This document shows positions 1-64,000 of a DNA stretch of 64,000 bases, one piece after another. The position numbers and the translations under genes are program-made. The number at the start of each line of letters is the position of its first letter. Positions within the stretch are counted from its first letter, which is position 1. The notes beneath the pieces were generated by a model. It ran no database searches. It saw nothing but the letters and a program-made list of their open reading frames with translations, and was not told the origin of the DNA. Source of the DNA: Bacteroidetes bacterium CG12_big_fil_rev_8_21_14_0_65_60_17 (GTDB lineage: Bacteria; Bacteroidota; Rhodothermia; Rhodothermales; UBA10348); contig PCUY01000075.1 in NCBI GenBank assembly GCA_002787815.1, positions 11,406 through 75,405 of the forward strand. The letters run 5' to 3'.

Positions 1-465
1 GTGGAGTATCTGGACAGTCCCCTTATTGTGGTCCGGGTTGGACAACACCAGATTGTGTATTCGGAATTCAACCGGTGGGGCGGCAGTCTGGAGAGCGGGG
101 TCATGCGCGCACTCGAGAGCCACCTGGAAGCACTTGCCCCTCTGGAAGGCGTTGCCACCGCGCCGTGGGACCCGCGGGCAGGCCACGACTATCTGGTACA
201 GATCCATCTTCTGGGCATGGAGGGGCTGGTGCCGGAAGCCGGGGCCGGCGCGGAAGGTGCTTCGCGCCTACTGGCATCTTGGGAAATCATCAGTCCGATC
301 GATGGAGCCGTTCTTGTTCGTGGAAGAACCAACCACACCACAAGCGGCTGGACGGCCGGAGACTACAACGACCTGGTAGGCCGGTTCGATGCCGGGCTGT
401 GGGAGCTGTCTCGCGATCTGGTGGCGGCGCTTGCAGCCGAGCGGGCATTGCTTCAGCAGGAATGA
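1..465 (+). CDS. pqiC: PqiC-family / ABC-type transport auxiliary lipoprotein, 5'-partial
   Basis: YLDSPLIVVR...EFNRWGGSL resembles the PqiC motif YLDRPQIV...RWAEPL; C-terminal helix YNDLVGRFDAGLWELSRDL; ORF runs off the window edge. Confidence 0.7.
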   Translation: MEYLDSPLIVVRVGQHQIVYSEFNRWGGSLESGVMRALESHLEALAPLEGVATAPWDPRAGHDYLVQIHLLGMEGLVPEAGAGAEGASRLLASWEIISPIDGAVLVRGRTNHTTSGWTAGDYNDLVGRFDAGLWELSRDLVAALAAERALLQQE

Positions 466-577
466 GTATTCTGCTTACCCGAAAAGAAGTCGCGTGACTT
501 CCTGGCCGGGAGCACCGATCGCATATCCTGTTCCGTGTACCCACTCACATTACGGGCAGGCTTGCCAGCGACGCATC

Positions 578-2419
578 ATGAACACCTCTACGACACGTAA
601 CTCACCCATTCACTTCCCTCCCGTCCTGCGCGCTGTACTCATGATGGGCTTAACGATCGCGATGACGGCCCAACTGGTGTCGGCACAGTCGCCTGCCCCG
701 GTAGATCTGGGGGCAGCTGCCAATTTCGGCGTTCTGGGCGGCTCGACGGTAACCAGTACAGGGGCCACAGCCATTTCGGGTGACCTGGGACTGAGTCCAG
801 GGACGGCCATTGACGGGTTTCCCCCGGCCACGGTGACCGGGACCATTCATATCAACACACCGGAAGCTGTCAACGGGCAGGCCGATCTGACGACGGCCTA
901 CAACGATGCGGCCGGCCGCTCGACGAATCCCATAACGGTGGCAGGCAATATCGGCGGCCAGACCCTGCCTCCCGGCCTCTACAAATCACAGACGTCTCTC
1001 GATGTGTCTTCCGGGGATCTGACCCTCGATGCCCAGGGAGACGAGAATGCGGTCTGGATTTTCCAGGTGGGATCCACGCTCACCACAACCTCCGGTCGGC
1101 AGGTGATCCTGACGGGCGGAGCACGGGCCTCAAACGTGTTCTGGCAGGTCGGCACATCGGCCACGATTGGCACGACATCGGCATTCGTCGGGTCCATTCT
1201 CGCCGATCAGTCCATTACTCTGGAAACCGGAGCGACGCTCAACGGCCGCGCGCTCGCGCGCATTGGCGCGGCCTCGCTCGACGGTAACAGTGTCACCGTC
1301 CCGGGAAATGCGCCCCCCCCGCCGGCTGAGGAGGTGACGTTGACGCTTCCGGTTACCGGCACGGAGCCGCATGGGCCCATAGCGCTCCCGGTAATGACGA
1401 GCGACATCGCGGACAAAGGCGTGCGCTCGTATGAGTTCAATGTGGGCTTTGACCCGGGAATCATCACGCTCGACGGCGTGAATACCGTTGGAACACTTTC
1501 GGAGGACGCCGTGGTCACGATAGATGCGACGTTTGGCAATATCACTGTCGCCGGAGTCAGAGCCACCGACTTCGCTGGCAGCGGCGTACTCATTTACCTT
1601 ACCGGTACGTCGGGTAGTTCAGGCGAAACCGATCTGCTCTTTACCGAGGTGACCTTCAATGAGGGAGCACCCGTCGGTATTGGCGTTGACGGACATATCA
1701 GGGTGTCCACGGCCCAACCTGTCGATCCGGTGACGTTGACGCTGCCCGTAACAGGCGCAGAGCCCCGTGTCGGGATTGCTCTCCCGGTGCTTACGGGAGA
1801 CATTGCCAACAAGGGCGTACTCGCGTATGACTTCACAGTTGGCTATGATACGGACGTCATCACGCTCGACAGCGTGAATACGGTCGGTACGCTTTCCGAG
1901 GATGCCACGGTCACGGTCGACACGACGGGTGGACGAATTCATGTGGTTGGATTCAGGAACACCCACTTCTCTGGAAGCGGTGTACTGGTCTACCTGACGG
2001 GCACGGCGAGTGATGCAGGAACGACGGATCTTACGTTCACAAGTCTTACGCTGAACAATGGCACGCCCGAGGGCATTGGCGTTGACGGAAATATCCAGAT
2101 CACCGTTGGTGTCGCCAACGAGGATGAAGCGGCGCTTCCTTCCGCGCTCGTGCTGCGGGGCAACTACCCCAATCCGTTTCGCTCCTCGACCCGCATTTCT
2201 TTCGACCTGTCCCAGGCAGCTGAGGTGCAGGTAGAGGTCTTCGACATGCTCGGTCGCCAGGTGATGGTGCTGCCATCCACACCGATTCCGGCCGGAACTG
2301 ACCAGGGACGCCGCCTGGATGCGTCTGCGCTGTCGACAGGTACGTATCTGTACCGGGTCATCGCGATTTCATCCACCGGTACGCAGGTGACGTCCGGTCA
2401 GATCTCACTCGTCAAATAG
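578..2419 (+). CDS. Secreted ice-binding protein: DUF3494 domain + two cohesin domains + T9SS C-terminal sorting domain
   Basis: ATG 578 with signal peptide ending VSAQ; DUF3494 motifs LGAAANFGVLGGSTVT, AYNDAAGR, LPPGLY, LTLDAQGD, WIFQVGSTLTT, NVFWQVGTSATIG; two 132-aa repeats with a cohesin pattern (LPV...YEFNVGFDP...GSGVLIYL); CTD GNYPNPF...VFDMLGRQV...GTYLYRV. Confidence 0.9.
   Translation: MNTSTTRNSPIHFPPVLRAVLMMGLTIAMTAQLVSAQSPAPVDLGAAANFGVLGGSTVTSTGATAISGDLGLSPGTAIDGFPPATVTGTIHINTPEAVNGQADLTTAYNDAAGRSTNPITVAGNIGGQTLPPGLYKSQTSLDVSSGDLTLDAQGDENAVWIFQVGSTLTTTSGRQVILTGGARASNVFWQVGTSATIGTTSAFVGSILADQSITLETGATLNGRALARIGAASLDGNSVTVPGNAPPPPAEEVTLTLPVTGTEPHGPIALPVMTSDIADKGVRSYEFNVGFDPGIITLDGVNTVGTLSEDAVVTIDATFGNITVAGVRATDFAGSGVLIYLTGTSGSSGETDLLFTEVTFNEGAPVGIGVDGHIRVSTAQPVDPVTLTLPVTGAEPRVGIALPVLTGDIANKGVLAYDFTVGYDTDVITLDSVNTVGTLSEDATVTVDTTGGRIHVVGFRNTHFSGSGVLVYLTGTASDAGTTDLTFTSLTLNNGTPEGIGVDGNIQITVGVANEDEAALPSALVLRGNYPNPFRSSTRISFDLSQAAEVQVEVFDMLGRQVMVLPSTPIPAGTDQGRRLDASALSTGTYLYRVIAISSTGTQVTSGQISLVK
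1334..2110 (+). repeat. Internal tandem duplication encoding two cohesin-like domains (offset 396 nt)
   Basis: gtgacgttgacgct begins both copies (1334, 1730); shared peptides VTLTLPVTG.EP, ITLD.VNTVGTLSEDA.VT.D.T, GSGVL.YLTGT, GIGVDG.I. Confidence 0.85.
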
Positions 2420-2427
2420 GCATCCAT

Positions 2428-2574
2428 ATGCTCGAATTCATCGTAATCGTCCTCGTCGTCCTGTGGCTTCTGGGTATTGTCACCTCGTCCACCATGGGCG
2501 GGCTCATACATATCCTGCTCGTCGTCGCTGTCATCGTCGTGCTGCTTCGATTCATCCAGGGCAGACGTACTTAA
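2428..2574 (+). CDS. lmo0937-family (DUF5670) small membrane protein, 48 aa, absent from ORF track
   Basis: Manual translation MLEFIVIVLVVLWLLGIVTSSTMGGLIHILLVVAVIVVLLRFIQGRRT; carries the family motif LWLLG...GGLIHILLV.A. Confidence 0.9.
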   Translation: MLEFIVIVLVVLWLLGIVTSSTMGGLIHILLVVAVIVVLLRFIQGRRT

Positions 2575-2597
2575 TGACTATTGAACGGGCACTTAAC

Positions 2598-2819
2598 ATG
2601 AAAGAAACAAAGATTGCTGCCGTCGTTCTGATCGTAGCCGGTATCCTGGGGCTTGTGTACGGAAGTTTTTCGTATACGAAAGAAACCCACGAAGGAAAGC
2701 TGGGACCGATAGAGCTCTCGGTCAAGGAGAAGGAATCGGTCAATGTTCCGGTCTGGGTTGGCGTGGGGGCCATTGTTGCCGGCGGCGCACTCCTTCTGAT
2801 CGGGGGCGGTAAGCGGTAG
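2598..2819 (+). CDS. Small two-TM membrane protein (DUF3185-like)
   Basis: MKETKIAAVVLIVAGILGLVYGSFSYTKETHEGKLGPIELSVKEKESVNVPVWVGVGAIVAGGALLL; alternative start ATG 2574 overlaps the upstream TAA. Confidence 0.75.
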   Translation: MKETKIAAVVLIVAGILGLVYGSFSYTKETHEGKLGPIELSVKEKESVNVPVWVGVGAIVAGGALLLIGGGKR

Positions 2820-2903
2820 CGCACGCCAGTTGTGGGCTTTCTATTTTTCAGTGTGGCGAGTGACACTTTGAGCGGCCACTGTAGACACTGAAGATGGAAT
2901 CCG

Positions 2904-4031
2904 ATGATCCGTTTCAATCGCAATGAGCTCGCCGGTGCGTTCGGTGACATGGGCACCGATGTGCCGCTCATTGTCGGTATGGTGCTTGCGGCTGGTCTGG
3001 ACGGTGCGAGTGTGCTCATCATGTTCGGTGCGCTGCAGGTGGTATCGGGCCTCATCTATCGCATGCCCATGCCGGTACAGCCGCTCAAGGCCATGGCGGC
3101 GCTCGTGATTGCCCAGCAGGCGACCGCCGGCATGCTCTACGGCGCGGGGCTCGCCATAGGGATCGTCATGCTGCTGCTGGCCATTACGGGAGGACTCGAC
3201 CTGCTCGCACGCTGGATTCCGAGGAGCGTGGTGCGCGGTATCCAACTCGGGCTCGGCCTGCAACTCGGCCTTGTTGCCCTTCGACAATTCATCCCAGCCG
3301 ATGGCCTGCCCGGCTATGTGCTTGCGGCCGGCGCGTTCGTCGTGACCATCCTACTGCTTGGCAATCGCCGGTTTCCTGCCGCACTGCCCGTTGTGGCGCT
3401 TGGGCTTGTGTATGCTGTTCTGTTCAATATGGATGCGTCGCTCGGCGATCATTTTGGCCTCCACCTGCCGGTCGTGCACGTGCCCTCATGGACCGACATC
3501 ATGGCAGGTTTCGTAGTGCTCGCGCTTCCCCAAATTCCGCTGTCGCTTGGCAACTCCGTGCTTGCCACGCATCAACTCTCCGAGGATCTGTTTCCGGGGC
3601 GTGGTGTGTCGGTGCGCCGGATCGGGATTACCTACGGTATCATGAACCTTATCAATCCGTGGTTTGGTGGCATTCCGACCTGTCACGGATCGGGCGGCAT
3701 GGCAGGCCACTACACATTTGGAGGGCGCACGGGTGGATCGATTGTTCTCTACGGCGCTGTCTTTCTTGTTACCGGGCTGTTTTTTGGCAGCGGGTTCGAT
3801 CTGGCGGCCGAGGCCTTTCCACTTCCCATGCTGGGCGTCATCCTGTTTTTTGAGGCACTCGCCCTCATGTGGCTCATCCGGGATGTAGCGCCCTTGCGTG
3901 CGGAGTTTCCGGTGACACTGCTAGTTGGTATCATCTCCGTTGGACTGCCATACGGATACGTGATCGGGCTTCTCGTGGGCACGGTGCTTGTCTACCTGGG
4001 CCGCCGCATCCAATTGGTCCAAGGGCCGTGA
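2904..4031 (+). CDS. Putative molybdate/sulfate transporter (MOT1 family)
   Basis: ELAGAFGDMGT and PMPVQPLKAMAA motifs, plus second-repeat PTCHGSGGMAGHY.FGGRTGG; polytopic membrane protein. Confidence 0.85.
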   Translation: MIRFNRNELAGAFGDMGTDVPLIVGMVLAAGLDGASVLIMFGALQVVSGLIYRMPMPVQPLKAMAALVIAQQATAGMLYGAGLAIGIVMLLLAITGGLDLLARWIPRSVVRGIQLGLGLQLGLVALRQFIPADGLPGYVLAAGAFVVTILLLGNRRFPAALPVVALGLVYAVLFNMDASLGDHFGLHLPVVHVPSWTDIMAGFVVLALPQIPLSLGNSVLATHQLSEDLFPGRGVSVRRIGITYGIMNLINPWFGGIPTCHGSGGMAGHYTFGGRTGGSIVLYGAVFLVTGLFFGSGFDLAAEAFPLPMLGVILFFEALALMWLIRDVAPLRAEFPVTLLVGIISVGLPYGYVIGLLVGTVLVYLGRRIQLVQGP

Positions 4032-4196
4032 AGCGAGGCCAGAAATGGTCAAAATGCAAGCCATGAAGGAAGAAACAGTCTGGCCCGGTTGGATGTGACG
4101 TCGCCGCAAGCCAGAAGTCGGCGCGCAGACCGGGCGGCAGCGCGTACCAAACCGCCGGGTAAGCACCTGTGATAAACAACCCTGCCTGCACAGCGT

Positions 4197-4718
4197 ATGC
4201 CGAAAGTCATGAACGAGTCGTTTTCCCATACCACTTCCCATGCCACGGCCTGGCCCGACATGGTGCAGAGCGCGGCCGGTGCGCTGACCGGTATGGACGG
4301 GGCCGGCGGATGGCCCGTCCAGGAGCGCCTGTCGGCATTCTTTTTCATGCTGCTCGACGCCCTGGAAGGGGCAGGGGTCCATGCATCCACTTTCAACAGG
4401 GAAGCGTCGGCATGTGCGTCGGATTTCCACGTGGCGCTGCGTGAGCAGCTGGTGGATGTGTTGGATGCGGTCGATGTTCCTGGTGTGAACCGCCTCGTGA
4501 CAGATTCCGCGCCGTCCCGGTTCGCCGTGGCTGAAATACTGGTTCAACTTCTGTCGACATCGCTGGCCGATGCCTCCGACAATCGCGAGCGCTCGGCGGC
4601 CCTGGCCGACAAGTCGTTGGCCTGGGCGGCGGCGCTTATTGCCAACCCGATCCCCGCCCGGACCCTGGACGTGGTGCGCTACGCCATGGAAGCTGGTTAC
4701 CTGCGGTGGAAGCCATGA
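4197..4718 (+). CDS. Protein resembling the C-terminal domain of Bacteroidota TetR-family regulators, without an HTH
   Basis: All-helical; ERLSAFFFMLLDAL and DASDNRERSAALADKSL...LDVVRY recall the TetR C-terminal domain that usually precedes ABC1 kinases; TGA overlaps the next ATG (ATGA 4715-4718). Confidence 0.5.
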   Translation: MPKVMNESFSHTTSHATAWPDMVQSAAGALTGMDGAGGWPVQERLSAFFFMLLDALEGAGVHASTFNREASACASDFHVALREQLVDVLDAVDVPGVNRLVTDSAPSRFAVAEILVQLLSTSLADASDNRERSAALADKSLAWAAALIANPIPARTLDVVRYAMEAGYLRWKP

Positions 4719-6076
4719 CAGAACACGAGGACGGAGAGGGCTCGGGGTCTCCGCCCGGCGGAGCACGGCAACGGGGAATGATAGCGGCCAGAACGGGACT
4801 CAAAGTCGGGGGTAACTACGCACGATACCTGTCGCGCCGGGCGACCGGGGCTGACAGGGACGAGGCGCGGGCCGATCTCCACACCCGGAATGCGGAGGAC
4901 CTATTCACGGAGCTCTCAAAATTGAGGGGTACGGCCCTGAAAATGGCGCAGGGGCTCAGCATGGAGCCCGGCATGCTTCCGGGGCAGTTTGCCGACATCC
5001 TGTCGAAGGCGCAGTATGAGGTGCCTGCGATGGGTCCGGCCCTGGTGCACCGGCTTGTGGCGCAGGCATTCGGTATGCCGCCCCAGGAGGCATTTGCCGC
5101 GTTCGACCTCACGGCGATGGCGGCGGCCTCGCTTGGCCAGGTGCATCGAGCGCGCCTGCACGACGGGACAGATGTGGTGGTCAAGGTCCAGTATCCGAAT
5201 GTGCGGGAAAGTGTCGATTCGGACCTGAAAATGGTCCGCGCCCTGGCTGGCCGATTTGTGGATCTGCACCTTCTCGATCCGTACGTCGAGGAAGTCCGCG
5301 AGCGCATGATGGAGGAGACGGACTATATCAACGAAGGGCGCAATATCGAGCAGTTCGCTGCGCGCTATGCCAATTCATCGATCGTGACGCCGCGCTGGGT
5401 GGAAGCGCGCACGACGGAACGCGTGTTGACCATGACGCACGTGGACGGGCAGCATCTGAAGGCATTTCTCGCCACGGAGCCTTCCCGGGAGCGGCGCAAT
5501 CACTTCGGGCAGCTGCTCTGGGATACAGTGCACGAGCAGGTCGCTTCCGACCATCTGTCGGTGCATGCCGATCCGCATCCGGGCAATTTCCTGTTCCGGG
5601 AGGACGGCACGCTGGGATTGCTGGATTTCGGGTGCATCAAAGTCTTTCCACGAGCATTCAGGGACCATCTGCTGGGCCTGTATCGCGCCCGGATGGCAGG
5701 AGACACGGCGGCGCAGAAACGGGCCTACGAGGCGCTCGACATGCTGCCGGCGGACCTGGACGGGGAAGAACGTACGTATCTGATGGAGATTCTGGATGCC
5801 TTCGGCGGCATGATCCAGAGCCTCTACGAGCAGGATATGTACGATTTCAGCACGGGAGAACTGCTCTCCCGGTTCCAGGACATCATGCCCCGGTTGACCG
5901 GGCGGGAGGCGTTCCAGCACCGCCGGCCCGTGGGATCGCATCATTTCGTCTTTGTGAATCGCCTGCTGGTTGGTCTGTTCAGCATGATGACGCAGCTCGG
6001 GGCCCGGGTGGACGTCAGGCATGCCCGTCGCTGCCTGGAGCAGGTGCGCCCCGATTCACTCATGCCGGTCGGATAG
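4715..6076 (+). CDS. AarF/ABC1/UbiB-family atypical kinase
   Basis: KLRGTALKMAQ, AAASLGQVHRA, VVVKVQYP, HADPHPGNF, LLDFGC motifs. Confidence 0.93.
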   Translation: MTEHEDGEGSGSPPGGARQRGMIAARTGLKVGGNYARYLSRRATGADRDEARADLHTRNAEDLFTELSKLRGTALKMAQGLSMEPGMLPGQFADILSKAQYEVPAMGPALVHRLVAQAFGMPPQEAFAAFDLTAMAAASLGQVHRARLHDGTDVVVKVQYPNVRESVDSDLKMVRALAGRFVDLHLLDPYVEEVRERMMEETDYINEGRNIEQFAARYANSSIVTPRWVEARTTERVLTMTHVDGQHLKAFLATEPSRERRNHFGQLLWDTVHEQVASDHLSVHADPHPGNFLFREDGTLGLLDFGCIKVFPRAFRDHLLGLYRARMAGDTAAQKRAYEALDMLPADLDGEERTYLMEILDAFGGMIQSLYEQDMYDFSTGELLSRFQDIMPRLTGREAFQHRRPVGSHHFVFVNRLLVGLFSMMTQLGARVDVRHARRCLEQVRPDSLMPVG

Positions 6077-6104
6077 GGCCCGATCGGGTTTGACAATAAG
6101 GAGA

Positions 6105-6145
6105 GCAGGGCCGAGATTGATGAGTCCCACCAATCTCGGCCCTGC
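6105..6145. repeat. Perfect 15-bp inverted repeat with 11-nt loop immediately upstream of ATG 6147
   Basis: gcagggccgagattg (6105-6119) / caatctcggccctgc (6131-6145). Confidence 0.9.
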
Positions 6146-6146
6146 C

Positions 6147-8600
6147 ATGCGTTTTACCCCTTGCCAATCCTTCTTTTTTTTCGCTCTTCTATCGTTTGTT
6201 GCTGTTTCCGCCGTGCTGATGGTGCCGCCGGCCACTGCGCAGTCCGGCTCCTTCGGCGCGGCCGTCCACGTGGATAATGACATCCTCTTTGCCGGCGAGC
6301 CAAACACCTACTTCCGCGAAGGCTCGGTGTATGTCTACGCCAGCCAGGGCGGCGACTGGGTCCAGACCGACCGGATCACGTCACCGGATCCGGAACGCGC
6401 CGACGGGTTCGGAACGGCCATTGCCCGTACTGGCAACACGTTGTTCATTGGCCAGAAAGCGGGGCCGTTGCACATTTTTGAGCAGTCCCAGGGCACGTGG
6501 CGCCATGCGGGCCGGCTGACAGGTCCCGGTACGTCGGGAATTGACCCCGGCTGCAACTCATACGGCTATTGTGAGACGACCTTTGGAATCACGCTGGCCG
6601 CCGACGGCGACTGGCTGTTCGTGGGCGCAACCGGTGAGCAGCCGCCAGCGGGTCGTGGCCAGGAGGCACCCGCCGAGGAGCGGGGCGCGGTGCATGTCTA
6701 TCACCGCGGTGCGGACGGAACGTGGACAGCGCACTCCCGTGTGCAGGCTACAGGCGCAGCGCCCGGGGATCATTTCGGCGCTCGCATCCATATGGCACGC
6801 GGGCGGGCGCTCATCAGCGCGCCGCGCTGGGGAGATACAGCGGCTGGTGTCGATGAGACCGGGCGCGTCGTGGAGTTCGCGCTGCGTAGCGGCAAGTGGG
6901 AGGAAGTGGGCAGCCTGCCGATTCCGGCGCATCCGGCCGCACACAGCGGGAGCGCGCTGGCGGTCGATGGAAATGAGGTATATGTGGGGGCGCCGGGCTG
7001 GGAGGAAAGCCGCGGCGCGGTGCTTCGATTCCGGCGCCCGGGCGTGGATGGTGCGTGGACGGCGGCCGGGAGGATCAGTCTCGGAAGCGGCGAGACAGGG
7101 GATAGATTCGGCAGCGGCGTAGCCGTGTCAAACGGTGTCCTCTGGGTGGGGGCGCCGACCGAGCGGGCCAACGAGATCGGATCGGTCTATGTATACGGGC
7201 GTGAGGCCGACGGGTCGCTTTCCTACAGTCCGGAGCGTATCCAACTGGAAGAAACCGTGGAACGCGACAATTTCGGAGCGCACATCGTGGCTGCCGGCGC
7301 ATCTGTGGTCGTGGATGTACCCGGAATGCATCACCGGGCAGGTGCTGTCATGGTATACATCGGCGGTGCGGACGGCGGGGCGGACGCATCTCCCGGGACA
7401 GGGGGCCGGATGCTGGTCAGCCCGCCCGATGCGCTCGGGGCCATGCTCGGAGAGCGCCGCGAGTGTGACGATGGTAAAATAGGACCATTTGACTGCAGTG
7501 AGGTTGAGCTGCTTTCCTTCATTCCGAACTCCATCCTGCGCGATGGTGACTGGGCGCGCGGCGTGCGCACGAATGACAACTGGGGATGGACCGATCCTGA
7601 GACCGGGCGCGAGTATGCGCTCGTAGGCCGCAACGATGGGACGTCGTTCATTGATATCACCGATCCTGTGAATCCGGTGCTGATTGGCGATTTGCCAAAG
7701 CCGTGGGGGACGCCGCCGACGCAGCTCTGGCGGGACATCAAAACCTACAAGGACCATGCGTTCATCGTGGCCGACGGGGCCGGGGACCACGGCATGCAGG
7801 TGTTTGACCTCCGGCGGCTACGTGACGTTGCGAATCCTCCCGAGGTTTTCGAGCCCGATCTGCACTATACCGATATTGCCAGCTCGCACAATGTGATCAT
7901 CAACGAGGAAACGGGCTATGCCTACACGGTCGACCGGCAAACGTGTGGCGGGGGGCTCTACATGATGAACATCGAGGAGCCGCTGAATCCGGTTTTCGAG
8001 GGGTGCGTCACCGGGGAGACGGGCACGCACGATGCGCAGTGCGTCATGTACCAGGGGCCCGATACACGCTACACGGGCCACGAAATCTGTCTCAATTCCA
8101 ACGGTCGCACGTTCGATATCGCAGATGTGACCGACAAGGACAATCCGGTCACGCTGGCGACGGCGTCGTCCCCGAACGCCGCGTACATCCACCAGGGCTG
8201 GCTCACGGACGATCACCGGTATTTCTACCAGGACGACGAATCGGACGTGGTGCGGGGTAATGTTGAAACAACCCGTACGCTCATCTGGGACCTTACGAAC
8301 CTGGAAGATCCCGTTCTTACGAACGAGTTCATGGGCTCCATGCCGGCCAGTGCGCACAACCTCTATCTGAAAGATGGCTTTGCCTACCAGGCGAATTACC
8401 GCTACGGCATGCATGTGCTCGATATTGCCGACCCGGAAAATCCCGTCGAAGTCGGCTATTTTGACACGTCACCCTACCAGGAGGGGCCCGGATTCAGCGG
8501 TGCATGGAGCACGTTTCCGTTCTATAAGAGCGGCACGGTGCTGGTCACGAGCCTCCAGGAAGGGCTTTTCGTGCTCAAGAAAAAAGACGTGGAGTTCTGA
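6147..8600 (+). CDS. Choice-of-anchor B family protein with N-terminal FG-GAP-like repeats
   Basis: Signal peptide; repeated FG.AVA...LFVGA units; C-terminal part with NDNWGWTDPETGREYAL, WRDIKTY, HDAQCV.Y.GPD, YIHQGWLT.D, HNLY, GAWSTFPF; start could be 6120. Confidence 0.88.
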   Translation: MRFTPCQSFFFFALLSFVAVSAVLMVPPATAQSGSFGAAVHVDNDILFAGEPNTYFREGSVYVYASQGGDWVQTDRITSPDPERADGFGTAIARTGNTLFIGQKAGPLHIFEQSQGTWRHAGRLTGPGTSGIDPGCNSYGYCETTFGITLAADGDWLFVGATGEQPPAGRGQEAPAEERGAVHVYHRGADGTWTAHSRVQATGAAPGDHFGARIHMARGRALISAPRWGDTAAGVDETGRVVEFALRSGKWEEVGSLPIPAHPAAHSGSALAVDGNEVYVGAPGWEESRGAVLRFRRPGVDGAWTAAGRISLGSGETGDRFGSGVAVSNGVLWVGAPTERANEIGSVYVYGREADGSLSYSPERIQLEETVERDNFGAHIVAAGASVVVDVPGMHHRAGAVMVYIGGADGGADASPGTGGRMLVSPPDALGAMLGERRECDDGKIGPFDCSEVELLSFIPNSILRDGDWARGVRTNDNWGWTDPETGREYALVGRNDGTSFIDITDPVNPVLIGDLPKPWGTPPTQLWRDIKTYKDHAFIVADGAGDHGMQVFDLRRLRDVANPPEVFEPDLHYTDIASSHNVIINEETGYAYTVDRQTCGGGLYMMNIEEPLNPVFEGCVTGETGTHDAQCVMYQGPDTRYTGHEICLNSNGRTFDIADVTDKDNPVTLATASSPNAAYIHQGWLTDDHRYFYQDDESDVVRGNVETTRTLIWDLTNLEDPVLTNEFMGSMPASAHNLYLKDGFAYQANYRYGMHVLDIADPENPVEVGYFDTSPYQEGPGFSGAWSTFPFYKSGTVLVTSLQEGLFVLKKKDVEF

Positions 8601-8603
8601 CCC

Positions 8604-8846
8604 ATGGAAGACGAATTCGAACTGGAGGTAAGCTCGCTCAGCCGGAAAATCACGGTCGACGATGCGTCCGTTGATGTCCAGATCTATCGGGGAGGGGGAA
8701 GCGGCTGGATTCTCGAGGTGGTCGATGCGCATGGCACATCGACACTCTGGGACGACCCGTTCAAAACCGACACGGAAGCCCTCGAGGAGGTCGAAAGGAC
8801 CATCCGCGAGGAAGGGATTGATGCGTTGATTGGCGATCAGCCATGA
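8604..8846 (+). CDS. Small acidic hypothetical protein (80 aa)
   Basis: Clean ORF between two coupled genes; GWILEVVD..GTSTLWDDPF.TD.EAL pattern; 21 D/E versus 6 K/R. Confidence 0.75.
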   Translation: MEDEFELEVSSLSRKITVDDASVDVQIYRGGGSGWILEVVDAHGTSTLWDDPFKTDTEALEEVERTIREEGIDALIGDQP

Positions 8847-8847
8847 C

Positions 8848-10092
8848 ATGCGGTTAGATCACATCTCGCTCACTGGTTTCCGGGCGCACGAGGCGACAGC
8901 GGTCGATTTCGAAAACGGCATGAACCTGCTTGTGGGGCCGAACGGCGCGGGCAAGACAAACCTGCTCGAAGCCGTCCATGTGGCGTGCCTCAGCCGAAGT
9001 TTCCTGACGCACAACGACCGCCACGTACTCCGGCGAGGCGCCGACCACTATGCAGTCGAAGCCCGGTTCACGTCGGACGCCGGCCGGGAAATCCGCGTCC
9101 GCGTGGCCTTCCAGCCGGGAGCGGGCAAGCGCGTTTTTGTCAATGGCGCGCAGGTGGAGCGGCTGATCGACCTGGTGGGCCGCGTCCCCGTGGTGGTGTT
9201 CGCGCCCGACGACCAACGCATAACGGCCGAAGGCCCGGACGAGCGGCGGCGGTTCCTGGACAGCCTGCTCTGCCAGTCGAGCGGCACGTACCTGGATAAT
9301 CTGGTGAATTACCGCCGCACGCTTAAGCAGCGCAACGAGTTGCTTCTGTCGGCGCGTCGCCGGGGTGTGTCTGTGGATGCGGATGTCCTGGCATCCTGGA
9401 CAGCCGAGCTCGTGCGACACGGTGCGCCTCTTGTGGAGGCGCGACGGGCCTTCGTGGTCCAGTTCAACCACTACCTGGAGAAGGCGTTCGGGCGCATTTC
9501 GCGCGTGGCCGAGCGTCCGTCCATACGGTATGAACCGTTTCCCGGCATGGAGACGGATCGGCGGGACGTTGCCGATGCGCTCGGCGCGGGCCTTGCACGC
9601 ACGGCCCGCGCCGAGCGCCAGCGCGGATCGACGCAGGTCGGGCCGCATCGGGATGAGCTTGACATGCTGCTCGACGGGCATCTGGTGCGCCATTACGGGA
9701 GCCAGGGCCAGCACCGAACGTTCGGCATGGCACTCAAGCTTGCCCAGTACGACTACCTCTGGGAGCGGCTCGGTGAGCGACCCGTACTGTTGCTTGACGA
9801 CGTGTTCGACAACCTGGATCCCGGGCGCATTGGAGCCTTTTTGAACATACTGCAGTCCGACGCCGTTGGACAGAGTATCACGACCGCTGCCCGGCGGGAA
9901 ATCGTGCATGCCCATCTGCCCGGCGGTCCCTGCCGGACACTGGATGTGGCGCCGGGAGGGCAGGTGGACGTGGCGCCGGGAGGGCAGGTGGACGTGGCCG
10001 GGGACGAACCGCTGTCGGGGGACGAACCGCTGTCGGGGGACGAACCGAGCGCGCCGGCCGCAAAAGGCCCTGAAACAGAACGATCCGATTGA
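8848..10092 (+). CDS. recF: DNA replication and repair protein RecF
   Basis: Walker A GPNGAGKTN, GPDERRRFLD, GPHRDEL, GSQGQ signature, LLLDD Walker B. Confidence 0.95.
   Translation: MRLDHISLTGFRAHEATAVDFENGMNLLVGPNGAGKTNLLEAVHVACLSRSFLTHNDRHVLRRGADHYAVEARFTSDAGREIRVRVAFQPGAGKRVFVNGAQVERLIDLVGRVPVVVFAPDDQRITAEGPDERRRFLDSLLCQSSGTYLDNLVNYRRTLKQRNELLLSARRRGVSVDADVLASWTAELVRHGAPLVEARRAFVVQFNHYLEKAFGRISRVAERPSIRYEPFPGMETDRRDVADALGAGLARTARAERQRGSTQVGPHRDELDMLLDGHLVRHYGSQGQHRTFGMALKLAQYDYLWERLGERPVLLLDDVFDNLDPGRIGAFLNILQSDAVGQSITTAARREIVHAHLPGGPCRTLDVAPGGQVDVAPGGQVDVAGDEPLSGDEPLSGDEPSAPAAKGPETERSD
9943..10047 (+). repeat. In-frame tandem micro-repeats in the RecF C-terminal tail (24-nt unit x2, 18-nt unit x2.5)
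   Basis: Encodes DVAPGGQV DVAPGGQV DVA GDEPLS GDEPLS GDEP. Confidence 0.85.
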
Positions 10093-10126
10093 AAACAGAG
10101 TACACCCACTCATCTGAAGTACCATC

Positions 10127-11635
10127 ATGATACGCATGCATGCCCACAGACTGGCTACGCTGGTCGTCCTCCTGCTCATCGGTTTCGGCGCAGCAGGGTG
10201 CGCCGTATCTACCAATCCGGTAACCGGAAACAAGCGCGCCTATGCGTACACCTGGCAGGAGGAAATCGCCATCGGGCGCGACGCGGATCCGCAGATCGTG
10301 GCGCAGTTCGGCAAGTACGGGTCCGATGAGCTTGAGGCGTACATTGATTCGCTCGGGCAGGCGCTGCTCGAGGTGAGCCACCTGCGGCGGCCGGGAGCGG
10401 ACCCCGAGTGGCAGGCGACGCCCTTCACATTCCGCGTACTCGATTCCCCGGTGGTGAACGCATTTGCCCTGCCGGGTGGATTTGTGTACGTGACGCGCGG
10501 ACTGCTCGCGCACCTGAACAACGAGGCCCAGTTGGCGGTCGTGCTGGGACACGAAATCGGACACGTGGCGGGCCGGCATGGATCGAAGCGCGCCATGAAC
10601 CAGATGTTCGGCCAGGCAGCGGTGCTGGCAGGAGCTGTCGGTGGACAGGCACTCTTCGGTGGGAATGCGGCGCAGAATGTATTGGGGCTCGGAAGCGATG
10701 TGGCGAATCTGATGTTCCTCTCCTATGGCCGGAATGACGAGCGGGAATCGGACGATCTGGGCGTGGAATATGCCTCACTGCTCGGGTACGATGCCGCCGA
10801 AGGCTCGGCGTTTTTCCGCTCACTTCGTCGCATGTCCGAAAAGTCCGGACAGGAAATACCGAGTTTCATGTCGACGCATCCGGATCCGGGTGAGCGCGAG
10901 CAGACCATTCAGCGCCTGGCTGCCGAATGGGCGGCGCAGGTACCGGGCAGTCGGCTGCAGGAGCGGCACTATCGCCGCATGACAAACGGCATTGTTTGGG
11001 GCGAGGATCCCCGCCAGGGATTTACGCGCGAGGGCATGTTCTATCATCCCGGACTGGCCTTTCAGTTTCCGGTGCCGGGCGGGTTCCGCATTATCAACCA
11101 GCCCTCACAGGTCGTACTGGTGTCGAGCAACGAGCAGGCATTCGTGATTTTCTCTATCGAGTCGAAGCATGCCACGGCCCGCTTGGCGGCCGATGCGTTT
11201 GCCGCGCAAGAGGGAATGACGGCTGTCACGAGCAGCCGCGCTGCGTCGACAGCGCTTCCGGGGTGGGTGGTGACGGCGACCGTTGCGCAACAGAACGGGC
11301 AGGAGCTCCGCGTCCGCGCGCACTATATCGAGTACAATGATCAGGTCTATGCGTTCACTGGAGTGGCCGCTGCTGCCGACTTCGATACCTGGAAAGGGCA
11401 GTTCGAATTGTCATCGAACAATTTCCGGCCGCTCACCGATCCGAAGGTACTGGCGACCGAACCCGTGCGCGTCTTCTGGCAGCAGGCGGCATTGACTGGA
11501 ACGTTCCAGTCGCTCGTTCAGGATACGTTGCCCGATGGGGTGGCGGCAGATGAGATGGCCATTGTGAACCAGGTGAATCTGGGCGACACCATTCCGCGCG
11601 GAACGCCTATAAAGCTCCTTCGCCAGGGGGAATGA
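10127..11635 (+). CDS. M48-family zinc metalloprotease lipoprotein (BepA/YfgC-like) with C-terminal extension
   Basis: Lipobox GAAGC; VNAFALPGG, HEIGH (HExxH), YGRNDERESD, STHPDP. Confidence 0.92.
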   Translation: MIRMHAHRLATLVVLLLIGFGAAGCAVSTNPVTGNKRAYAYTWQEEIAIGRDADPQIVAQFGKYGSDELEAYIDSLGQALLEVSHLRRPGADPEWQATPFTFRVLDSPVVNAFALPGGFVYVTRGLLAHLNNEAQLAVVLGHEIGHVAGRHGSKRAMNQMFGQAAVLAGAVGGQALFGGNAAQNVLGLGSDVANLMFLSYGRNDERESDDLGVEYASLLGYDAAEGSAFFRSLRRMSEKSGQEIPSFMSTHPDPGEREQTIQRLAAEWAAQVPGSRLQERHYRRMTNGIVWGEDPRQGFTREGMFYHPGLAFQFPVPGGFRIINQPSQVVLVSSNEQAFVIFSIESKHATARLAADAFAAQEGMTAVTSSRAASTALPGWVVTATVAQQNGQELRVRAHYIEYNDQVYAFTGVAAAADFDTWKGQFELSSNNFRPLTDPKVLATEPVRVFWQQAALTGTFQSLVQDTLPDGVAADEMAIVNQVNLGDTIPRGTPIKLLRQGE

Positions 11636-12032
11636 GGACAGCTTCGCCGCCCAGTGCGGTCTTTTTGCCCATGTAAATGTAGACCTTCATGCGGATATGC
11701 CGGTACTTTTCAATTTTTTCGGCTACCCGGACTTCCACGGATATGGTAGATCCGACGGGGACGGGCCGCAGGAAGCGGCAGGAAATGGACACAGCGACAC
11801 TGCCGGGTCCCGGAAAATCCCGCCCCAGGGCCTTGGAAATGATGCCGAGCAGGAACGTCCCGTGTACGATGGTTTGCCCGAAACGCGTATTGCCGGCATA
11901 TTCGGCATCGATATGGATCGGGTTGTCATCGCCCGTCAGCGCCGCGTAGGTCCGAACATCGTCCTCGGTGACGGTGCGCTCAATGATGTGAGACTGTCCA
12001 ATTTCAAGTGCTTCGTACGTGTTCGGGTTCAT
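11607..12032 (-). CDS. MaoC-family dehydratase (R-specific enoyl-CoA hydratase-like)
   Basis: YAALTGDDNPIHID, FGQTIVHG, FPGPG, FLRPV.VG. Confidence 0.92.
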   Translation of the reverse strand: MNPNTYEALEIGQSHIIERTVTEDDVRTYAALTGDDNPIHIDAEYAGNTRFGQTIVHGTFLLGIISKALGRDFPGPGSVAVSISCRFLRPVPVGSTISVEVRVAEKIEKYRHIRMKVYIYMGKKTALGGEAVLIPPGEGAL

Positions 12033-12221
12033 GTATATGGAATGTAGATGGAGTGCCTGCTGTGGACGGGAAATTGAAAAAGCTGGGGATACGTCATCTT
12101 CGAGAACAGTGTTTCATGTTACGTCACCGAGCGGGGGCGCGGCTTATCCCGTAGCAAATGCCGGTCTTCGTGCACGCAAGGCCGCACGCTTGGCACACTT
12201 TCTGCTCCCACTACACGGTAT

Positions 12222-13037
12222 ATGACCATCACATCGAACACATATCGGGTTTTTACTTCGCGGGTTCGTTCTTCGGAACGCCGCCAACCAGTAGCCGCAC
12301 TGACGCTCTGGATGGTCACATGGATGCTTGCTGCACTGTCTGTGGCAAGTGGGCAGAGCACGGGTGCGGGCGCTGGTGATGGTGTGGCCACGGGGGTCGT
12401 AATGGTTGACGACTTCGAGGCGCATGACGTTGGAACGGTACCCGGCGGCTGGAGCTATCTTCACAAAAAGAAAATTGTCCCCCTGACCGAAGAGTTCATG
12501 CGGCCGCGCGAGCGGTTCACGGTTGTCAAGGACGGCACGCGCCAGGTACTACGGGCCTACTCCCACAATGAAGCCGTCCACATTTCGCTCGTCAACGGCG
12601 AGAGCCGCCTGGACTGGGACCTGGAAACGCATCCCGTCTTGGCCTGGGAATGGAACGCCCGCAAACTGCCTCCCGGTGCGCGTGAGGACCAGGATCAACT
12701 GAATGATTCCGCGGCGGCGATCTATGTCATATTTTCCATGGACGGGTTTCTCGTCAAACGCCCAAAAACCATCAAATACGTGTTTTCAAGTTCGCTCCCC
12801 GTGGGGACGGTCGTCTCGTACGGCAAGCTCAAGGTCATTGTAGTCTCGGATGGATCCATGGCGGATGCCGGGTGGATCCGCGTCGAGCGGGACGTTGCCC
12901 AGGACTATCGAACCGTATTCGGTGACGAGCCCCCCCGAAGACCACTATCCATCCGCCTCTGGAGCGATTCCGACAATACGGGCGCAGAGGCTGAGGTCGA
13001 TTTCGACAACATCCGACTCATTCCCGCCTCCAGATGA
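12222..13037 (+). CDS. DUF3047 domain-containing exported protein
   Basis: Signal peptide; LAWEW...LP, DSAAAIYVIF, W..VERDV..DY..VFGD, SDSDNTG. Confidence 0.85.
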   Translation: MTITSNTYRVFTSRVRSSERRQPVAALTLWMVTWMLAALSVASGQSTGAGAGDGVATGVVMVDDFEAHDVGTVPGGWSYLHKKKIVPLTEEFMRPRERFTVVKDGTRQVLRAYSHNEAVHISLVNGESRLDWDLETHPVLAWEWNARKLPPGAREDQDQLNDSAAAIYVIFSMDGFLVKRPKTIKYVFSSSLPVGTVVSYGKLKVIVVSDGSMADAGWIRVERDVAQDYRTVFGDEPPRRPLSIRLWSDSDNTGAEAEVDFDNIRLIPASR

Positions 13038-15583
13038 CCAGACCAAGCCGCCTGCTCGTTGACCGGGCGTTCAATTTTCTTGGATCCTGCGTCGGAGGTG
13101 TGGTGACACACGCCACGTGGGTGGTCATCGTTGCCCTCGCCGTCACGGCCGGAAGCCTGATGCTGGCCAAGAATCTGCGCATCGATACGGACCTGGCCAA
13201 CCTGATTCCATCCGACTACCCGAGCGCGGTGGCCCTGGAGCGGCTGCGAAGCACAATCGGTGGCGAGGCGGAGGCGGCCGTGGCCATAGAGAGTCCGTCG
13301 TTCGAGGCGAACCTGGCCTATGCTGAAGCACTCATTCCCCAGGTGCTCGGCCTTGTTCGGGCCAGGACAGGTGAGCCTTTTTTCCAGCGGGTGGATTTCC
13401 GGAAGGATGTGACCTTCCTCAAGGACAACGCCCTCTATTTCGCCACGCCGGCAGAACTCGACATGCTTGAGGACTGGCTGCGCACGAAGATCGAGGATGC
13501 GAAGCTCGAAGCCAATCCGTTCATGTTCGACCTCGAGGACGAGGATGACGACCGGGCCGCTGAACAGGACTCCGTGGGCGAGGAGCTCAAGGCGGTCTAC
13601 GAGCAGATCGTGTCGAAGGAGTATCCGATTTCGGCCGACAGCACGACGATGGTACTTCAGTTCTTTCCGACCAATACGTCGTCAGATATCGCCTTCATCC
13701 GGGATGCCTACATGGCGCTCGATTCCGTTACGGCCGCACTCGGACCTGCGAACTACCACGCGGACATGGAGATCACAACGGCGGGGCGTCTGCTTCGGCA
13801 CATGGTCGAAGTGGAAACCATCCAAGAGGACGTGCTCTCTTCCTTTGGCAGCGGTGCAGGTGCCGTTCTGCTGTTCGTCGTTCTGTATTTCATGTACAAG
13901 GCCTACGTGGCGCGGGTGGGCCATGTGTGGTCGACGCGCGTCTTCGTGACGCAGCTCCTCAGGGCTCCGTCGATGGCGCTCGTGATCGGACTTCCGCTTA
14001 TCATGAGTCTCTCGTGGACGTTCGCTCTCGCCTGGCTCGTGCACGGCACGCTCAACCTGATGACGTCGACGCTCGGTCTCGTTCTGTTTGGGCTCGGTAT
14101 TGATTTCGGTATTCATTTCTATGGGAGATACGCCGAAGAGCGCTCGGATGGTCGCTCGGTGCTCGATGCTGTCCGTGTCACGTTCCGCAGCACGGGGCAG
14201 GCCATAACCATCGGGGCGTTCACGACGTCGTTGGGACTTTTCGTACTCGTTCTGGCGGATTTCAAGGGCTTCTCGCAGTTCGGGTTCATCGCCGGCAGTG
14301 GCATCCTGTTTGCGCTCGTGGCCATGATATTCGTGCTTCCGGCGCTGCTCGCCGTATTCGAGCGCATGGGTCTGCTGAACCTGTCCATTTCCGGGCGCAA
14401 AGCCGACACCGATGGGCGCAACCGCCGAACGACCTTTCCAGGCTGCCGCATTGCGCTCTACGGAAGCGTTGCGGCTGTCGTTGTGGCACTCCTGCTGGTC
14501 GGTCGCGTGGGATTCGAATACCGCTTCGGGGAGCTGGAGCCCGACTATGAGGAGTATGAGGCCCGCCGGTCGGTGGTCCAGAAAGTCTCCGACGACAGAC
14601 GCAACCGGAATCCGGCCTACGTTATTCTGGATCGGCCCGAGGAGGTTCAACCTGTCATCGATGCCCTGCGGGAGCGCATGGCCGCCGATACGCTGAGCCC
14701 CACGATTGACCGTGTGGAGTCGCTCCAGGACCGCTTTCCGTCAACGCCCGAAGCTCAGGCCGAGCGGCTGGCCCGTCTTGACGACATACGTACCCTGCTG
14801 TCGGACCGGTTCCTGGAGCGGGAAGAGTCGGAGGACTTGGACCGGCTGCGCCGGGCGGCTGAGACGCGTCGTCCGATTTCCCAGGATGAGGTGCCGGATT
14901 TCCTGCGGGAACAGTTCACGTCCAAGAATGGTGAGCTGGGCAATTTTGTGATCATCTACCCGCGCGAAGGGCTGTCCGACGGTCGCAAATCCATGGCTTT
15001 CTCGGAAGACGTGGGAACCATCGTAACTGCGCGCGGGGACGTCTACCATGCCGGTTCCACGTCGCTCGTGGCGGCCGACATGCTGAAGCTCATGCAGTCC
15101 GAAGCGCCCTGGATGATACTGGCAACGCTGCTCATAGTGATGGCGCTCATGTACGCCAATTTCGGGTCGGTCAAATGGATGTTCCTTGCCCTTTTGCCGC
15201 TTCTGGTGGGTATTCTCTGGATGTTGCTCCTGATGGAGCTGATGGCCTTCAAGCTGAACTTCTACAACCTGATCGTATTGCCGGCGGTACTTGGAATTGG
15301 AAACGACGCCGGTGTTCACCTTGTGCATCGCTACCGGGAGGAAGGCACGGGGAGTATCATGCAAGTGCTCCGGTCAACGGGAGAGCATGTCACGATGGGG
15401 TCACTCACGACCATGCTGGGCTTTGCGGGGCTTTTGCTGTCGTTTCACCCGGGACTGGAGTCAATCGGGCTGCTTGCAGTCATCGGAATCGGATCAACGC
15501 TTGCTGCGGCGCTTGTATTCCTGCCGGCACTCCTTCAACGACTGGAAATGCGCGAACAGGTGGCGGAGAGCGCAGACAGATAG
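13034..15583 (+). CDS. MMPL/RND-family transporter (HpnN-like)
   Basis: Two repeats, each with a TM4 motif (GLGIDFGIHFYGRY; GIGNDAGVHLVHRY); about 12 TM helices; start overlaps the DUF3047 stop (ATGA). Confidence 0.92.
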   Translation: MTRPSRLLVDRAFNFLGSCVGGVVTHATWVVIVALAVTAGSLMLAKNLRIDTDLANLIPSDYPSAVALERLRSTIGGEAEAAVAIESPSFEANLAYAEALIPQVLGLVRARTGEPFFQRVDFRKDVTFLKDNALYFATPAELDMLEDWLRTKIEDAKLEANPFMFDLEDEDDDRAAEQDSVGEELKAVYEQIVSKEYPISADSTTMVLQFFPTNTSSDIAFIRDAYMALDSVTAALGPANYHADMEITTAGRLLRHMVEVETIQEDVLSSFGSGAGAVLLFVVLYFMYKAYVARVGHVWSTRVFVTQLLRAPSMALVIGLPLIMSLSWTFALAWLVHGTLNLMTSTLGLVLFGLGIDFGIHFYGRYAEERSDGRSVLDAVRVTFRSTGQAITIGAFTTSLGLFVLVLADFKGFSQFGFIAGSGILFALVAMIFVLPALLAVFERMGLLNLSISGRKADTDGRNRRTTFPGCRIALYGSVAAVVVALLLVGRVGFEYRFGELEPDYEEYEARRSVVQKVSDDRRNRNPAYVILDRPEEVQPVIDALRERMAADTLSPTIDRVESLQDRFPSTPEAQAERLARLDDIRTLLSDRFLEREESEDLDRLRRAAETRRPISQDEVPDFLREQFTSKNGELGNFVIIYPREGLSDGRKSMAFSEDVGTIVTARGDVYHAGSTSLVAADMLKLMQSEAPWMILATLLIVMALMYANFGSVKWMFLALLPLLVGILWMLLLMELMAFKLNFYNLIVLPAVLGIGNDAGVHLVHRYREEGTGSIMQVLRSTGEHVTMGSLTTMLGFAGLLLSFHPGLESIGLLAVIGIGSTLAAALVFLPALLQRLEMREQVAESADR

Positions 15584-16797
15584 TTCTTCGCAACACGCTC
15601 CCATGAGAACGAGTCGGTGACATGGGTTCGTGTGGCGCGGGACAGTTTTCGAAGGGCATCCCGGTCGGCCTGCAGTGCGCGAATACACTCGGAGAAGCCC
15701 GCTGCGTCACCGCTCTCCACGAAATAACCGTTTCGGCCGGGGGAGATCACTTCCCGAATGCCTTCGAGGTGGGCCGCAATGGTGGGCAGGCCCAGCAGGC
15801 CCGCTTCCAGCATGACAATACCGAATCCCTCCATGTCGCCAGGAACCGGGATGTTGGGCATGACGAACAGATCAGCCGTGCGGTAGAGGTCGACCAGTTC
15901 CCATTCATCGAGACGTCCCAGGAGGCGTACGCGGTGGGACAGGTTTGCCTCGGTGACGGCGCGCTCAATATGCTCGCGTTCCGGACCTTCGCCCCCGAGC
16001 CAGAAATGCACCGTGTCCGGAAGCAGGGGCATGACCTCGCGGATGAACCAGGCATATCCTTTGCGCTCCACATGGCGTCCGACGCCGCAGAGAAGCATGG
16101 GATCGGGTGCTCGGTCGGACGGTGACCCGGGAGAGCGTGCGTGGTTTGATGGGACGTGCCGGGTCGAGCGGAAAACGCGTTTCCAGTCGCGCGAGATAAA
16201 TGTAGGGCTCTTTTTGAGCCCGTTGATGACCGGTGTGAACCGCCGAATGTTTACGCCATTGTGGACTACATGGAGCTTGTCCCGGGGGAGTCCGCGGTCC
16301 AGACAGGCCTGGCCTGTAGCACTGCTGACCGGCAGCACGAGATCAAGTCGCGCGAAAACGCGGCGGACCATGTGCTGATAGATGGAGAGCGGCTTGGTAA
16401 TGTCCCGACCGTGCACGACCGAGGCCAGCATGACACCCTGGTGCGCACCACCATTGCGTCTGTTCTCCAGTGAGTGTGATGTCGAGCGACCCAGAAAGAG
16501 CACGATCAGTGCCGTCACCATGCTGGAAAAAAGCACGACGTCCACTTCTCCCCGACGAACAAGCCTGCGAACATGTAACAGCGTGGTCAGAAGAAACGGC
16601 ACAATACGCCAGTGAACCCACTTCCACGTGCTTACCAGGGCGTGCACATCGTAGGAGAAGGGCTCACCATCGGGCCCCCGGCCGCCGGTGGCAACCAGTG
16701 CATGGTGCAGTTCGGAAGCAACACGCTGCATGCCCCCGATATTTTCGAGCGGATGATCCGGGGGCGGGAAGGAATGCGTGACAAAGAGTAGACGCAT
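15535..16797 (-). CDS. Glycosyltransferase family 4
   Basis: Start MRLLFVTHSFPP (ATG overlapping the upstream TGA); GGMQR, GRHVERKG, EGFGIVMLEA (Ex7E). Confidence 0.9.
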   Translation of the reverse strand: MRLLFVTHSFPPPDHPLENIGGMQRVASELHHALVATGGRGPDGEPFSYDVHALVSTWKWVHWRIVPFLLTTLLHVRRLVRRGEVDVVLFSSMVTALIVLFLGRSTSHSLENRRNGGAHQGVMLASVVHGRDITKPLSIYQHMVRRVFARLDLVLPVSSATGQACLDRGLPRDKLHVVHNGVNIRRFTPVINGLKKSPTFISRDWKRVFRSTRHVPSNHARSPGSPSDRAPDPMLLCGVGRHVERKGYAWFIREVMPLLPDTVHFWLGGEGPEREHIERAVTEANLSHRVRLLGRLDEWELVDLYRTADLFVMPNIPVPGDMEGFGIVMLEAGLLGLPTIAAHLEGIREVISPGRNGYFVESGDAAGFSECIRALQADRDALRKLSRATRTHVTDSFSWERVAKNYLSALSATCSRISSR

Positions 16798-17945
16798 CAG
16801 TTTTTTTCCTTGAGGAGACGATCGTAGCAGTCGTTCAGTCGTCCCAGAATGACCGGCCAGGAATATTGCGTAGAGCGCTCCCTCGCCGCGCGGCCCATGG
16901 CCGCGCGGCGAGGGGTGTCGCGGATGAGTTCGCATACGGCCTGCGTAAAATCTGCCGTATCCCTCGCGCGGCACAGGATACCGGTTTCGCCGTCCCTGAC
17001 AAGGCTCTTGCTGCCTACGGCATTGGCACAGACCGTGGGCAGACCCGATGCCATGGCCTCGAGCGTGACGTTGCCAAAGGTCTCTGTCTCGCTGGGGAAC
17101 AGGAAGATGTCAGACGACGCGTACGCCTCGGCGAGCGCATCTCCCGAAAGATGTCCGGTGAACGTGGCTTGCGGCAACATGCTGCGCAGGTTATCCTCGG
17201 CCGGTCCGGCGCCGACAACAAGCGCCCTGACCGGGACGCCTTCGGCCTGGACGGCCTGGATTACGCCAGCGTACACGTCGGTTCCTTTTTCAATGACCAG
17301 TCGGCTGATGAACGCCACAACCACGTCGTCGTCCGAGAATCCGTGCCGCTGGCGGAACGCCACCGAGCGGCGGTCGGGGTGGAAGATGTCCGTTTCGACG
17401 CCGCGTGGCCAGAGCTCAACGCCATCATGTATACCGTGCGAGCGGAGAATATCTGCCATGGAGGGTGTCGGGACGTAGATATGTGAACATGACCGGTAGG
17501 ATGAACGCAACCATGCCCACATGAGCGGCTGCATCCAACCCATGCGGTAATAATCAAGATACGAACTGAAATGCGTATGGTAGGAAGCAACGATGGGCAG
17601 GCCGCGCCTGTGGGCCCACGCGCGCGCCTGGGTGCCTGCCAGGTCGGGTGTGGCAATATGCATGATGTCGGGGCTGAATGCGCGGAGCCGTTCCCTGTTC
17701 TGGCGGGAGAGGCCGAGGGCAACCCGGTACTCGGCCCGACCGGGGATGGCAACAGAGGGAACCGGTTCCAACTCGCCCTGGTGTTCAAGCGCCGGTTTCG
17801 AGGTGGTCGGGGCAAGGACGAGTACGTCTGCCCGGCCCTCAAGCAGAAAGGCTACCAGGCGGTTCAGCGTCAACGAGACGCCGTCCGCAATATGGTTATA
17901 CGCGCCCGTGTAGAGTGCAATCCGCTTCTGTTCGTGTGCCATCAT
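16797..17945 (-). CDS. Glycosyltransferase family 4 (MgtA/PimB-like)
   Basis: DGVSLTLNRLV, SYHTHFSSY, LWPRGVET, ETFGNVTLEAMASGLP. Confidence 0.9.
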   Translation of the reverse strand: MMAHEQKRIALYTGAYNHIADGVSLTLNRLVAFLLEGRADVLVLAPTTSKPALEHQGELEPVPSVAIPGRAEYRVALGLSRQNRERLRAFSPDIMHIATPDLAGTQARAWAHRRGLPIVASYHTHFSSYLDYYRMGWMQPLMWAWLRSSYRSCSHIYVPTPSMADILRSHGIHDGVELWPRGVETDIFHPDRRSVAFRQRHGFSDDDVVVAFISRLVIEKGTDVYAGVIQAVQAEGVPVRALVVGAGPAEDNLRSMLPQATFTGHLSGDALAEAYASSDIFLFPSETETFGNVTLEAMASGLPTVCANAVGSKSLVRDGETGILCRARDTADFTQAVCELIRDTPRRAAMGRAARERSTQYSWPVILGRLNDCYDRLLKEKN

Positions 17946-20791
17946 GAGAGAAGGGGCATCAGGTAGTGGCCCGTGTGGCTCTCCTCTGACCGAGCAATTT
18001 CTTCCGGCGTACCCTCGGCCACCAGGAAGCCGCCGCGCACACCGCCCTCGGGTCCCAGGTCGATCACGTGATCGGCACACTTGATCACATCCAGGTTGTG
18101 CTCCACGACAAGGACCGAGTGCCCTTCGTCGACAAGCGCCTGGAAGGCCTGGAGCAGTACGCGGATATCATCCATGTGGAGACCGGTTGTAGGTTCGTCG
18201 AAAATGTACAACACCCTATCCCGGGTACTGCGCCGCATGTGGGTCGCCAGCTTGACCCGCTGCGCCTCCCCGCCGGAGAGTGTGTTGGCGGGCTGCCCCA
18301 GGCTCAGGTAGCCGAGGCCTACATCGCACAGTACCTGCAGCTTGCCCGCCACCGGCACCTCGTCCACGAAGAACGTGACCGCTTCCTCGATACTCATCTC
18401 GAGCACATCGGCAATGCTTTTTCCACGGTAATGAACTTCCAGGATGTCCTGTTTATAACGCTTTCCCTTGCAGGCCTCACACTCCAGGTAGAGGTCGGCC
18501 AGGAACTGCATTTCAATCTTCACGACGCCCTCCCCCTGGCAGGTTTCGCAGCGCCCACCCGGGACATTGAAGGAAAAGTAGCCGGGTTTGTAGCCACGGA
18601 TCCGGGCCTGGTAGGTATCGGCGAAGAGCTGACGGATGCCGTCAAATGCCTTGACATAGGTTGCCGGGTTCGAGCGCGGGGAGCGCCCAATGGGCGACTG
18701 GTCAATCATTTCGACATGATCAATGAGCTGATGGCCACGCAGGGCACTGTGCCGTCCGGGCCGCTCATCATCGGCGAGTGTGCCTTTGAGCCGGGCCAGT
18801 GCCCGGTAAAGCGTATCGTTGATGAGCGTGGATTTTCCAGATCCCGATACGCCCGTCACACAGACCACCATTCCGAGCGGGATACGCACGTCGATCCGTT
18901 TGAGGTTGTGCGCGCCGGCACCTTCAATCACAATTTCATCGCCCTCACGGCGGGGCCGCCGCTCGGCCGGGACCGGAATGGACTTCCTGCCCGAGAGGTA
19001 GGCGCCCGTGAGCGAATCCGGGTTGTCCATGATGTGTGCCGGTGGGCCCTCTGCCACCAACTGCCCTCCAAAACGGCCGGCACCCGGACCGAGGTCCAGA
19101 ATGTAGTCGGCGCGCCGCATCATGTCGGGGTCATGCTCCACGACGAGAACCGTATTGCCTATGTTTCGCAGGTGCTCCAGAATGCCCACCAGCCGATCGG
19201 TATCGCGCGGGTGCAGCCCTATCGATGGTTCGTCCAGAACGTAGAGGCTTCCGACGAGGGATGAGCCCAGCGACGTGGCCAGGTTGATGCGCTGCGATTC
19301 TCCTCCTGACAGCGTCTGCGAGAGGCGGTCGAGGGAGAGGTAGGTAAGCCCCACATCCACCAGGTATTGCAGTCGCCGCCGGAGTTCGTCGAGTACGCGC
19401 CCGGCTACCGCCGCCTGGTGCTCACTGAGCGTCAGCTCCTCAAAGAACGCGTGGGCGTCCGAGATGGTCAGTTCACAGACCTGACCTAAGTGCATACCGC
19501 CGACGCGGACGTACAGGGCATCGGCCCGGAGGCGATATCCCCGGCAGTCCGGGCACGGAGAATACCCCCGGAATCGGGCATGGTAAATGCGGTAATGCAT
19601 TTTGTATTTGCGCGACTCCAGGTAGTCGAAGAAGCCGTTTATTCCGATGTAGTCGGCTTTTCCCTCCCAGATCAGATCGCGGTGATTCCCGTCCAGTTCC
19701 GAGTATGGCACGTCGATGGGAATGCGCTCGTCCGCCGCCACGCGGATCAGGGCGCGGAAATGCTGGCTCCAGGCATCGGTCCGGAACGGTGCAATGGCCT
19801 GTTGCCGGATGGACAATCCCGGATCGGGAATGACCAGATCGGGATCAATGCCCGTCGTGCGACCGAAACCCTGGCAGCTCGGACAGGCACCGAGCGGCGA
19901 GTTGAAAGAGAACAGGTGAGGCGTTGGCTCCGTGAATCGGATGCCGTCCCGTTCAAAATGCCGGCTGAACACGTGCTCCGTGTGACTTCCGCGCGCCCGC
20001 AGTTGGACGTAGCCTCCACCCTCGGAGAACGCCTGTTCCACGGAGTCTGCCAGACGCGACTCCGCCTCCTCAGCAGCATGTTCCGGCGACACGATGGCCC
20101 GGTCCACCAGCACGCGGATCCGCTCCCGGGCAACACGGAGCCCTTCCGGGGACGATTCATTCAGATCCACCATCTCCTCGACAGCCCCTTTTTCCGCCTG
20201 CTTCTGCGTGGGCAGCACGAGGATGCGGAAAAAGCCCCGCCGCAGCAGGCTTTCCAGCTCCTGGCGCCGGCTGACGCCTTCGTGGTCCGGCAGGGGAAAC
20301 GTGACATAGACACGGGTGCCGGGTTCAAAAATCCGGGCTGCCTCCTGCGCCACCGAACGGGGCGTGTCACGCGTTACCGGTTCGCCTGAGACCGGCGAGA
20401 TCGTTGTGCCCACCCGGGCATACAACAGGCGCAGGTGGTCATGGATTTCCGTCTGGGTGGCGACGGTCGAGCGCGGGTTTCGGGACGTGGTTTTCTGCTC
20501 AATGGCAATGGCCGGCGCGAGACCCGATATCAAATCGGCATCGGGTTTGTCCATGCGTTCCAGAAACTGCCGCGCATATGCGCTCAGCGATTCGACGTAC
20601 CGCCGCTGCCCCTCGGCATAAATGGTGTCAAAGGCCAGGCTCGATTTCCCCGACCCGGATGGCCCTGTCACCACGACCAGGCGCCCCCGCGGAATGTCGA
20701 CACTGACCTCTTTCAGGTTGTGCTGTCGGGCTCCGCGGACGACAATGGTGCCGTGGGTTTTCCGGGGCGTGCTGTCAGTATCGGGGATCAT
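17942..20791 (-). CDS. uvrA: Excinuclease ABC subunit A
   Basis: GARQHNLK, GPSGSGKSSLAFDTIYAEGQRRY, LSGGESQR, GVSGSGKST, SFNVPGGRCETCQG, LSGGEAQRVKLA. Confidence 0.96.
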   Translation of the reverse strand: MIPDTDSTPRKTHGTIVVRGARQHNLKEVSVDIPRGRLVVVTGPSGSGKSSLAFDTIYAEGQRRYVESLSAYARQFLERMDKPDADLISGLAPAIAIEQKTTSRNPRSTVATQTEIHDHLRLLYARVGTTISPVSGEPVTRDTPRSVAQEAARIFEPGTRVYVTFPLPDHEGVSRRQELESLLRRGFFRILVLPTQKQAEKGAVEEMVDLNESSPEGLRVARERIRVLVDRAIVSPEHAAEEAESRLADSVEQAFSEGGGYVQLRARGSHTEHVFSRHFERDGIRFTEPTPHLFSFNSPLGACPSCQGFGRTTGIDPDLVIPDPGLSIRQQAIAPFRTDAWSQHFRALIRVAADERIPIDVPYSELDGNHRDLIWEGKADYIGINGFFDYLESRKYKMHYRIYHARFRGYSPCPDCRGYRLRADALYVRVGGMHLGQVCELTISDAHAFFEELTLSEHQAAVAGRVLDELRRRLQYLVDVGLTYLSLDRLSQTLSGGESQRINLATSLGSSLVGSLYVLDEPSIGLHPRDTDRLVGILEHLRNIGNTVLVVEHDPDMMRRADYILDLGPGAGRFGGQLVAEGPPAHIMDNPDSLTGAYLSGRKSIPVPAERRPRREGDEIVIEGAGAHNLKRIDVRIPLGMVVCVTGVSGSGKSTLINDTLYRALARLKGTLADDERPGRHSALRGHQLIDHVEMIDQSPIGRSPRSNPATYVKAFDGIRQLFADTYQARIRGYKPGYFSFNVPGGRCETCQGEGVVKIEMQFLADLYLECEACKGKRYKQDILEVHYRGKSIADVLEMSIEEAVTFFVDEVPVAGKLQVLCDVGLGYLSLGQPANTLSGGEAQRVKLATHMRRSTRDRVLYIFDEPTTGLHMDDIRVLLQAFQALVDEGHSVLVVEHNLDVIKCADHVIDLGPEGGVRGGFLVAEGTPEEIARSEESHTGHYLMPLLS

Positions 20792-20913
20792 CGGGAGTGG
20801 GGCAGCCTGCAGGGGGAGATCATCTTATGCACAGGGCGGCCTGTCTACGCAGCTACGGGTCCGAAAGTGCCCACGGTCCGGAAACGCCCGCCATTCTTGG
20901 TCGTTCGCCCCGC

Positions 20914-23058
20914 ATGACGTTCCTGAATCCTCTTTTTCTTCTCGGACTGGTGGCAGCGGGCATTCCGCTCGTGATCCACCTGTTCAACTTCAGGCGGCCT
21001 CGTCGCGTGCGTTTCTCAAGCCTGGCCTTCCTGCATGAACTCCAGAAGAGCACCATGCAGCGTGTACGTGTCAAACAGTGGCTGCTCCTGGCGCTGCGCA
21101 CACTGGCCATCGCGGCGCTCGTTCTCTCATTCGCCCGTCCTACGCTCGAGGGGGGCCTTGCCGGTCTCCTGGGTACGGGACGCGCCAGTGTCGCCATCGT
21201 ACTGGATAACTCCATGTCCATGACACTGCGCGATGCCGGCGGCAGCTATATGGAACAGGCGCGCTCCGTGGCGGCCGCGCTCATGGGTGATCTCGATACC
21301 GACGACGAGGTGTTCATTGTGCCGGCGGCGGGTTCGGCTCCGGGCTCCGGCGCGGGGGGAGGAAATCTGCCCCTGCGACCCGGCAGTGAGGCGCTGCATG
21401 CCATCAACGCGGTATCGGTATCGCCCGCGACCCATTCCCTCGCGGCCGCCGTCGAGAAAGCCGCCGCCCTGCTTGCCGAGCGGGACGTCCCCAACCGGGT
21501 TATCTACGTTGTATCCGATCTGCAGGCCTCGGCCTTCGCATCTCCCCGCATCACGGCCGGCAGTGAGAGCCAGATGCCACCCCGGGATGTACCGGCGGTG
21601 CTCGTGCCCGTAGGGGGGCAGGAGCAGCCGAACCTGGCCGTCTCAAGCGTCGAGGTGCTGAGCCGGATTGTGGCGCCGGGAGAACCACTGCGGATCCGGG
21701 CCACGCTCACGAACTACGGAGCATCTCCGCAGACCGGCGTGCTGGCGAGTGCATTCCTCGGGGAGGTGCGCGTGGCGCAGCAGTCGGTGGACGTTCCGCC
21801 GGGTGGATCGGCCCATGTAGACATGTCGCTCACGCCGCAGGATACAGGTTTTCTGCGGGGGAGGGTTGAAATTGACGATGGCCTCTACGAGCCTGACAAT
21901 ATCCGTCCGTTCTCGGTGCTCGTGCCCGAGGTGCGGCGCGTCCTGCTCGTGGGGAGCAGAAAACAGTATCTGGAACTGGCGCTGTCCAGGGAGCTGTCGG
22001 GCGGCGGATTCCGCTTTGACGTTGACACGATAGCGGAAGATCAACTCGCCGTGACACCGCTCGGGCCGTACAATGCCGTGGTGCTCTCCGGCGTAACCGA
22101 CATTTCGGCAGCCGAGCGCGACGCACTGGGCCGCTACGTCCGCAACGGCGGCGGTGTGGTTGTTTTTCCGGGAGATGCAGCGCGTACAGACGACTGGAAC
22201 GCCCTGCTCGCGGTATGGGATGCCGGCCGCATCGATGCTCCCGTGGGCGCGGTCGACAACGTGTCGGCAGCCACGTTCGACCGGGTATTCTCGGAGCATG
22301 TCCTGTTTGAGGGGCTTTTCGTGTCGGCCCAAGACGGAGAAGAGGTTCACCTGGAGCAGCCCGTCATTTTCCGGTACGTTCCGTACCGGCCGGGTTCGGC
22401 CTCCGAGCAGACGGTCATTTCACTGAGCGCGGGCACACCCTTCCTGCAGGAAATCAGGCATGGACAGGGAATTGTGCTCTTCTATGCCGTGGAGGCGGAT
22501 GTGCGGTGGAGTGATTTTCCGGTCCGCGGATTGTTTCTGCCGTTGATTTACCGCTCGCTCTACCATGTCTCCTCGACGGGTACGGTGATGGGGTCAAGTC
22601 TTGTCTCCGGTGGCAGATTGCAACTGCGCCTCGGGAATGTCGAAGGAAACGACCAGGTCGTGCTCAGGGGTGAAATGGGCGAGGAGCAGATCCCGCCCCA
22701 GCGCATGCTTCCAGGCGCGGTACTTCTGGACATCGATGGATCGCTGGTCACGCCGGGCATCCATGACGTGGTGCAGTCGGGCAGGGTCCTGAGGCAGGTG
22801 GTGGTGGAGCCCGATCCGGCGGAATCGGACCTGGCCGCGCTGGAGCCGGCTGCGGCGCGGGACCGTCTGGAGGAAATTACGCAGCCGGTATCCGTGCTTG
22901 ATCTGGCCACCGGTACGGCAGAAGCCCTGGCCGAGGGTGTTCGCGAGGCCCGCGCAGGTCTTGAGTTGTGGAACGTCTTTTTGGGCCTCGCGTTGCTTTT
23001 CCTGTTGGCGGAGATGGTTGTTGCATCCCAGTGGCGACCAGAAACCACGCCCTCTTGA
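20914..23058 (+). CDS. BatA/N-terminal double-TM domain + VWA + CARDB-like + glutamine amidotransferase-like membrane protein
   Basis: MTFLNPLFLLGL..AGIPLVIHL, FSSL.FL, LLLALRTL, VLDNSMSM (MIDAS-like), NLAV, ESDL, C-terminal TM ELWNVFLGLALLFLLAE. Confidence 0.85.
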   Translation: MTFLNPLFLLGLVAAGIPLVIHLFNFRRPRRVRFSSLAFLHELQKSTMQRVRVKQWLLLALRTLAIAALVLSFARPTLEGGLAGLLGTGRASVAIVLDNSMSMTLRDAGGSYMEQARSVAAALMGDLDTDDEVFIVPAAGSAPGSGAGGGNLPLRPGSEALHAINAVSVSPATHSLAAAVEKAAALLAERDVPNRVIYVVSDLQASAFASPRITAGSESQMPPRDVPAVLVPVGGQEQPNLAVSSVEVLSRIVAPGEPLRIRATLTNYGASPQTGVLASAFLGEVRVAQQSVDVPPGGSAHVDMSLTPQDTGFLRGRVEIDDGLYEPDNIRPFSVLVPEVRRVLLVGSRKQYLELALSRELSGGGFRFDVDTIAEDQLAVTPLGPYNAVVLSGVTDISAAERDALGRYVRNGGGVVVFPGDAARTDDWNALLAVWDAGRIDAPVGAVDNVSAATFDRVFSEHVLFEGLFVSAQDGEEVHLEQPVIFRYVPYRPGSASEQTVISLSAGTPFLQEIRHGQGIVLFYAVEADVRWSDFPVRGLFLPLIYRSLYHVSSTGTVMGSSLVSGGRLQLRLGNVEGNDQVVLRGEMGEEQIPPQRMLPGAVLLDIDGSLVTPGIHDVVQSGRVLRQVVVEPDPAESDLAALEPAAARDRLEEITQPVSVLDLATGTAEALAEGVREARAGLELWNVFLGLALLFLLAEMVVASQWRPETTPS

Positions 23059-23089
23059 TCCGGATCTGCAACCAGGTCCCAACTTCATC

Positions 23090-23653
23090 ATGATGTCAAC
23101 CATACATTCGGTCCTGGTCCTCGCCTTTCTTGGCGTTACGGCACTGCTTCTGGTCATCACGGTTATGCAGCGACTGCGTATCCGGGGTGTCCGGATGGAG
23201 TGGCGCGGACATCTGCCGCTTGGTTTCCCGCTGTGGCCGACTGTTTTCATGGGTTTTGTGGCACTGTTCATGGTGTTTGCCAACAATGCCTATCCGGAGA
23301 TCGGTTTTTCCGTCTATCTGGGCTATCTGACGGGTGGTCTCCTGTGGTTTTCTGCCATGGTAATGGCCAGGGGCGTCGTGGTCACCGAGTATGGAATTGT
23401 CCCGGGGACGGGGCGACCCGGAGATGCCGTGGCGTGGAGCCAGATCAATGACTGGTTCGAGGTCCGGGATGCGCGCCGTACCACCTTTGTTTTCATCTAC
23501 AACCGGTACGACAACGAGCGACGGCGACTGGACCTGGCGGTCCCCCGTATGCACGAGGACCGATTCCGACACATCCTGGCGCAGAAAATCGGTGACTGTG
23601 CCACACTGCCCCTTCCCACGCCCGCCGAGCGAAAGGCCATGGAAGGCCACTGA
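23090..23653 (+). CDS. Hypothetical membrane protein (3 TM + possible bacterial PH-like domain)
   Basis: Three hydrophobic segments followed by GVVVTEYGIV...VAWSQINDW. Confidence 0.65.
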   Translation: MMSTIHSVLVLAFLGVTALLLVITVMQRLRIRGVRMEWRGHLPLGFPLWPTVFMGFVALFMVFANNAYPEIGFSVYLGYLTGGLLWFSAMVMARGVVVTEYGIVPGTGRPGDAVAWSQINDWFEVRDARRTTFVFIYNRYDNERRRLDLAVPRMHEDRFRHILAQKIGDCATLPLPTPAERKAMEGH

Positions 23654-23674
23654 TCCCAATGGAAGGCTGACTGC

Positions 23675-25072
23675 TTGTACGAAATCCAGACTGACCGGCG
23701 GGAACGCGCCATACTCGTAGGTGTGCTGACACCCGGTGACACGCGTTTCGATGCCGATGACTCCCTGAACGAACTCGAACTGCTGGCCGACACGGCTGGT
23801 GCCGACGTGACGGATCGTGTCACGCAGCGCGTGGCCGCGGCCCATCCGGCGACCTATATCGGCAAAGGAAAGGTGGACGAGGTCCGGGCCATGGTCGCCG
23901 AGCGAAAGACGGACCTCGTCATTTTCGACGACGATCTGTCGGCCATCCAGCTCCGCAATCTGGAGCGCACACTCGAATGCAAACTGGTCGACCGCTCGGC
24001 GCTCATCCTGGATATCTTTGCGCGCAACGCGCGGACGGCAACGGCCAAAACGCAGGTCGAGCTGGCCCAGCTCGAATACCTGAGCACGCGGCTCACTCGC
24101 CAGTGGACCCATCTTTCCAGGCAGAAGGGTGGCATTGGAACCAAAGGACCCGGTGAAACACAGATCGAGACAGACCGCCGCCTTATCGGGCAGCGCATTT
24201 CGACGCTGAAAGACCGGCTCGACAAGATTGACCGCCAACGGACGACCCAGCGACAAGGTCGCGAGGAGTTTACCCGGGTCTCGCTTGTGGGGTACACGAA
24301 TGCGGGCAAATCCACGCTCATGAATGCGCTGGCCTGCGATGCGGAGGTTCTTGCGGAGAACCGCCTGTTTGCGACACTCGATGCAACCACGCGGACCGTC
24401 CAACTGACCACCAACAAGACCATCCTGCTTTCCGACACGGTCGGATTCATCCGGAAACTGCCGCACCGTTTGATTGAGAGCTTCAAGAGCACGCTCGACG
24501 AAGTACGCGAGGCGGACGCACTCATGCATGTAATCGATGCCACGCATCCAGGGTTCAGGGATCACATGCGTGTCGTCAACGAAACACTGGCCGAGCTTGA
24601 CGCCGACACGACACCGCAGCTTTTCGTCTTCAACAAGGTCGATGCGCTCCAGGATCTTGATGTGCTGTCGGAGCTCACCCGTGAGTTTCCGGATGGCGCA
24701 TTCGTGTCCGCGCGTCGGGGCATGGGGCTCGTCGAACTGGCAGACAAGTTGATAGGTGTGATAGAAGAGGATTTCGAGGACCGTGTGGTACTGCTGCCCG
24801 TCTCCGACCAGTCCGCCATTTCACACATCCACCGGATTGCGGATGTCAAGGATGAAGCCTGGCTGTATGCATCCCGCCCCTGGGAGGACGAAGTGATTGC
24901 CGTTGCGAGGTTGCATTTCCGCGTAGCCCCCCGCCATGTCGATGATCTTGATGATCTGGTAACGAAGTACCAGGATCTGCAGGTGGTTGAGGGTGTGACC
25001 GGTGGGGCGCCTGCAGGAAAAGACGGAAATCCAGTGGAAAGAGGTGGACGTACAGCGGAAAAAAGTGCCTGA
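23675..25072 (+). CDS. hflX: GTPase HflX
   Basis: GIGTKGPGETQIETDRR, GYTNAGKST, LFATLD, DTVGFI, NKVD; TTG start. Confidence 0.96.
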   Translation: MYEIQTDRRERAILVGVLTPGDTRFDADDSLNELELLADTAGADVTDRVTQRVAAAHPATYIGKGKVDEVRAMVAERKTDLVIFDDDLSAIQLRNLERTLECKLVDRSALILDIFARNARTATAKTQVELAQLEYLSTRLTRQWTHLSRQKGGIGTKGPGETQIETDRRLIGQRISTLKDRLDKIDRQRTTQRQGREEFTRVSLVGYTNAGKSTLMNALACDAEVLAENRLFATLDATTRTVQLTTNKTILLSDTVGFIRKLPHRLIESFKSTLDEVREADALMHVIDATHPGFRDHMRVVNETLAELDADTTPQLFVFNKVDALQDLDVLSELTREFPDGAFVSARRGMGLVELADKLIGVIEEDFEDRVVLLPVSDQSAISHIHRIADVKDEAWLYASRPWEDEVIAVARLHFRVAPRHVDDLDDLVTKYQDLQVVEGVTGGAPAGKDGNPVERGGRTAEKSA

Positions 25073-25089
25073 TGAACGGGTATCTTGCC

Positions 25090-25115
25090 AATTCAAACCG
25101 TGAATGGTTTGAATT
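25090..25115. promoter_or_regulatory. AT-rich palindrome, candidate transcription-factor operator upstream of the CBS gene
   Basis: aattcaaacc-gtgaat-ggtttgaatt, perfect 10-bp arms, no U-tract. Confidence 0.5.
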
Positions 25116-25175
25116 CGGGCCTCACCTGCAGAAACGGCACAGCGTTTGCCCTGTCAAAGATGTAGATTACCGGTC

Positions 25176-25835
25176 ATGTCTGTGGACGTACTCATAACAC
25201 ACGAAACCCCGCCACTGAGGCCATCGGACCGCGTTGAATACGCACTCGGTCTGATGATGGAAATGCGTGTCCGCCATTTGCCCGTGGTGGACCGGGAAGG
25301 AGGCCTCGCGGGAATCATCTCGGAAGATGACCTGCTCGGATCTACCGGCCCCGATTTTCTTGTGGAATCGCGTCTGCAGGCCCATCCGGTGCACGTCGCC
25401 CCCTCGGACCACGTTTTCGAGGTCACACGCGTCATCATGAACCATGGGCTTACCATGGTTCCCGTTACGGGCCGGGATGGGCGGTATGTCGGGCTCATCA
25501 AGCGTCATGATCTGTTCGAGCGCTTCGCCGCCATGCTCGGCACGCAATCCTCTGGTGCCATACTGGCGTTGGAGGAGGACAAACGCGATGCGGCGCTGTC
25601 CAGAATTGTATACCTGATTGAGCAGAACGACGTGCGTGTGCTCTCCCTTGCCACAGAGGAAATGCCGGACGATCATATCGGTATCACACTCAAGCTGAAC
25701 GTGCGCGATGCAACACGGGTGCGCCATATCCTGGAGCACAATGGATACCACGTCGTGGCCGCCTTCGGGGAGGATGAGGATTCGGACAGCCTCATGGACC
25801 GGGTCCAGGAATTCATGCGCTATCTGGAAGTCTGA
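25176..25835 (+). CDS. CBS-pair + ACT domain protein (AcuB-like)
   Basis: RHLPVVD..G.LAGIISEDDL; second CBS PVTG.DGRYVGLIKRHDL; C-terminal ACT-like LIEQNDVRVLS...ITLKLN. Confidence 0.85.
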   Translation: MSVDVLITHETPPLRPSDRVEYALGLMMEMRVRHLPVVDREGGLAGIISEDDLLGSTGPDFLVESRLQAHPVHVAPSDHVFEVTRVIMNHGLTMVPVTGRDGRYVGLIKRHDLFERFAAMLGTQSSGAILALEEDKRDAALSRIVYLIEQNDVRVLSLATEEMPDDHIGITLKLNVRDATRVRHILEHNGYHVVAAFGEDEDSDSLMDRVQEFMRYLEV

Positions 25836-25904
25836 GACACCTCCCGGCTGGTACGATGGAAGCATGATGTTGGGGCCGGAATTGCGTATATTGTCCGGAT
25901 ATAG

Positions 25905-27887
<1,983 letters not shown>

Positions 27888-27891
27888 GCGC

Positions 27892-28869
27892 ATGGATGCC
27901 GGCGCCAAACAGCTCGATTTGTCCATCGTGATTCCCGTGCTCGATGAGGAGGCGTCGATTCCCGAGCTTGCAGACCGTATTCGTGGTGTCTGTGACGGCG
28001 CCGGATTCTCGTTTGAAGTCCTGTTTGTGGATGACGGATCGACGGACGATTCATGGGACGTGATCTCGGCCATGCACGAGCGCGATGAGCGCTTTCTGGG
28101 CATCCGCTTTCGTCGCAACTACGGCAAGTCGGCGGCACTGGCCGTCGGGTTCGAGCGTGCAACGGGCGCCTATGTGATTACGATGGATGCGGACCTCCAG
28201 GATGACCCGGCCGAAATACCGGGTCTGGTGACGCTTCTTGAAAGCGGATATGACCTGGTTTCAGGGTGGAAGCGCCGCCGGCACGATCCGCTCTCGAAGA
28301 CCATGCCGAGTCTGTTTTTCAATTTTGTGACGCGTCGTCTGTCGGGTATTGGACTGCATGACTTCAACTGTGGACTGAAAGCCTACCGGTTGGAGGTGGT
28401 CAAATCGGTCCGCCTCTACGGAGAGTTGCACCGGTACGTCCCGCTGCTGGCAAGTTGGGAAGGGTATACCCGGATTGGCGAGAAGGTCGTCGAGCATCAT
28501 CCGCGAAAGTACGGCGAGACAAAGTTCGGGCTCGAACGATTCATAAAGGGTTTTCTGGATCTGCTCACGGTCCACTTCCTGACGCGATTCACGGCGCGCC
28601 CGATGCATTTTTTCGGGACGCTCGGAACGCTGGCATTCATGGGGGGCTTCGTGATCAGCCTGTGGATATCGATCGACAAATTATGGTATGGCAATCCGAT
28701 CGGGGATCGGCCGCTGCTGCTCCTGGGTGCGTTGTTGATCCTGGTAGGTGTACAAATGTTCACCGTCGGTCTGGTTGGTGAAATGGTGGTTGTACCGCGC
28801 ATGCAGCGGACAGCCTCGTATGGAATAGCCGAGGAAACAAAGGCAGCGGAGCGTGCCGAAAGCCCGTGA
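27892..28869 (+). CDS. GT2 polyprenyl-phosphate glycosyltransferase (ArnC/DPM1-like) with two C-terminal TM helices
   Basis: SIVIPVLDEE, FVDDGSTD, RNYGKSAAL, MDADLQDDP, DFNCGLKAY. Confidence 0.92.
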   Translation: MDAGAKQLDLSIVIPVLDEEASIPELADRIRGVCDGAGFSFEVLFVDDGSTDDSWDVISAMHERDERFLGIRFRRNYGKSAALAVGFERATGAYVITMDADLQDDPAEIPGLVTLLESGYDLVSGWKRRRHDPLSKTMPSLFFNFVTRRLSGIGLHDFNCGLKAYRLEVVKSVRLYGELHRYVPLLASWEGYTRIGEKVVEHHPRKYGETKFGLERFIKGFLDLLTVHFLTRFTARPMHFFGTLGTLAFMGGFVISLWISIDKLWYGNPIGDRPLLLLGALLILVGVQMFTVGLVGEMVVVPRMQRTASYGIAEETKAAERAESP

Positions 28870-30128
28870 CGCATCCCGACCAGAGCGCTCGGCGACTGGC
28901 CGTTGTTGGACCGTATCCTCCCTACCGGGGTGGAATTGCACAGTTCACGGCGGCGCTTCATTCGGCGCTCGAAGCGGAAGGACATACCGTGACGGGGATA
29001 TCCTTCTCGCGCCAGTATCCGGGCTGGCTGTTCCCGGGCAGGAGCCAGGAAGTCCCTACAGGAGCGGAGGCGGCCGCCCCCGATGCCCGGCGCCTGCTCG
29101 ATTCGCTGCGCCCGTGGACCGGCATTCGGGCCGCGCGGGCGGCCGCCTCGAGCGGTGCAACAGAACTGATATTCATGGTCTGGATGCCATTTTTTGCACC
29201 GCTTTACCTGCTGGCCGCCCGCGCGGCCCGAAACCGGGGCATGACAACTACCGCAATAGTCCATAACGCCCTTCCTCACGAAAAGCAGCCGCTGGCCCGG
29301 CCCCTGATGCGCGCCCTGCTCCGCCGGATGGATCGCATCATCACGTTGACACAGAGCGAGGCGGCGCGCTGCGGCCGGCTCGCAGGGCGGGACGCGGACT
29401 CCATCACCGTGTCGCCGCATCCGGTGTATGACCATTTCGGCGCGGCCATGGAGCCGGCCGCAGCGCGCCGCATACTCTCATGGCCGCCCGAAGGTGCCTG
29501 CGGGCTGCTCTTCTTCGGACTCATTCGGCGCTACAAGGGACTGGATCTGCTCCTGCGGGCATTGGGCGCGCTGTATCGTCGCAGCCCGGGTGCCCCGGAC
29601 TTCAGCCTGATGATAGCCGGCGAGTTCTATGAGAAAGAGCGCATGTACAGGGATCTTGTGGTCCGTGAAGGACTGTCGGACAAGGTGGAAATATGTGCAC
29701 AGTATATTCCGGATGGGGAGGTCGCTGCGCTGTTCTCGGCGGCTGATCTGGTGGTTCAGCCCTACAGGAAGGCGACGCAGAGCGGTGTCGTGCAGACGGC
29801 ATTCCATTTTGGCTGTCCCGTGGTCGTATCCGATGCGGGCGGACTTGCAGACATGGTGCGTGACGGTGAGGATGGCATGGTGGTCAGGTGGCGCGGCGAG
29901 AGTGAGCGCGGCGAGAGTGAGTGCGGCGAGGAGGATGAAACCGTATTCGTGGGCGCGCTTTCATATGCCCTTGAAAAAGCGCTTGAGCCCGAAACGCTCG
30001 ACCGCCTCACCCGTGGCGCCGTCGCAGCGCGTGGCCGTGCCACGTGGCCCGGATTCGCACGTCTATTCGCCCAGTCCGGAATATCCATGAACCCCTCCCG
30101 GTCACAGCCATGCAATATGACCCGATAA
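28866..30128 (+). CDS. Glycosyltransferase family 4
   Basis: GPYPPYRGGIA, VHNALPHE, FFGLIRRYKGLDLL, PYRKATQSGV. Confidence 0.9.
   Translation: MTHPDQSARRLAVVGPYPPYRGGIAQFTAALHSALEAEGHTVTGISFSRQYPGWLFPGRSQEVPTGAEAAAPDARRLLDSLRPWTGIRAARAAASSGATELIFMVWMPFFAPLYLLAARAARNRGMTTTAIVHNALPHEKQPLARPLMRALLRRMDRIITLTQSEAARCGRLAGRDADSITVSPHPVYDHFGAAMEPAAARRILSWPPEGACGLLFFGLIRRYKGLDLLLRALGALYRRSPGAPDFSLMIAGEFYEKERMYRDLVVREGLSDKVEICAQYIPDGEVAALFSAADLVVQPYRKATQSGVVQTAFHFGCPVVVSDAGGLADMVRDGEDGMVVRWRGESERGESECGEEDETVFVGALSYALEKALEPETLDRLTRGAVAARGRATWPGFARLFAQSGISMNPSRSQPCNMTR
29892..29930 (+). repeat. In-frame 15-nt tandem repeat (RGESE x2 + partial)
   Basis: cgcggcgagagtgag cgcggcgagagtgag tgcggcgag. Confidence 0.8.
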
Positions 30129-30952
30129 AAGACCGATTTGGACGCCTGGTTGCGGGAAGGACCTGGGCTACGCGATTGTTCTTCTTTTTCCTGCAAATGG
30201 TGTTTCTGCGGTCCTGGTACGTGCGCCGGGAGCTGCGACGCGCCGTGCAGAGAGCCGGATCCAGGCTCAGGGACGGCGAAAGGTGCATTGATGTACTGGA
30301 CGCAGGTACCGGATTCGGTCAGTTCTCCTGGTGGATGGCCCAGCGCTTCGAGCGCCTGTGCATAACGGCTGTGGATGTGAAAGAGGATTACCTGCAGGAA
30401 GCCCGCCGCCGCTTTGCCCATGCCCGGCTCGACAAGCGGGTCACGTTCAAGGTGGACGACCTCGTCGCACTTCAGGCAGACGGGCCGTTTGACCTGATTC
30501 TATCTGTCGACGTCATGGAGCACATAGAAGAAGATGAGCGGGTTTTCTCGCACTTCTTTCGTGTTCTGCGGCCCGAGGGTCAGGTAATCATAAATACACC
30601 CTCTGACCAGGGCGGGTCGGATGTGCACACCAGTGACGGGGAAAGCTTCATTTCGGAGCATGTCCGCGACGGGTATGCGCGCGCGGATCTGCGCGCAAAA
30701 CTGGAGCGCGCGGGTTTTCATGTGGACAGGATTGACTACACGTATGGAATGGCCGGATCGCTGGCGTGGAAGCTGGCCGTAAAAGTCCCCATGAGGATGC
30801 TGGGTGCGTGGTTCGGCTGGGTTGTTCTGCTGCCCCTATGGTATGCTGCCGCGCTGCCGGTCGTACTCGTACTCCACGCGGTCGATGTGAAGTTGACGAA
30901 CAAAACAGGGACAGGTCTGATAGCGGTAGCACACCGCCCACCGTCTTCGTAA
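30110..30952 (+). CDS. Class I SAM-dependent methyltransferase
   Basis: VLDAGTGFG motif I, DLILSVDVMEHI, LRPEG. Confidence 0.88.
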   Translation: MQYDPIKDRFGRLVAGRTWATRLFFFFLQMVFLRSWYVRRELRRAVQRAGSRLRDGERCIDVLDAGTGFGQFSWWMAQRFERLCITAVDVKEDYLQEARRRFAHARLDKRVTFKVDDLVALQADGPFDLILSVDVMEHIEEDERVFSHFFRVLRPEGQVIINTPSDQGGSDVHTSDGESFISEHVRDGYARADLRAKLERAGFHVDRIDYTYGMAGSLAWKLAVKVPMRMLGAWFGWVVLLPLWYAAALPVVLVLHAVDVKLTNKTGTGLIAVAHRPPSS

Positions 30953-31022
30953 TTTCCATCCCGGCGGTCCCATCCGTCTGAGCCGCCCGCATCCACCCGT
31001 CAGATCTCACCCCGGTATCACC

Positions 31023-32738
31023 GTGCAGACAAAATACATTTTTGTAACCGGGGGCGTCACGTCGTCCCTGGGCAAAGGCATCATCTGTGCCTCTCTCGGG
31101 CGGCTTCTTGAAGACCGCGGGCTGCGGGTTACCATCCAGAAGTTCGATCCCTACATCAATGTGGATCCGGGTACCATGAATCCGTACGAGCACGGCGAGG
31201 TGTATGTCACGGACGATGGTGCCGAGACTGATCTGGATCTGGGCCATTACGAGCGTTTCCTGGGCGTTCCCACGTCGCAGGCAAACAACGTGACGACCGG
31301 ACGAGTCTACCTGCAGGTCATCAACAAGGAGCGCGCCGGCGCCTACCTGGGCAAGACGGTCCAGGTCGTGCCGCACATCATCGATGAAATAAAGCATTGG
31401 ATGTTGAAGCTCGGTGAGACGGGCGATTATGATGTGATACTCACCGAAATCGGAGGCACCGTCGGCGATATCGAAGGGCAGCCGTACCTCGAGGCCATTC
31501 GCCAGTTGCGCTACGAGCTCGGTGTGAGAAACACGCTCAACATCCACTTGACACTGGTACCCTTCCTCGAGGCAGCCGGCGAGGTCAAAACAAAGCCGAC
31601 ACAGCACTCGGTCAAGACGCTGCTCTCGTTCGGCCTGCAGCCTGACATCCTGGTGTGTCGCACGGACAGGCCACTCGATACGGATGTGCGCCGCAAACTG
31701 GCTCTTTTCTGCAACGTCGACGCGGAGGCTGTCGTCGCGTCCCAGGATGCGGAATCCATCTACGAAGTCCCCCTGCTCATGCGCGAACAGGGTCTTGACA
31801 GCATTACAGCGCGGCTCCTGCGTCTGGATGAGGATTTCAAGGACCGCTTCGCCGATGCGCCGAATATGGAAGACTGGGTGGAGTTCGTTCGCCGCCTCAA
31901 AGAGCCCAGGAAGAAAGTCCGTGTGGCGCTCGTTGGCAAGTACGTGGAGCATCAGGATGCCTACAAGTCCATCAATGAAAGCTTCATTCTGGCCGGTGCC
32001 TGGATGGGTGTGCAGGTCGAAGTCCGGGAAATCCTCTCGGACCTGGTGACGCCCGAAAATGTGGATGAGTTGCTGTCGGACGTTGCAGGCGTCCTTGTGG
32101 CACCGGGTTTCGGCGAGCGGGGCATTGACGGTAAGATTGAAGCTGTCCGGTATGCACGTGAGAACGACATCCCGTTTTTCGGTATCTGCCTGGGCATGCA
32201 ATGTGCCGTCATCGAATTTGCGCGCCACGTATGCGGATGGGACGATGCGCACTCAACGGAATTCGATCCGGATACGGAGCACCCGGTCATTGATCTCATG
32301 GAAGATCAGAAGGCCATTGCCGAGAAGGGAGGGACCATGCGCCTCGGTGCCTATCGGTGCCGACTTTCCCCGGGCACGCGCGCCAGGGACATATACGGCG
32401 AGGACGAGATCAGCGAGCGGCACCGGCACCGGTATGAATTGAACAATGTCCTGCGCTACAAGCTGGTGGAGCACGGTCTGAGACTGAGCGGAATCAATCC
32501 GACCCGTGACCTGGTGGAAATCGTTGAGCTACCTGATCACCGGTGGTTCATGGGTGTGCAGTTCCATCCTGAATACCGGACAACCGTAGGGAGGCCGCAT
32601 CCGCTTTTCGAGTCGTTTCTGAAGGCCACGTTGGACCGGGCTGAGGAAACCGGGTCCACGTCGAAGCCCAAACCACCAAAGCGCCAGAAAAAGATTCACC
32701 TTGCCACGTCGCGACTGCTCAAAGGCGACGCCGAATAA
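31023..32738 (+). CDS. pyrG: CTP synthase
   Basis: TGGVTSSLGKG, KFDPYINVDPGTM, KTKPTQHSV, GICLGMQ, ERHRHRYE, QFHPE. Confidence 0.97.
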   Translation: MQTKYIFVTGGVTSSLGKGIICASLGRLLEDRGLRVTIQKFDPYINVDPGTMNPYEHGEVYVTDDGAETDLDLGHYERFLGVPTSQANNVTTGRVYLQVINKERAGAYLGKTVQVVPHIIDEIKHWMLKLGETGDYDVILTEIGGTVGDIEGQPYLEAIRQLRYELGVRNTLNIHLTLVPFLEAAGEVKTKPTQHSVKTLLSFGLQPDILVCRTDRPLDTDVRRKLALFCNVDAEAVVASQDAESIYEVPLLMREQGLDSITARLLRLDEDFKDRFADAPNMEDWVEFVRRLKEPRKKVRVALVGKYVEHQDAYKSINESFILAGAWMGVQVEVREILSDLVTPENVDELLSDVAGVLVAPGFGERGIDGKIEAVRYARENDIPFFGICLGMQCAVIEFARHVCGWDDAHSTEFDPDTEHPVIDLMEDQKAIAEKGGTMRLGAYRCRLSPGTRARDIYGEDEISERHRHRYELNNVLRYKLVEHGLRLSGINPTRDLVEIVELPDHRWFMGVQFHPEYRTTVGRPHPLFESFLKATLDRAEETGSTSKPKPPKRQKKIHLATSRLLKGDAE

Positions 32739-33402
32739 CGAGGCCCGCGCGACCCACGATGGGCCATGAGGGTTCCGGGCCCGGGCCTGGCGTCGGGCCC
32801 GGGCGTACCTTCAAGTCCGTGCGTGGTGTAGTTGGATCGGCAGCCGTGAGTATCAGGCGGTCTCCGTAGCGTTGCAGTCGACGTACGGTGAACTGCCTGT
32901 TCAGCGCATGGATAATGAGATTCCCGCCCGGAATATCGCCGGATGACTCGGGCCAGCCCACGATGATGTCGTGCTTCTGTATGCCGTCGCGCGCCATGCT
33001 GTCGTCGGGCATGGTGATGTACGCCAACGTTTTGCCCTCGGCCTCGGCCGGCAGCATCTGCCTGTCTACCCAATATCCTTCCCGGGGATCGGGCCAGCCC
33101 GCACCGCGCGGAGCGGCAGCTTCCGGTATGAAGATGAGCCGGTTGGCAGGCGCGTCCCCACGGCTCCCCACCACGCGGATACCCCTCGCCGTTCCTTCTT
33201 CCACGTCTACATGTCCCTTGCGCTCCAGCTGAGCAACGAGCTTGACGGCACTTGTAACGCTGCGTACATCGAGTCTGTTTGCCAACTCCCTGTATGTGGG
33301 AGAGCGCCCATCCTCTGCAATGTGTGTTTCAATGGCGCGAAGGGCATCCCGCTGCCGCGTACTGAGAGCGCTTCTGTCGGGTGCAACATGATCTCCAAAC
33401 AT
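32719..33402 (-). CDS. lexA: LexA-family repressor (winged HTH + S24 domain) with the catalytic Lys replaced by Arg
   Basis: LSTRQ...SPTYRELA..L..RS......LERKG....GTARGIR; A101-G102-W-P; DS135M; TVR174R where LexA normally has TVKR. Confidence 0.8.
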   Translation of the reverse strand: MFGDHVAPDRSALSTRQRDALRAIETHIAEDGRSPTYRELANRLDVRSVTSAVKLVAQLERKGHVDVEEGTARGIRVVGSRGDAPANRLIFIPEAAAPRGAGWPDPREGYWVDRQMLPAEAEGKTLAYITMPDDSMARDGIQKHDIIVGWPESSGDIPGGNLIIHALNRQFTVRRLQRYGDRLILTAADPTTPRTDLKVRPGPTPGPGPEPSWPIVGRAGLVIRRRL

Positions 33403-33403
33403 G

Positions 33404-33419
33404 GTGTAAATATATACAC
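33404..33419. promoter_or_regulatory. Candidate LexA-type operator 1, GTGTA-N6-TACAC
   Basis: gtgtaaatatatacac, 1 bp from the lexA start codon. Confidence 0.7.
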
Positions 33420-33434
33420 TTTTTATTGTGACAG

Positions 33435-33450
33435 GTGTACTTATATACAC
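33435..33450. promoter_or_regulatory. Candidate LexA-type operator 2, GTGTA-N6-TACAC
   Basis: gtgtacttatatacac, 31 bp from operator 1. Confidence 0.7.
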
Positions 33451-33459
33451 TAATTTACG

Positions 33460-33492
33460 TTATGCACACGTTATAAACTCGTTATCCACACG
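33460..33492 (+). promoter_or_regulatory. Array of three DnaA-box-like 9-mers with 11-bp period
   Basis: TTATGCACA-cg, TTATAAACT-cg, TTATCCACA-cg; the first and third match TTATNCACA. Confidence 0.7.
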
Positions 33493-33553
33493 GTAAAATG
33501 TCAAAAAGCGACCTCATCCGGTTGAAAACGAGCTTTTCCGTGACAGAGTGGCC

Positions 33554-33581
33554 TTGACTTTCGGACTTAAAGATGTACATT
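33554..33581 (+). promoter_or_regulatory. Sigma70-type promoter of the mraZ/dcw operon
   Basis: TTGACT-N16-TACATT. Confidence 0.6.
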
Positions 33582-33590
33582 AGCTGTATG

Positions 33591-33610
33591 GTGGGGAAAT
33601 GTGGGGAATA
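33591..33610 (+). promoter_or_regulatory. MraZ-binding direct repeats
   Basis: GTGGGGAAAT GTGGGGAATA, 10-bp period just downstream of the -10, like known GTGG/TGGG MraZ boxes. Confidence 0.7.
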
Positions 33611-33700
33611 CTCCCATGTCTGGTTCACATGCGACCAGACGCACATGCACGCCCACCCACACCCACGTACACATGCCAAACGGCATTTCGATTGCACACC

Positions 33701-34150
33701 ATGGCTCGTTTCAAGGGACAGGCTGAATACTCCGTCGACGCCAAAGGACGGGTTGCCATTCCGGCCAAGATGCGGGCCGCACTGAGTCCGGATGCGCAGC
33801 AGACATTTACGCTGACGAAAGGCTTTGAGCAGTGCATCTACGTGTACCCTCTCGACGAGTGGCGCATCCAGGAGGACAAGCTGGCCAGACTCAACAGTTA
33901 CGATCGGGAGTCGCGGCTGCTCGTGCGCATGATGCTCATGTGGGCCGAGGAAATTTCGCTCGATGGTCAGGGACGCGTATCCGTTCCCCGGACGCTCTCC
34001 GATTACGCAGGACTGAAGGACCGCGCGCTGATCATTGGTGCCATTGACCGAATTGAAATCTGGGATCCGGTCGTCTTCGAGGACTACCTCGCCGGGGCGT
34101 CCTCGAATCCTGAGGAGTTGGCTGAGCGCGTCATGGGGTCGGGACCATGA
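33701..34150 (+). CDS. mraZ: Transcriptional regulator MraZ
   Basis: FKGQAEYSVDAKGRV.IP and second repeat LDGQGRV.VP; IGAIDRIEIW. Confidence 0.95.
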   Translation: MARFKGQAEYSVDAKGRVAIPAKMRAALSPDAQQTFTLTKGFEQCIYVYPLDEWRIQEDKLARLNSYDRESRLLVRMMLMWAEEISLDGQGRVSVPRTLSDYAGLKDRALIIGAIDRIEIWDPVVFEDYLAGASSNPEELAERVMGSGP

Positions 34151-34171
34151 CGCTACGCGCGGGCAATATCC

Positions 34172-35107
34172 ATGCTTGATTACGCTACGCCATATCACGC
34201 ACCTGTTCTTTGTCATTCTGTTGCTGACCGACTCATCACGGACCCCGATGGTGTGTATGTCGATGCGACGCTGGGCGGAGGAGGACATACGCACGCGCTG
34301 TTTGATGCGCTGGGCGACGAGGCGCGTGTGATAGGCCTGGACCGCGATCCGGAGGCACTCGAAACGGCCACGGCACGGCTTGAATCGGCTGGATACGGCG
34401 ACCGGTTCATGCCGGTACGAGGCACGTTTTCAGACATGGAGGAAGTGATCCGGGCGGAGGGCCTGCAAAGCGTATCCGGCATCCTCATGGACCTGGGCGT
34501 TTCGTCCCATCAACTGGACGACGGGCAGCGGGGCTTCAGCCACCGCCTGTCAGGACCGCTCGACATGCGCATGGACCAGACGAGCGGCGAACCGGCTTCG
34601 GCATTCCTGGACAAGATGGACGAGGCTGAACTGGCCCGCGTGCTTCGTGTCTGGGGGGAGGAACCGATGGCCGGACGAATGGCACGTGCCATTCTGAGGG
34701 GGCGCCCCTTGCGCAGTACGACCGATCTGGCCGACGTCATCCGCGAGGAGGTGCCGCCGCACAAGGTTTCCAAGTCATTGGCTCGCGTTTTCCAGGCTCT
34801 GCGTATCGCCGTCAACGGGGAAATGGACGAATTGCGGCGCGCACTGGAGGCTGCCACAAGCCTGGTTGCTCCGGGCGGGCGACTCGCCGTCATCAGTTAC
34901 CACTCGCTCGAGGACCGACCCGTGAAGCGCTACCTGCGCAGCGGCCATTTTGACGGTGAAATCCGTCGGGACCTGTACGGCAACGCGCTCTCTCCCTGGC
35001 GGGACGTGACGCGGGGCGCCATCATGGCCGATGAAACGGAAACAGCAACGAACCCGAGAGCCCGGAGCGCGCGACTGCGCGTTGCCGAGCGCACTACCTG
35101 CACCTGA
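34172..35107 (+). CDS. rsmH: 16S rRNA m4C1402 methyltransferase RsmH (MraW)
   Basis: HAPVL, DATLGGGGH, DLGVSSHQLD, FQALRIAVN.E, ISYHSLEDR, NPRARSARLR. Confidence 0.96.
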   Translation: MLDYATPYHAPVLCHSVADRLITDPDGVYVDATLGGGGHTHALFDALGDEARVIGLDRDPEALETATARLESAGYGDRFMPVRGTFSDMEEVIRAEGLQSVSGILMDLGVSSHQLDDGQRGFSHRLSGPLDMRMDQTSGEPASAFLDKMDEAELARVLRVWGEEPMAGRMARAILRGRPLRSTTDLADVIREEVPPHKVSKSLARVFQALRIAVNGEMDELRRALEAATSLVAPGGRLAVISYHSLEDRPVKRYLRSGHFDGEIRRDLYGNALSPWRDVTRGAIMADETETATNPRARSARLRVAERTTCT

Positions 35108-35130
35108 CCCAACGTGAATAGATCCTGATC

Positions 35131-35688
35131 ATGGCCAAACGCCGAAGCATATCGACCCGAACGCGTTCGAAAACGAAACGCACCGAGACGAGTGCGCCCT
35201 CGAAGCGCACGGCGCGCTTTGTGAAAGCGTCGAGCGCGAAGCAGAATGGAGCCACACGGTCCCGTGCAGTCCGTGATGAACCGGCGCGCGCGGCCCGGCC
35301 GCGTACGCGCAGCCGCCGCACCGCGGCCGTCAGGAATCCGGAAGAGGTAACCTGGAAGGACCTGGCCACCGACAATGAAAAAGGACGCTCGGCGGCGGGT
35401 CGCGCCTCGACCGTCATGGGCGGCGTCTCGACGGTACGGTTCGTTGCTGGCGTCCTGGCCGTGCTCGTCCTGGTAACGCTCTACGTCGGACACGTCCATG
35501 CCACACGCGGGCTGACACAGGCTGTACAGGAACTGCGCCGTGAACGGCTCGAACTGCAACTGGAGCTCAATCGCGTGAGCGGGGATTACGAACGGAAAAC
35601 CGGACACACGAATATTGCCTCCCGGGCCCGGGGGCTCGGTCTGGTGGAAGCCGTCCCTGAAGGCAAGCCCATCGTTGTCGATCCATGA
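35131..35688 (+). CDS. ftsL: Cell division protein FtsL-like with a long basic N-terminus
   Basis: Position between rsmH and ftsI; single TM, coiled coil (VQELRRERLELQLEL), IASRARGLGL. Confidence 0.7.
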   Translation: MAKRRSISTRTRSKTKRTETSAPSKRTARFVKASSAKQNGATRSRAVRDEPARAARPRTRSRRTAAVRNPEEVTWKDLATDNEKGRSAAGRASTVMGGVSTVRFVAGVLAVLVLVTLYVGHVHATRGLTQAVQELRRERLELQLELNRVSGDYERKTGHTNIASRARGLGLVEAVPEGKPIVVDP

Positions 35689-37700
35689 CGCCGCGCGACT
35701 CCATATCGTCCCGGATGTACGTGGTCGCGACGTTGATCACACTGTTGCCGGTCGTACTGGCTGCACGTGCCGTGCATATTTCACTCATTGACGGTCCGGC
35801 GCTGCGTTCCCGGGTGGAAACGCAATCCACGTCGAGCATATCCATTGCGGCCATGCGCGGTAGCATTGACGATGCCGCCGGCCGCAGCCTGGCGGTGAAC
35901 GTGAGGACCTGGACGCTTGCCGTGGACCCGACGACGAAGGCGGCGCGGGCGGACATGGCGGCCTGGAGCGCAGACATAGCCCGCGCCGCCAACCTCCCCG
36001 TTTCCAGCGTACGCCGCAAGATCGGGAACAGGAGCAGCACACAGTATGCCGTCATAGCACGGGGTATTGAATTGCCGAAGGAGCAGATGGATGCGCTCCG
36101 CGCCATGGATGGGGTCAGGCTCGAGGAGGGTTTTGACAGGAAGTACCATCATGGAACGGCGACAGCCCACGTACTTGGGCACGTGGACACGGACCTGCGG
36201 GGCATTTCCGGACTGGAACTGCTCTACGACGAGTTGCTGACCGGTACGCCGGGGCGCCAGGAAGTACGCCGCGACCGGATGAACCGCCGCTCATTCGATG
36301 TCGGCCTGGCGCGCGTCGAACCCCGGCACGGAGAATCGATTGTTCTCACGATCGATCTCGTCATGCAGGAAATCATGGAGCAGGAACTGGCCAGGGGCGT
36401 GGAGGCGGCAGGTGCCAACTGGGGCGTCGCCGTGGCCATGGATCCCCGGTCGGGGGCCATTCTCGGTATGGCCAACTGGCCGACGTATGACCCCAACAAT
36501 CCTGGTTCCCATCCGATGGCCGCACAGCGCAATCATGCCATCAACGACTTGATTGAGCCGGGCTCCACGTTCAAACTGATTGCAGCAGTTGCAGCCGTCG
36601 AATCGGGACGGATGTCGCTGGCAGATACGGTCGATACCGGCGTCGGCGTGGAGGTGCGTAGCGGCTATGAACTGCGGGACACGCACATGCTTGGACGCGT
36701 TACCTTCCGCGAAGTCATCCAGGAGTCCAGCAATATCGGCATGGCACACATAGCCGATCGACTCGACCGCGGTCGCTTCTACGCCTATGCCCGGGATTTC
36801 GGGTTCGACCAACCAACCTGGGTTGACCTTCCCGGAGAGGAATCGGGGCGTGTGAAGCACCCCGACAGATGGTCTGCCACTACACCCTCGGCACTCAGCC
36901 GCGGCTACGAAATACAGGTCACGCCATTGCAGATGCTGGCCGCCTACGCATCGCTCGCCAATCGAGGGGTGCTCGTTCGGCCATACGTGGTGCAGGCCCG
37001 CTACGACGCCGAGGGCCGTCTCGTGTGGCGGGCGGAAACCGAAGAGGTACGGCGCGTATTCACGCGCGAAACGGCCGAGGCCCTGATACCGGCATTCGAA
37101 GCCGTGGTGGACTCGGGAACAGCTACACAGGCACGCCTGGAATCGGTCCGCGTAGCCGGCAAGACCGGTACCGCGTCCAAATACATCAACGGCGGCTACT
37201 CCCGGACGCGCTACCGCGCCACGTTCGCCGGATTCTTTCCGGTCGAGGATCCCACGGTGGCGATGATCGTGATCATGGATGAGCCGCGCTCGAGTATCTA
37301 CGGCGGCGCGGTCTCTGCGCCGGTATTCCGCAATATCGCCTCGCGTTGGCTGTCGGCCTTTCCGCAGCTGGGTTCCGCGCCCGCTGTCGACGCGCCCGGT
37401 GCGGATGCGCCCACGCCCGACGTACGAGTGCCCGACAGAGCCGATCCCGACAGAGCTGATCTCACCGATCCGAGACCGGTCGTGGCGTCCCTGTCCGGGC
37501 AAACGGCGCCGGTCACCGAGGTCTCGCTGGAAGAAGGGCGCATGCCGGACCTGCGGGGACTCAGTGCTCGCCAGGCCGTGGCGCTCGTCATGAGCGCCGG
37601 TGGCCAAGTCACGCTTTCCGGAGAGGGCGTCGTGCGCGAGCAGTGGCCGGCGCCGGGAGCCGAAATGGCTTCGAGAGCAAGACTGGTGCTGCGGCCATGA
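35685..37700 (+). CDS. ftsI: Peptidoglycan D,D-transpeptidase FtsI (PBP3) with C-terminal PASTA domain
   Basis: RGSI.D, GLEL.YD..L.G, EPGSTFK (SxxK), SSN, KTGT; PASTA MPDLRGLS.RQA. Confidence 0.93.
   Translation: MTPRDSISSRMYVVATLITLLPVVLAARAVHISLIDGPALRSRVETQSTSSISIAAMRGSIDDAAGRSLAVNVRTWTLAVDPTTKAARADMAAWSADIARAANLPVSSVRRKIGNRSSTQYAVIARGIELPKEQMDALRAMDGVRLEEGFDRKYHHGTATAHVLGHVDTDLRGISGLELLYDELLTGTPGRQEVRRDRMNRRSFDVGLARVEPRHGESIVLTIDLVMQEIMEQELARGVEAAGANWGVAVAMDPRSGAILGMANWPTYDPNNPGSHPMAAQRNHAINDLIEPGSTFKLIAAVAAVESGRMSLADTVDTGVGVEVRSGYELRDTHMLGRVTFREVIQESSNIGMAHIADRLDRGRFYAYARDFGFDQPTWVDLPGEESGRVKHPDRWSATTPSALSRGYEIQVTPLQMLAAYASLANRGVLVRPYVVQARYDAEGRLVWRAETEEVRRVFTRETAEALIPAFEAVVDSGTATQARLESVRVAGKTGTASKYINGGYSRTRYRATFAGFFPVEDPTVAMIVIMDEPRSSIYGGAVSAPVFRNIASRWLSAFPQLGSAPAVDAPGADAPTPDVRVPDRADPDRADLTDPRPVVASLSGQTAPVTEVSLEEGRMPDLRGLSARQAVALVMSAGGQVTLSGEGVVREQWPAPGAEMASRARLVLRP
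37431..37460 (+). repeat. In-frame 15-nt tandem repeat in the FtsI linker (PDRAD x2)
   Basis: cccgacagagccgat cccgacagagctgat. Confidence 0.75.
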
Positions 37701-39145
37701 CACCAACCATCACATATACCGACATCCTTGAGCGGCTGCGTGCACACGATATACTGGTGGAGGCGAACGGTGCGCCGGCAGGCCCGCTGAGCGGCCGTGT
37801 GCAGGAAGACAGTCGGCACGTGACGGAAGGCGATACGTTCGTGGCCATTACCGGTACCCGACACGACGGCCTGCAGCACGTACCGGCGGCGCAGAATCAG
37901 GGTGCCGCCGTGGTGGTCGCGCAGACTGCGCCTCCTGGTGGAACTCCCGGTCCCTGGATCCAGGTCACCGACGCCAGACGCGCTCTTGTCGAACTGGTCT
38001 CGCTGTCGTTCCACGACCCGGGCAGCCGGCTCCGCATCGCGGCGGTAACCGGCACCAACGGCAAAACCACGACCGCAACGCTCGTTGCCGGCACGCTCAA
38101 TGCGCTTGGCTACAGGGTGGGCTTCGTGGGTACGACGGGCTACCGGTTCGATGGCCAGGTGGCGGAGGCCTCCCATACGACCCCATCCTGCGTTCGCCTG
38201 CACAGTATGCTTCACACGTGGCAAGGAAGGGGGTGCACCCATGCCGCCCTCGAAGCCTCAAGCCACGCCCTGGATCAGCACCGTCTCCGACCTGCCGATG
38301 TGGACGTTGCCGTGTTCACGAACCTGACGCGCGACCACCTCGACTACCACGGCAGTGAAGAGCAGTACCTGCGTGCCAAAAAACGACTTTTCGACGGCCT
38401 CTCATCGTCCTCCTGGGCCATAGTCAACGCGGCTGACGCCGCATCGAGCCACATCACAGCCGACTGCCGGGCGCAGATTGTCCGTGTGGGCATCGATATT
38501 CCGTGGGAAATCAAGGCGTCGCGGCTGGACGGACTCGACCTCATGATAGATGGACGCGCCTGCCACACGCGACTCCCGGGGAGGTTCAACGCATTCAACA
38601 CGGTCCTGACGTACGGCGCGCTGACGGCATTCGGTGTCTCGTCGACAGATGCAATCGGCGCGCTCGAAACGGCCGATCCGGCACCCGGGCGCTTCGAGAC
38701 GCTTCGCCTGAAAGGAGACCTCACGGCCATCATAGACTACGCCCATACGCCCGATGCACTCGCCCAGATTCTCGATGCGGTACGTGACGTGACGGGCTCC
38801 GAGCGGCGTCTCTGGGTGGTATTCGGTTGTGGCGGAGACCGGGACCGGGGAAAGCGGCCACTCATGGGCCGCGTGGCCGAGGAGCGCGCCGACCGGGTGG
38901 TCGTGACGAGCGACAATCCCCGTCATGAAGATCCTGAGGCCATTCTGGATGATGTCCTCTCGGGTATGCAGCACCCGGACCGGGCGCTCCGGGAGGTCGA
39001 CCGGACAAGCGCCATTGAGGAGGCCGTCCGGCGCATGTCGGCAGGTGACGTGCTGGTGGTAGCCGGCAAGGGGCACGAAACCGTTCAGGTCGTGGGCGAT
39101 CTGTCCATTCCGCTCGACGACAGACACATCCTGGAGGGGGCCTGA
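37697..39145 (+). CDS. murE: UDP-MurNAc-dipeptide--meso-diaminopimelate ligase MurE
   Basis: VTGTNGKTT, EASSHALDQ, TNLTRDHLDYH, DYAHTPDAL, SDNPR (mDAP-type), AGKGHE. Confidence 0.95.
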   Translation: MTPTITYTDILERLRAHDILVEANGAPAGPLSGRVQEDSRHVTEGDTFVAITGTRHDGLQHVPAAQNQGAAVVVAQTAPPGGTPGPWIQVTDARRALVELVSLSFHDPGSRLRIAAVTGTNGKTTTATLVAGTLNALGYRVGFVGTTGYRFDGQVAEASHTTPSCVRLHSMLHTWQGRGCTHAALEASSHALDQHRLRPADVDVAVFTNLTRDHLDYHGSEEQYLRAKKRLFDGLSSSSWAIVNAADAASSHITADCRAQIVRVGIDIPWEIKASRLDGLDLMIDGRACHTRLPGRFNAFNTVLTYGALTAFGVSSTDAIGALETADPAPGRFETLRLKGDLTAIIDYAHTPDALAQILDAVRDVTGSERRLWVVFGCGGDRDRGKRPLMGRVAEERADRVVVTSDNPRHEDPEAILDDVLSGMQHPDRALREVDRTSAIEEAVRRMSAGDVLVVAGKGHETVQVVGDLSIPLDDRHILEGA

Positions 39146-39149
39146 TACC

Positions 39150-40307
39150 ATGTTGTATTACTTCATGCTCTGGCTGGAAAGGACGTTCGAGCCCCCGGGC
39201 TTTCAGATTGTCCAGTTCACGACCGTCCGCTCGGCACTGGCCGCCATCACGGCACTGACCATTGCGCTGTTTGCCGGACGCCGCATCATCGGCTGGCTGG
39301 AGCGGCAACAGCTTGGCGAGCGGATCCGTGAGGGGGAACTGGCGGGCGCCGTGGACCACTCCCACAAAGCCGGTACGCCCACCATGGGCGGACTCATCAT
39401 CCTGCTCGGCGTGTTGGGCTCCACGCTGCTCTGGGGTGCCATTGCCGAGGTCTACGTATGGCTGATCCTCCTGGCCACGACCTGGATGGGCGCCTTCGGT
39501 TTCGCCGACGATTATATCAAGGTGGTTCGCCGAAACAAGAGCGGGTTGTCGGCCCGCATCAAGCTGGCCGGCCAGATATCGCTGGGCCTGATTGTCGGCA
39601 GTGTGCTCTATTTCCATCCGCAGTTCAGCGACATCCGGACGCTGACTTATATGCCTTTCATGGCGAATGAGACACTGGACTACAATGTGCTGCGCCATGT
39701 GGTGACAGGCATTGACCTCGGTTGGCTCATCTACATCCCGATCGTGACCTTCATCCTGACCGCGCTCTCCAACGCCGTGAATCTGACCGATGGGCTGGAT
39801 GGCCTGGCCGCCGGGGTCACGGGTATCGTGGCCGTTGGCCTGATTGCGCTCACCTACATTGCCGGAAACGCTGTTTTCGCCGACTTCCTGAACGAAATGT
39901 TCCTGCCCGGGACGGGAGAATTGACCGTTTTTGCGTCGGCCCTGGCCGCTTCCTGCTTCGGATTCCTGTGGTACAACGGGTATCCGGCGCAGGTTTTCAT
40001 GGGAGATACCGGCGCGCTCTCGCTCGGGGCCGCCGTGGGCACGATGACACTCATGATCCGCAAGGAACTCATCCTGCCCGTTCTCTGCGCGGTGTTCTTC
40101 ATGGAAACGGTCTCGGTGATCATGCAGACGACGTACTTCAAGGCCACGCGCCGGAGAACCGGTACCGGTGTGCGCCTTTTTCGCATGGCGCCCATCCATC
40201 ATCATTTCGAGGCGTGCGGCATCCACGAAAACAAGATCGTCGTGCGCTTCTGGCTCATCACGGCCATCACCGTCATTGCTGCCCTGCTCATTCTCCGCAT
40301 ACGATGA
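39150..40307 (+). CDS. mraY: Phospho-MurNAc-pentapeptide transferase MraY
   Basis: KAGTPTMGG, GFADDY, NAVNLTDGLDGL, FMGDTG, APIHHHFE. Confidence 0.96.
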   Translation: MLYYFMLWLERTFEPPGFQIVQFTTVRSALAAITALTIALFAGRRIIGWLERQQLGERIREGELAGAVDHSHKAGTPTMGGLIILLGVLGSTLLWGAIAEVYVWLILLATTWMGAFGFADDYIKVVRRNKSGLSARIKLAGQISLGLIVGSVLYFHPQFSDIRTLTYMPFMANETLDYNVLRHVVTGIDLGWLIYIPIVTFILTALSNAVNLTDGLDGLAAGVTGIVAVGLIALTYIAGNAVFADFLNEMFLPGTGELTVFASALAASCFGFLWYNGYPAQVFMGDTGALSLGAAVGTMTLMIRKELILPVLCAVFFMETVSVIMQTTYFKATRRRTGTGVRLFRMAPIHHHFEACGIHENKIVVRFWLITAITVIAALLILRIR

Positions 40308-41722
40308 ACGGACGCGTCCCACATATCGATGCGCGCACCGATCCGGGCGCCCGGCTCCCGGGCAGGATTACCGTCCTTGGCGCGGCGCGGAGCGGTCTGG
40401 CCGCGGCAGAACTCCTGTGCGCGCGCGGTTCGGACGTGTTCGTAAGCGAATCCGGACGCCTGTCGGACGAGGCCCGGACCATGTTGGCCCGACAGGGCGT
40501 CACCTGGGAAGAAGGTGGCCACACGGCCCGCTGCCTGGATGCGGACCTGATCGTGACCAGCCCGGGCATTTTCCCCCGGATACAGATACTGAGAGATGCG
40601 GACGCGCGCGGTATGCCCGTCTGGTCGGAGTTGGAGTTGGGGTGGCGCTGTTTCAAAGGGCGCACCATGGCCATTACCGGCACGAACGGGAAGACCACCA
40701 CGACGCTCCTGATTGCGCATGTTCTGCGCTCGGCCGGGCTGAACGCCCATGCATGTGGCAATGTCGGAACACCCATCAGCCAGGTCGTGGCACGTGGTGC
40801 GGGACCGGATGCCGTTCTGGTGCTGGAAGCATCGAGTTTCCAGTTGGAGCGGGTCGAGCGGTTCCGGCCGGATGTGGCCGTGCTCCTGCCCATCACGCCC
40901 GATCATCTGGACCGCTATGGCGGCAGCATGGATGCGTATATGGATACCAAAATGAACATGATCGCGCAGCAGACCGGTGCCGATTCGGTTGTCTATCCGA
41001 CGGACGACACGCGTATATCAGACCGTATCAGGACCCATCCCGGGGCCATGCAACCGCTTGGAATAAGCATGAGCGGGAGCCTGGCGCCGGATCCGTCCAT
41101 TCCCGGCCGTGTGGCCGGTTTTTTCGACGGAGAAGAACTCCTCCTTGCCACTGACCACAACACGGAACGACTCATGAACCAACAGGACCTGGCCCTCAAG
41201 GGCCGTCACAACGTCTACAACTCGTTGGCTGCGGCGGTGGCCGCGCGTGTGCTCGAGGTTCGAAGCGACATCATTCGGGAGAGCCTGTCCACATTCTCGG
41301 GCGTTCCGCACCGGCTCGAAACCGTACGCATCCATGAGGGAGTGACGTGGGTCAATGATTCGAAGGCCACGAACGTGAATGCCGTCTGGTATGCTCTGGA
41401 CAGCTTCCGGGAGCCGATTGTGCTCATTGCGGGAGGCCGGGACAAACAAGGTGATTTTACGGCGCTACAGGACCAGGTGAAGGCGCGCGTTCGGGGTCTC
41501 GTAACGCTCGGTGAGGCCGCCCAAGCCATTGAGGAGGCGCTGGGGGCATGCGTAGCCGACTGCGTCCGGGCCGCCGACATGCCCGATGCCGTACGCCTGG
41601 CAGGTCTTCTGGCGCGACGGGGAGATGTGGTCCTGCTCAGTCCCGCCTGTGCCAGTTTTGACATGTTCACCAATTTCGAGGAGCGCGGCGATGCGTTCCG
41701 CCGCATAGTAGCGGCACTCTGA
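40304..41722 (+). CDS. murD: UDP-MurNAc-L-Ala--D-Glu ligase MurD
   Basis: LGAARSG, SPGI, ITGTNGKTTTT, LEASSFQL, DHLDRY, NDSKATN, LSPACASFD. Confidence 0.95.
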   Translation: MNGRVPHIDARTDPGARLPGRITVLGAARSGLAAAELLCARGSDVFVSESGRLSDEARTMLARQGVTWEEGGHTARCLDADLIVTSPGIFPRIQILRDADARGMPVWSELELGWRCFKGRTMAITGTNGKTTTTLLIAHVLRSAGLNAHACGNVGTPISQVVARGAGPDAVLVLEASSFQLERVERFRPDVAVLLPITPDHLDRYGGSMDAYMDTKMNMIAQQTGADSVVYPTDDTRISDRIRTHPGAMQPLGISMSGSLAPDPSIPGRVAGFFDGEELLLATDHNTERLMNQQDLALKGRHNVYNSLAAAVAARVLEVRSDIIRESLSTFSGVPHRLETVRIHEGVTWVNDSKATNVNAVWYALDSFREPIVLIAGGRDKQGDFTALQDQVKARVRGLVTLGEAAQAIEEALGACVADCVRAADMPDAVRLAGLLARRGDVVLLSPACASFDMFTNFEERGDAFRRIVAAL

Positions 41723-41747
41723 TCTACCACCCGAGAACCGACGACTG

Positions 41748-42890
41748 TTGAAGATCATCACATCCATACAACCCGACGGCAGCCAGGCAGTAGACAAACT
41801 GCTGCTCTGGTCGGTCTTTGTATTGTCGGCGATCGGTGTCGTGGCGGTGTACAGCGCCATATCGTTCCTGGCCGATACCCGGGCGAACGGCAACACGGAG
41901 CGGTTTCTCGTCCAGCATGTGCTTCGGGTCGTATTCGCACTCGGCGTGATGGGAGTGTTTTCCATCATCAATTACCACGTGCTGGCCCGATTCGCACGCC
42001 TTGTCCTGTTTCTCTCGCTCGGCCTGCTGGTTCTGGTCCAGGTCACGGGTGTCGTCACGGGGGGAGCGGCGCGCTGGCTCGATATTGGGATTATCGGGTT
42101 CCAGCCGTCGGACCTGGCCAAGGTCGCCCTGGTGCTGTACGTAGCCGTTCTGCTGACCGCCAAGCAGGGGTACATCACGTCCTTTACCCATGCCTTCCTG
42201 CCCATTTTCTTCTGGATTCTGCTGACGGTGGCACTGATAGGTATCGATGACCTGTCGACGGCGGCGTTGGTGCTGATGTCGGTACTCGTTATGTGTTTCG
42301 TGGCGCGCGTCCCCGTTGTTCACATCGTGGCTGTGGGCCTGGTAGGGGTGCTGCTCGGATATGCACTGCTGCTCACCTCGCCCGCACGTGCAGCGCGGGT
42401 CGAGGCCTATACGGGAATGAAGTTGTTTCCGCATACGGAAGAGCAGAACGTGTTCTCCTCGCAGGGAGAGCGGTACCAGGTCGAGCAGTCCAAGATGGCC
42501 GTCGCGGCCGGTGGTCTTTTCGGAGTGGGACCGGGCAAGAGCACCCAGCGGGACTTTCTGCCGGCACCATACAATGATTTCATTTTCGCCATCGTGACCG
42601 AGGAGTACGGTCTCGTCGGCGCATTCTTGCTCCTGGGGCTGTTCGTGTTGATCCTGTTCCGGGGACTCTTCCGTGTGGCCCGGCACGCACCCGATCCTCT
42701 CGGCCTGTTCCTGGCCCTGGGACTCGTGGTCATGCTCACGCTCTATGCTTTCGTGCACGTGGGCGTAAGTGTCGAAGTGTTTCCGGTAACGGGGCTGCCG
42801 TTACCGTTCGTGTCCTGGGGAGGGACGTCCATGGCGGCTGGCGGCATGATGATGGGTATCCTGCTCAACATTTCGAGGCATATCGAATGA
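41748..42890 (+). CDS. ftsW: SEDS-family peptidoglycan polymerase FtsW
   Basis: GAARW, FQPSDLAK, PAPYNDFIFAIVTEEYG, GLPLPFVSWGG; TTG start. Confidence 0.93.
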   Translation: MKIITSIQPDGSQAVDKLLLWSVFVLSAIGVVAVYSAISFLADTRANGNTERFLVQHVLRVVFALGVMGVFSIINYHVLARFARLVLFLSLGLLVLVQVTGVVTGGAARWLDIGIIGFQPSDLAKVALVLYVAVLLTAKQGYITSFTHAFLPIFFWILLTVALIGIDDLSTAALVLMSVLVMCFVARVPVVHIVAVGLVGVLLGYALLLTSPARAARVEAYTGMKLFPHTEEQNVFSSQGERYQVEQSKMAVAAGGLFGVGPGKSTQRDFLPAPYNDFIFAIVTEEYGLVGAFLLLGLFVLILFRGLFRVARHAPDPLGLFLALGLVVMLTLYAFVHVGVSVEVFPVTGLPLPFVSWGGTSMAAGGMMMGILLNISRHIE

Positions 42891-44047
42891 CCAGCGAGGT
42901 GACATATGGCCGTGATGTTCGCGTGCTCATGGCAGGTGGGGGGACTGGTGGACACATCTATCCCGCCATTGCCATAGCGGACGCCATCCGGGAACTGCGG
43001 CCCGAGGCGCGGATTGCGTTCGCCGGCAGCCGTAACCGGATGGAGTGGGAGGCGGTACCGCGCGCCGGGTATCCCATTCACGAGGTGTCCGTGCAGGGCC
43101 TGAATCGATCGTTCTCCGTGGCCAACCTGCGCCTTCCTATCGTGCTCGTGCGCGGCTTTCTGCAGGCACGGGGCCTCGTCAAGGGGACCGGGGCCCAGGT
43201 GGTCGTGGGTACGGGTGGATACGTCGCCCTTCCTGTCCTGTTTGCTGCCCGGAGTCTGGGAACGGCCATCCTCATACAGGAGCAGAATGCCTATCTGGGC
43301 CTGACCAACAGGATTGCGTCCCGGTTTGCAGACCGGGTACATGTGGCCTTTACCGAGGCCGCCGAGGCACTGCGAGGCATACCTTGCCAGGTGAGTGGCA
43401 ATCCCGTTCGTGGCGAGCTCAAAAAGGTATCTGCGTCGAGCCGCCAGGAAGCACGCGTGCGGCTCGGGCTCGCCGACATGCGGCGCGTCCTGTTCGTATT
43501 CGGCGGCTCGCTCGGGAGCACGGCGCTCAACGAGGCCATGCTGCGGGCGCTGCCCTCCCTCCTGGACGATCCCGGCCTTGGAATCGTGTGGCAAACGGGT
43601 CCGTCGCGGCACGAGGATGTCATGGCGGAGCTTGAGGCAAAAACCTGGTGGTCCGCAGGAGCGGCACCCGGTCGCAGGATCCAGGTCGCAGCCTACGTAG
43701 AGGACATGGCCACCGCCTATGCCGCCGCAGATCTCGTCGTAGCCCGCAGCGGCGCGCTTACGTGCTCTGAACTGCTTGTCACCGGCCGCCCGTCACTGCT
43801 CGTTCCATCGCCGAACGTGACGGCAGATCACCAGGAGAAGAATGCGCGCAGCATGGAGCGGCTCGGTGCATCGGAGGTGCTGCCGGAATCAGCGCTCGGC
43901 GAATCGTTTACCGGCAGCATCCTGCATGTGCTTGGCAACCAGGCGGTGCTCGATGCCATGTCGACGGCGGCCCTGTCCGCCGCCAGGCCGCGTGCCGCAG
44001 AGACCATTGCCAGGGACGTCGTATCGATGGCGGAGGGTGAGGCATGA
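42887..44047 (+). CDS. murG: MurG GlcNAc transferase
   Basis: GGGTGGHIYPA, GTGGYV, QEQNA, FGGSLG, RSGA, HQEKNA. Confidence 0.96.
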   Translation: MTSEVTYGRDVRVLMAGGGTGGHIYPAIAIADAIRELRPEARIAFAGSRNRMEWEAVPRAGYPIHEVSVQGLNRSFSVANLRLPIVLVRGFLQARGLVKGTGAQVVVGTGGYVALPVLFAARSLGTAILIQEQNAYLGLTNRIASRFADRVHVAFTEAAEALRGIPCQVSGNPVRGELKKVSASSRQEARVRLGLADMRRVLFVFGGSLGSTALNEAMLRALPSLLDDPGLGIVWQTGPSRHEDVMAELEAKTWWSAGAAPGRRIQVAAYVEDMATAYAAADLVVARSGALTCSELLVTGRPSLLVPSPNVTADHQEKNARSMERLGASEVLPESALGESFTGSILHVLGNQAVLDAMSTAALSAARPRAAETIARDVVSMAEGEA

Positions 44048-45459
44048 CGACTCCCCGCCGACAACCGACCCTTGGACGCACGCGCCACATCCACATGGTG
44101 GGAATTGGTGGCATCGGTATGAGTTCGATTGCCGAGGTCCTGCTGGCCCGTGGTTTTGCCGTGTCCGGCTCGGACCTGGAGTCGAGCGACATAACACGCT
44201 CACTCGCTGTCCACGGCGCACGTATCCACCTGGGTCATGACGCTTCGCATGCCGAAGGGGCCGATGTGGTGGTCTATTCGTCAGCCGTCGATCCGGGTAC
44301 GAATCCGGAAACACAGTACGCCCGCAGGCATCACGTACCGCTGATTGGCAGGCCGGAGATGCTCGGCGAACTCATGCGCATGAAATTCGGGGTTGGCATT
44401 GCCGGCACGCACGGAAAGACCACAACGACGACCATGACGGGGCACGTCGTGGCTGCCGGTGGCTTTGATCCGACGGTGATCGTGGGGGGCAAGGTGTCGA
44501 CCATCGGCACGAACGCCGTATCGGGCAGTGGTGACATCATTGTGATTGAAGCGGACGAATATGATCGCACGTTTCTGCGCCTGACGCCGTCCATTGCCAT
44601 TGTGACGAACGTGGACGCCGACCATCTGGACTGCTATCGGGACCTGGACGACATCCGGGACGCTTTTGTGGAGTATGTCTCGCGAATCCCGTTTTTCGGC
44701 GCAGCCATCGTGTGTATCGATGACAAAGGTGTAGAGTCCATCCTTCCGCGGCTGGATCGCCGCACGGTGACCTATGGGACGTCGCACGGAGCCGATGTCC
44801 GGGCCGAACAGGTGGCGCAGGAGGGACGGTGGATGTCGTTCAATGTGGTACACCATGGACGGTTGCTCGGGCGTGCGCGGCTGAACGCTCCGGGACTGCA
44901 CAACGTCCGCAATGGACTTGCGGCCATTGCTACGGGATTGGAGCTGGGGATTGATGTGGAGAGTATTCTGCAGGGACTGTCCACCTATGAAGGTGTGCAT
45001 CGGCGCATGCAGGAAACAGGTGAAGTGGATGGCGTACTGGTGGTGGATGACTACGCCCATCACCCGGTGGAGGTCGAGGCCACGTTGTCTGCTGCTCGGG
45101 GATGCTGGCCTCAGAGGAGACTCCTGGCCGTTTTCCAGCCCCACATGTATTCACGCACGCAGCAGTTTGCAACGGCATTCGCGCGTGCGCTCCGGAGCGC
45201 CGACGTGGTTGTGGTAACGGATGTCTACGCAGCCCGGGAAACGCCGGAGCAGGGAGCGCGTGGCGATGTCATTGCAAACGAGCTCAGAACGCTTGGTCAT
45301 CCGGACGTGGACTGGGTGCCTCGGCGCGCCGATGTCGGACAGCACGTTTCGACGCGAACGCGCGCCGGCGACGTCGTCATAACGCTCGGCGCCGGAGACA
45401 TCTGGCGAGAGAGCCGGGCACTCCTGGAAATCCTGAAGCGGGAGGGGGTGACGGCATGA
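44044..45459 (+). CDS. murC: UDP-MurNAc--L-alanine ligase MurC
   Basis: HMVGIGGIGMSSIA, AGTHGKTTTT, EADEYD, DHLD, DDYAHHP.E, FQPH.YSRT. Confidence 0.96.
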   Translation: MTTPRRQPTLGRTRHIHMVGIGGIGMSSIAEVLLARGFAVSGSDLESSDITRSLAVHGARIHLGHDASHAEGADVVVYSSAVDPGTNPETQYARRHHVPLIGRPEMLGELMRMKFGVGIAGTHGKTTTTTMTGHVVAAGGFDPTVIVGGKVSTIGTNAVSGSGDIIVIEADEYDRTFLRLTPSIAIVTNVDADHLDCYRDLDDIRDAFVEYVSRIPFFGAAIVCIDDKGVESILPRLDRRTVTYGTSHGADVRAEQVAQEGRWMSFNVVHHGRLLGRARLNAPGLHNVRNGLAAIATGLELGIDVESILQGLSTYEGVHRRMQETGEVDGVLVVDDYAHHPVEVEATLSAARGCWPQRRLLAVFQPHMYSRTQQFATAFARALRSADVVVVTDVYAARETPEQGARGDVIANELRTLGHPDVDWVPRRADVGQHVSTRTRAGDVVITLGAGDIWRESRALLEILKREGVTA

Positions 45460-46190
45460 TGAAACGTATACGATACACGCTGTCAGCGGCGACGGTCTTG
45501 CTCCTGGCGGCCGGTGCGGGGTGGGGGTACATGCAGCTCATGGAAGTTCGCCTGGCAGACGTGGAGATCCGCGGCAGCCGCTGGTCAGATGCCAGCGAGC
45601 TCGAACAGCTGCTCATGGTCGACACGACCGATTTCATGTACCATCTGGACCCGGTGCTTCTGGCCGACCGTGTCAGGCGTCACGAGTGGGTTGCCGACGC
45701 CGACGTGGCGCGCCTTCCAAGCGGTCGGCTCGTCGTGGACGTTGTGGAACGCGAACCCGTTGCGCTGATTGTCAATGCGCACGGACTGCCGGAGCATTAT
45801 GTGGACCGGAATGGCTTCCGGATGCCCATTCCGGAAGGCGCGACCTATGATGTGCCCATTGTGCGCGGTCTACGCGACGCATTCCACCCCATGTCTCCTC
45901 TCGGGCATGACGCGCTGCGCAGCCTTCTGCGCGAACTCCCGGTGCTATCTGCCGACCTGGACGAAAGTATCTCTGAAATCATCGTGGACGGTCCGGATGT
46001 GTCGCTCTGGATGGTTCCCGCCGCCGCCGGGCAGGCCATCCAGGTGTCCCTTGGACAGCATGACATGTCGCGGCGGCTCGACGTGCTGACCGCATTCATA
46101 CAGCAGGAATCGCTGCATCCACCGGGTGTGCAGGTGCGCACGGTGGACCTCCGGTTTGAAAATCAGATCGTGGTAAAGAAACGAGAATGA
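45456..46190 (+). CDS. ftsQ: Cell division protein FtsQ
   Basis: Single TM, POTRA (HEWV..A.V.R...G.LVV.VVEREP), C-terminal VDLRFENQIVV. Confidence 0.85.
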   Translation: MMKRIRYTLSAATVLLLAAGAGWGYMQLMEVRLADVEIRGSRWSDASELEQLLMVDTTDFMYHLDPVLLADRVRRHEWVADADVARLPSGRLVVDVVEREPVALIVNAHGLPEHYVDRNGFRMPIPEGATYDVPIVRGLRDAFHPMSPLGHDALRSLLRELPVLSADLDESISEIIVDGPDVSLWMVPAAAGQAIQVSLGQHDMSRRLDVLTAFIQQESLHPPGVQVRTVDLRFENQIVVKKRE

Positions 46191-46191
46191 C

Positions 46192-47454
46192 ATGAATGAC
46201 AATATTGTTATCGGATTGGACATAGGTACGACCAAGGTCTGTGCTGTGGCCGCGACGGCGGATGAACTGGACCGCGTCAATATCCTCGGCGTGGGTGTGG
46301 CGCCGTCGGATGGTCTCAACCGGGGAGTTGTGGTCAATATCGACAAGACGGTCGCGTCCGTGCGGGAGGCAGTGGAGGAGGCGGCCCGTATGGCGGGAGT
46401 GAGTGTCCGCAACGTGATCGTAGGCATTGCAGGTGATCATGTGCAGAGTTTCCAGTCCCGGGGCGTGATCACGATATCCAATCGGGACGGAGAAATCACG
46501 GAAGCCGACGTGCAGCGCCTGCTGGAGGACACCACGCACGTGGCCATGCCGGCCGATCGGGAAATACTTCACGTCATTCCCCAGGAATTCATTGTGGATG
46601 GGCAGGATGGTGTGGTCGATCCGGTGGGGATGAGCGGCGTGCGGCTTGAGGCGAATGTGCACATCATTACGGGACTTGTGTCGGCGGCCAAGAACATTTA
46701 CCGCTGCATAGAGAAGGCAGGCTACCACGTGTCGGATATCGTACTCGAGCCCCTCGGCTCGTCGTTCGCCGTTCTGCATCCGGACGAGAAGGAGGTGGGA
46801 GTAGCCCTCATTGATATCGGCGGCGGCACGACCGATATCGCGGTCTTCGAAGACAACACCATCCGCCATACGGCCGTGGTGGCCGTCGCCGGAAACAAGG
46901 TGACCGACGACGTACGCAAGGGTCTCGGGGTCATGCGTGACCAGGCCGAGGCCCTCAAGTGCGAGTTCGGGGTAGCCAACCTGGAAATGGTGGAGGATGA
47001 GGAAATCGCCATCCCGGGTGTGGGCGGGAGGACGGAAAAACACATTGGACGCCACAGTCTGGCGCAGATAATACAGCCGCGACTCGAGGAAATCCTTGAG
47101 ATTGCCGCCATTGAAATCAAGCGGAGCGGCTATGGACGGCACCTTTCGGCAGGTGTTGTTCTTACGGGCGGCGGAGCACTCATTCCAGGAACGGATGAAC
47201 TCGCTGCCGAAGTGATGGGACTGGACGCCCGGATTGGACGGCCCATGGGGCTGTCTGCCGGTCTTGTCCAGGAAGTCAGTGATCCCAAATTTGCCACGAG
47301 TGTCGGGCTCGTCCTCTACGGACTGCGCCCGGAAGTGATCGGGAAGACCCCTTTCCGCACGGACTCGCTGGCACCGGGAACAGGCACGTCGGACGGTCGG
47401 GGTTTGACGAGCCGGATCACGAAAATCATGAAGGACTGGTTCAATGAACTGTAG
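46192..47454 (+). CDS. ftsA: Cell division protein FtsA
   Basis: [27 protein letters not shown]. Confidence 0.96.
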
Positions 47455-47534
47455 TCCCTCATACCGACACACCGGAACTGCTCTTTCCGGACAGCACGCA
47501 ATCAACAGCCACTTGTGAAGAACGGAGGTTCATA

Positions 47535-48794
47535 ATGGACTCAACATTCAGCACCCATTTTGCATTTGACGATGCACAGAATGAGGAAGCGAAAATATGC
47601 GTTATCGGCGTCGGAGGCGGCGGCGGAAACGCGGTAAACAACATGATCAACGAAGGTATCCAGGGGGTGGATTTCTATGCCATCAACACGGATGCCCAGG
47701 CTCTGGAAGCCAACCTGGCGCCATTCAAAGTCCAGGCGGGGCGCGGGCTCACCAAAGGTCTGGGGGCCGGTGCGCGCCCCGGGGTGGGTGCCGAAGCCAT
47801 AGAAGAGAGCCGGGCCGATATAGAGGATGCCCTGCGTGGATTCGACATGGTCTTCATCACCGCCGGGATGGGAGGCGGGACCGGTACCGGGGGTGCGCCC
47901 ATTGTCGCTGCCATCGCGAAGGAGATGGGCATTCTGTCGGTGGCCATCGTGACAAAGCCGTTCGAGTGCGAGGGGCCGAAGCGTCTGCGTTCGGCCGAAG
48001 CAGGAATTGACCTGCTCAAACAGCACGTGGATACACTGATCGTGATTCCGAACGAGCGACTCCTGGATATAGCCGAGGCCGGTACAACCCTGGTCGAGGC
48101 CTTCTCGAAAGCCGACGAGGTGCTCTACAATGCCACACGGGGCATTTCGGATCTGATCACCGTGCATGGACTGATCAACCTCGACTTTGCCGACGTGAAA
48201 ACGACCATGCGCAACGGTGGCACGGCGCTCATGGGAGCCAGTTCGGCAACGGGGGAGGACCGGGCGGAACGCGCGGCGCGCGAGGCGCTCTCGAGCCCGC
48301 TGCTCGATGGTCTTTCCATTGAGGGGGCACGCAATGTTCTGGTCAACATCACGGCCGGCCGCTCGCTCGGCATACGCGAGGCCACGGCGGCTACTCAGAT
48401 CATCCAGTCCGCTGCAGGCGATGACGTCGAGGTCATTTTCGGAACGGTCATTGACGATTCGATGGATGATGAGCTCCGCATTACCGTCATAGCCACGGGC
48501 TTCGAAAAGCAGGGTGCGCAACAGACGCGCCGTCGGCCCATGATACTCGGCCGCGATACGCCCAACGGGACGGTAGCAGAATACAAAGGTGAGAAAGCCC
48601 TCAGGAAACTGGATGAGCCGGCCTTCAAACGTCGCACGGACAAGGGCATCCATGTGGATGGCGAACCGGAGGGAGACGGCGAGTCGTCCGCAGGACGCGT
48701 CCGGCACCTCACGCCCACGGACCTGGAAAAATCGGCACGCATCCGGAAGGGAGACTCGGATGTGCCCGCATTCCTTCGCAAGATGATGGATTGA
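47535..48794 (+). CDS. ftsZ: Cell division protein FtsZ
   Basis: [20 protein letters not shown] tubulin signature, INLDFADV, C-terminal VPAFLRK; SD ggagg upstream. Confidence 0.98.
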
Positions 48795-48829
48795 ACAGGG
48801 TACCGTGTACGTTGCGTTGCCATGACATT

Positions 48830-48932
48830 CGAGCCACGAGGCGGACAGGTTGTTCGCAGATTGACCCCTGAGCAAGGTCGATCCTGATCCAGCTGTGCAC
48901 TGGCTGTTTGCCAGACTGGATGATGTGGTTCG
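48830..48932 (+). ncRNA. Candidate structured RNA (three-way junction) downstream of ftsZ
   Basis: P1 cgagccac/gtggttcg, P2 gattgacc/ggtcgatc, P3 atccag/ctggat with inner ctggc/gccag; two G-U pairs form only on the + strand; not assignable to a family by eye. Confidence 0.3.
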
Positions 48933-48937
48933 GTAGG

Positions 48938-48970
48938 GAGCGCCGCACCCCCTTGTGGGGTGCGGCGCTC
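48938..48970 (+). terminator. Perfect 14-bp GC-rich hairpin, possible dcw operon terminator or RNA 3' end
   Basis: gagcgccgcacccc-cttgt-ggggtgcggcgctc followed by gtatattt (weak U-tract). Confidence 0.5.
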
Positions 48971-48985
48971 GTATATTTGGACCCC

Positions 48986-50512
48986 ATGGTACTTCGAACC
49001 CTTTTTCTGCTGCCATTTCTTCTGGTACCGGGACTGCCGACGGCGTTCGGCCAGCTCGGCATCGTATGGGAAGCGCCTCCGTCGACGCATGCCGCCCTGG
49101 CGGACCTGGTCGAAATGCGCGTGCTCGGTTTCAGGGCGGTAAGGACGGGACCGGTCACGGATAGCCGGATTCTCGCTGCTGCCGACTCCATGGGGATGGT
49201 GCTCTATCGTGACATCGGATTCGAAAGGCTCATGCCGGGCGCCTGGGCCGATACGCTCCAGGCGGCTACAGCGCGGGTCGACGCCATCGCGGCATCGCCC
49301 TACGCCGGGTGGATCGGGCTCGGCAGTTGGACGGCGACGAATCTGCCAGCTACTTGTGCAACCATAGAGGCGCTGGCGCAACGTGTTCGCGATGCGGGCC
49401 ACAAGGCCTACTACGTGACCCCATTCATGCGGCGTGACCGGTGCAGTCACGTTGTGGATGCGGTCCTGGTCGATCAGCAGGATCACGCGGACCCGGATGT
49501 GGAACGAGCCGACATGGTGACGGTGGGGCTGGAGGTGGGTCCCGGCGGCGACATGGAGCGGCACCGGGCGGAGTTCACATCGCGCATCCTGGCCCTGTCC
49601 CGCGAGAGGGTTGTATTCATTCACAGGTGGCGCGACCAGCCGATGCGGGATCCGTGGATGAAACGGTACGGGTTGTACGACGAGGCGGGCAATCCGCGGC
49701 CTATGGTTGCGATGTTACGAGAGGCGCACCTCACGGGACAGCCGGTTTTTGCCCGCCAGGTGCGGGAGGACACTCCGAGCGCGACCTGGTCAGTCCTTGT
49801 CGGATGGCTGCTCATTGCATGCCTTGCCATGCTCCATGCGACATCGCCCCGGTTTCGCCAGATGATTCCGCGCTACTTCCTGGCGCACGGGTTCTACAGA
49901 AATGCGGTCCGGGAGGCGCGTGAGGTGCTTCCGCTTACGAGCACGGCGCTGATTTCCATTGTGGGGCTGTCCGCGGGGCTGATGGTCGCCGTGGTTCTCC
50001 ATGGGCTCCATGACCGGGCCATCGGAACGTTCGTGTATGGCCATCTGCCGGACGGGGCCATGGTGGCGGCGTCGGCGTTGATGCGTGCCCCGATCGTGCT
50101 CGTTGTCCTCTCGGGCAGTGTGATCCTGCTGGCCATGGCTGTCTGGATGAGCATGTGGGTTCTGGCGGTCGGCCGGCAACAACGGCTTCTGGCGAGTCAG
50201 GCCCTGATGCTGGCCGTCTGGCCACGCTGGCAGGCCGTGGCATTGCTACCCGTCGCCATGGTTCTCGGGCCTCCGGGTCTGACAGGTACGTGGACCCTGG
50301 CCGCGGCGGCGGTACTTTTTGTGGCCACACTGCTCTGGTCCGTTGTCCGGACGGCGAGTGACATGATGCGCGTCGCTCGTGTGCCGCGCCCGATTGCCGT
50401 ACTGCTGGTACTGGTAAATCCGGAAGTGATGTTCGTCATGGTCATTCTGACGCTCGCGACCATCAACTCATCCTACGCACGAATGGTCTGGGACCTGCTT
50501 TCGAGAAACTGA
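48986..50512 (+). CDS. Membrane protein with a degenerate GH2/clan-A TIM-barrel-like N-domain and a multi-TM C-domain
   Basis: DLVEMRVLGFRAVRT...AADSMGMVLY matches the GH2 barrel beta2-beta3 pattern; no recognisable WSxGNE catalytic motif; about 5-6 TM helices after PSATWS. Confidence 0.6.
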   Translation: MVLRTLFLLPFLLVPGLPTAFGQLGIVWEAPPSTHAALADLVEMRVLGFRAVRTGPVTDSRILAAADSMGMVLYRDIGFERLMPGAWADTLQAATARVDAIAASPYAGWIGLGSWTATNLPATCATIEALAQRVRDAGHKAYYVTPFMRRDRCSHVVDAVLVDQQDHADPDVERADMVTVGLEVGPGGDMERHRAEFTSRILALSRERVVFIHRWRDQPMRDPWMKRYGLYDEAGNPRPMVAMLREAHLTGQPVFARQVREDTPSATWSVLVGWLLIACLAMLHATSPRFRQMIPRYFLAHGFYRNAVREAREVLPLTSTALISIVGLSAGLMVAVVLHGLHDRAIGTFVYGHLPDGAMVAASALMRAPIVLVVLSGSVILLAMAVWMSMWVLAVGRQQRLLASQALMLAVWPRWQAVALLPVAMVLGPPGLTGTWTLAAAAVLFVATLLWSVVRTASDMMRVARVPRPIAVLLVLVNPEVMFVMVILTLATINSSYARMVWDLLSRN

Positions 50513-51453
50513 GGACCGGAGGCCAGGGTTTCTGCCCACACCCGGTCCGCATGTTCATGGAACGGCTGTTTGTGATGCATCCACCCGAAATGAAGAGCGA
50601 ACGGGGTGACCCACATGTAGTCGCCTTTGCCGGGCAGGCGTCCGAGGAGGGAAAGCAGGCTGTTGCGCAAGGTATCGGACGGGATACCGCGAAGGTTGCG
50701 TACGAAAGGATCGTTGTGATAGAGTACGCGCACGTTCCGGAACTGGGCATCGTGCTCCACATACCCCTTCACATAGTCCAGCTGGGGACTGTTGCTGCCC
50801 TGGAACCACGGTACAATGGGCATGTCGAGCGCACTGGCCGCCATGGCCATACTCCATTCGCAGCTTTCTTCGCTGCGGCCCTCGTTGAGCCGGCTCACGA
50901 AGTGGGTTTCCTGCTGCCTGTCCAGAAACGTGCGGGCAAGGCGACAGAAGTCGGCCGTGCGCTGTGTGTCCTGTGCGTAGATCATACCGGCCTGGATTCT
51001 GGGCAACCACGTCAAACCGAAGTGCTTCATGGTTTGACGGCGCCTGTCAAGTACCCAGTGCCACAGAAAGCCGACACCCTTGGGACCGCCGAAGAAGACG
51101 TCGGCCCGTTCCAGGCCGGTGGCGGTCAGGTCGAATGGAGAGAGCTGTTGCCAGAGGGCGTCCGGGTTGCGGCACCAGATCATGTCCACGTCGACGAAAA
51201 GGGATCGACCGAACGGCTTGAAGCGGTCCAGGTGGTGCTTGAACCCGACTATCGAGTGATGTGCTTCCGGCAGCACCTCGACAATCTCGAACAGGGAAGC
51301 GAGGTCTGTTTCCCGGAGACGATCTTTCTGGGACCGGCTGCAATAGAGCGCTACGGGCCGTTCGGGATCATGACGGCGTATGGACGCGAGCGAAGCGACC
51401 GCGTGGCGAAGATATTTCTCCGCCCCGTATGTATGCATCACATATCCTTCCAC
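50473..51453 (-). CDS. Putative GT-A fold (GT8-like) glycosyltransferase
   Basis: YLRHAVASLASIRRH and SPF-like KPFGRSLFVDVD (DxD), PRIQAGMIY; GTG start. Confidence 0.55.
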   Translation of the reverse strand: MEGYVMHTYGAEKYLRHAVASLASIRRHDPERPVALYCSRSQKDRLRETDLASLFEIVEVLPEAHHSIVGFKHHLDRFKPFGRSLFVDVDMIWCRNPDALWQQLSPFDLTATGLERADVFFGGPKGVGFLWHWVLDRRRQTMKHFGLTWLPRIQAGMIYAQDTQRTADFCRLARTFLDRQQETHFVSRLNEGRSEESCEWSMAMAASALDMPIVPWFQGSNSPQLDYVKGYVEHDAQFRNVRVLYHNDPFVRNLRGIPSDTLRNSLLSLLGRLPGKGDYMWVTPFALHFGWMHHKQPFHEHADRVWAETLASGPQFLESRSQTIRA

Positions 51454-51537
51454 GAATCCGGAGCTGACCCCCTCGCATTGACTGTCGCTCGGGCAAAACG
51501 CGTGTAGCGGCCAATTGTTCAGGATCCGCTTGTATGT

Positions 51538-52140
51538 TCAGGATTCAGAACGGATGCTGTCCAGTCGTTTGTTCAGACTGTTCATGAGCGAGTCGAATCC
51601 GCGTTTCCGGATGACTGTCTGGAAACTGCGGCTGTATCCACCCACCGTGGAGACGTCATCGAGGATGATATCCCGGGCAGTCCACTCGCCGCCCGTGCGC
51701 AGGAGGTCATACTCGACCGTGACGGGGATTTCGTCGTATATCGTGGTGGTAGTAACGCGGGCCGAGTCGCCGTCGACAGCGATGGCGTCATACGTGACCG
51801 AGGCCCGGTATACATCCAGATCGGACAGCGACTGGTGACGAACGATTTCACTGAAGACACGGACAAACCCGTCCCGCTGCTCGGGTGTCAGATCCTTCCA
51901 GAACGGGCCAAGGGCTTGTTTTCCCATTTCCCGGAAATTGATCACGCCATTGATCAGGTGCTGCAGTTCCTGTCGCTGACCCTCGGAAACATCGCCCTCC
52001 GGACCCAGAAGCGCCTTTATGCTGGCATCACGTTCCTCGAGCATTACACGGATTTCGTTGGACGTGGACTGGCTGGCGCCCGGGAAGGCGACAAAGACGA
52101 GCAGGGCGGCAAAGAAAAGTCGTTTCATGGATCGGTTCAT
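51538..52140 (-). CDS. MlaC/Ttg2D (HpnM-like) periplasmic lipid-binding protein
   Basis: Signal peptide; INFREMGKQALG..W..LTPEQR..FV..F, W..RDIILDDVS.V..Y...F...IRKRGFDSL. Confidence 0.88.
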   Translation of the reverse strand: MNRSMKRLFFAALLVFVAFPGASQSTSNEIRVMLEERDASIKALLGPEGDVSEGQRQELQHLINGVINFREMGKQALGPFWKDLTPEQRDGFVRVFSEIVRHQSLSDLDVYRASVTYDAIAVDGDSARVTTTTIYDEIPVTVEYDLLRTGGEWTARDIILDDVSTVGGYSRSFQTVIRKRGFDSLMNSLNKRLDSIRSES

Positions 52141-52175
52141 AATTCGGGAGGACATCTGGTTCAGTCGTGCTCAGC

Positions 52176-53621
52176 CTATTCCGCGTCAAGAAGCGTGCCA
52201 GATTCGACGAGCTCAAGAAGCGTCCCCGTTTTCTCATACAGTCGGAGCACAGTCATATTGTAGTTGAAAACGGCCTCATGCCGCTGGGCACGCAGCGTGA
52301 GGTTGTCCCTGACCGCCTTTACAAGGTTTTCCGTGTCGCCCAGATCCAGGTCGAAGTTGATCTGTTCGTCGAGTAACCACTGGCGACTGATTTTCAGTGC
52401 CTCCTCTCGCGAGGTCACCGCCTGCCGGGCTATGAGCACGTCACGCCAGGCTTTTTCCACCTCGAACAACACCAGTTGGCGGGCCGCATCGTGCTGGTAG
52501 CGGACTTCATCGTGCCGGGCCTGTGCCTGCTGTACACGGGATCGTGTCTGCGCCGCGTTGAGCTTGAGGCGAAGGCCGAGTCCTGTCTCAACGGACTGCG
52601 TGAGGAAGGGGTCTCCCACGAAAGGATTCCGTTGTCTATGGCGGTCAGCGGCGTATCCATACCGTGCCGTGACTCCAAAGAACAGTTTCGGGAAAAAGTC
52701 CGAGCGTGCCACGTCGACCAGGGCATCGGTGGCACGCTCTCCGGCACGCGCCCGAGCCAATTCCGGGCGGTTGTCGAGTGCGCGCTGCTGGTACGCTTCA
52801 AGCGGCTCGACGGGTGCTGAGATGGGCTTGAGCTGGACTTCAGCTACCGCCACGGTCTGGTTGTCGGGCAGGAAAAGCTGCCGGCGAAGCGCCGAGCGTG
52901 CCGTCCGGCGGGCCTCGCGTGCTTCGACGACGCGCTGCATGAACTCCTGCTCCGTAATCTGGACCTGGTAGAGGTCGGCCATGTCCACGTCTTCTGCGCC
53001 TTCCTGGAGCAGGCGGTCAATTTCGTTCTTTGCCTGAGCGACCACGTCTCCTGCCTCTCCCGTCAGGCGGAAGAGCTCCTCGGTGAGCAACAGGCTCCAG
53101 TAGAGCTCGGCGGTTCGCGAGGCCACTTCCAGTTCCTTCTGCTCCCGCACGGCGCGCTCCACGTCGATACCCGCACGCGCAGCCCGGATATTGCCGCCGA
53201 GTTCCCCCCACGTCCAGATGGGCTGCAGGGCCTCGACCTCCAGTCGATTGAACAGGTTCAGATTCTCCCAGTCGTTCCGGACGTCGGGGTCGAGGTAGAG
53301 TCGGTCGGTAGGTGTATTATTGGGGTTATCCAGGCCCGGCGTGGCGGAATGCGCCGACGTGGCCTCAAAATTGGTCAGAATTCGGCTGCTCTTGGCCAGG
53401 TTGTGCCTCGCCTTGGCAAAATCCACCCCGGCCTGCTCGGTCGCTACCTCGGGCGAAACGCTCAGCGCCGCACGGATGGCGTCATGGATGGATATGGTCA
53501 GTGTGTCGGATGACGGCTGTGCCATTACGGGACGCAGCCCCGCGAGCACGCCGACAAGCAGCACCGCGACTGCGGCCGAGAGGGCACATTGCACGGCTCG
53601 AGCGGGTCGAAACGGGATCAT
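52176..53621 (-). CDS. TolC-family outer membrane efflux protein
   Basis: LSIHDAI..AL..SP, QPIWTWG, AL.NRPEL, ARSDFFPK, EV..AW. Confidence 0.88.
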   Translation of the reverse strand: MIPFRPARAVQCALSAAVAVLLVGVLAGLRPVMAQPSSDTLTISIHDAIRAALSVSPEVATEQAGVDFAKARHNLAKSSRILTNFEATSAHSATPGLDNPNNTPTDRLYLDPDVRNDWENLNLFNRLEVEALQPIWTWGELGGNIRAARAGIDVERAVREQKELEVASRTAELYWSLLLTEELFRLTGEAGDVVAQAKNEIDRLLQEGAEDVDMADLYQVQITEQEFMQRVVEAREARRTARSALRRQLFLPDNQTVAVAEVQLKPISAPVEPLEAYQQRALDNRPELARARAGERATDALVDVARSDFFPKLFFGVTARYGYAADRHRQRNPFVGDPFLTQSVETGLGLRLKLNAAQTRSRVQQAQARHDEVRYQHDAARQLVLFEVEKAWRDVLIARQAVTSREEALKISRQWLLDEQINFDLDLGDTENLVKAVRDNLTLRAQRHEAVFNYNMTVLRLYEKTGTLLELVESGTLLDAE

Positions 53622-53728
53622 GGTAAACGGGGGCACGGGTTCACGGTGCGTAGTATGATAGTCATGATGGTCAGCTCATTTCCGGCAACGAGTCGATGAA
53701 CGCGGGATGTCAAAATTCGGTCCACAGC

Positions 53729-53759
53729 TTGACGGCTCAGTCCTCGCGGCGTAGCTTTG
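53729..53759 (+). promoter_or_regulatory. Promoter upstream of the cobalamin riboswitch
   Basis: TTGACG-N17-TAGCTT; the -10 extends to TAGCTTTG, which matches the Bacteroidota TAnnTTTG element. Confidence 0.55.
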
Positions 53760-53778
53760 TCCTGTTCTTTCGCATATG

Positions 53779-53981
53779 TCCGAGCAGGTGATTGGGCAGC
53801 ACGGTGTGCTGTCCGGTCATGGGAATCCGGTGCGCCTTGACAGGTTATTCCGGAGCTGTACCCGCAACTGTAAACGCAGAGGAGTGCGCCGTGAAATGCT
53901 CCCCACTGGAAAAATCCGGGAAGGGGATCGTGGAGCGCCTACTCCATCCAACTGCGTGAGCCAGGAGACCGACCTGTCGGC
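53779..53981 (+). ncRNA. Cobalamin (B12) riboswitch
   Basis: gggaatccggtg, ccggagctgtacccgcaactgtaa, ccactgg..ccgggaagg, B12-box gagccaggagacc; P1 ccgagcaggt/acctgtcgg; upstream of a BtuB-like receptor. Confidence 0.93.
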
Positions 53982-54083
53982 CTATGCCGTTGACCTCCGG
54001 GACCAGAGGTACGGGCAATCTTTCGAGTTCGCGCAGGGCGCCGCAGCAGGTTGTGGTGTCCGCAGCTGACGTCGCAGTGGGTG

Positions 54084-54114
54084 GCCTGTACTTCGTTGAG
54101 GTACAGGCTTTTTT
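54084..54114 (+). terminator. Intrinsic terminator forming the riboswitch expression platform
   Basis: gcctgtacttc-gtt-gaggtacaggc followed by tttttt, ending 1 nt before ATG 54116. Confidence 0.8.
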
Positions 54115-54115
54115 C

Positions 54116-56080
54116 ATGAATCCACTTGTTTGCACATGCCTTGGCGGCGGCTTGCGAGGAGCGCTCCGGATTGCAGGCGCGCTCCTCCTGGCCACCATGC
54201 TGGCGCCTTGTGTGCTCAAAGCGCAGGATACGCCGCCGAGCGAGTCGCCTCCCGCCCGCACCGATTCCATGCGCACCGTGGCGCTGGAGGAACTCGAAAT
54301 CACGGCAGAACGCCAGATGCATCTGACCCGGACGCGGCTGCAGGCGTCCCGCGTGCGCATGACCACCTTCCGGGATGCGGCCGACGCGCTTTCCACGGCG
54401 CTCGGCGTTCGCATGCGGCGATATGGCCTGACGGGTCTTGCCACGCTCGGCATGAGAGGGGGAGATGCAGCGCACACGGCCATTCTGCTCGGTGGAATGC
54501 CCCTGGTACACCCCCAGACCGGCAGCATGGATGTGTCCCTTATTCCGACGGCGCTCGTGGCCGATGCGCTGCTGAGCGCAGGCCCCTCGGAGTCGTCCCT
54601 CTCCATGGGGGGCAGTGTGGAACTGGAAGGACCAGCACGCGGCCGGGGTGATCGCAGCGAGCAGGCCGTGCATGCCCGGACGGGCCTCTGGGGGGAGCGG
54701 GGTTTTGGCGCAGACGTCACGGAAGTGCTCGGGACAGTCCGGCTTCGCATGGTGGGAGATGCCAGCGTGGTGGGTGGCGACTTTCCGTTCAGAAACGAAT
54801 TTCTCGAGGGCAGGCCCACCGTGCGGAGGGAAGGCGCCTCGCGCACGTGGGAAAGCGGTGCCGTTGTGCTCTCGAATGCGGGAACGGCCGACTGGCCATC
54901 GTGGGAGCTCATGGCGCTGGCAAGCCGCAGTGACCGGGGTTTGCCAGGGCCATCGAACGCCGGTCAGACCAATGCCTCCCAGGAAGACAACCTGTTGCGA
55001 CTCCAGGCCCGCATGTCTGACGGCATGCGGTGGACGGCGAGCGGAGCCTACACGCAGTGGAATCTCGACTTCGATCCGGGGCGCGGCGCGGCGCTCGGCG
55101 TATCGGCCTCGCACCTCACAGCGCGTACAGCCGCTGTCCACGTGGCTTCGGGCCACCGCACGCACTCGGCGCGCAGCGAGGTGCGCCCCTCGCTGCGCGC
55201 CGAATATACCGATGCCGCCGGTCACCGGGATTGGACTGCGGAGCCGGGCGTGGCCGCCACGCGCCGTGCCAATCGTGTGACGCTCGACGTTTTTTCGCGT
55301 CTTGTCGCGTCGAATCGAAGTCCCGTAGTGCCGGCCGCCGGGGCCACGGTTTCAGCACCGGTCCGGCTTCCCGTGGCGGGCCGGATGGAACTGGAAGCCG
55401 GTTTGTCGCGGACGGTGCGGCTGCCATCGGCCGGAGAGCGCTACCACGTACCCGGTGGGAATCCGGACCTGCGAGCCGAGCGCGGACGAACAGCACAGCT
55501 GTCGGTGGGCACACCCACCCCGATTGGCATGCTCCGCGTGACGGCGTTCCGGTCGCTCCTGGTGGACCGCATTCTCTGGAGGCCACTGTTTGCGGGTCCG
55601 GGGCTGCAGGTGTTTCACCCCGAAAATGTGGGGCGCGTCCGGTCCATGGGGATCGAGTGGGCGTTCAGCGGCGCAGCGCAGGGGGCGCGCGCGTCGGTGT
55701 CATGGCGCGCACGCGCTACGCACGTGCGCGCGGAAGACATCTCCGACGCGCGCGCCCCCAGCCACGGTCACCAATTGCGCTACACGCCCGTAACGAGTGC
55801 CACCGGCGAGGTTCGCGTGGCGGTCGGCGCCGTATCGGGCGGCATCACGTCCCAGTGGGAGACGCGCCGCTTCATCACGTCCGACGAATCGAGTTGGCTC
55901 AATGCCTACCACACCATGGAACTCGATGCCCGCGCCGACGGCCAAGTGCTCGGCGTGCGCATGGCCCTCTGGGTACGCATCCACAATATCACAAACACCA
56001 CATACGAAAGTATGCGGCTTTACCCCATGCCGCCCAGGCACGTCCAGGTCGGCATCCATATCAAGAGAGACAACCCATGA
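54116..56080 (+). CDS. btuB: TonB-dependent cobalamin receptor (BtuB-like)
   Basis: Plug RRYGLTGLATLGMRGG..AHTAIL.GGMPL; barrel GGNPDLRAERG, YPMPPRH; B12 riboswitch upstream. Confidence 0.82.
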   Translation: MNPLVCTCLGGGLRGALRIAGALLLATMLAPCVLKAQDTPPSESPPARTDSMRTVALEELEITAERQMHLTRTRLQASRVRMTTFRDAADALSTALGVRMRRYGLTGLATLGMRGGDAAHTAILLGGMPLVHPQTGSMDVSLIPTALVADALLSAGPSESSLSMGGSVELEGPARGRGDRSEQAVHARTGLWGERGFGADVTEVLGTVRLRMVGDASVVGGDFPFRNEFLEGRPTVRREGASRTWESGAVVLSNAGTADWPSWELMALASRSDRGLPGPSNAGQTNASQEDNLLRLQARMSDGMRWTASGAYTQWNLDFDPGRGAALGVSASHLTARTAAVHVASGHRTHSARSEVRPSLRAEYTDAAGHRDWTAEPGVAATRRANRVTLDVFSRLVASNRSPVVPAAGATVSAPVRLPVAGRMELEAGLSRTVRLPSAGERYHVPGGNPDLRAERGRTAQLSVGTPTPIGMLRVTAFRSLLVDRILWRPLFAGPGLQVFHPENVGRVRSMGIEWAFSGAAQGARASVSWRARATHVRAEDISDARAPSHGHQLRYTPVTSATGEVRVAVGAVSGGITSQWETRRFITSDESSWLNAYHTMELDARADGQVLGVRMALWVRIHNITNTTYESMRLYPMPPRHVQVGIHIKRDNP

Positions 56081-56113
56081 TCCACCCATCCATGATCCAC
56101 CCATCCATGATCC
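56075..56113 (+). repeat. 15-nt tandem repeat creating three in-frame ATGs (MIHPS MIHPS MI)
   Basis: ccatgatccacccat x2 + ccatgatcc; ATGs at 56077, 56092 and 56107. Confidence 0.85.
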
Positions 56114-57219
56114 GTACCAGAACCGTATTGTATTTTGTTTTCGTCCTGCTTCTTGCCGGCTGTGACCTGTCCGGCTCGGACGATGATCGGTCGGCCGCCG
56201 ACGTGGTCGTGGCGAACGGCGGCAATTTTTCAGACCAGAACGGGTCACTCAGCCTCATTGACCGGGCCGCCGGTAACGTCACATCCGGAGGCGACCTGGG
56301 CGGGTTCGTACAGGGTCTCAGGATCAACGATAACACGGTCCACGTGCTGATCAACACGTTTTCGGAGGGTCGCATTGACCTTTTCGAGCGGCGTGACGGC
56401 GCGCTGGAGCGCGTAAACCAGTGGACGGGCCTTACGGCGCCACGGGACGTGGCCTTTTTTGGAGGCCGCGCGTTCATTACCGGATTCGTATTCGGCGCGC
56501 CCGGACGGGTCCAGGTGGTCAATCCGGAAAGCGGCGCCATTGCTGCGAGTGTATCTGTCGGGGATGTGCCCGAAGGCCTGCTGGCTGTCGGGACGGGGGT
56601 ACTCGTGGCAAACAACGGCTCGCTGGGCAGTGGGCGCACGCTGAGTCACGTCCGGAACGAAGACCTCGAGGTGACGACGGTCAGCGTACCGTGCGACGGG
56701 CCGCGGGATCTGGCGCGGGTGCGCGATAATCAGATCGTGGTCGTGTGTACGGGCAAGACCGTGTTCAACGATGACTTCTCGGCCGTTCTGGAAGAGACGC
56801 CGGGTCGGGTGCTTCTGCTGGACGGTACGACGTTCGCTGTCCAGGCCGAGGCCGACTTGCCAGTGCAGGCGGGCAGCGCCAACGGAACGACCACGCTGGC
56901 GGTCTCGGACGCTACGGGCGAGGTCTTCGTTACGCTCACAGATGGGAGCATCCAGGTGGTGACGCTTTCCGGGCTGGCCTCCGGGACGCTCTCCGCCAGA
57001 ATCGTACCCGGGGAGGTGGAAGGGACCACCGGAATCAGTGGCATTGCCTATGATGCAACACGGGACGTCCTGCTCGTCGGCCGATTGGCCCGGTCCGGGA
57101 GTGGATTTCCGGATTTCACGGCCGCCGGAGAACTGCATGTAGTGAGCCGCTCGGGAGACGTCGTCGAACGCTTCACGGTAGGTCCGGCGCCGTCGGCCGT
57201 CGTGGTGCTTGAGAACTGA
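56077..57219 (+). CDS. Beta-propeller surface lipoprotein (BtuG/YncE/DUF5074-like)
   Basis: Lipobox LLAGC; VANGGNFS..NGSLS, PRDVAF, VG..PEGL, VAN.G, C-terminal VGPAP; start overlaps the btuB stop. Confidence 0.78.
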   Translation: MIHPSMIHPSMIRTRTVLYFVFVLLLAGCDLSGSDDDRSAADVVVANGGNFSDQNGSLSLIDRAAGNVTSGGDLGGFVQGLRINDNTVHVLINTFSEGRIDLFERRDGALERVNQWTGLTAPRDVAFFGGRAFITGFVFGAPGRVQVVNPESGAIAASVSVGDVPEGLLAVGTGVLVANNGSLGSGRTLSHVRNEDLEVTTVSVPCDGPRDLARVRDNQIVVVCTGKTVFNDDFSAVLEETPGRVLLLDGTTFAVQAEADLPVQAGSANGTTTLAVSDATGEVFVTLTDGSIQVVTLSGLASGTLSARIVPGEVEGTTGISGIAYDATRDVLLVGRLARSGSGFPDFTAAGELHVVSRSGDVVERFTVGPAPSAVVVLEN

Positions 57220-57253
57220 GACTCATTTGAATCGCAAGCAAAACGGGGACCAC

Positions 57254-57502
57254 ATGCGTATAGACCGCTGCATATGTCACGATGTGCTGTTTGAAGCGCT
57301 GCATCGGGAGGCCCGCCGGCATGGGTGCGCAACTGTCAACGAGCTCCAGGCGCACACGGATTTCGGCCAGGGATGCGGGCTGTGTCACGCCTATGTGGCC
57401 GAAATGCTTCGAACCGGGCAGACGGTGTTCACGGAGCTTGTCGAGCGTCCCGATCCCGGAACCGCTCCTGCAACATGGAAATGCCGTCAGGCTCACCAAT
57501 GA
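57254..57502 (+). CDS. BFD-like (2Fe-2S)-binding protein
   Basis: RCICHDV...FGQGCGLC (CxC...CxxC). Confidence 0.85.
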   Translation: MRIDRCICHDVLFEALHREARRHGCATVNELQAHTDFGQGCGLCHAYVAEMLRTGQTVFTELVERPDPGTAPATWKCRQAHQ

Positions 57503-59549
57503 TGGTGAGACGATCGTCGGCCTCGAGCACCGTGTTCGCGCCGGGAACAGCGCTCTGCGTGCCCCGGCGGATAAGGGCCACGATGGTACCCGTCGGGAAG
57601 CCGGCCTCGCGCAGGTGGCGCCCAATGAGCTCGGCGGTTTTCCCCTTTCCATTTAGTGTGAGCGTGAAGTAGCGGTCGTGGCGTAGCAGCGTTTCCCGTA
57701 GTTCCTGTTCTCCGTCCGCCGCGAGCCATTGTTCCAGAAAGTCCGTCTCGTCAATGCGACCGGCGATGTTGGCCAGTGTCCGAAGGTGCTTCCCGGGTGG
57801 CGTCTCCGGGCTGACCAGGAAAAAGATGGCGTGCACGGGGTCTTTCTTCTTCTCGGTATCCAGGTCAAGGCCCTCAGCGCAGCGAACCATGAGCAGGCGT
57901 GGTTCATCGATAATGGCGAGCCGTTGGTGGGGCAGGGCCGCCCCCTGGCTTACCGGAGTCAGTCCGTAGGCGTAGCCGTCCATGAAATTGGCTGCCAGTT
58001 CCTTCGACGTCAGCGGAACATGCGGGGCGATCAGGTCCGATGCCCGGGCCACGATATCCTTATACGGAATCCGCTCGTCCAGGTCCAGCACAATGGCATC
58101 GGTGACAAGTTTTTCAAAAGGCGACTCGTCCGTGATCCCCTTTTCTTTCAGGATGGAGCGCAGCTCGCCGTCGAGTCCCTCGTAGCGGTACTGTCCGAGG
58201 CGTGCGAACAGATGATAAATGGCACCTTCGCGCTCCACTTTGATGTTGTCCCGGACGTAGTAGTGGTACCAGAAGAGCCCCAGCAACATGATACCGGTAC
58301 TGACCACAATGGCCAACCATCCCATCTGGCTGATCAGTATGAAGGGTGTTACGATGCCCGTGATCTGGATCCACGGATACCAGGGGCTGCGGTAGGCCGG
58401 CACGTAGGACGGAATATGGCTCTCCCGCATGACGACCACCGATACGTTGACGAGCGCAAAGATCAACAGTTGAAATGCACTGGCCAGCTTCGCAATACCC
58501 TGCACATCAAGCACGACGATCACGAGAATCATGAGCGCAGCCGTGACCAGGATACTCCGGGTCGGGGTTCCGAATCGCCCTACCGCGGCCAGGCGCGGCG
58601 TCACCAGATGGTCCCTGGCCATGGCCAGGGGATAGCGGGAAGCCGACATGATACCGGCATTTCCAGTCGATGCGAACGCCGCGACGGCCGCGATCACAAT
58701 CAGGAGCAGGCCTGCCGGCTGCGGCAACCAGTCAAAAAAGCTTTCGGCGGCCGTGGCAACCGGTGTCAGGTCGCTTCGCAGTTGATCGGCATCGAGTACG
58801 GCAATCATGATGAACACGCCGACCACATAGATGAGCGTAGCTGTCGCGAGCGAGAGCATCATGCCCAGGGGGATGTTCCTGTCCGGGTTGCGCACTTCTT
58901 CTGCAACGCTGGCGACCTTCGTCAGGCCTGCGTAGGAGACGAAAACCAGTCCGATCGTAGCCAGAAGACCACTCACCCCGAACGGTGCGAACGGTGTGAA
59001 CTGTTTGGAGACCGTGTCCCGGCCAAGCGACACGACCTCGGCCAGCCCCTGCGCTATGAAAAACGCCAGCACGCCCACCATCACGACAACCAGAAACCGT
59101 TGCAACCCACTCGTTTCCTTGGCTCCGAAAATATTCAGCGCCGTGAACACAACCGTCAGGGCTATGGCCAGCGGCTTCACTGGAATGTCCACGAAGAAGA
59201 CCAGATAGGCTCCCATGCCGACGAGTGCGAACGAGCTTTTGAGCACCAGCGCAAGCCAGGTGCCTATGCCGCCAATGGTGCCGGCCAGGGGCCCGAGACT
59301 GCGGTCCAGGAAATAATAGGAACCCCCGGCGCGCGGCATGGCCGTACTCAGCTCTGCCATGGACAGCATGGCCGGCAGGATGAGAATGCCCGCAATGAAA
59401 TACGCCAGGACGGTCGACGGTCCAGCGCTTACGGTGGCAATCCCCGGCAGGAGGAAAAACCCCGAGCTGAACATGGCACCCGTACAAATGGCATAGACGT
59501 CGAACAGACGGAGGTCTTTTTTCAGTTTCTGCTTGGGCAACCTGGGCAT
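57429..59549 (-). CDS. APC-family amino acid/cation permease fused to PTS EIIA-like and TrkA-C (RCK_C) domains
   Basis: GAMFSSGFFLLPG, ELSTAMPRAGGSY, FVSYAGLTKV, SRYPLAM; EIIA GAALPH...HAIFFLVSP...HLRTLA.IA; RCK_C LIGRHLRE..FP.G.IVALIRRG...PG.NTVLEADDRLTIIG. Confidence 0.88.
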   Translation of the reverse strand: MPRLPKQKLKKDLRLFDVYAICTGAMFSSGFFLLPGIATVSAGPSTVLAYFIAGILILPAMLSMAELSTAMPRAGGSYYFLDRSLGPLAGTIGGIGTWLALVLKSSFALVGMGAYLVFFVDIPVKPLAIALTVVFTALNIFGAKETSGLQRFLVVVMVGVLAFFIAQGLAEVVSLGRDTVSKQFTPFAPFGVSGLLATIGLVFVSYAGLTKVASVAEEVRNPDRNIPLGMMLSLATATLIYVVGVFIMIAVLDADQLRSDLTPVATAAESFFDWLPQPAGLLLIVIAAVAAFASTGNAGIMSASRYPLAMARDHLVTPRLAAVGRFGTPTRSILVTAALMILVIVVLDVQGIAKLASAFQLLIFALVNVSVVVMRESHIPSYVPAYRSPWYPWIQITGIVTPFILISQMGWLAIVVSTGIMLLGLFWYHYYVRDNIKVEREGAIYHLFARLGQYRYEGLDGELRSILKEKGITDESPFEKLVTDAIVLDLDERIPYKDIVARASDLIAPHVPLTSKELAANFMDGYAYGLTPVSQGAALPHQRLAIIDEPRLLMVRCAEGLDLDTEKKKDPVHAIFFLVSPETPPGKHLRTLANIAGRIDETDFLEQWLAADGEQELRETLLRHDRYFTLTLNGKGKTAELIGRHLREAGFPTGTIVALIRRGTQSAVPGANTVLEADDRLTIIGEPDGISMLQERFRDRDARQAP

Positions 59550-59671
59550 ACGGGCCTTGTGTGGGTGATCTGTAGGGCGAAGGTACGCCGGAGTGCATTT
59601 TCAGCAGGATCGTGCGAGCCTTATACTCTGTCCTACTCTTTTCCGCTTTGTCGCACCGAGGGAATATACGC

Positions 59672-61735
59672 ATGAATGAGGGGCACTCAGGCACGTCAGA
59701 CGCCGCAGCCGCCGGCATGTTGCCGCTTGTGGTGTGGTTGACCTGTTTCGGGGTGTGCATTCCAGGCAGTCCCAGCGCGGCGGCAGCCCAATCGGCGACG
59801 GGCTGGCCGCCGGTTGTGACCTCACATGTCGCGCCGACGACGCATGTCCCGTCACGCGCACACCTGGCGCCTGGCGGGCACGCCGCCGCCGACCATTTCG
59901 ATGTTCTCTGGTACGACCTTGATCTGGATATTGACCGCAGCCGCGCCGCCGGGCAGCAGGAAATCCTGGGCCGCGTCCGCGTACAGGGCCGCGCCCTCAC
60001 CGCGCTCGATTCCATTCGAATGGATCTGTCCTCACACATGAGCGTGTCCAATGTGCGGGATGTGGCTCCGGGCGGGACTTCGCTGTCGTTCCGCCACGAG
60101 CAGGACATTCTATGGATACGGCGCCCGACGGCGACGCACGAGACCGTGCAGCTGGAAATAACCTGGTCCGGGACGCCTGTTCCCACTGGATTCGTCTCCT
60201 GGTCGTCCGGTACGCGATTCGGTGAGCCGTGGTACTGGACGCTCAGTGAGCCCTATGGCGCGCGTTCGTGGTGGCCGGCGGATGACCACCCCTCGGACAG
60301 GGCCGATTCCGTGCGCGTGCGCGTGCGCATGCCCACGCCCACACGGGTCGGCTCGAATGGCCTGCTCACCGCCCACGTGGATCACGGAGACGGAACGGCA
60401 ACATGGGAGTGGACCCATCGGTACCCCATTGCACCCTACCTCATATCGATCGCGGCCGGTACCTACGATGTCTACGAGCAGCGCTACATCCGGCCCGATT
60501 CGTTGGCCGCGGACCTCGGGGCGCTCTCCCTTCCGATCGTGCACTACGCCTATGCCGGATCGGATGCGTTCGACGGTATCGACGCGTTTTCAGGGTGGAA
60601 GCGGGTGTTGGATGTGTTCCCGGAACTCGAGTGGTGGTACGGTTCGTACCCGTATCCGGACGAGAAGTACGGCCACGCCCATGTGACATTCGGCGGCGGC
60701 ATGGAGCACCAGACCATGAGCTCCATGGGTAACATCGGCCTCAATCTCATTGTCCATGAACTGGCCCACCAGTGGTTCGGAAACGCCCGCACACTCGGCA
60801 GCTGGCGTGACCTGTGGCTGAACGAGGGTTTCGCCACGCAGGCGGAAATCCTGTACCTCGAAGCCCGGCAACCCACTTTCGAGGACGAATACAACTTCCT
60901 CTTTCCCCTGTACAGGGATCGCGCCCTGCAGGCCGAGGGCACGCTCACGCTCCAGGACACGCTGCGCGTCGACAACATGTTTGCATTTCCCCGCGTCTAC
61001 GGCAAAGGGTTCATGGTACTTCGCATGCTGCGTACCCTGCTTGGTGATGCAGCCTACCGACGCGCCCTGCAAACCTACATGGCTGCTTCTGACCGTCCTG
61101 CTACCCCCGGCGACCTGCAGGCGGCTCTTGAGGCCGAGTCCGGCCAGGACCTGGGGCCGTTCTTCGACGCCTGGGTGCATACCGGTTGGGGACATCCCGC
61201 GCTCGAGCACACCTGGAACGCGACGCCGGATGGCGCCTTCTGGGAGATGGATCTGACCGTGCGGCAGGTGCAGGAACAGGACGCCTCCAACATCCGTGCC
61301 TTCCCCATGCCGCTCCCGGTACGGATATCGCTGCGGGACGCATCTACCCTGCAGGAAAGTCGGCGCGACACGCTGCTCGTGCTCGACCGGCAGGAGGAAA
61401 CCTTCCGGATACGGATGTCCCAGGAGCCCGTGGGTGTCTCGATTGACCCCGAAAGAAAGTCACTCTGGGTAGATGCGGCGGCCACGACGTCCGTGGCCGA
61501 TGTGCCGGAAGCATCCACTCCGGTGGTTGACATTTTTCCGAATCCCGCGCGCCAACGTGTTTCCGTACGGATCGGTGCGCCGGGAGATGTGCTTGTTGTG
61601 GATGCCCTGGGCCGACGTATCAGCAGTCAATATCTTCCTGCAGGTACGCACCGGCTCGACGTGGGACACCTTCCCGCCGGGGTGTATGCCATTCGCGTCG
61701 GGTCATATTCACGCGCGTTCATGGTAGTCCGATGA
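59672..61735 (+). CDS. M1-family zinc aminopeptidase with T9SS C-terminal sorting domain
   Basis: SEPYGARSWWP..DHPSD, GGMEH, HELAHQWFG, WLNEGFAT, VYGKG; CTD IFPNPA...DALGR...LPAGVYAIR. Confidence 0.92.
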   Translation: MNEGHSGTSDAAAAGMLPLVVWLTCFGVCIPGSPSAAAAQSATGWPPVVTSHVAPTTHVPSRAHLAPGGHAAADHFDVLWYDLDLDIDRSRAAGQQEILGRVRVQGRALTALDSIRMDLSSHMSVSNVRDVAPGGTSLSFRHEQDILWIRRPTATHETVQLEITWSGTPVPTGFVSWSSGTRFGEPWYWTLSEPYGARSWWPADDHPSDRADSVRVRVRMPTPTRVGSNGLLTAHVDHGDGTATWEWTHRYPIAPYLISIAAGTYDVYEQRYIRPDSLAADLGALSLPIVHYAYAGSDAFDGIDAFSGWKRVLDVFPELEWWYGSYPYPDEKYGHAHVTFGGGMEHQTMSSMGNIGLNLIVHELAHQWFGNARTLGSWRDLWLNEGFATQAEILYLEARQPTFEDEYNFLFPLYRDRALQAEGTLTLQDTLRVDNMFAFPRVYGKGFMVLRMLRTLLGDAAYRRALQTYMAASDRPATPGDLQAALEAESGQDLGPFFDAWVHTGWGHPALEHTWNATPDGAFWEMDLTVRQVQEQDASNIRAFPMPLPVRISLRDASTLQESRRDTLLVLDRQEETFRIRMSQEPVGVSIDPERKSLWVDAAATTSVADVPEASTPVVDIFPNPARQRVSVRIGAPGDVLVVDALGRRISSQYLPAGTHRLDVGHLPAGVYAIRVGSYSRAFMVVR

Positions 61736-61753
61736 ACGCCCATCGCCTATATT

Positions 61754-61999
61754 TCAGCGGGCCGTCAGCGGCACGGTGTTGCCCTGGCAGTCGACCGTCT
61801 CACCCGGCTTGGGGCGCTGGGTCGGTGCATCGGAGACCGGAAGCGGGGGGTCACAGTCCTTCGGAACGTAGTGGGAGTGGTTCCCGTGCGGCACTTCCAT
61901 CCAGGGATCGGAATTGAACGCGTTCAGGGAGTCCATGAGGACGAACAGAAGAAACAGGCCCAACAGGGCAAGCAACCAATACCGGGTTTTTCCAGGCAT
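61754..61999 (-). CDS. Small membrane-anchored protein with a single histidine-triad motif (HxxHxH)
   Basis: MPGKTRYWLLALLGLFLLFVLM TM anchor, then WMEVPHGNHSHYVPKDC...DC; alternative start 62038. Confidence 0.7.
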   Translation of the reverse strand: MPGKTRYWLLALLGLFLLFVLMDSLNAFNSDPWMEVPHGNHSHYVPKDCDPPLPVSDAPTQRPKPGETVDCQGNTVPLTAR

Positions 62000-62036
62000 G
62001 ACCGAACTCACAGACTGTAAATGGGCCTGCACGCCC

Positions 62037-64000
62037 ATGGTGTGCACGGTGTTCCTGCGGGCACTGTGTGTGGGGTGCATTCTGCTGCTGGGTTGTGTCG
62101 TTTTACCGGGCATCTGCAGTGTGGCCCTGGCGCAGGATGGACATGCCGAGCCGGACGGACCCCAGGGATATATCATACGTGGTATTGTCCGTGACGCGGG
62201 CTCCAGGGTAACGCTTCCCGGAGCCAACGTGGTGGTTTCGGACAGCCTGGGACAGGTCGCCGCTGCTGCATCGACCGGGGACGACGGGCGCTATGCCCTG
62301 CGCGTTTTGGCAACCGGTCGCTATGCAGTGCAGGTCACCTTTGTCGGCTATGCGGTTTCCACCGATTCACTTCTGGTCGATGGGGAGGTGACCGAGCACA
62401 ATGTGCGTCTCCGGGCCGTGACGGCTTTCATGGACGAAGTCATTATCGAAAAGACATCGCAGAGCGATGAGGATTTTTCAGCCGGAATGACAAGGGTCGA
62501 TGCGAGCGATCTGCGGCGCGTACCGACGCCGGACGTGAGTTTCGATCTGGCGGGCTACCTGCAGTCCAGGCCCGGCGTGGTTACGACAGGCGACCGGGGC
62601 GGAGGACTCTTCATCCGTGGCGGAACGCCTACTCAGAACCTGATCCTGCTCGACGGTATACCTGTGTTCCAACCGTTCCACATCGTGGGCTTTTTCAGTG
62701 CGTTTCCGGCCGACAACATTGCCTGGGCGGACGTTTACGCGGGCGGATTTCCGGCACAGTTCGGGGGACGCATGTCGTCGGTCGTGGACATAGCCACGCG
62801 GAACGGTGATACGCACAACTACCGTGCGTCAGCGTCCATTGCACCCTTTCTGAGTGGCGTGCGGCTTGAGGTGCCCATGTTGCAGGAGCGGGCATCGGTC
62901 GTTCTGTCATTGCGGGAATCGGTCATTGACATCGTTTCAGAGGATCTTCTCGGTGAAGATCTTCCCTTCCGTTTCGGTGACAGGTTCGCCAAGTTCCATG
63001 CCCATCTGAATGCCACCTCGTCGGTCAGTGTGACCATGCTGCAGACCTTTGACGAGGGAAACCTGGACAGCACCGATGACGCGCTCTCCCGCCGATCCAC
63101 CTGGAAGAACGATGCCTACGGGGCGCGCTACAGGTACATTCCACCGGAGTCGGCCGTGATGACCGAAATCATGTTTTACTACTCGCGCCTGAGAAGTCGC
63201 TTCCGTGCGACACCCGATGATCTGCGCACGTCAGATATAGACGACCTTTCCATGCGGTTTGATTTCGTGTACCTCCTGGGTCCGTCCGAAGTCCGATTCG
63301 GCATGTTCGGTACGGCCAACTCATTCAGCTTTGACACGGGACGCAACAGCCGGGCGAACAATGGCGGCATGTCGAGTGGGGGGATGTTCGTGCAGTCTCG
63401 TATTGCCCTCTCCGACGCCGTCCGGATTGAACCAGGCGTGCGTCTTGAGGCCTTCTCGCGCGGGCAGGGCACCTCGCTCTCTCCCCGACTGAGGGCATCG
63501 TGGCAAATCGGCGGCGTGGGTGCGCGGCACCGCCTGAGTGCGGCCTGGGGCATGTACAAGCAGCAGCTCGTGGGTCTGAACCGGGAACAGGATATTTCGG
63601 ATGTCTTCACCACGTGGGCTCCCTCACCGGATTCCGACACCGTACCGGAGGCTACCCACCTGATCCTGGGATGGAAGGGGGTCGCTGCTCCATGGCTGGA
63701 GTTCTCGGTGGAGGCCTACCGGAAATGGTTGGATAATATTGCCTGGCCCGTTACAACGCGCGAATTGAACAGTCTGCCGGCGGCATCCACAGTCGACGGG
63801 ACAGCAGAGGGTGTGGACGTGGGCATGTCGGTCCGGACGACACGCGTGGGCGTCGACATCGGATACAGTCTGGCGCGGGTGGAATATCGAAGAGAGGCCC
63901 AGTTTTCGCGCAATTTCTTCCCGACGGGACTGACCCAGACCATTCGTGTAGATGCGCAGTCCTTCAATCCGCCCCACGACCGGCGACACCAGGTGAATGC
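62037..64000 (+). CDS. TonB-dependent receptor with N-terminal carboxypeptidase-regulatory-like domain, 3'-partial (absent from ORF track)
   Basis: Manual translation from ATG 62037: signal peptide ..VALAQ, IRGIVRD...LPGANV, TFVGY, DEVII, PGVVTTGDRGGGLFIRGG..QNLILLDGIPVFQPFH.VGFFSAF, FGGRMSSVVDI; I saw no in-frame stop in the part I translated and the ORF track reports none, consistent with a run-off. Confidence 0.88.
   Translation, partial: MVCTVFLRALCVGCILLLGCVVLPGICSVALAQDGHAEPDGPQGYIIRGIVRDAGSRVTLPGANVVVSDSLGQVAAAASTGDDGRYALRVLATGRYAVQVTFVGYAVSTDSLLVDGEVTEHNVRLRAVTAFMDEVIIEKTSQSDEDFSAGMTRVDASDLRRVPTPDVSFDLAGYLQSRPGVVTTGDRGGGLFIRGGTPTQNLILLDGIPVFQPFHIVGFFSAFPADNIAWADVYAGGFPAQFGGRMSSVVDIATRNGDTHNYRASASIAPFLSGVRLEVPMLQERASVVLSLRESVIDIVSEDLLGEDLPFRFGDRFAKFHAHLNATSSVSVTMLQTFDEGNLDSTDDALSRRSTWKNDAYGARYRYIPPESAVMTEIMFYYSRLRSRFRATPDDLRTSDIDDLSMRFDFVYLLGPSEVRFGMFGTANSFSFDTGRNSRANNGGMSSGGMFVQSRIALSDAVRIEPGVRLEAFSRGQGTSLSPRLRASWQIGGVGARHRLSAAWGMYKQQLVGLNREQDISDVFTTWAPSPDSDTVPEATHLILGWKGVAAPWLEFSVEAYRKWLDNIAWPVTTRELNSLPAASTVDGTAEGVDVGMSVRTTRVGVDIGYSLARVEYRREAQFSRNFFPTGLTQTIRVDAQSFNPPHDRRHQVN

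Follow-up and report, generated by a model that had tools for sequence, protein, structure and literature searches.

A DUF3494 protein with tandem cohesin modules and a type IX sorting domain, a probable surface-displayed ice-binding protein of Rhodothermales

The locus and the architecture of its protein

The stretch of DNA analysed here (the window; 64,000 nucleotides of contig PCUY01000075.1) carries near its start a single intact open reading frame, which runs from an ATG at position 578 to a stop codon at 2417-2419 and encodes 613 amino acids. The parts of the protein follow one another in the order signal peptide, DUF3494 head, proline-rich linker, two cohesin modules, a further linker and a type-A C-terminal sorting domain (CTD) of the type IX secretion system (T9SS; Table 1). 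This architecture had been read from the DNA letters in an earlier note (signal peptide, DUF3494, Pro linker, two 132-aa cohesins, T9SS CTD), and Pfam, TIGR04183, an AF2 model and Foldseek confirm it throughout. The two profile checks proposed in that note are both passed: the head scores 213.3 bits on the Ice_binding model PF11999 (cut-off 28.7; residues 52-240, E 3.9e-63, full-length profile match 1-208), and PF00963 finds two stretches in the whole protein (E 8e-13), each repeat alone exceeding the cut-off of 24.1 bits in the genome scan. The AF2 model of the 613-aa protein has a mean pLDDT of 87.4 and contains four folded domains.

Table 1. Features of the DUF3494-cohesin gene, in positions of the window
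Feature	Positions	Strand	Basis and remarks
Whole gene, 613-aa secreted DUF3494-cohesin-cohesin-CTD protein, stop included	578..2419	+	ORF, translation, domain matches
Signal peptide, aa 1-36, predicted cleavage VSA/QS	578..685	+	Read from sequence; start kept in orthologues
DUF3494 / IBP-1 beta-solenoid head, aa 38-242, EfcIBP-like	689..1303	+	PF11999, phmmer 6EIO, Foldseek, Thr/Ser comparison
Pro-rich linker GNAPPPPA, aa 243-250	1304..1327	+	Sequence; pLDDT drops to 67 in the block
Cohesin module 1, aa 251-382	1328..1723	+	PF00963 27.6 bits; predicted nine-strand beta-sandwich; orthologous to G002 module 2
Cohesin module 2, aa 383-514, anchor-proximal	1724..2119	+	PF00963 35.1 bits; groups with the last G002 module
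Flexible linker, aa 515-528, probable PorU cleavage/attachment region	2120..2161	+	pLDDT <50 for aa 511-524
Type-A T9SS C-terminal sorting domain, aa 529-613	2162..2416	+	PF18962, TIGR04183; motifs NYPNPF, GTYLYRV, final K

The signal peptide was recognised by eye from R7 and R18 in the n-region, a hydrophobic core at residues 19-34 and the VSA|QS junction after A36; in the AF2 model residues 1-34 have a pLDDT below 50, with a helix at 15-24. The NCBI version of the protein is 676 aa long and starts further upstream, at ATG 389. The orthologue start, M-x-T-S-T-T, supports ATG 578 as the probable initiation codon, and a wrong start for the 613-aa protein was rejected on this ground. The fusion of DUF3494 to cohesins is not an assembly chimera, because contigs from four separate samples, of which three are ENA assemblies and one is a JGI metagenome, carry the identical protein. 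A promoter and terminator scan of positions 300-3000 with the E. coli-type consensus, perhaps ill-suited to this phylum, gave no match, and the aligned upstream regions of six orthologues are weakly conserved, with conservation limited to the three closest.

The gene lies in a variable region common only to the window genome and its relative G002. A CheB/CheR-PAS kinase and a LuxR-type regulator are encoded upstream of it. The flanking genes, for a MOT1 transporter and an ABC_trans_aux protein, are also missing from the members of the genus that do not have the gene (G001 and G003), and the neighbourhoods of three further orthologues (P0004, P0008 and P0009) are unrelated to that in the window. 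Given that neighbourhoods differ between lineages, the DUF3494-cohesin protein appears to have no obligatory partner gene.

The DUF3494 head, its origin and its expected ligand

The nearest solved DUF3494 protein to the head is EfcIBP (PDB 6EIO), a protein of the bacterial consortium that lives with the Antarctic ciliate Euplotes focardii. A phmmer comparison of the two gives E 4e-70, and they are 58.5% identical over 205 positions, with no long insertion and a single one-residue gap. Foldseek places the head model on 6EIO with a TM score of 0.91 and an rmsd of 0.8 Å (58% identity). The model, in which pLDDT exceeds 90 across the domain and a helix spans residues 95-113, predicts a discontinuous triangular beta-solenoid braced by one long alpha-helix, and the IBP-1 beta-solenoid with its flanking helix is the fold of EfcIBP (PMC7277481). 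EfcIBP shows a thermal hysteresis of 0.53 °C at 50 µM and shields cells from freezing damage (PMC10992025). Its solved chain is a single domain of about 220-240 residues, whereas in the window protein the domain is extended by two cohesins and a T9SS anchor.

Thr or Ser is kept at 40 of the 50 Thr/Ser positions of EfcIBP, and Thr, Ser, Ala or Gly at 46 of them; the T-x-T and T-x-D/E motifs of EfcIBP are present as well. The Thr/Ser-rich rows to which the earlier note had pointed are borne out by this comparison, and the rows of small and hydroxyl residues that mark the flat face(s) of DUF3494 domains can be recognised at the level of sequence. The next-best solved matches, AnpIBP, the Cryosericum IBPs, FfIBP and ColAFP (34-44% identity by Foldseek), have all been called ice-binding or antifreeze proteins by their depositors. 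The head is thus an EfcIBP-type domain that would be expected to bind ice, and we infer that ice is its ligand.

The head has not descended with its host lineage. Its identity to proteins of many phyla, archaea included, is 66-75% (68-75% between bacteria and archaea), against only 36-61% to other Rhodothermales copies, a pattern that indicates that it came by horizontal transfer. Of 251 Rhodothermales genomes, 11 contain DUF3494, spread over 6 of 102 genera. The earlier note had considered such a protein unexpected in a lineage best known for thermophiles and halophiles; this view is right only in part, given the 11 genomes with DUF3494, the horizontal acquisition and a proteome of mesophilic composition. 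From the IVYWREL fraction of the proteome the optimum growth temperature can be put, crudely, at about 36-38 °C, and the GC content of the tRNAs is 0.61; this composition looks mesophilic and excludes a thermophile, while it is silent on cold tolerance.

Two observations speak against an ice-related function. DUF3494 proteins are also found in the tropics and in hot springs, with possible other substrates (PMC7783341; PMC12337378), and the crude optimum of the window genome carries no psychrophile signature. Together they raise the question whether the head could bind another ordered surface, such as a polysaccharide, a mineral or another cell, which would make the protein a general adhesin of a mesophile. 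The worldwide occurrence of the domain, warm habitats included, and its designation as 'ice-binding and substrate-binding' (PMC7783341; PMC12337378) would agree with this, as would the estimated growth temperature and the fact that close relatives of the head are encoded not only in polar genomes but also in those from wastewater, soil and lakes. We nevertheless consider a ligand other than ice unlikely: the head is closest to the experimentally tested EfcIBP, the other solved DUF3494 proteins are all described as ice-binding or antifreeze, most Thr/Ser positions of EfcIBP are kept, and in the literature examined no tested DUF3494 protein binds a non-ice ligand in place of ice. In addition, to judge by their isolate names, permafrost mire, boreal lakes, glacier-fed streams and Antarctic sites are the source of many of the closest head relatives.

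Cohesin modules as spacers or as docking sites

The two repeats are each exactly 132 aa long and share 61% identity at the protein level and 68% at the DNA level. Both are predicted to adopt the nine-strand beta-sandwich (jelly-roll) fold of cohesins: Foldseek matches them with TM scores of 0.71-0.75 to CaCohA2 (6KGC-F) and ScaC Coh3 (4UYP/Q), cohesins that were solved with dockerins, at a sequence identity to solved cohesins of 12-19%. The number of modules varies among orthologues, with one in P0004, P0008 and P0009, two in the window protein, three in that of G002, which is split over two contigs, and 11 in P0138 (1822 aa). Sixteen modules align without gaps over 132 columns, are joined by linkers of about 8-12 residues and form one clade in the tree (support 97/97), which grew by tandem duplication. 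The tree also makes the anchor-proximal module orthologous between the window and G002 proteins. In the alignment this module is very similar to the last modules of P0138 and P0004; its C-terminal end is the same as that of P0138 (...TVGVAN) and similar to that of P0004.

Because the modules number from 1 to 11, keep an exact 132-aa period, are separated by short linkers and belong to one tandem-duplicated clade, we read them as a stalk of variable length. Of the two functions that the earlier note had offered, an ice adhesin with a cohesin stalk fits these data, with the EfcIBP-like head (58%) farthest from the anchor and the modules at fixed spacing. Large T9SS surface proteins often contain repeats of the same cohesin type, alongside FN3, He_PIG, CHRD and CarboxypepD_reg domains. 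The combination of a cohesin spacer with DUF3494 was found in only about six clusters at 90% identity and, when cohesin proteins were clustered at 50% identity, in 2 of 71 representatives.

The other function, that of a scaffoldin docking dockerin-bearing enzymes, found no support. Cellulosomal scaffoldins such as CipA of C. thermocellum share with the window protein the tandem cohesin-fold modules on a cell-anchored protein, and scaffoldin cohesin dyads (3L8Q, 4FL4) are among the Foldseek matches. Several cohesins on one anchored polypeptide, as expected of a scaffoldin, are indeed present (two here and up to 11 in P0138), but a set of dockerin-bearing enzymes or other cargo in the same genome is not. 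The genome, 95.5% complete, contains one dockerin-like module, which scores 20 bits against a cut-off of 22.9 and belongs to a giant T9SS surface protein and to no enzyme; a motif scan of all ORFs of the genome found no dockerin besides it, and neither profile nor motif scans revealed a dockerin-bearing enzyme. The earlier note had held that a genome devoid of dockerins would speak against docking, and this one sub-threshold module means that such a clean absence is not what we see and that a single partner may exist. A classical scaffoldin was rejected, given a genome without dockerin-bearing enzymes. The two systems differ further in how they are anchored, through T9SS here and by the usual Gram-positive routes in scaffoldins, and in their linkers, which are short and fixed in the window protein but long and flexible in scaffoldins.

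Could the cohesins be working receptors for that single module? The dockerin-like segment of the giant protein comprises about 60 residues around ADFNNSGTVNAFDAALIF, and it is part of a conserved and hitherto undescribed gene cluster of Rhodothermales, in which a giant protein that ends in dockerin-like, cohesin-like and CTD parts lies beside two cohesin-bearing T9SS proteins. The cluster is found across the family (C90:3-6842 in the window genome; also in G001, G016 and G022), and the giant proteins of relatives measure 2000-2500 aa, with the module near the C-terminus. In genus g2 the second gene of the cluster encodes a bare cohesin-cohesin-CTD protein that is 35-37% identical to residues 252-613 of the window protein; in the tree, the window cohesins have among their nearest outgroups the second cohesin of such bare proteins and a LamG-cohesin-dockerin protein; and a dockerin is present in 8 of 71 related cohesin proteins. 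Taken together with the profile scores of both repeats and the resemblance of their predicted folds to dockerin-bound cohesins, these findings would suit a docking role, by which the ice-binding head would be joined to a larger, non-cellulosomal surface assembly. Several features make this distinctly unlikely in our view. Each of the genomes concerned (G000, G002, G003 and G167) has one dockerin-like module, scoring 18-21 bits and thus below the cut-off, with a degenerate first calcium loop, and one dockerin is too few for the 2-11 cohesins per molecule plus the cohesins of the cluster itself. No enzyme of the genome bears a dockerin, the gene is unlinked to the cluster and its neighbourhood varies between lineages, and the short linkers and exact period are more in keeping with a rod than with a flexible scaffoldin.

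A more far-reaching version, which we hold to be more doubtful still, would have the family possess a small non-cellulosomal surface cohesin-dockerin system, wherein the lone dockerin of the giant T9SS fibre protein plugs into the cohesins of other T9SS proteins and, in a few lineages, the horizontally acquired ice head was grafted on one of these receptors. If so, ice attachment would be physically coupled to the surface assembly, and the protein, offering one to eleven sites for docking, would be a true 'ice-anchored scaffoldin'. Given the conserved cluster and the dockerins of 8 of the 71 cohesin proteins, the cohesins may still bind something, even though the role that we infer for them in the stalk is a passive one.

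Surface display and a proposed mode of action

The C-terminal domain passes the cut-offs of both Por_Secre_tail PF18962 (residues 530-596; 35.7 bits against 27) and TIGR04183 (36.5 bits against 23). The genome encodes about 50 CTD-bearing cargo proteins and the sortase PorU (NF033707, 956.9 bits against a cut-off of 420; C9:13766-17191). With a CTD above both thresholds, a signal peptide read from the sequence and PorU present, the protein has the marks of type-A T9SS cargo, and the mature form is likely to be anchored covalently to the cell surface. Established T9SS biology would place the PorU cleavage site in the linker that precedes the CTD.

Our favoured explanation is that the gene encodes a cell-surface ice-binding protein, with an EfcIBP-type head on a cohesin stalk and a T9SS anchor, and we think it probable that this is correct. 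The layout of an ice adhesin of the SfIBP_1 / MpIBP design is present, with the ice-binding domain distal, a tandem beta-sandwich extender of 1-11 modules in between and the CTD last, while fixation to the cell is presumed. The signal peptide would take the protein across the inner membrane and the type-A domain would direct it through the type IX secretion system, whereupon PorU, by analogy with characterised T9SS cargo, is expected to cut off the CTD and join the newly formed C-terminus to lipopolysaccharide of the outer membrane. Two rigid 132-aa cohesin-fold beta-sandwiches and a short linker would then form an outward stalk of about 8-10 nm, a length estimated from typical cohesin dimensions and not taken from the model, and might lift the N-terminal DUF3494 beta-solenoid past the surface glycan layer. 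The head would adsorb to ice via its Thr/Ser-rich flat faces, so that the cell could stick to ice or, on freezing, keep nearby crystals small (recrystallisation inhibition). The cohesins, in this scheme, would be length-adjustable spacers borrowed from local cohesin-cohesin-CTD surface proteins and no enzyme receptors.

Some T9SS cargo ends up in the medium, and the CTD of the window protein might likewise serve export only, releasing a soluble recrystallisation inhibitor to which the cohesins add size or self-association. Most characterised DUF3494 proteins are indeed secreted and soluble (PMC7783341). We regard a shed protein as highly improbable, given that a type-A tail and PorU typically result in surface attachment and that a stalk of 1-11 modules is hard to explain in a soluble protein.

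The surface-anchored form that we prefer is a new build of a known idea, the tethered ice-binding protein, and no enzyme-docking scaffold. Microbes are believed to hold on to ice, or to manage it at their own surface, by means of tethered DUF3494 proteins, and few architectures have been described. In this case, a ready-made ice-binding head has moved horizontally and been grafted on a host-specific surface-display cassette, and cohesins, which are best known as the docking sites of cellulosomes, would serve T9SS surface proteins as spacers adjustable from 1 to 11 copies. This natural length series offers a means to test how stalk length relates to ice adhesion.

A counterpart in design principle is SfIBP_1 of Shewanella frigidimarina (PDB 6BG8, a Foldseek match), which combines DUF3494 with tandem beta-sandwich domains and for which a function in ice adhesion has been proposed (Vance et al. 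2018, cited in PMC7277481). The two heads are 28% identical, and the spacers of the window protein have the cohesin fold, whereas those of SfIBP_1 are Ig-like. The anchor of SfIBP_1 is reportedly located at the opposite, N-terminal end. Other T9SS-exported DUF3494 proteins of Bacteroidota and relatives (e.g. DUF3494-CTD, Big_5-DUF3494) have a signal peptide, DUF3494 and Por_Secre_tail as in the window protein, but contain no spacer, or Big_5 or other repeats, in place of the cohesins. The combination of these three parts is common among DUF3494 matches and is also found in other Rhodothermales (L098 and L108).

Architecture of the protein and its probable ice-binding head

The gene encodes a DUF3494 head, two cohesins and a type-A T9SS C-terminal domain (CTD), and we hold this account of its parts and topology with high confidence. 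All three modules had been named in the earlier note, and all three stand: Pfam recognizes head, cohesins and tail, the NCBIfam model for type-A T9SS tails (TIGR04183) exceeds its cut-off, and the two cohesin repeats, which share 61% identity in protein and 68% in DNA, individually reach 27.6 and 35.1 bits in a six-frame genome scan (PF00963 cut-off, 24.1 bits). An AlphaFold2 model (mean pLDDT 87.4) comprises four folded domains with low-confidence linkers between them; Foldseek places its head on the ice-binding protein EfcIBP (PDB 6EIO; TM 0.91, rmsd 0.8 Å, 58% identity) and its repeats on cohesins from solved dockerin complexes (TM 0.71-0.75). Given that an identical protein occurs on contigs of four different samples, an assembly artefact as the source of the fusion is ruled out. 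A 676-aa database version begins at ATG 389 and so overlaps the preceding ABC_trans_aux gene at its end; both the N-termini of orthologues and the signal peptide point to ATG 578 instead.

Coordinates of the features discussed in the text
Feature	Position	Details
Mla-type ABC auxiliary lipoprotein gene	window 1-465	flanking gene
Extra 5' part of the 676-aa version	window 389-577
Gene under study	window 578-2419 (+)	single uninterrupted ORF, 613 codons
Ice_binding (DUF3494, PF11999)	aa 52-240	Pfam E 3.9e-63
Cohesin repeats (PF00963)	aa 251-382; aa 383-514	exactly 132 residues each
Por_Secre_tail (PF18962)	aa 530-596	Pfam
Small membrane-protein gene	window 2428-2574	directly after the gene; 48 aa, DUF5670, E 8e-15
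Small gene	window 2574-2819	81 aa, two-helix membrane protein by eye
MOT1-type molybdate transporter gene	window 2904-4031	flanking gene
Kinase-regulator pair, own genome	L008:1-2187	~3.2-5.4 kb upstream of window position 1
Kinase-regulator pair, P0138 locus	L119:967-4718	directly adjoins P0138 gene
P0138 gene	L119:4813-10281	1822 aa
Three-gene cluster, own genome	C90:3-6842	loci L001-L006
Three-gene cluster, relatives	L117 (G001 C19); L115 (G016 C69); L116 (G022 C113)

EfcIBP, which derives from an Antarctic bacterial consortium and combines a thermal hysteresis of 0.53 °C at 50 µM with cryoprotective activity (PMC10992025), is also the nearest solved relative of the head (phmmer E 4e-70). 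Over 205 aligned positions the two are 58.5% identical, 40 of the 50 Thr/Ser positions of EfcIBP are retained, and the head carries T-x-T and T-x-D/E repeats, as noted for EfcIBP (PMC7277481). Given that every further solved match is likewise described as an ice-binding or antifreeze protein, this bracketing makes ice binding likely, and we consider it reasonably probable that ice is the ligand; warm habitats, too, harbour DUF3494 proteins, and members of the family may have substrates other than ice (PMC7783341; PMC12337378).

Growth and ancestry of the probable cohesin stalk

The head-cohesin-tail design recurs in a few further proteins of Rhodothermales, which differ in cohesin number: one in P0004 (encoded by G167, from another family), P0008 and P0009, three in the orthologue of the same-genus genome G002, where an assembly break falls inside the repeats, and eleven in P0138, which are arranged at an exact 132-aa period between head and tail and share 45-83% pairwise identity (the 527-aa P0007 is a truncated database copy of P0138). 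Sixteen modules from such proteins align over 132 columns without a gap, with inter-module linkers of ~8-12 residues. A tree built from 58 related modules unites the DUF3494-attached ones in one clade (support 97/97), within which window modules 1 and 2 pair with G002 modules 2 and 3, respectively, and in the alignment the anchor-proximal window module is very similar to the final one of both P0138 and P0004. From this tree and this likeness we infer that tandem duplication lengthened the cohesin array upstream of a last module that stayed fixed.

A profile of the DUF3494-attached modules matched 3231 proteins among 1.84 billion representatives, the best being large surface proteins with up to ten such cohesins alternating with FN3, CarboxypepD_reg, He_PIG, CHRD or DUF4397. 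Among 71 representatives of up to ~900 aa, Por_Secre_tail was present in 39, CHU_C in nine, a dockerin in eight and DUF3494 in only two. Judged by this domain make-up, T9SS surface proteins commonly use cohesins of the type seen in the window, whereas such cohesins are rarely fused to an ice-binding head.

Docking or display

The earlier note had also proposed a scaffoldin docking dockerin-bearing enzymes, which the genome does not bear out: at 95.5% completeness it contains no such enzymes, and its one dockerin-like module, at 20 bits, falls short of the 22.9-bit cut-off, and a motif scan of all ORFs turned up no second one. This module belongs to a T9SS protein that is truncated by the end of contig C90. 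Relatives of this protein measure 2000-2500 aa and end in dockerin-like, cohesin-like and CTD modules (in the 2425-aa giant of G001, a genus member without the ice-binding gene, Pfam matched the tail alone). Throughout the window's family the giant is followed by two T9SS genes with N-terminal cohesins, whose products carry He_PIG/cadherin and CHRD domains or, in one genus, are bare cohesin-CTD proteins. The cluster resembles a non-cellulosomal cohesin-dockerin surface system that has yet to be described. In that genus, the second cohesin gene encodes a bare cohesin-cohesin-CTD protein that matches the last two-thirds of the window protein at 35-37% identity, and together with the cluster's composition this indicates that the window cohesins derive from a family quite possibly capable of dockerin binding. 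That kinship speaks for the window cohesins as dockerin receptors, possibly with one partner; however, a single dockerin is too few for 2-11 cohesin sites per molecule, the window gene is unlinked to the cluster, and its neighbours vary between lineages, so that we regard docking as unlikely and the cohesins as probably passive spacers.

In the T9SS, the type-A tail is cut off and the new C-terminus is joined to lipopolysaccharide. Some 50 cargo proteins with such tails are encoded in the genome, as is a PorU sortase of full length (957 bits), and by analogy the window protein would be processed and anchored alike, leaving its head farthest from the membrane. An EfcIBP-type head would thereby be displayed at the cell surface on a short cohesin-fold stalk, the length of which is tuned by tandem duplication, and might serve in ice adhesion or in local control of ice crystal growth on freezing. 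As a whole, this reading of a surface-displayed ice-binding head on a cohesin stalk is, on balance, the probable one. SfIBP_1, the proposed ice adhesin of Shewanella frigidimarina, likewise combines a DUF3494 head with tandem beta-sandwich domains, as cited in PMC7277481, and DUF3494 proteins sharing the T9SS export route are common. New are a stalk made of cohesin modules, copy numbers that run from 1 to 11 among orthologues, and the connection with a cohesin/dockerin-like gene family found locally; our literature search found no paper naming 'DUF3494' together with 'cohesin'.

Distribution and genomic neighbourhood

DUF3494 occurs in 11 of 251 Rhodothermales genomes (6 of 102 genera), once in the window's genome and, within its genus, otherwise only in G002. 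The head is 88% identical to that of G002 and 85% to that of G167, 66-75% to copies from Acidobacteriota, Myxococcota, Planctomycetota, Eisenbacteria, Chloroflexota and archaea, and 36-61% to the remaining Rhodothermales copies; such a pattern is the recognized hallmark of DUF3494 genes that have moved horizontally. The archaeal loci L015, L018 and L059 (Methanobacteriota, Thermoplasmata and Bathyarchaeia) encode domains 68-75% identical to the window's, which would point to recent transfer between domains of life. Taken at face value, isolate names place many of the closest relatives in permafrost mire, glacier-fed streams, Antarctic sites and boreal lakes, and others in soil and wastewater. 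Amino-acid composition suggests a mesophile (IVYWREL rule; ~36-38 °C) and tRNA GC is 0.61, which contradicts the label 'thermophile' but is no proof of cold tolerance.

The Mla-type lipoprotein and MOT1-type genes flanking the window gene are also missing in both genus members that lack it, so the whole stretch appears to be a variable region. A CheB/CheR-PAS-HisKA_3 hybrid kinase and a LuxR-type response regulator lie upstream of both the window gene, with an Mla-type operon in between, and P0138; they were not seen beside P0004, P0008 or P0009, and control of the window gene by this pair is possible. Downstream of P0138, ORFs of 48 and 73 aa resemble the two small genes behind the window gene in size and position.

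Follow-up and report, generated by a model that had tools for sequence, protein, structure and literature searches.

Within the window, the whole 64-kb stretch of DNA that was analysed, pyrG is followed by a gene for a LexA-family protein that lies head-to-head with mraZ, the first gene of the dcw cluster (Table 1). Downstream of mraZ are rsmH, ftsL, ftsI and murE, in that order. The spacer between the two divergent genes has a G+C content of 44.6%, against 59.7% for the genome. The initial annotation had listed palindromes, DnaA-like 9-mers, a promoter and MraZ repeats in this spacer; all are present where it placed them and are non-random. The synteny of pyrG, the lexA-like gene and mraZ holds through the order and further. 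Motif conservation in orthologous spacers had been named as decisive for the proposal, and each motif class does recur there, with the operators, promoter and MraZ repeats kept in nearly all of the 66–81 spacers compared. Judged by this conservation, the spacer is a genuine, conserved control region. The possibility that the mraZ 5' leader forms a riboswitch or other structured RNA was also considered and dropped, as the fold z-score was −1.1 and Rfam returned no match.

Table 1. Features of the locus between pyrG and mraZ, in window coordinates
Feature	Position	Strand	Description
pyrG	31023–32738	+	
Gene for LexA-family paralog, 227 aa	32719–33402	−	LexA-type winged helix and degenerate S24 domain
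Second GTGGGG-N4-GTGGGG	33156–33171	−	In paralog ORF, sense strand; linker codons V-G-S-R-G-D; new relative to the initial annotation
Spacer between LexA-like gene and mraZ	33403–33700		298 bp
O1, putative operator GTGTAAATATATACAC	33404–33419		GGTG-N10-CAC; 1 bp from paralog ATG; arms invariant in 4/4 genus genomes
O2, putative operator GTGTACTTATATACAC	33435–33450		31 bp (three helical turns) from O1
Three co-oriented DnaA-box-like 9-mers	33460–33490	+	2-bp spacers, 11-bp period
First 9-mer TTATGCACA	33460–33468	+	1 mismatch
Second 9-mer TTATAAACT	33471–33479	+	3 mismatches
Third 9-mer TTATCCACA	33482–33490	+	Perfect; nearly invariant in genus
Conserved block GAAAACGAGCTTTTCCGTGAC	33524–33544		Arms GAAAA/TTTTC; just upstream of −35; kept in 4/4 genus members
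mraZ/dcw promoter TTGACT-N16-TACATT	33554–33581	+	Transcription start predicted near 33588–33590
Putative MraZ operator GTGGGGAAAT GTGGGGAA plus inverted TCCCA	33591–33616	+	10-bp period
MraZ repeat pair GTGGGGAAATGTGGGG	33591–33606		GTGGGG-N4-GTGGGG; begins 10 bp past −10 hexamer
Inverted TCCCA	33612–33616		Conserved after MraZ repeats; new relative to the initial annotation
mraZ	33701–34150	+	First gene of dcw cluster; Pfam MraZ, 104 bits; TIGR00242, 128 bits, above cut-off

The LexA-like protein and its family

The N-terminus of the LexA-like protein matches the Pfam family LexA_DNA_bind (PF01726, 49.9 bits, residues 11–74), and its winged helix aligns with residues 2–71 of the E. coli LexA DNA-binding domain. 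The C-terminus matches Peptidase_S24 (PF00717, 31.8 bits) with an incomplete Ser119/Lys156 dyad. Against TIGR00498, the family model of canonical LexA, the protein scores 73.1 bits, below the curated equivalog cut-off of 110.95. DDSM is kept, TVRRL stands where TVKRL is expected, and AAAP occupies the Ala-Gly site. Alignment to E. coli LexA structures identifies the former change as K156 to Arg and confirms that the Ala84-Gly85 cleavage site is absent, the aligned stretch reading E-A-A-A-P here and A-S, S-S and similar in relatives. A complete canonical LexA, with all three features (ITAGG, GNSM and SLKR), is encoded beside recO on another contig, C6.

The same losses characterize the mraZ-linked proteins as a group. 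We collected 81 distinct sequences, 80 of which were scorable; the Lys column is Arg in 80/80, and the Ser column holds Gly in 74, Ala in 3 and Ser in 3, so that the nucleophile is lost in 77/80. In a phylum-wide sample, proteins with dead residues lay beside mraZ and those with intact residues did not, with no exceptions among the inspected loci. A single branch of the tree, with 100/99 support, splits the mraZ-linked paralogs from canonical LexA. Rhodothermales and Kryptonia have head-to-head paralogs, as do further classes of the phylum, and the linkage persists down to ~25–30% protein identity. The source protein fits this clade in its orientation, its Arg at Lys156, its paired palindromes and its place on the same side of the split in the tree. 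Repeated losses of the paralog within the family have left the mraZ control elements in place, which indicates that the paralog is dispensable.

Judged by its residues, the LexA-like protein is therefore a catalytically disabled paralog and not a DNA-damage sensor. The earlier description of the divergent gene as an SOS repressor is contradicted by the missing dyad Lys and Ala-Gly site and by the canonical LexA elsewhere. Among the mraZ-linked paralogs, those of the source genus alone retain the catalytic Ser, and E. coli LexA K156R keeps some cleavage at high pH, so the paralog of this genus may have residual self-cleavage. The literature searched contained no paper tying mraZ to a LexA-like protein, and the mraZ-linked paralogs appear to be an undescribed regulator family.

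Sequence elements of the spacer

Nearest to the paralog gene are O1 and O2. Their pattern, GTGTA-N6-TACAC, occurs twice in the window where 0.01 occurrences are expected, and 0/100 shuffles gave two. Sites of the same class are paired in most of the 66 orthologous spacers, at spacings of 31–33 bp (29 cases), 41–43 bp (7) or 54–58 bp (6). O2 is only half conserved in the genus genomes G001–G003. The operator sequence changes together with the recognition helix of the paralog: STNG.. goes with GGTGA-N8-TCACC, SVT[SA]AV with GGTGTA-N6-TACACC, and STNAVA with CTGAACA-N4-TGTTCAG. In the complete Roseithermus genome, and in G026 and G032, the operator pattern matches this spacer only. Because they covary with the recognition helix and are unique in complete genomes, O1 and O2 are best seen as putative private operators of the paralog.

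The source genome (G000) holds eight GTGTA-N6-TACAC sites, six of them within coding sequence or outside this system, and a genome-wide regulon was dropped on that count. Five lie in ORFs, mostly coding V-H-x-Y-T, and look like chance. The only other pair located between genes stands before a lipoprotein gene on contig C11, whose product has no Pfam match; this second pair is conserved in three genomes of the genus. A search for the palindromes at repair genes found none.

O1 and O2 overlie the 5' end of the paralog gene. The mraZ −35 lies ~100 bp downstream of them, which makes direct occlusion of the mraZ promoter by bound paralog unlikely; the case for a paralog effect on dcw is drawn from synteny and site uniqueness. 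For the paralog itself, neither a sigma-70 scan nor manual reading gave a convincing −35/−10 pair in the source genus, and a leaderless start from a TATATT within O1 was set aside as inconsistent across the four genomes of the genus. A canonical SOS box was likewise dropped: the tentative, weakly defined motif ATRTGT-N-ACAYAT, derived from regions upstream of canonical lexA genes, has no match in the spacer at up to three mismatches.

The DnaA-box-like array lies 64 bp upstream of the mraZ −35, between the mraZ promoter and the predicted promoter of the paralog. Scored against the consensus TTATCCACA, which was applied as such rather than derived from the clade's own oriC, the source genome has only 14 perfect boxes, and among its clusters of boxes with no more than one mismatch the array ranks second in density. 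Across the whole window, one-mismatch boxes are not enriched (9 found, 6.4 expected). A perfect box occurs in 25/81 spacers (20/66 with and 5/15 without the paralog), whereas permuted 9-mer controls gave means of 0.05–0.12 and maxima of 2–3; the 9-mer at 33482–33490 thus belongs to a class conserved in orthologous regions beyond chance. In the five genomes that lost the paralog and keep a box upstream of mraZ, phased weaker boxes again accompany it, and from their presence in such genomes it follows that the boxes go with mraZ. The distance from box to MraZ operator is exactly 72 bp in seven spacers, many of which belong to a single clade. A DnaA box is lacking in about two thirds of the spacers, including those of Salinibacter and Rhodothermus, and perfect boxes in complete relatives are few and scattered, with no oriC-like cluster. 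Conservation suggests that DnaA is probably an input to the mraZ/dcw control region.

The mraZ promoter is the only sigma-70-like match between 32600 and 33800, and its form TTGAC...TAC[CA]TT is kept in most of the 66 orthologous spacers and in genomes without the paralog. The MraZ repeat pair that follows is present in 65/66 orthologous spacers. Exact GTGGGG-N4-GTGGGG has only two copies in the 2.9-Mb genome, both at this locus. The second copy, inside the paralog gene, is conserved as nucleotide sequence in G002 and G003, and G001 carries a triple repeat in a non-homologous linker of the paralog. The spacer pair matches the B. subtilis MraZ-binding repeat consensus and has the features of a MraZ operator, namely at least two GTGG-core direct repeats with a 10-bp period at the mraZ promoter.

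A shared control region and its alternatives

The best explanation as a whole, to which we give a probability of about 0.6, is that the conserved spacer controls transcription in both directions through three distinct operator systems. Its predicted inputs are the paralog, probably DnaA, and MraZ. The initial annotation had proposed that three regulators may converge on one division-operon promoter region. That they share one spacer is plausible; action on a single promoter is unproven.

We propose the following scheme, in which every protein–DNA contact, the direction of every regulatory effect and the two transcription starts are predictions. Two paralog dimers would bind cooperatively on one helix face, three, four or five turns apart. 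On O1 and O2 they would cover the start of the paralog gene together with its promoter, and repress that gene. The paralog sites are unique or nearly so in the genome, so the output must fall on the two divergent units, and a factor so confined would be a dedicated mraZ/dcw modulator, not a DNA-damage switch. The strong DnaA box could nucleate DnaA-ATP onto the two weaker co-oriented boxes at 11-bp spacing, so that dcw transcription, and probably that of the paralog, would be coupled to the state of the replication initiator. MraZ would bind the GTGGGG repeats, at about +1 to +25 from the predicted mraZ start, leading to autorepression, and in the source genus might also bind the second pair inside the paralog gene.

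An extension of this scheme is possible, and we hold it only tentatively. The dead paralog would be an ancient dedicated division regulator of Rhodothermales, Kryptonia and allied classes, whose S24-like domain with its invariant Arg would have come to sense something other than activated RecA, such as a ligand, a protease or a partner protein. With DnaA and MraZ, the paralog would make up a dcw switch with three inputs, and in the genus MraZ would also act back on the paralog by way of the repeats in that gene.

Alternatively, the paralog may only autoregulate, or act elsewhere through protein contacts, in which case its position beside mraZ is historical and two independent systems share the spacer. 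The operators lie close against the paralog 5' end and in no case reach into the mraZ promoter, the many paralog losses left the mraZ elements intact, and the second predicted target in the genus, the lipoprotein gene, is unrelated to division. However, the linkage outlasts divergence to ~25–30% identity and three changes of operator sequence, a factor with all its genomic sites in one divergent spacer has little else to control, and the MraZ-type repeats inside the paralog gene argue for cross-talk in the genus. We consider this alternative unlikely.

It is less likely again that the DnaA-like 9-mers are auxiliary, inverted and degenerate MraZ repeats (GTGGAT, GTGCAT) that extend the MraZ complex upstream. 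The resemblance is real: TGTGGATAA, the box read in reverse complement, agrees with the local MraZ repeat TGTGGGGAA at 7/9 positions and differs at 2/9, and in relatives without the paralog the boxes abut phased CCCCAC units (GTGGGG in reverse complement) with a period of about 10–11 bp. Yet upstream of the main operator GTGGATAA is found in 27 regions, compared with 8 for GTGGGGAA, 7 for GTGGGTAA and 4 for GTGGAGAA, and 25 of those 27 carry the complete 9-mer TGTGGATAA. The core common to the three repeats in the window is GTTAT, not GTGG, and the middle unit (AGTTTATAA in reverse complement) lacks GTGG but is unchanged across three genomes.

A replication and damage checkpoint, in which the divergent gene encodes an SOS repressor and RecA-stimulated cleavage, DnaA and MraZ converge on the dcw promoter, was the reading of the initial annotation and is now highly improbable. 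The paralog has LexA domain architecture and, in the source genus, the nucleophilic Ser; its palindromes share E. coli SOS-box geometry (xTGT-N8-ACAx, AT-rich centre), and LexA sites upstream of an mraZ homolog have been validated by EMSA in gut Firmicutes. Against this, the Lys-to-Arg change in all members, the lack of an Ala-Gly site and the near-general loss of Ser leave the damage arm without support, as do the intact LexA elsewhere in the genome and the distribution of the operators, which are unique to the locus in complete relatives, away from repair genes and far from the mraZ −35. Nor does the spacer hold a box resembling ATRTGT-N-ACAYAT within three mismatches. The link between paralog and division is thus probably new biology rather than an SOS checkpoint.

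That the spacer is all or part of the chromosomal replication origin is scarcely credible and was dropped: it is AT-rich, with one of the 14 perfect boxes and a dense cluster, but GC skew is positive through the whole window with no switch, there are just three boxes, of which two are weak, complete relatives carry the locus at unrelated positions, and many orthologous spacers have no box.

As a shared control region, the spacer bears on the transcription-level coupling of replication and division outside model phyla, and on the still debated purpose of MraZ, which is among the most conserved bacterial regulators. The paralog family has a clear signature (catalytic residues lost, Arg fixed for Lys, locus-private operators and recurring DnaA boxes) and, across several classes, all lineages that have kept it show it in synteny with mraZ. 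The family offers an example of a self-cleaving SOS repressor turned into a stable local regulator, and a caution for annotation, since such paralogs would be labelled "LexA". The cultured relatives Rhodothermus marinus, Salinibacter ruber and Roseithermus are suited to direct tests.

Comparison with known systems

DnaA input to the mra operon, invoked in the initial annotation, has a precedent in B. subtilis, where DnaA controls the mraZ(yllB)-ftsL operon under replication stress, as relayed in PMC8203912 for Goranov et al. 2005 and in bioRxiv 10.1101/2022.02.09.479790. As in that system, DnaA boxes lie upstream of the mra promoter and would form a RecA-independent link between replication and division. 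Here, unlike in B. subtilis, the evidence is one of conservation, the 9+2-bp co-oriented array also lies before a divergent regulator gene, and boxes are found in only about a third of lineages. In the E. coli oriC, low-affinity DnaA sites with 2-bp spacing reportedly lie beside a strong R box (Rozgaja, Leonard and Grimwade). The source array similarly combines a strong 9-mer with weaker co-oriented 9-mers and 2-bp spacers, but has only three boxes and no GC-skew switch.

The MraZ-binding repeats of B. subtilis are three GTGG[A/T]G units with 4-nt spacers, and E. coli P_mra also has direct repeats (bioRxiv 10.1101/2022.02.09.479790). Like these operators, the source repeats are GTGG-core direct repeats with a 10-bp period at the mraZ promoter and are essentially unique in the genome. 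They differ from the B. subtilis operator in having two direct repeats and a conserved inverted TCCCA instead of three repeats, and from known MraZ operators in the second repeat pair that the source genus carries within the neighbouring regulator gene.

The E. coli lexA gene is autoregulated via two SOS boxes, CTGT-N8-ACAG. The paralog gene is likewise preceded by two 16-bp palindromes of the form xTGT-N8-ACAx with an AT-rich centre, but the outer bases are G and C instead of C and G, and the spacing is 31 bp. Unlike E. coli LexA, the paralog has no sites at repair genes and is missing the cleavage chemistry. Loss of self-cleavage residues is known from the non-cleavable LexA of Synechocystis sp. 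PCC 6803, in which Ala-Gly is replaced by Gly-Gly and Ser119 by Asp (PMC3091678). Both proteins appear to be LexA-family repressors re-used outside SOS. Whereas Synechocystis LexA is the sole LexA and has a broad regulon, the paralog coexists with a canonical LexA encoded elsewhere, its predicted targets are one or two loci, and its place next to mraZ is fixed across several classes. Finally, in gut Firmicutes, LexA sites upstream of mraZ homologs were validated by EMSA (PMC3998124). A LexA-family protein is thus placed upstream of mraZ in both groups; in the Firmicutes this is the canonical SOS LexA on a Cheo box, whereas here the protein linked to mraZ is a dead paralog, separate from the canonical LexA.

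Layout of the spacer and identity of the LexA-like protein

The spacer between a gene for a LexA-family protein (hereafter the paralog) and mraZ has a G+C content of 44.6%, versus 59.7% for the genome. Judged by motif conservation, it comprises three predicted operator systems, for the paralog, DnaA and MraZ. The paralog gene and pyrG are convergent, with 3′ ends sharing 20 bp (32719-32738); between the two genes, no terminator-like site was detected. The locus, without a GC-skew switch, was ruled out as a replication origin.

Features of the locus and related sites (window positions unless a contig is named)
Feature	Position	Strand	Remark
pyrG	31023-32738	+	
LexA-family (paralog) gene	32719-33402	-	227 aa
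GTGGGG-N4-GTGGGG, second perfect pair	33156-33171	-	sense strand of paralog ORF, linker codons V-G-S-R-G-D
Spacer	33403-33700		298 bp
Palindrome O1, GTGTA-N6-TACAC	33404-33419		
Palindrome O2, GTGTA-N6-TACAC	33435-33450		
DnaA-box-like 9-mers TTATGCACA, TTATAAACT, TTATCCACA	starts 33460, 33471, 33482		co-oriented, 2-bp spacers
Block GAAAACGAGCTTTTCCGTGAC	33524-33544		arms GAAAA/TTTTC
TTGACT-N16-TACATT	33554-33581		sole sigma-70-like match in 1.2 kb
MraZ repeats GTGGGGAAATGTGGGG	33591-33606		
Inverted TCCCA	33612-33616		
mraZ	33701-34150	+	then rsmH, ftsL, ftsI, murE
Canonical LexA gene	C6:23427-24020 (L098 1441-2091)	-	216 aa; Ala-Gly/Ser/Lys intact
Second operator-type pair	C11:31092-31140 (L118, L119)		

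Both LexA domains are present in the paralog, but its score falls under the LexA equivalog cut-off. In an alignment with E. coli LexA, Ser119 is retained (DDSM), Lys156 is replaced by Arg (TVRRL) and AAAP stands at the expected Ala-Gly bond. A canonical LexA (ITAGG, GNSM, SLKR) is encoded on contig C6, directly downstream of recO, and the genome also encodes a UmuD-like protein. By its low score, Arg at Lys156, AAAP and the canonical LexA elsewhere, the paralog is judged not to be the SOS repressor. The canonical lexA is preceded by ATATGTGTGTAACATATAAGCACATA, and relatives suggest ATRTGT-N-ACAYAT as a putative Rhodothermales SOS box; this motif, which served as a negative control, is itself tentative.

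The arrangement of pyrG, paralog and divergent mraZ recurs in 17 relatives across the order, a count that, like the others across relatives, is not phylogenetically independent. Among the named genomes scanned, paralog loci are carried by Rhodothermales (Roseithermus, Rhodothermus, Salinibacter, Salinivenus, Rubricoccaceae) and one Kryptonia genome, with mraZ head-to-head, ~230-550 bp away, at almost every locus. Sampling 300 of the phylum's genomes added further classes; there, every inspected match with DDGM/VRR-type residues had mraZ adjacent, and in every one with VAAG/GDSM/KR residues mraZ was not adjacent. Of 81 distinct proteins linked to mraZ, 80 could be scored at the Lys column and all 80 have Arg; the Ser column is Gly in 74, Ala in 3 and Ser in 3, these last three from the window's genus. 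One branch of the maximum-likelihood tree parts mraZ-linked from canonical proteins (100/99; 100% of bootstrap trees). Because Arg is fixed at the Lys position, the alignment indicates a putative non-catalytic function that is maintained, not decaying. The gene is dispensable, since 15 genomes of the same family lack it and pyrG leads straight into the mraZ spacer.

Palindromes as predicted paralog operators

The window contains two GTGTA-N6-TACAC palindromes where 0.01 would be expected, and none of the shuffles gave as many. Most orthologous spacers hold paired copies of an 18-bp palindrome, spaced centre-to-centre by 31-33 bp (29 cases), 41-43 bp (7) or 54-58 bp (6), equal to 3, 4 and 5 helical turns. 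Operator sequence varies by clade and tracks the recognition helix of the paralog: GGTGA-N8-TCACC accompanies STNG.., CTGAACA-N4-TGTTCAG accompanies STNAVA, and GGTGTA-N6-TACACC accompanies SVT[SA]AV or STTSAV, this last pairing taking in the window's genus and an unrelated family. The sites always lie close to the paralog's 5′ end, and in Roseithermus (complete genome) and two relatives, G026 and G032, pattern matches occur in this spacer only. In the source genome, a second operator-type pair, GGTGTATATATGTGCAC ... GTGTATATTTATACAC, ~32 bp apart, fronts a gene for a 514-aa lipoprotein without a match in a Pfam search; this pair is conserved in sister genomes G002 and G003. The palindromes are predicted operators of the adjacent paralog.

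In other families a TATCTT/TATATT element immediately follows the proximal operator, a placement that would fit operator-over-promoter repression. In the window's genus O1 directly adjoins the paralog ATG, and a paralog promoter was sought there and could not be placed. Some 90-125 bp separate the operator sites from the mraZ -35. The paralog is most plausibly a stable regulator dedicated to the divergent paralog/mraZ locus; from this linkage and the uniqueness of its sites we can only infer an effect on dcw transcription and its direction. A separate motif, ATATGTG / ATGTGCACAT, occurs in 22-23 of 66 Rhodothermales spacers (L009, L010, L034, L133, L136, L146, L152 and others), mostly in the stretch between operators and paralog ATG, and not in the window. 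It may be another factor's site or a leader element.

DnaA-box-like array and MraZ repeats at the mraZ promoter

The array is the genome's second-densest box cluster; the whole 2.9-Mb assembly has only 14 perfect DnaA boxes. Perfect TTATCCACA is found in 20/66 spacers with the paralog and 5/15 without, compared with means of 0.12 and 0.05 regions (maxima 3 and 2) for permuted 9-mers of the same composition. In paralog-less genomes, weaker co-oriented boxes (CTGTCCACA, TTCTCCACA) come after a strong box at intervals of ~11 or 22 bp, all of them upstream of the mraZ promoter; because it is kept there, the array is probably part of mraZ control. Within one large clade, exactly 72 bp separate box and MraZ operator. 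The reverse complement of the box resembles the local MraZ repeat, so the boxes could be mimics of that repeat instead of DnaA sites, yet upstream of the main operator GTGGATAA occurs in 27 regions versus 8 for GTGGGGAA and 4 for GTGGAGAA, and 25 of the 27 hold the full 9-mer, which favours the DnaA reading. DnaA input would be lineage-specific, since the spacers of Salinibacter, Salinivenus and Rhodothermus lack boxes. The DnaA ATPase family has two separate matches in the source genome, C52:17248 and C51:111, one at a contig end.

The promoter pattern TTGAC...TAC[CA]TT is kept in most spacers; relatives often have TACCTTTG, which resembles the Bacteroidetes -7 element TAnnTTTG. The block GAAAACGAGCTTTTCCGTGAC, conserved in 4/4 genus genomes, precedes the mraZ -35 by 10-30 bp. 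GTGGGG-N4-GTGGGG occurs twice in the whole genome, both times within this locus, and the spacer pair starts 10 bp past the -10 hexamer in 65/66 spacers. An inverted TCCCA stands 3-5 nt past the second repeat in nearly all spacers (GTGGGGA-N3-5-TCCCA) and could act as a third MraZ half-site, in inverted orientation, or form a small 5′ hairpin. At the DNA level, G002 and G003 retain the intragenic pair via rare NGT-GGG codons, and another genus member, G001, has a triple repeat within a non-homologous paralog linker; this suggests that MraZ may act on the paralog gene too.

Comparison with known systems

The motifs listed by the initial annotation were all found in place. Of the LexA/DnaA/MraZ checkpoint on dcw transcription that it proposed, conservation supports two arms, replication (DnaA) and MraZ; the DNA-damage arm has no support. 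In the literature searched, mraZ and a LexA-like protein are nowhere mentioned together. The spacer GTGGGG repeats match published MraZ-binding repeats, and MraZ autorepression is a precedent (both bioRxiv 10.1101/2022.02.09.479790). Further precedents are DnaA at the B. subtilis ftsL/mra promoter (as cited in PMC8203912), the non-cleavable LexA of Synechocystis (PMC3091678) and LexA sites at mraZ in gut Firmicutes (PMC3998124).

Follow-up and report, generated by a model that had tools for sequence, protein, structure and literature searches.

Repressors of the LexA family are defined by regulated self-cleavage. The LexA protein of Synechocystis sp. PCC 6803 (Sll1626) features neither the Ala-Gly bond nor the dyad serine, is not known to undergo autocleavage, and leaves DNA-repair genes unregulated (PMC4759255). 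IrvR of Streptococcus mutans and HdiR represent SOS-independent or variant LexA-like local repressors of the S24 family, featuring an adjacent divergent gene as the main target and RecA-independent behavior (PMC7101444). For the broad phylum to which the genome studied here belongs, non-canonical, CI-like LexA proteins of Bacteroidetes (COG2932) have been described as S24-family repressors (PMC8565304). The window analyzed in this study, the whole stretch of 64,000 nucleotides from contig PCUY01000075.1 of Bacteroidetes bacterium CG12_big_fil_rev_8_21_14_0_65_60_17, encodes a protein, referred to as pseudo-LexA, that appears to depart from the defining property of this family and is fixed at the head of the division gene cluster (Table 1). 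Literature searches on LexA in combination with mraZ or dcw, on Rhodothermus, and on K156R retrieved no description of the pseudo-LexA family.

Table 1. Features of the pseudo-lexA/mraZ region, with positions in the window.
Feature	Position	Strand	Remark
C-terminal S24-fold domain, no Ser-Lys dyad	32812-33075	-	residues 110-197; PF00717 (Peptidase_S24), E 1.3e-7
N-terminal LexA-type winged helix-turn-helix	33181-33372	-	residues 11-74; PF01726 (LexA_DNA_bind), E 2.8e-13
Pseudo-LexA gene	32719-33402	-	227 aa plus stop; start ATG at 33402, kept as MFGD in orthologues
Arg174 codon CGT	32881-32883	-	equivalent of E. coli Lys156; Arg invariant in the family
Ser135 codon AGC	32998-33000	-	equivalent of E. 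coli Ser119
Ala101-Gly102	33097-33102	-	variable loop equivalent to the LexA cleavage-site region; kept in closest relatives only
Putative operator 1, perfect palindrome GTGTA-N6-TACAC	33404-33419		abuts the start codon
Putative operator 2, GTGTA-N6-TACAC	33435-33450		31 bp from operator 1; abuts the candidate -7 element of pseudo-lexA
Candidate Bacteroidota-type pseudo-lexA promoter, TTT-N17-TAAATTAG	33450-33477	-	consensus match only
DnaA-box-like 9-mer TTATGCACA	33460-33468	+	
DnaA-box-like 9-mer TTATCCACA	33482-33490	+	
Candidate mraZ promoter, TTG-N19-TACATTAG	33554-33583	+	consensus match only
MraZ-type direct repeats GTGGGGAAATGTGGGG	33591-33606	+	
mraZ, leading gene of the dcw cluster	33701-34150	+	divergent from pseudo-lexA
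rsmH	34172-35107	+	next after mraZ

The residue runs read from the open reading frame are R99-G100-A101-G102-W103-P104, D134-S135-M136, and F171-T172-V173-R174-R175. In HMMER alignments with E. coli LexA structures, 'ddSm' of the window protein was placed on 'gmSm' (Ser119) and 'ftvRRl' on 'vtvKRl' (Lys156), and MAFFT agreed with both equivalences, confirming the preliminary description, which had assigned an arginine to the general-base position. A single read error had been considered unlikely there, and this assessment holds, since CGT has no base in common with AAA or AAG at any position and the orthologues invariably encode Arg. The same description had also recognized an Ala-Gly scissile site with LexA-like spacing. 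The dipeptide A101-G102 is indeed present, and the residue spacing amounts to 34 and 39 residues, compared to 35 and 37 in E. coli LexA; however, Ala84-Gly85 of the E. coli protein pairs with A96-A97 in HMMER, but with A101-G102 in MAFFT. Since the alignments differ and loop 95-108 is variable and was modeled with low confidence, the assignment of A101-G102 as the scissile site is not secure.

The PF00717 match of the window protein scored 31.8 bits (cut-off, 23.3), whereas its score for TIGR00498 (73.1 bits) was below the cut-off of 110.95, as were the scores of typical pseudo-LexA members (98-100 bits). The AF2 model, calculated from an input alignment of 79 sequences (a 4-sequence alignment gave a pLDDT of 49.8), featured a pLDDT of 80.7 overall and of 92-97 in the winged helix-turn-helix. 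Foldseek retrieved full-length LexA structures as the best PDB matches of this model (E 3.5e-14), with TMt values of 0.86 for the winged helix-turn-helix against 1lea and between 0.67 and 0.84 for LexA C-terminal domains.

The question of whether Arg is fixed among orthologues, raised in the preliminary description, can be answered positively: it occupies the Lys156 position in 19 out of 19 copies (19 genomes across Rhodothermales) and in 79 out of 79 database proteins, and members with Arg also occur in other Bacteroidota classes. Among the best ~120 full-length matches from 1.84 billion representatives, 37 carried Arg and 72 the canonical Ser/Lys pair. At the Ser position, these 37 matches featured Gly in 22 cases, Ala in 8, Ser in 6, and Thr in 1. 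Gly occupies this position in at least 90% of the pseudo-LexA relatives, the Rhodocaloribacter litoris protein P0034 being a typical Gly/Arg member. A conserved Ala-Gly in the cleavage loop was not found outside the closest relatives in the 19-copy Rhodothermales alignment. The family is characterized by the signature Asp-Asp-[Gly/Ala/Ser]-Met, replacing Gly-x-Ser-Met, together with Arg at the Lys position, which the window protein displays as PDDSM and TVRR. All 79 sequences share D133, D134, M136, and R174 without exception, and K143 and D145 are also conserved, with Lys143 being invariant and family-specific. Conservation of these six residues indicates that the C-terminal domain is under selection rather than decaying.

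In the phylogenetic tree, the canonical LexA proteins formed one clan (support 100/99) separate from every pseudo-LexA copy, and the window clade was long-branched and nested among copies bearing Gly or Ala. Ser135 and the loop Ala-Gly occur together in one subclade (G000, G076, G151, and P0002-P0004), and the step from GGC (Gly) to AGC (Ser135) is one transition. Owing to the nested position of this subclade, Ser135 and the Ala-Gly of the window genus are probably secondary acquisitions and, given the family-wide Gly/Ala, the S24 domain is best regarded as an old pseudo-protease and not as a tuned protease. A scan with the single window protein yielded matches in two congeneric MAGs only. Pseudo-LexA identity within the window genus is 70%, and several genera of the same taxonomic family have lost the gene.

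The same genome also harbors a canonical lexA (C6:23370-24020) with Ala-Gly, Ser, and Lys intact. The preliminary description had suggested looking for such a second gene, and its presence indicates that the window protein is something other than the SOS repressor. Canonical LexA was detected in 35 out of 35 genomes of the window family, with identities of 71-90%, and shares ~22% identity with pseudo-LexA. The motif at the canonical lexA promoter is conserved and unlike the GTGTA-N6-TACAC sites, and its half-sites were also found 5' of an imuB-like gene. It resembles the LexA motif of Balneolaeota, TTACACATATTTTWTACATA, which was validated by EMSA (PMC7739468). Few matches were obtained when the canonical SOS box was searched for as a strict palindrome; it appears to consist of variable ATATGT half-sites in direct or inverted orientation.

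Pseudo-lexA is divergent from mraZ-rsmH in 28 out of 29 order-level loci holding a copy, and the same neighborhood was found in families f56 and f60, representing other Bacteroidota classes. The division-control role proposed previously fits this universal adjacency to mraZ, the actual effect on the dcw genes being a prediction. Twin 16-bp palindromes of the general form GTG-N10-CAC are located at the pseudo-lexA start in 22 out of 27 loci, mostly spaced by 31-32 bp. They take the form GTGAA-N6-TTCAC in most families and are of TGTA-N6-TACA types in the window family, matching the separate, long-branched clade formed by the proteins of this family, i.e., operators and proteins co-vary. No twin palindromes were found 5' of mraZ in any window-family genome lacking pseudo-lexA. 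In five complete genomes, GGTGAA-N6-TTCAC was confined to this locus, except for two matches with GC-rich spacers. A second twin-box site was detected in the window genus at an unrelated lipoprotein-like gene (C11:31093/31125), so a purely local function may not apply there. Exact GTGTA-N6-TACAC matches at C19, C21, C39, C52, and C74 were rejected as operators; they are embedded in GC-rich coding sequence and are probably due to chance or codon usage. Some of these matches recur in congeners, probably through gene orthology. The candidate -33 element of mraZ lies ~100 bp downstream of the twin palindromes, and direct repression of dcw is therefore not obvious.

Our results indicate that pseudo-LexA is likely a non-cleavable, autoregulated local repressor heading the division cluster. 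Non-cleavability, already suggested in the preliminary description, is very probable, considering the invariant Arg, the mostly Gly/Ala-occupied Ser position, and the missing conserved Ala-Gly. The protein would most likely act as a dimeric repressor incapable of cutting itself, with the dead protease domain serving as a dimerization module and perhaps also for binding of a partner or ligand. Two dimers would bind to the twin 16-bp palindromes, which are separated by three helical turns, and thereby cover the transcription start and leader of pseudo-lexA, resulting in autorepression. The divergent mraZ/dcw promoter region, featuring DnaA boxes and MraZ repeats, would probably be modulated as well, while the SOS response would be left to the separate canonical LexA with its different box. 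More tentatively, and with the balance of probability somewhat against it, pseudo-LexA could be a dedicated, ancient dcw regulator in Rhodothermales as well as in other classes of Bacteroidota. It would then represent a LexA duplicate that abandoned self-cleavage and resides in a three-factor control region with DnaA boxes and MraZ repeats, coupling the replication or cell-cycle state, and not DNA damage, to transcription of the division genes and using the vestigial cleft (Asp-Asp/Arg/Lys143) as a signal receiver.

E. coli LexA K156R is reported to be capable of some autodigestion, albeit at very high pH only, and the window genus might accordingly possess pH-shifted or regained self-cleavage, with Ser135 attacking Ala101-Gly102, Arg174 or Lys143 acting as the base, and high pH or a RecA-independent trigger releasing the repressor. 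A pH-dependent, RecA-independent cleavage is described for Anabaena LexA, as cited in PMC4759255. Since Ser135 and the loop Ala-Gly are both present, co-occurring in one subclade with LexA-like spacing, residual or regained cleavage in the window genus is conceivable; we nevertheless consider it highly unlikely. Arg is fixed even in lineages without any Ser and hence was not selected as a base, and arginine, owing to its pKa, is poorly suited as a general base at the pH of the cytoplasm. Moreover, Ser is a single transition away from the family Gly in a lineage surrounded by Gly/Ala-bearing copies, Ala101-Gly102 is not paired with Ala84-Gly85 by HMMER, and an Ala-Gly dipeptide is likely to occur by chance in a loop containing so much Ala, Gly, and Pro. 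The pH-shifted LexA with an otherwise intact site, as envisaged in the preliminary description, thus finds no support in a family featuring Gly/Ala for Ser and no conserved Ala-Gly.

SOS-controlled inhibition of division is a common theme, and pseudo-LexA might also be an accessory part of this response. Either canonical LexA or a different S24 protein would cleave it in trans or sequester it in heterodimers, or canonical LexA would bind to its operators, and division control would thus still be inducible by damage. Both proteins reside in the same genomes and share the S24 dimerization fold; however, the pseudo-lexA operator differs from the canonical lexA promoter motif and the imuB-like half-sites, most members possess no conserved scissile bond, and the low identity between the two proteins and their separate clans are also difficult to reconcile with this scenario, which we regard as unlikely. 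Fast evolution in the window genus (long branches, low identity) and gene loss in several genera of the family could point to a decaying, functionless duplicate or an assembly artefact. This reading is hardly credible and effectively refuted by conservation, considering the intact frame and conserved start in dozens of genomes, the invariant Arg and other residues, the synteny and twin operators kept across the order and beyond, and the confidently predicted fold. Sequencing error or a pseudogene were ruled out as explanations for the gene on the same grounds. The non-cleavable local repressor remains the favored reading, and if pseudo-LexA does control dcw, it would be a new division regulator in a little-studied phylum and would illustrate how a protease domain can be turned to regulatory use without catalysis.

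Compared to canonical LexA (E. coli; TIGR00498; MEROPS S24), pseudo-LexA shares the PF01726 and PF00717 domains, the best sequence and structure matches, the E. coli-like TGT-N8-ACA operator spacing, and tandem operators at its own promoter. Unlike canonical LexA, it features an invariant Arg, mostly Gly/Ala instead of Ser119, and no conserved Ala-Gly, coexists with a true LexA, and scores 73-100 bits against the threshold of 110.95; its operator is confined to its own mraZ-side locus in the five complete genomes and is not associated with DNA-repair genes. The proteins are nevertheless named 'repressor LexA' or 'S24 family peptidase' in the databases, and reconstruction of the SOS regulon in Rhodothermia would be misled by this naming. 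The canonical LexA of Balneolaeota/Rhodothermia with its direct-repeat SOS box represents the catalytically intact paralogue in the same genome, the box being unrelated to GTGTA-N6-TACAC. Sll1626 is the sole LexA of its cell with a broad regulon, and loss of the Lys was not reported for it (PMC4759255), whereas pseudo-LexA carries Lys to Arg, accompanies a working LexA, and is apparently dedicated to one dcw intergenic region; the likeness drawn between the two concerns function only. IrvR possesses Ser224/Lys260 and Ala-Gly and needs constitutive autocleavage (PMC7101444), in contrast to pseudo-LexA, which has no dyad. Likewise, COG2932 proteins carry an HTH of the phage CI type (PF01381), have retained both Ala-Gly and Ser-Lys, and control a real SOS regulon (PMC8565304), while pseudo-LexA combines a LexA-type winged helix-turn-helix with the missing dyad. 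Pseudo-LexA thus represents a large and ancient branch within the true LexA-type proteins that has kept the fold but exchanged the dyad, with Arg now invariant and an Asp-Asp motif newly present.

The pseudo-lexA gene, a lexA paralogue, encodes 227 residues from an ATG start. Pfam searches identified the LexA DNA-binding domain (PF01726, residues 11-74, E 2.8e-13) and a weak yet significant match to Peptidase_S24 (PF00717, E 1.3e-7), and the score against the NCBIfam lexA equivalog (73 bits) was far below the cut-off of 110.95. In the HMMER alignment to E. coli LexA structures, Ser135 pairs with Ser119 and Arg174 with Lys156 ('ftvRRl' vs 'vtvKRl'), the catalytic dyad. Both codons, AGC and CGT, were found where the preliminary description had placed them, and CGT, said there to lie more than one base from lysine codons, differs from the two at all three positions. 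The substitution thus stands as described, with a reservation about the proposed scissile pair: Ala101-Gly102 is present, but its reading as a scissile site is insecure, as it lies in a variable loop of low model confidence and is placed differently by HMMER and MAFFT; this loop being Ala/Gly/Pro-rich, the pair is probably fortuitous.

With the window protein as query, copies were recovered from 71 of 151 genomes searched in the order. Among 27 extracted order copies, almost all read GDDGM at the G-x-S-M and V/I/A-R-R at the V-K-R of LexA. R174, D133, G140 and D145 were invariant in the order-wide alignment (19 sequences, about 15 families), and R174, D133, D134, M136, K143 and D145 in that of 79 database proteins, at least 90% of which carry Gly at position 135; the Arg, whose fixation among orthologues was to be checked, is fixed in both. 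Exhaustive searching of 1.84 billion representatives with HMMER yielded 127 matches at E<=1e-10. The best about 120 full-length matches comprised 72 canonical sequences (Ala-Gly, G-x-S-M, V-K) and 37 of the Arg type, the latter with Gly in 22, Ala in 8, Ser in 6 and Thr in 1 at the Ser position. Family members are listed in databases as 'repressor LexA', 'LexA family transcriptional regulator' or 'S24 family peptidase', their sources being Rhodothermales, Rhodothermaceae, Salinivenus and Rhodocaloribacter litoris, and no model specific to the family was found in NCBIfam. The genomes nearest to the window are Bacteroidota MAGs; the window protein shares only 70% identity with copies from its genus and about 28% with those from other genera.

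Maximum-likelihood analysis of 59 sequences placed all canonical LexAs, among them those of E. coli, the window's GTDB family and other classes, in one clan (support 100/99), apart from all Arg-type copies. The window protein grouped with the copies of its closest subclade, G151 and G076 (99/97), then with that of a further relative, G004 (100/99); together they belong to a clade of seven copies from its GTDB family (98/91). Since the other members of this clade have Gly or Ala at position 135, Ser135 is, by parsimony, a secondary change; GGC to AGC (Gly to Ser) is one transition.

The AF2 model, computed from the 79-sequence alignment, reached a pLDDT of 80.7, with values above 90 for the winged helix-turn-helix and of 82-92 across most of the C-terminal domain; confidence was low only in the linker loop (95-108) and the Pro/Gly-rich insert (203-213). 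Among PDB entries, Foldseek matched the model best to full-length structures of LexA (E 3.5e-14), and C-terminal domains of LexA gave TMt values of 0.67-0.84. As judged from model confidence and these matches, the LexA fold is kept. Where the active site once lay, the invariance of Asp133-Asp134, Lys143 and Arg174 suggests that a different network of charges may have taken its place.

In the 2.9-Mb genome that contains the window (90 contigs), three S24 domains were detected. One belongs to the canonical LexA that the preliminary description had suggested looking for (216 aa), with all three signatures intact (ITAGG, GNSM, SLKRV); its gene, which carries a ATGTGTGTAACATAT motif, directly follows recO. 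Canonical LexA occurs in 35/35 genomes of the GTDB family (71-90% identity). The canonical lexA promoters of this family have ATATGT-W-ACATAT or direct repeats of TATATGT in common, resembling the EMSA-validated Balneolaeota LexA motif TTACACATATTTTWTACATA (PMC7739468), and several ATATGT half-sites precede an imuB-like ORF; taken together, these motifs resemble an SOS box of the Balneolaeota type, here in a member of the Rhodothermales. The motif was not found in the pseudo-lexA/mraZ intergenic region of the window.

Re-searching 30 order-level loci (L004-L033) revealed a copy in 29, and in 28 of these it is divergent from mraZ-rsmH, the head of the division cluster (dcw), often with pyrG on the opposite flank. 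Four genera of the window's own family carry the gene; the other genera of that family lack it, and there pyrG directly abuts mraZ. A phylum survey with the family profile revealed Arg-type copies adjoining mraZ in other classes (families f56 and f60) and one more in f47 at a locus without detected mraZ; f44 and f57 yielded canonical LexAs only, none adjoining mraZ, and class-mates resembling Balneolales only canonical-type matches.

Features of the pseudo-lexA locus and related sites (C, contigs of the same genome; other positions refer to the window)
Feature	Position	Strand	Remark
Near-operator GTGTACAAATGTTCAC	28748-28763		one mismatch
pyrG	31023-32738	+	20-bp tail-to-tail overlap with pseudo-lexA (32719-32738)
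pseudo-lexA	32719-33402	-	
PGPTPGPGPEP	32764-32796		residues 203-213; longer than in closest orthologues, predicted disordered
Arg174 codon	32881-32883	-	CGT
Ser135 codon	32998-33000	-	AGC
Putative operator 1, GTGTA-N6-TACAC	33404-33419		perfect palindrome directly upstream of pseudo-lexA start codon
Putative operator 2, GTGTA-N6-TACAC	33435-33450		perfect palindrome, 31 bp from operator 1
Candidate pseudo-lexA promoter, TTT-N17-TAAATTAG	33477-33450	-	weaker Bacteroidota-type pattern fit
DnaA-box-like 9-mers TTATGCACA, TTATCCACA	33460-33468, 33482-33490		between operators and mraZ promoter
Candidate mraZ promoter, TTG-N19-TACATTAG	33554-33583	+	Bacteroidota-type pattern fit
MraZ-type direct repeats GTGGGGAAATGTGGGG (GTGGGG repeats)	33591-33606		just downstream of candidate mraZ promoter
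Canonical lexA	C6:23370-24020	-	
Twin GTGTA-type boxes	C11:31093 and 31125 (31093-31140)		32 bp apart, AT-rich island
Third S24-domain ORF	C15:16661-17092	-	cut by contig end; Ser and Lys kept (GHSIEP, YTVKRY)
ATATGT half-sites	C74:123750-123850		ahead of imuB-like ORF

Two palindromes were found in 22/27 loci, spaced mostly by 31-32 bp (54 bp in three). GTGAA-N6-TTCAC occupies the equivalent place across the order, and TGTA-N6-TACA-type variants occur in the window's family, in parallel to its separate, long-branched protein clade. Upstream of mraZ in family genomes lacking pseudo-lexA, no such palindromes were found (0 of about 20). In five complete Rhodothermales genomes, GGTGAA-N6-TTCAC was confined to this intergenic region with two sites each, save two GC-rich-spacer matches. 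That the palindromes accompany the gene, vary along with the protein and are confined to the locus argues that they are pseudo-LexA's own operators and the protein an essentially local regulator. The twin boxes on C11 overlie the beginning of a lipoprotein-like ORF of 529 aa without Pfam match, are conserved in the congener G076 (locus L114) and may represent an extra target in the window's genus. Within GC-rich coding regions, exact GTGTACATTTGTACAC-type copies are also present at other places in the genome and in its congeners; they may be bound or may just reflect codon usage.

The -7 element of the candidate pseudo-lexA promoter directly adjoins operator 2, and operator 1 spans the leader to the ATG, a placement that is, in sequence terms, the classic autorepression arrangement. 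Because the operators lie about 100 bp from the candidate mraZ -33 element, an effect on dcw is at most plausible. DnaA-box-like 9-mers (<=1 mismatch) recur in 23/27 Rhodothermales loci, compared with a chance expectation of about 0.06 per locus, and are also kept upstream of mraZ in many genomes without pseudo-lexA, a pattern suggesting that DnaA acts on the dcw promoter. At least two MraZ-type repeats were present in 24/27 loci.

We consider it likely that pseudo-LexA is a non-cleavable, dimeric LexA-type repressor. Its dimers, unable to self-cleave, would bind the twin operators cooperatively, repress their own gene and probably tune the divergent dcw promoter, with the S24 domain kept for dimerisation and perhaps also signal sensing. 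Of the two possibilities initially proposed, a non-cleavable or a pH-shifted repressor, the former is thus favoured as a prediction. A protease with shifted pH optimum is very improbable, because Arg is fixed in lineages without the nucleophile, and the Ser and Ala-Gly of the window's genus are late, cheap changes. An accessory SOS component, acting via trans-cleavage or heterodimers, lacks motif support and appears improbable, and decay or artefact, excluded by conservation, deserves next to no credence. The suggested repurposing for division control fits the divergent position next to mraZ-rsmH.

Pseudo-LexA is hence a predicted LexA-family pseudo-protease repressor. The family is of moderate to high interest, since it represents an unannotated, widely conserved putative regulator heading the division cluster and its recognition corrects 'LexA' annotations in Rhodothermia. 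No description of an mraZ-linked Lys-to-Arg LexA family was found in the literature searched, and none of three known systems unites an invariant Lys-to-Arg exchange, a working LexA alongside and a fixed mraZ linkage. In Bacteroidetes, the CI-like 'non-canonical LexA' has an intact dyad and controls an SOS regulon (PMC8565304). IrvR, a LexA-like repressor that acts locally and independently of RecA, relies on an intact dyad (PMC7101444). The closest precedent for a LexA outside SOS is that of Synechocystis, which is without Ala-Gly and Ser and acts as a global regulator (PMC4759255); it is the only LexA of its cell, whereas pseudo-LexA coexists with a working one.

Follow-up and report, generated by a model that had tools for sequence, protein, structure and literature searches.

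The 64-kb window (the whole stretch of DNA that was analysed, 64,000 nucleotides) contains a lexA-like gene, the product of which is called pseudo-LexA below, oriented divergently from mraZ-rsmH-ftsL-ftsI and convergently with pyrG. The 3' ends of pyrG and the lexA-like gene overlap by about 20 bp (window 32719-32738). Two palindromes with the pattern GTGTA-N6-TACAC lie between the lexA-like gene and mraZ, and an earlier note had put them forward as a candidate new variant of the SOS box. The features of the region are as follows.

32719-33402, minus strand: lexA-like gene, 227 aa, with a LexA winged-HTH domain and an S24 fold (PF01726 and PF00717)
33404-33419, no strand: proximal operator box (putative), GTGTAAATATATACAC, at -17 to -2 relative to the lexA-like ATG
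33435-33450, no strand: distal operator box (putative), GTGTACTTATATACAC, starting 31 bp from the proximal box
33458-33498, plus strand: three DnaA-box-like 9-mers, TTATGCACA, TTATAAACT and TTATCCACA, between the putative operator and the mraZ promoter
33554-33581, plus strand: predicted mraZ promoter, TTGACT-16-TACATT, from a sigma-70 consensus scan
33591-33608, plus strand: two GTGGGGAA repeats 10 bp apart, MraZ-operator-like, directly after the predicted mraZ promoter
33701-34150, plus strand: mraZ, first gene of the dcw cluster (PF02381), divergent from the lexA-like gene

Positions 33400-33451 of the window read catgGTGTAAATATATACACtttttattgtgacagGTGTACTTATATACACt. Both palindromes were recovered where the earlier note had seen them, and the 64 kb contain no third match to GTGTA-N6-TACAC, where 0.01 matches would be expected from shuffled sequence; two matches in one shuffle occurred in 0 of 100 shuffles. 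The distance of 31 bp from start to start was re-measured with the same result. The gap of 1 bp between the proximal box and the start codon also holds, with the single base 33403 separating the box from the minus-strand ATG at 33400-33402. This start is supported by the MFGD N-terminus, which is conserved in three species, and by the ortholog of a sister species (G003), which has no other in-frame start. Together the twin boxes span -48 to -2 relative to the ATG. Across the whole 2.9-Mb genome (G000) there are eight exact matches, compared with about 1.5 expected from base composition and three matches to a reversed control pattern.

Each DnaA-box-like 9-mer is followed by CG, the spacing is exactly 11 bp, and three species share an identical TGTGGATAAC.AGTTTATAA core. 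Upstream of mraZ, a TTCCCCACATTTCCCCAC block is found again in those orthologous loci that were inspected, which belong to the same genus and family. No minus-strand promoter for the lexA-like gene was found by the sigma-70 consensus scan; as a speculation, were the mRNA leaderless, the spacer of the proximal box would put a TATATT hexamer at -12 to -7. The adjacency of mraZ, the conserved DnaA-like boxes and the MraZ-type repeats suggest, as features of the sequence, that pseudo-LexA may be tied to division or replication control.

The lexA-like protein contains a LexA winged-HTH domain (PF01726, E = 2.8e-13) and a Peptidase_S24 domain (PF00717, E = 1.3e-7), and scores 73.1 bits against the LexA equivalog model TIGR00498, below the cut-off of 110.95. 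An AlphaFold (AF2) model built on a 30-sequence alignment has a mean pLDDT of 85. The best PDB matches of the model in Foldseek are the full-length LexA structures 3k2z, 1jhh and 3jso, and its N-terminal domain matches 1lea at 1.4 Å with 38% identity. The residues used for comparison with E. coli LexA are located as follows.

33241-33264, minus strand: recognition-helix codons R47-K54 (RSVTSAVK), from alignment with E. coli RSPNAAEE
32998-33000, minus strand: Ser135 codon AGC, at the position of the E. coli nucleophile Ser119
32881-32883, minus strand: Arg174 codon CGT, at the position of the E. coli general base Lys156

The recognition helix begins with RS as in E. coli, as had been noticed from the translation, and Lys54 occupies the position of E. 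coli Glu45. The Ser-Lys dyad (E. coli S119/K156) is incomplete, with the Ser present and the Lys replaced by Arg. Arg174 is invariant in the 30-sequence subfamily alignment and is Arg in every ortholog examined. Conservation of the nucleophile was followed in a genus sample of four genomes, comprising G000, G001 and the sister species G002 and G003 (lexA-like orthologs about 70% identical). G000, G002 and G003 retain Ser135, G001 has Gly in its place, and most of the remaining orthologs have Gly, Ala or Thr. The scissile Ala-Gly position aligns with Ala-Ala; an Ala-Gly pair, A101-G102, lies a few residues downstream of it and about 33 residues before Ser135, and is absent from the aligned orthologs of the other families examined. 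With Arg in place of the general base, RecA-stimulated self-cleavage of the lexA-like protein is unlikely. The K156R variant of E. coli LexA is known to cleave itself only at very high pH. Slow or conditional self-cleavage is possible in G000, G002 and G003, since these three keep both Ser135 and the nearby Ala-Gly.

The protein carries the signature of a dcw-linked pseudo-LexA subfamily, defined here by the LexA winged-HTH and S24 fold, the Lys156-to-Arg replacement and a [PG]DD[SGAT]M motif. A word-indexed homolog search returned four close relatives only, and an exhaustive search of 1.8 billion representatives was used for the wider set. Among the best 100 or so full-length matches, 30 share the Lys-to-Arg replacement, and their nucleophile position is occupied by Gly, Ala, Thr or Ser. 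A profile of the Lys-to-Arg subfamily separated the paralogs (at least 180 bits) cleanly from canonical LexA proteins (at most 114 bits). Of 75 Rhodothermales genomes sampled with this profile, 34 contained a member of the subfamily; 76 genomes from the remaining orders of the class contained none. In the gene neighborhood, mraZ is divergent beside the ortholog in 23/23 loci from relatives and in 30/30 of the best class-level loci, two sets that overlap. In a phylum-wide sample of other classes, pseudo-LexA proteins were found with the motif pairs PDDTM/LRRY, PDDGM/VRIL, SDDAM/VRFF and ADDAM/VRRL. In the first three of these four loci mraZ is divergent, while in the ADDAM/VRRL locus it falls outside the flank retrieved; the candidate operators of these other-class genes differ. 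A literature search found no paper describing the pseudo-LexA protein or the GTGTA-N6-TACAC palindrome. The subfamily is, as far as found, unpublished.

Conservation of the boxes was assessed in a three-way alignment of the whole intergenic region of G000, G002 and G003. The proximal box keeps its -17 position and its arms, GTGTA and TACAC, are invariant, with variation in the 6-bp spacer and in the 15-bp linker between the boxes. The distal box of G002 and G003 keeps the left arm and has a degenerate right arm (GTACTA). As a result of this imperfect distal box, the twin arrangement may be non-essential.

Comparison of orthologous lexA-like promoters across the Rhodothermales, a check proposed with the original observation, showed single or twin 16-bp palindromes of the form GTG(T/A/C)A-N6-T(A/T/G)CAC in about 20 or more families. 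Order-wide orthologs at 25-32% identity have the same box geometry upstream, usually as GGTGAAAAT-N3-TTTCACC. Where the boxes are twin, their spacing is often 31-33 bp and otherwise 41 or 54 bp, the latter two being near whole helical turns. The strict order-level motif, searched in six genomes from other families, occurs almost nowhere but at the lexA-like promoter; the control count is zero, and the other matches lie inside ORFs or in GC-rich flanks.

The half-site also changes with the recognition helix. Among the orthologs compared, helix RSVTSAVK or ASTTSAVR is paired with the half-site GTGTA, RSATSARK with GTGCA, and RSTNG(V)xK with GTGAA. Across the ortholog boxes the outer GTG/CAC does not change, and neither does the Lys at the E. 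coli Glu45 position. In the E. coli LexA–DNA complex Glu45 contacts the outer C of CTGT. Provided that this contact holds, the Glu-to-Lys change in the helix is a lead to explaining the outer C-to-G change in the operator. In the Salinibacter-type orthologs (loci L113, L114, L118 and L120) the left GTG arm has been lost from the boxes, which consist of two AAAAT-N-TTTTCACC half-palindromes about 23 bp apart. The helix of these four proteins, ASTNGVYK, resembles helices of genomes with full palindromes.

The genome was scanned for further occurrences of the palindrome with up to two mismatches and a required AT-rich spacer, and the flanks were judged for promoter-like AT-richness. Only two loci have such flanks, the lexA-like promoter and a site on contig C11, and both carry twin boxes. 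The second locus contains the following features.

C11:31093-31108 and C11:31125-31140: second twin-box pair, starts 32 bp apart, at the 5' end of an ORF
C11:31073-32692: second candidate target, a 539-aa ORF with a signal or lipobox-like N-terminus

G002 and G003 have these twin boxes too, at the orthologous gene and again 32 bp apart, and in all three species the boxes lie in frame, inside or at the start of the ORF. The gene is monocistronic and its product evolves fast, with about 50% identity between sister species. No Pfam domain was found in the 539-aa protein. Its distant relatives are about 700 aa long and contain a ComEA-like HHH_3 domain, which is absent from the 539-aa protein itself.

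Exact copies of the palindrome on contigs C19, C21, C39, C52 and C74 were considered as members of the regulon and rejected, as they lie within coding frames and have GC-rich flanks. Four of them encode V-H/Y-L/F/I-Y/S-T, and the C74 copy has a GC-rich spacer. The four intragenic GTGTACATTTnTACAC copies in G000 are at C19:24623, C21:91219, C39:140084 and C52:78059, in genes that are unrelated (for a phosphodiesterase, a BamA-like protein, a DUF6798 membrane protein and an M14-like peptidase). Their 16-mers were matched in both sister genomes, and the flanks place three of the four in the orthologous gene. These conserved intragenic copies could reflect codon-usage chance or could be weak internal sites.

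The genome encodes a second, canonical LexA, with its own box.

C6:23373-24020, minus strand: canonical LexA gene (Ala-Gly, GNSM, LKR), TIGR00498 score 107.1 bits
C6:23373-24046: region containing the direct-repeat box of canonical lexA
C39:35560-35578: direct-repeat box of recA

The score of 107.1 bits is slightly under the TIGR00498 cut-off of 110.95. The promoters of canonical lexA and recA both carry ATGTGTGT-N2-CATRTRWGC, a direct repeat with an 11-bp period (ATGTGTG-N4-ATGTGTG). In each of the four genomes in the genus sample, the exact recA site, ATGTGTGTGTCATGTGTGC, precedes recA, at 60-140 bp from the ATG. The canonical lexA version is likewise present in 4/4, the G001 copy having two mismatches, and the upstream regions of canonical lexA in some 25 relatives contain variants of the same repeat.

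The pattern ATGTGTGT-N2-CATRTRWGC gave clean results and is tighter than two earlier queries that were discarded. A loose TATGT-repeat expression recovered recA and lexA and also genes with no link to repair. A 22-mer from upstream of the C6 lexA, searched with mismatches, drew an unrelated GATATATTA direct repeat. The latter occurs in G000 as a triple repeat, GATATATTA-N2-GATATATTA-N2-ATATATCA, at C27:1097, C64:60903, C74:151175, C40:13651, C52:106423 and C67:137296; one of these six loci is directly upstream of a gene for a PLP enzyme of Cys/Met metabolism. The triple repeat is probably the operator of another regulator.

Repair genes, including a dinB/umuC-type polymerase gene and two uvrA genes, were located by signature motifs. 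With up to two mismatches and an AT-rich spacer, no palindrome was found upstream of recA, dinB, either uvrA, uvrB, uvrD, recN or ruvB, so the enrichment at repair genes that would be expected of an SOS box did not materialize. The SOS role is already taken by the canonical LexA, the box of which is conserved at both recA and lexA throughout the four genomes. The SOS box of this organism is the Balneolaeota-type repeat at recA and the other lexA, not the palindrome. Of the original proposal, the lineage-specific operator of a LexA-family neighbor therefore stands, supported by ortholog conservation and by co-variation with the helix, and the SOS label does not, given that repair genes are without the site.

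The Balneolaeota LexA motif, TTACACATATTTTWTACATA, is a direct repeat that was characterized by EMSA with Balneola vulgaris LexA (PMC7739468). Judged by sequence, the lexA/recA box described here looks like this motif extended to the Rhodothermales. The Balneolaeota motif comes from the same class of bacteria and has a TACAC/GTGTA element in common with the palindromes. A shared TACAC-like element is expected if the operator of the paralog evolved from an ancestral one. As the TACAC half-site also occurs in the canonical motif family, it is possible that canonical LexA cross-binds the palindromes.

The palindromes are probably the operator of the adjacent pseudo-LexA paralog, which would repress its own gene and control a tiny regulon unrelated to repair, leaving SOS to canonical LexA. 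Pseudo-LexA would be a paralog of true LexA that has kept the winged-HTH domain and the S24 dimerization fold and has lost the Ser-Lys dyad. One dimer is predicted per palindrome, with one recognition helix for each GTGTA arm. Starts 31 bp apart, or about three helical turns, would put two dimers on the same face of the DNA, where they could bind cooperatively. As the boxes occupy -48 to -2, bound repressor would occlude the core promoter or the transcript start and repress its own gene. The second target in the genus would be the twin-box module at the gene for the 539-aa secreted or lipoprotein-like protein; with one further twin-box target only, the regulon is expected to be tiny and to exclude DNA-repair genes. 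What the analysis shows is that the boxes exist, are conserved and co-vary with the helix, which sites a genome scan returns, and that the protein has the catalytic substitutions and a LexA fold; binding, cooperativity, repression and the lack of RecA-dependent cleavage are the steps that we infer.

A more specific form of this proposal is offered tentatively, with confidence that falls somewhat short of even. Pseudo-LexA would be a LexA-derived pseudo-protease repressor that acts independently of RecA, is tightly autoregulated through helically phased twin operators, responds to a division or envelope signal other than SOS, and is encoded head-to-head with mraZ. The boxes would then represent, for one lineage, the operator code of an undescribed repressor that is fixed beside mraZ in many genomes of the Rhodothermales and in some further classes of Bacteroidota.

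The membership of the neighboring protein in the LexA family and its LexA fold would also be expected of a true SOS box, in which case damage would inactivate either the LexA-like protein or canonical LexA and the gene would be damage-inducible. Tandem boxes are classical at lexA promoters. Ser135 and the nearby Ala-Gly survive in G000, G002 and G003, and the TACAC arm resembles the TTACAC element of the published Balneolaeota motif (PMC7739468). Nevertheless, this explanation is unlikely. Arg has replaced the general-base Lys in every ortholog examined, and most have lost the Ser as well; recA, dinB, uvrA, uvrB, uvrD, recN and ruvB are without an upstream site, a separate canonical LexA has its own recA/lexA box in four genomes, and the candidate regulon consists of the gene itself and one envelope-type gene.

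Still less probable is an unrelated regulator, for example of the CRP/FNR type (TGTGA-N6-TCACA), with the adjacency of the lexA-like gene being incidental or the sites serving the divergent dcw promoter. The order-level form GTGA-N8-TCAC is superficially like CRP-family half-sites and the boxes do lie in a region common to mraZ, but the arms are 2 bp wider apart than in CRP/FNR sites and the half-site changes in step with the recognition helix of the neighboring protein. In addition, the motif is nearly restricted to one promoter per genome, and the boxes abut the lexA-like start, 104-150 bp upstream of the predicted -35 hexamer of mraZ. The palindromes might also act as RNA hairpins in a 5' leader, affecting translation or stability, given that the arms are complementary, that both sides change between lineages and that the proximal box adjoins the start codon. 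The hairpins are weak, however (-4.6 and -5.1 kcal/mol, with stems of 5-6 bp), and folding of the leader as a whole is no better than that of shuffled sequences (z -0.7). Several ortholog boxes are asymmetric, so that pairing is broken yet one good half-site is kept, and the phasing of the twin boxes by helical turns favors DNA binding; a role as RNA elements is the most improbable of these explanations.

The operator proposed for pseudo-LexA has several known counterparts. Like the E. coli SOS box CTGT-N8-ACAG (consensus TACTGTATATATATACAGTA), the palindromes are 16-bp dyads with a TGT/ACA core and an AT-rich spacer, a likeness in geometry and core that the first description had rightly drawn. 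The E. coli lexA promoter likewise carries two boxes, and its LexA-type winged HTH also has a helix beginning with RS. The two E. coli lexA boxes are nearly adjacent, compared with starts 31 bp apart here. In contrast to E. coli, the outer base is G/C and not C/G in every box of every ortholog, Lys stands at the Glu45 position, the catalytic Lys is missing, and the palindrome is not at repair genes.

The second LexA proteins known from Xanthomonas, Pseudomonas putida and Geobacter are damage-responsive and have an intact Ser-Lys dyad. They resemble the present case in that the genome has a second LexA-family gene, which is autoregulated, has a palindromic motif of its own and controls a small regulon, whereas pseudo-LexA has the Lys-to-Arg change, has lost the Ser in most lineages and is fixed beside mraZ. 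The LexA of Synechocystis sp. PCC 6803 is a non-SOS repressor: its self-cleavage determinants are impaired, and its targets lie outside DNA repair. It is the sole known LexA of that organism, its motif is of the cyanobacterial RGTAC-N3-DGTWCB type, and it is not known to be linked to dcw. Pseudo-LexA differs from it in lineage and motif, in coexisting with a canonical LexA and in its linkage to dcw.

The non-canonical LexA proteins of Bacteroidetes combine a CI-like HTH with an S24 domain and recognize GGA-N5-TCC and CTAA-N5-TTAG (PMC8565304). They are likewise S24-family repressors of Bacteroidota with a palindromic operator in their own promoter. The DNA-binding domain of those proteins, however, is of the phage CI type, and they are cleavage-competent regulators of SOS genes, whereas the protein described here has a PF01726 winged HTH, its motif is 16 bp long with a wider spacer, and repair genes are not among its candidate targets. 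With respect to the Balneolaeota direct repeat, TTACACATAT-N-TACATA (PMC7739468), the boxes differ in being inverted repeats, in standing at the promoter of a paralog and in being absent from recA; the Balneolaeota-like repeat of this genome is at canonical lexA and recA and not at pseudo-LexA.

Among bacterial regulators LexA is unusual in that its binding motif has changed many times, and the leading model explains such change by gene duplication, motif divergence and takeover (discussed in PMC8565304). The duplicate described here appears to have diverged in motif, with a direct repeat giving way to a 16-bp inverted repeat that has a similar half-site, and in mechanism, through loss of the catalytic Lys. 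It did so without a takeover of SOS, staying as a gene, proposed to be autoregulated, beside the cell-division cluster. For annotation, the case is a caution that 'LexA' together with palindromes in the promoter does not equal 'SOS box'. On the sequence evidence, the palindrome, a motif not yet catalogued, would be the operator of a LexA-family paralog, and the protein family with its dcw linkage is more notable than the sites themselves. The co-variation of helix and half-site leads to directly testable predictions of specificity. If the proposal is true, half-site specificity would follow the residues of the helix, including the Lys at the E. coli Glu45 position, and the half-site code (G at position 1; T or A at position 4) would provide a natural series for the recognition rules of the LexA family.
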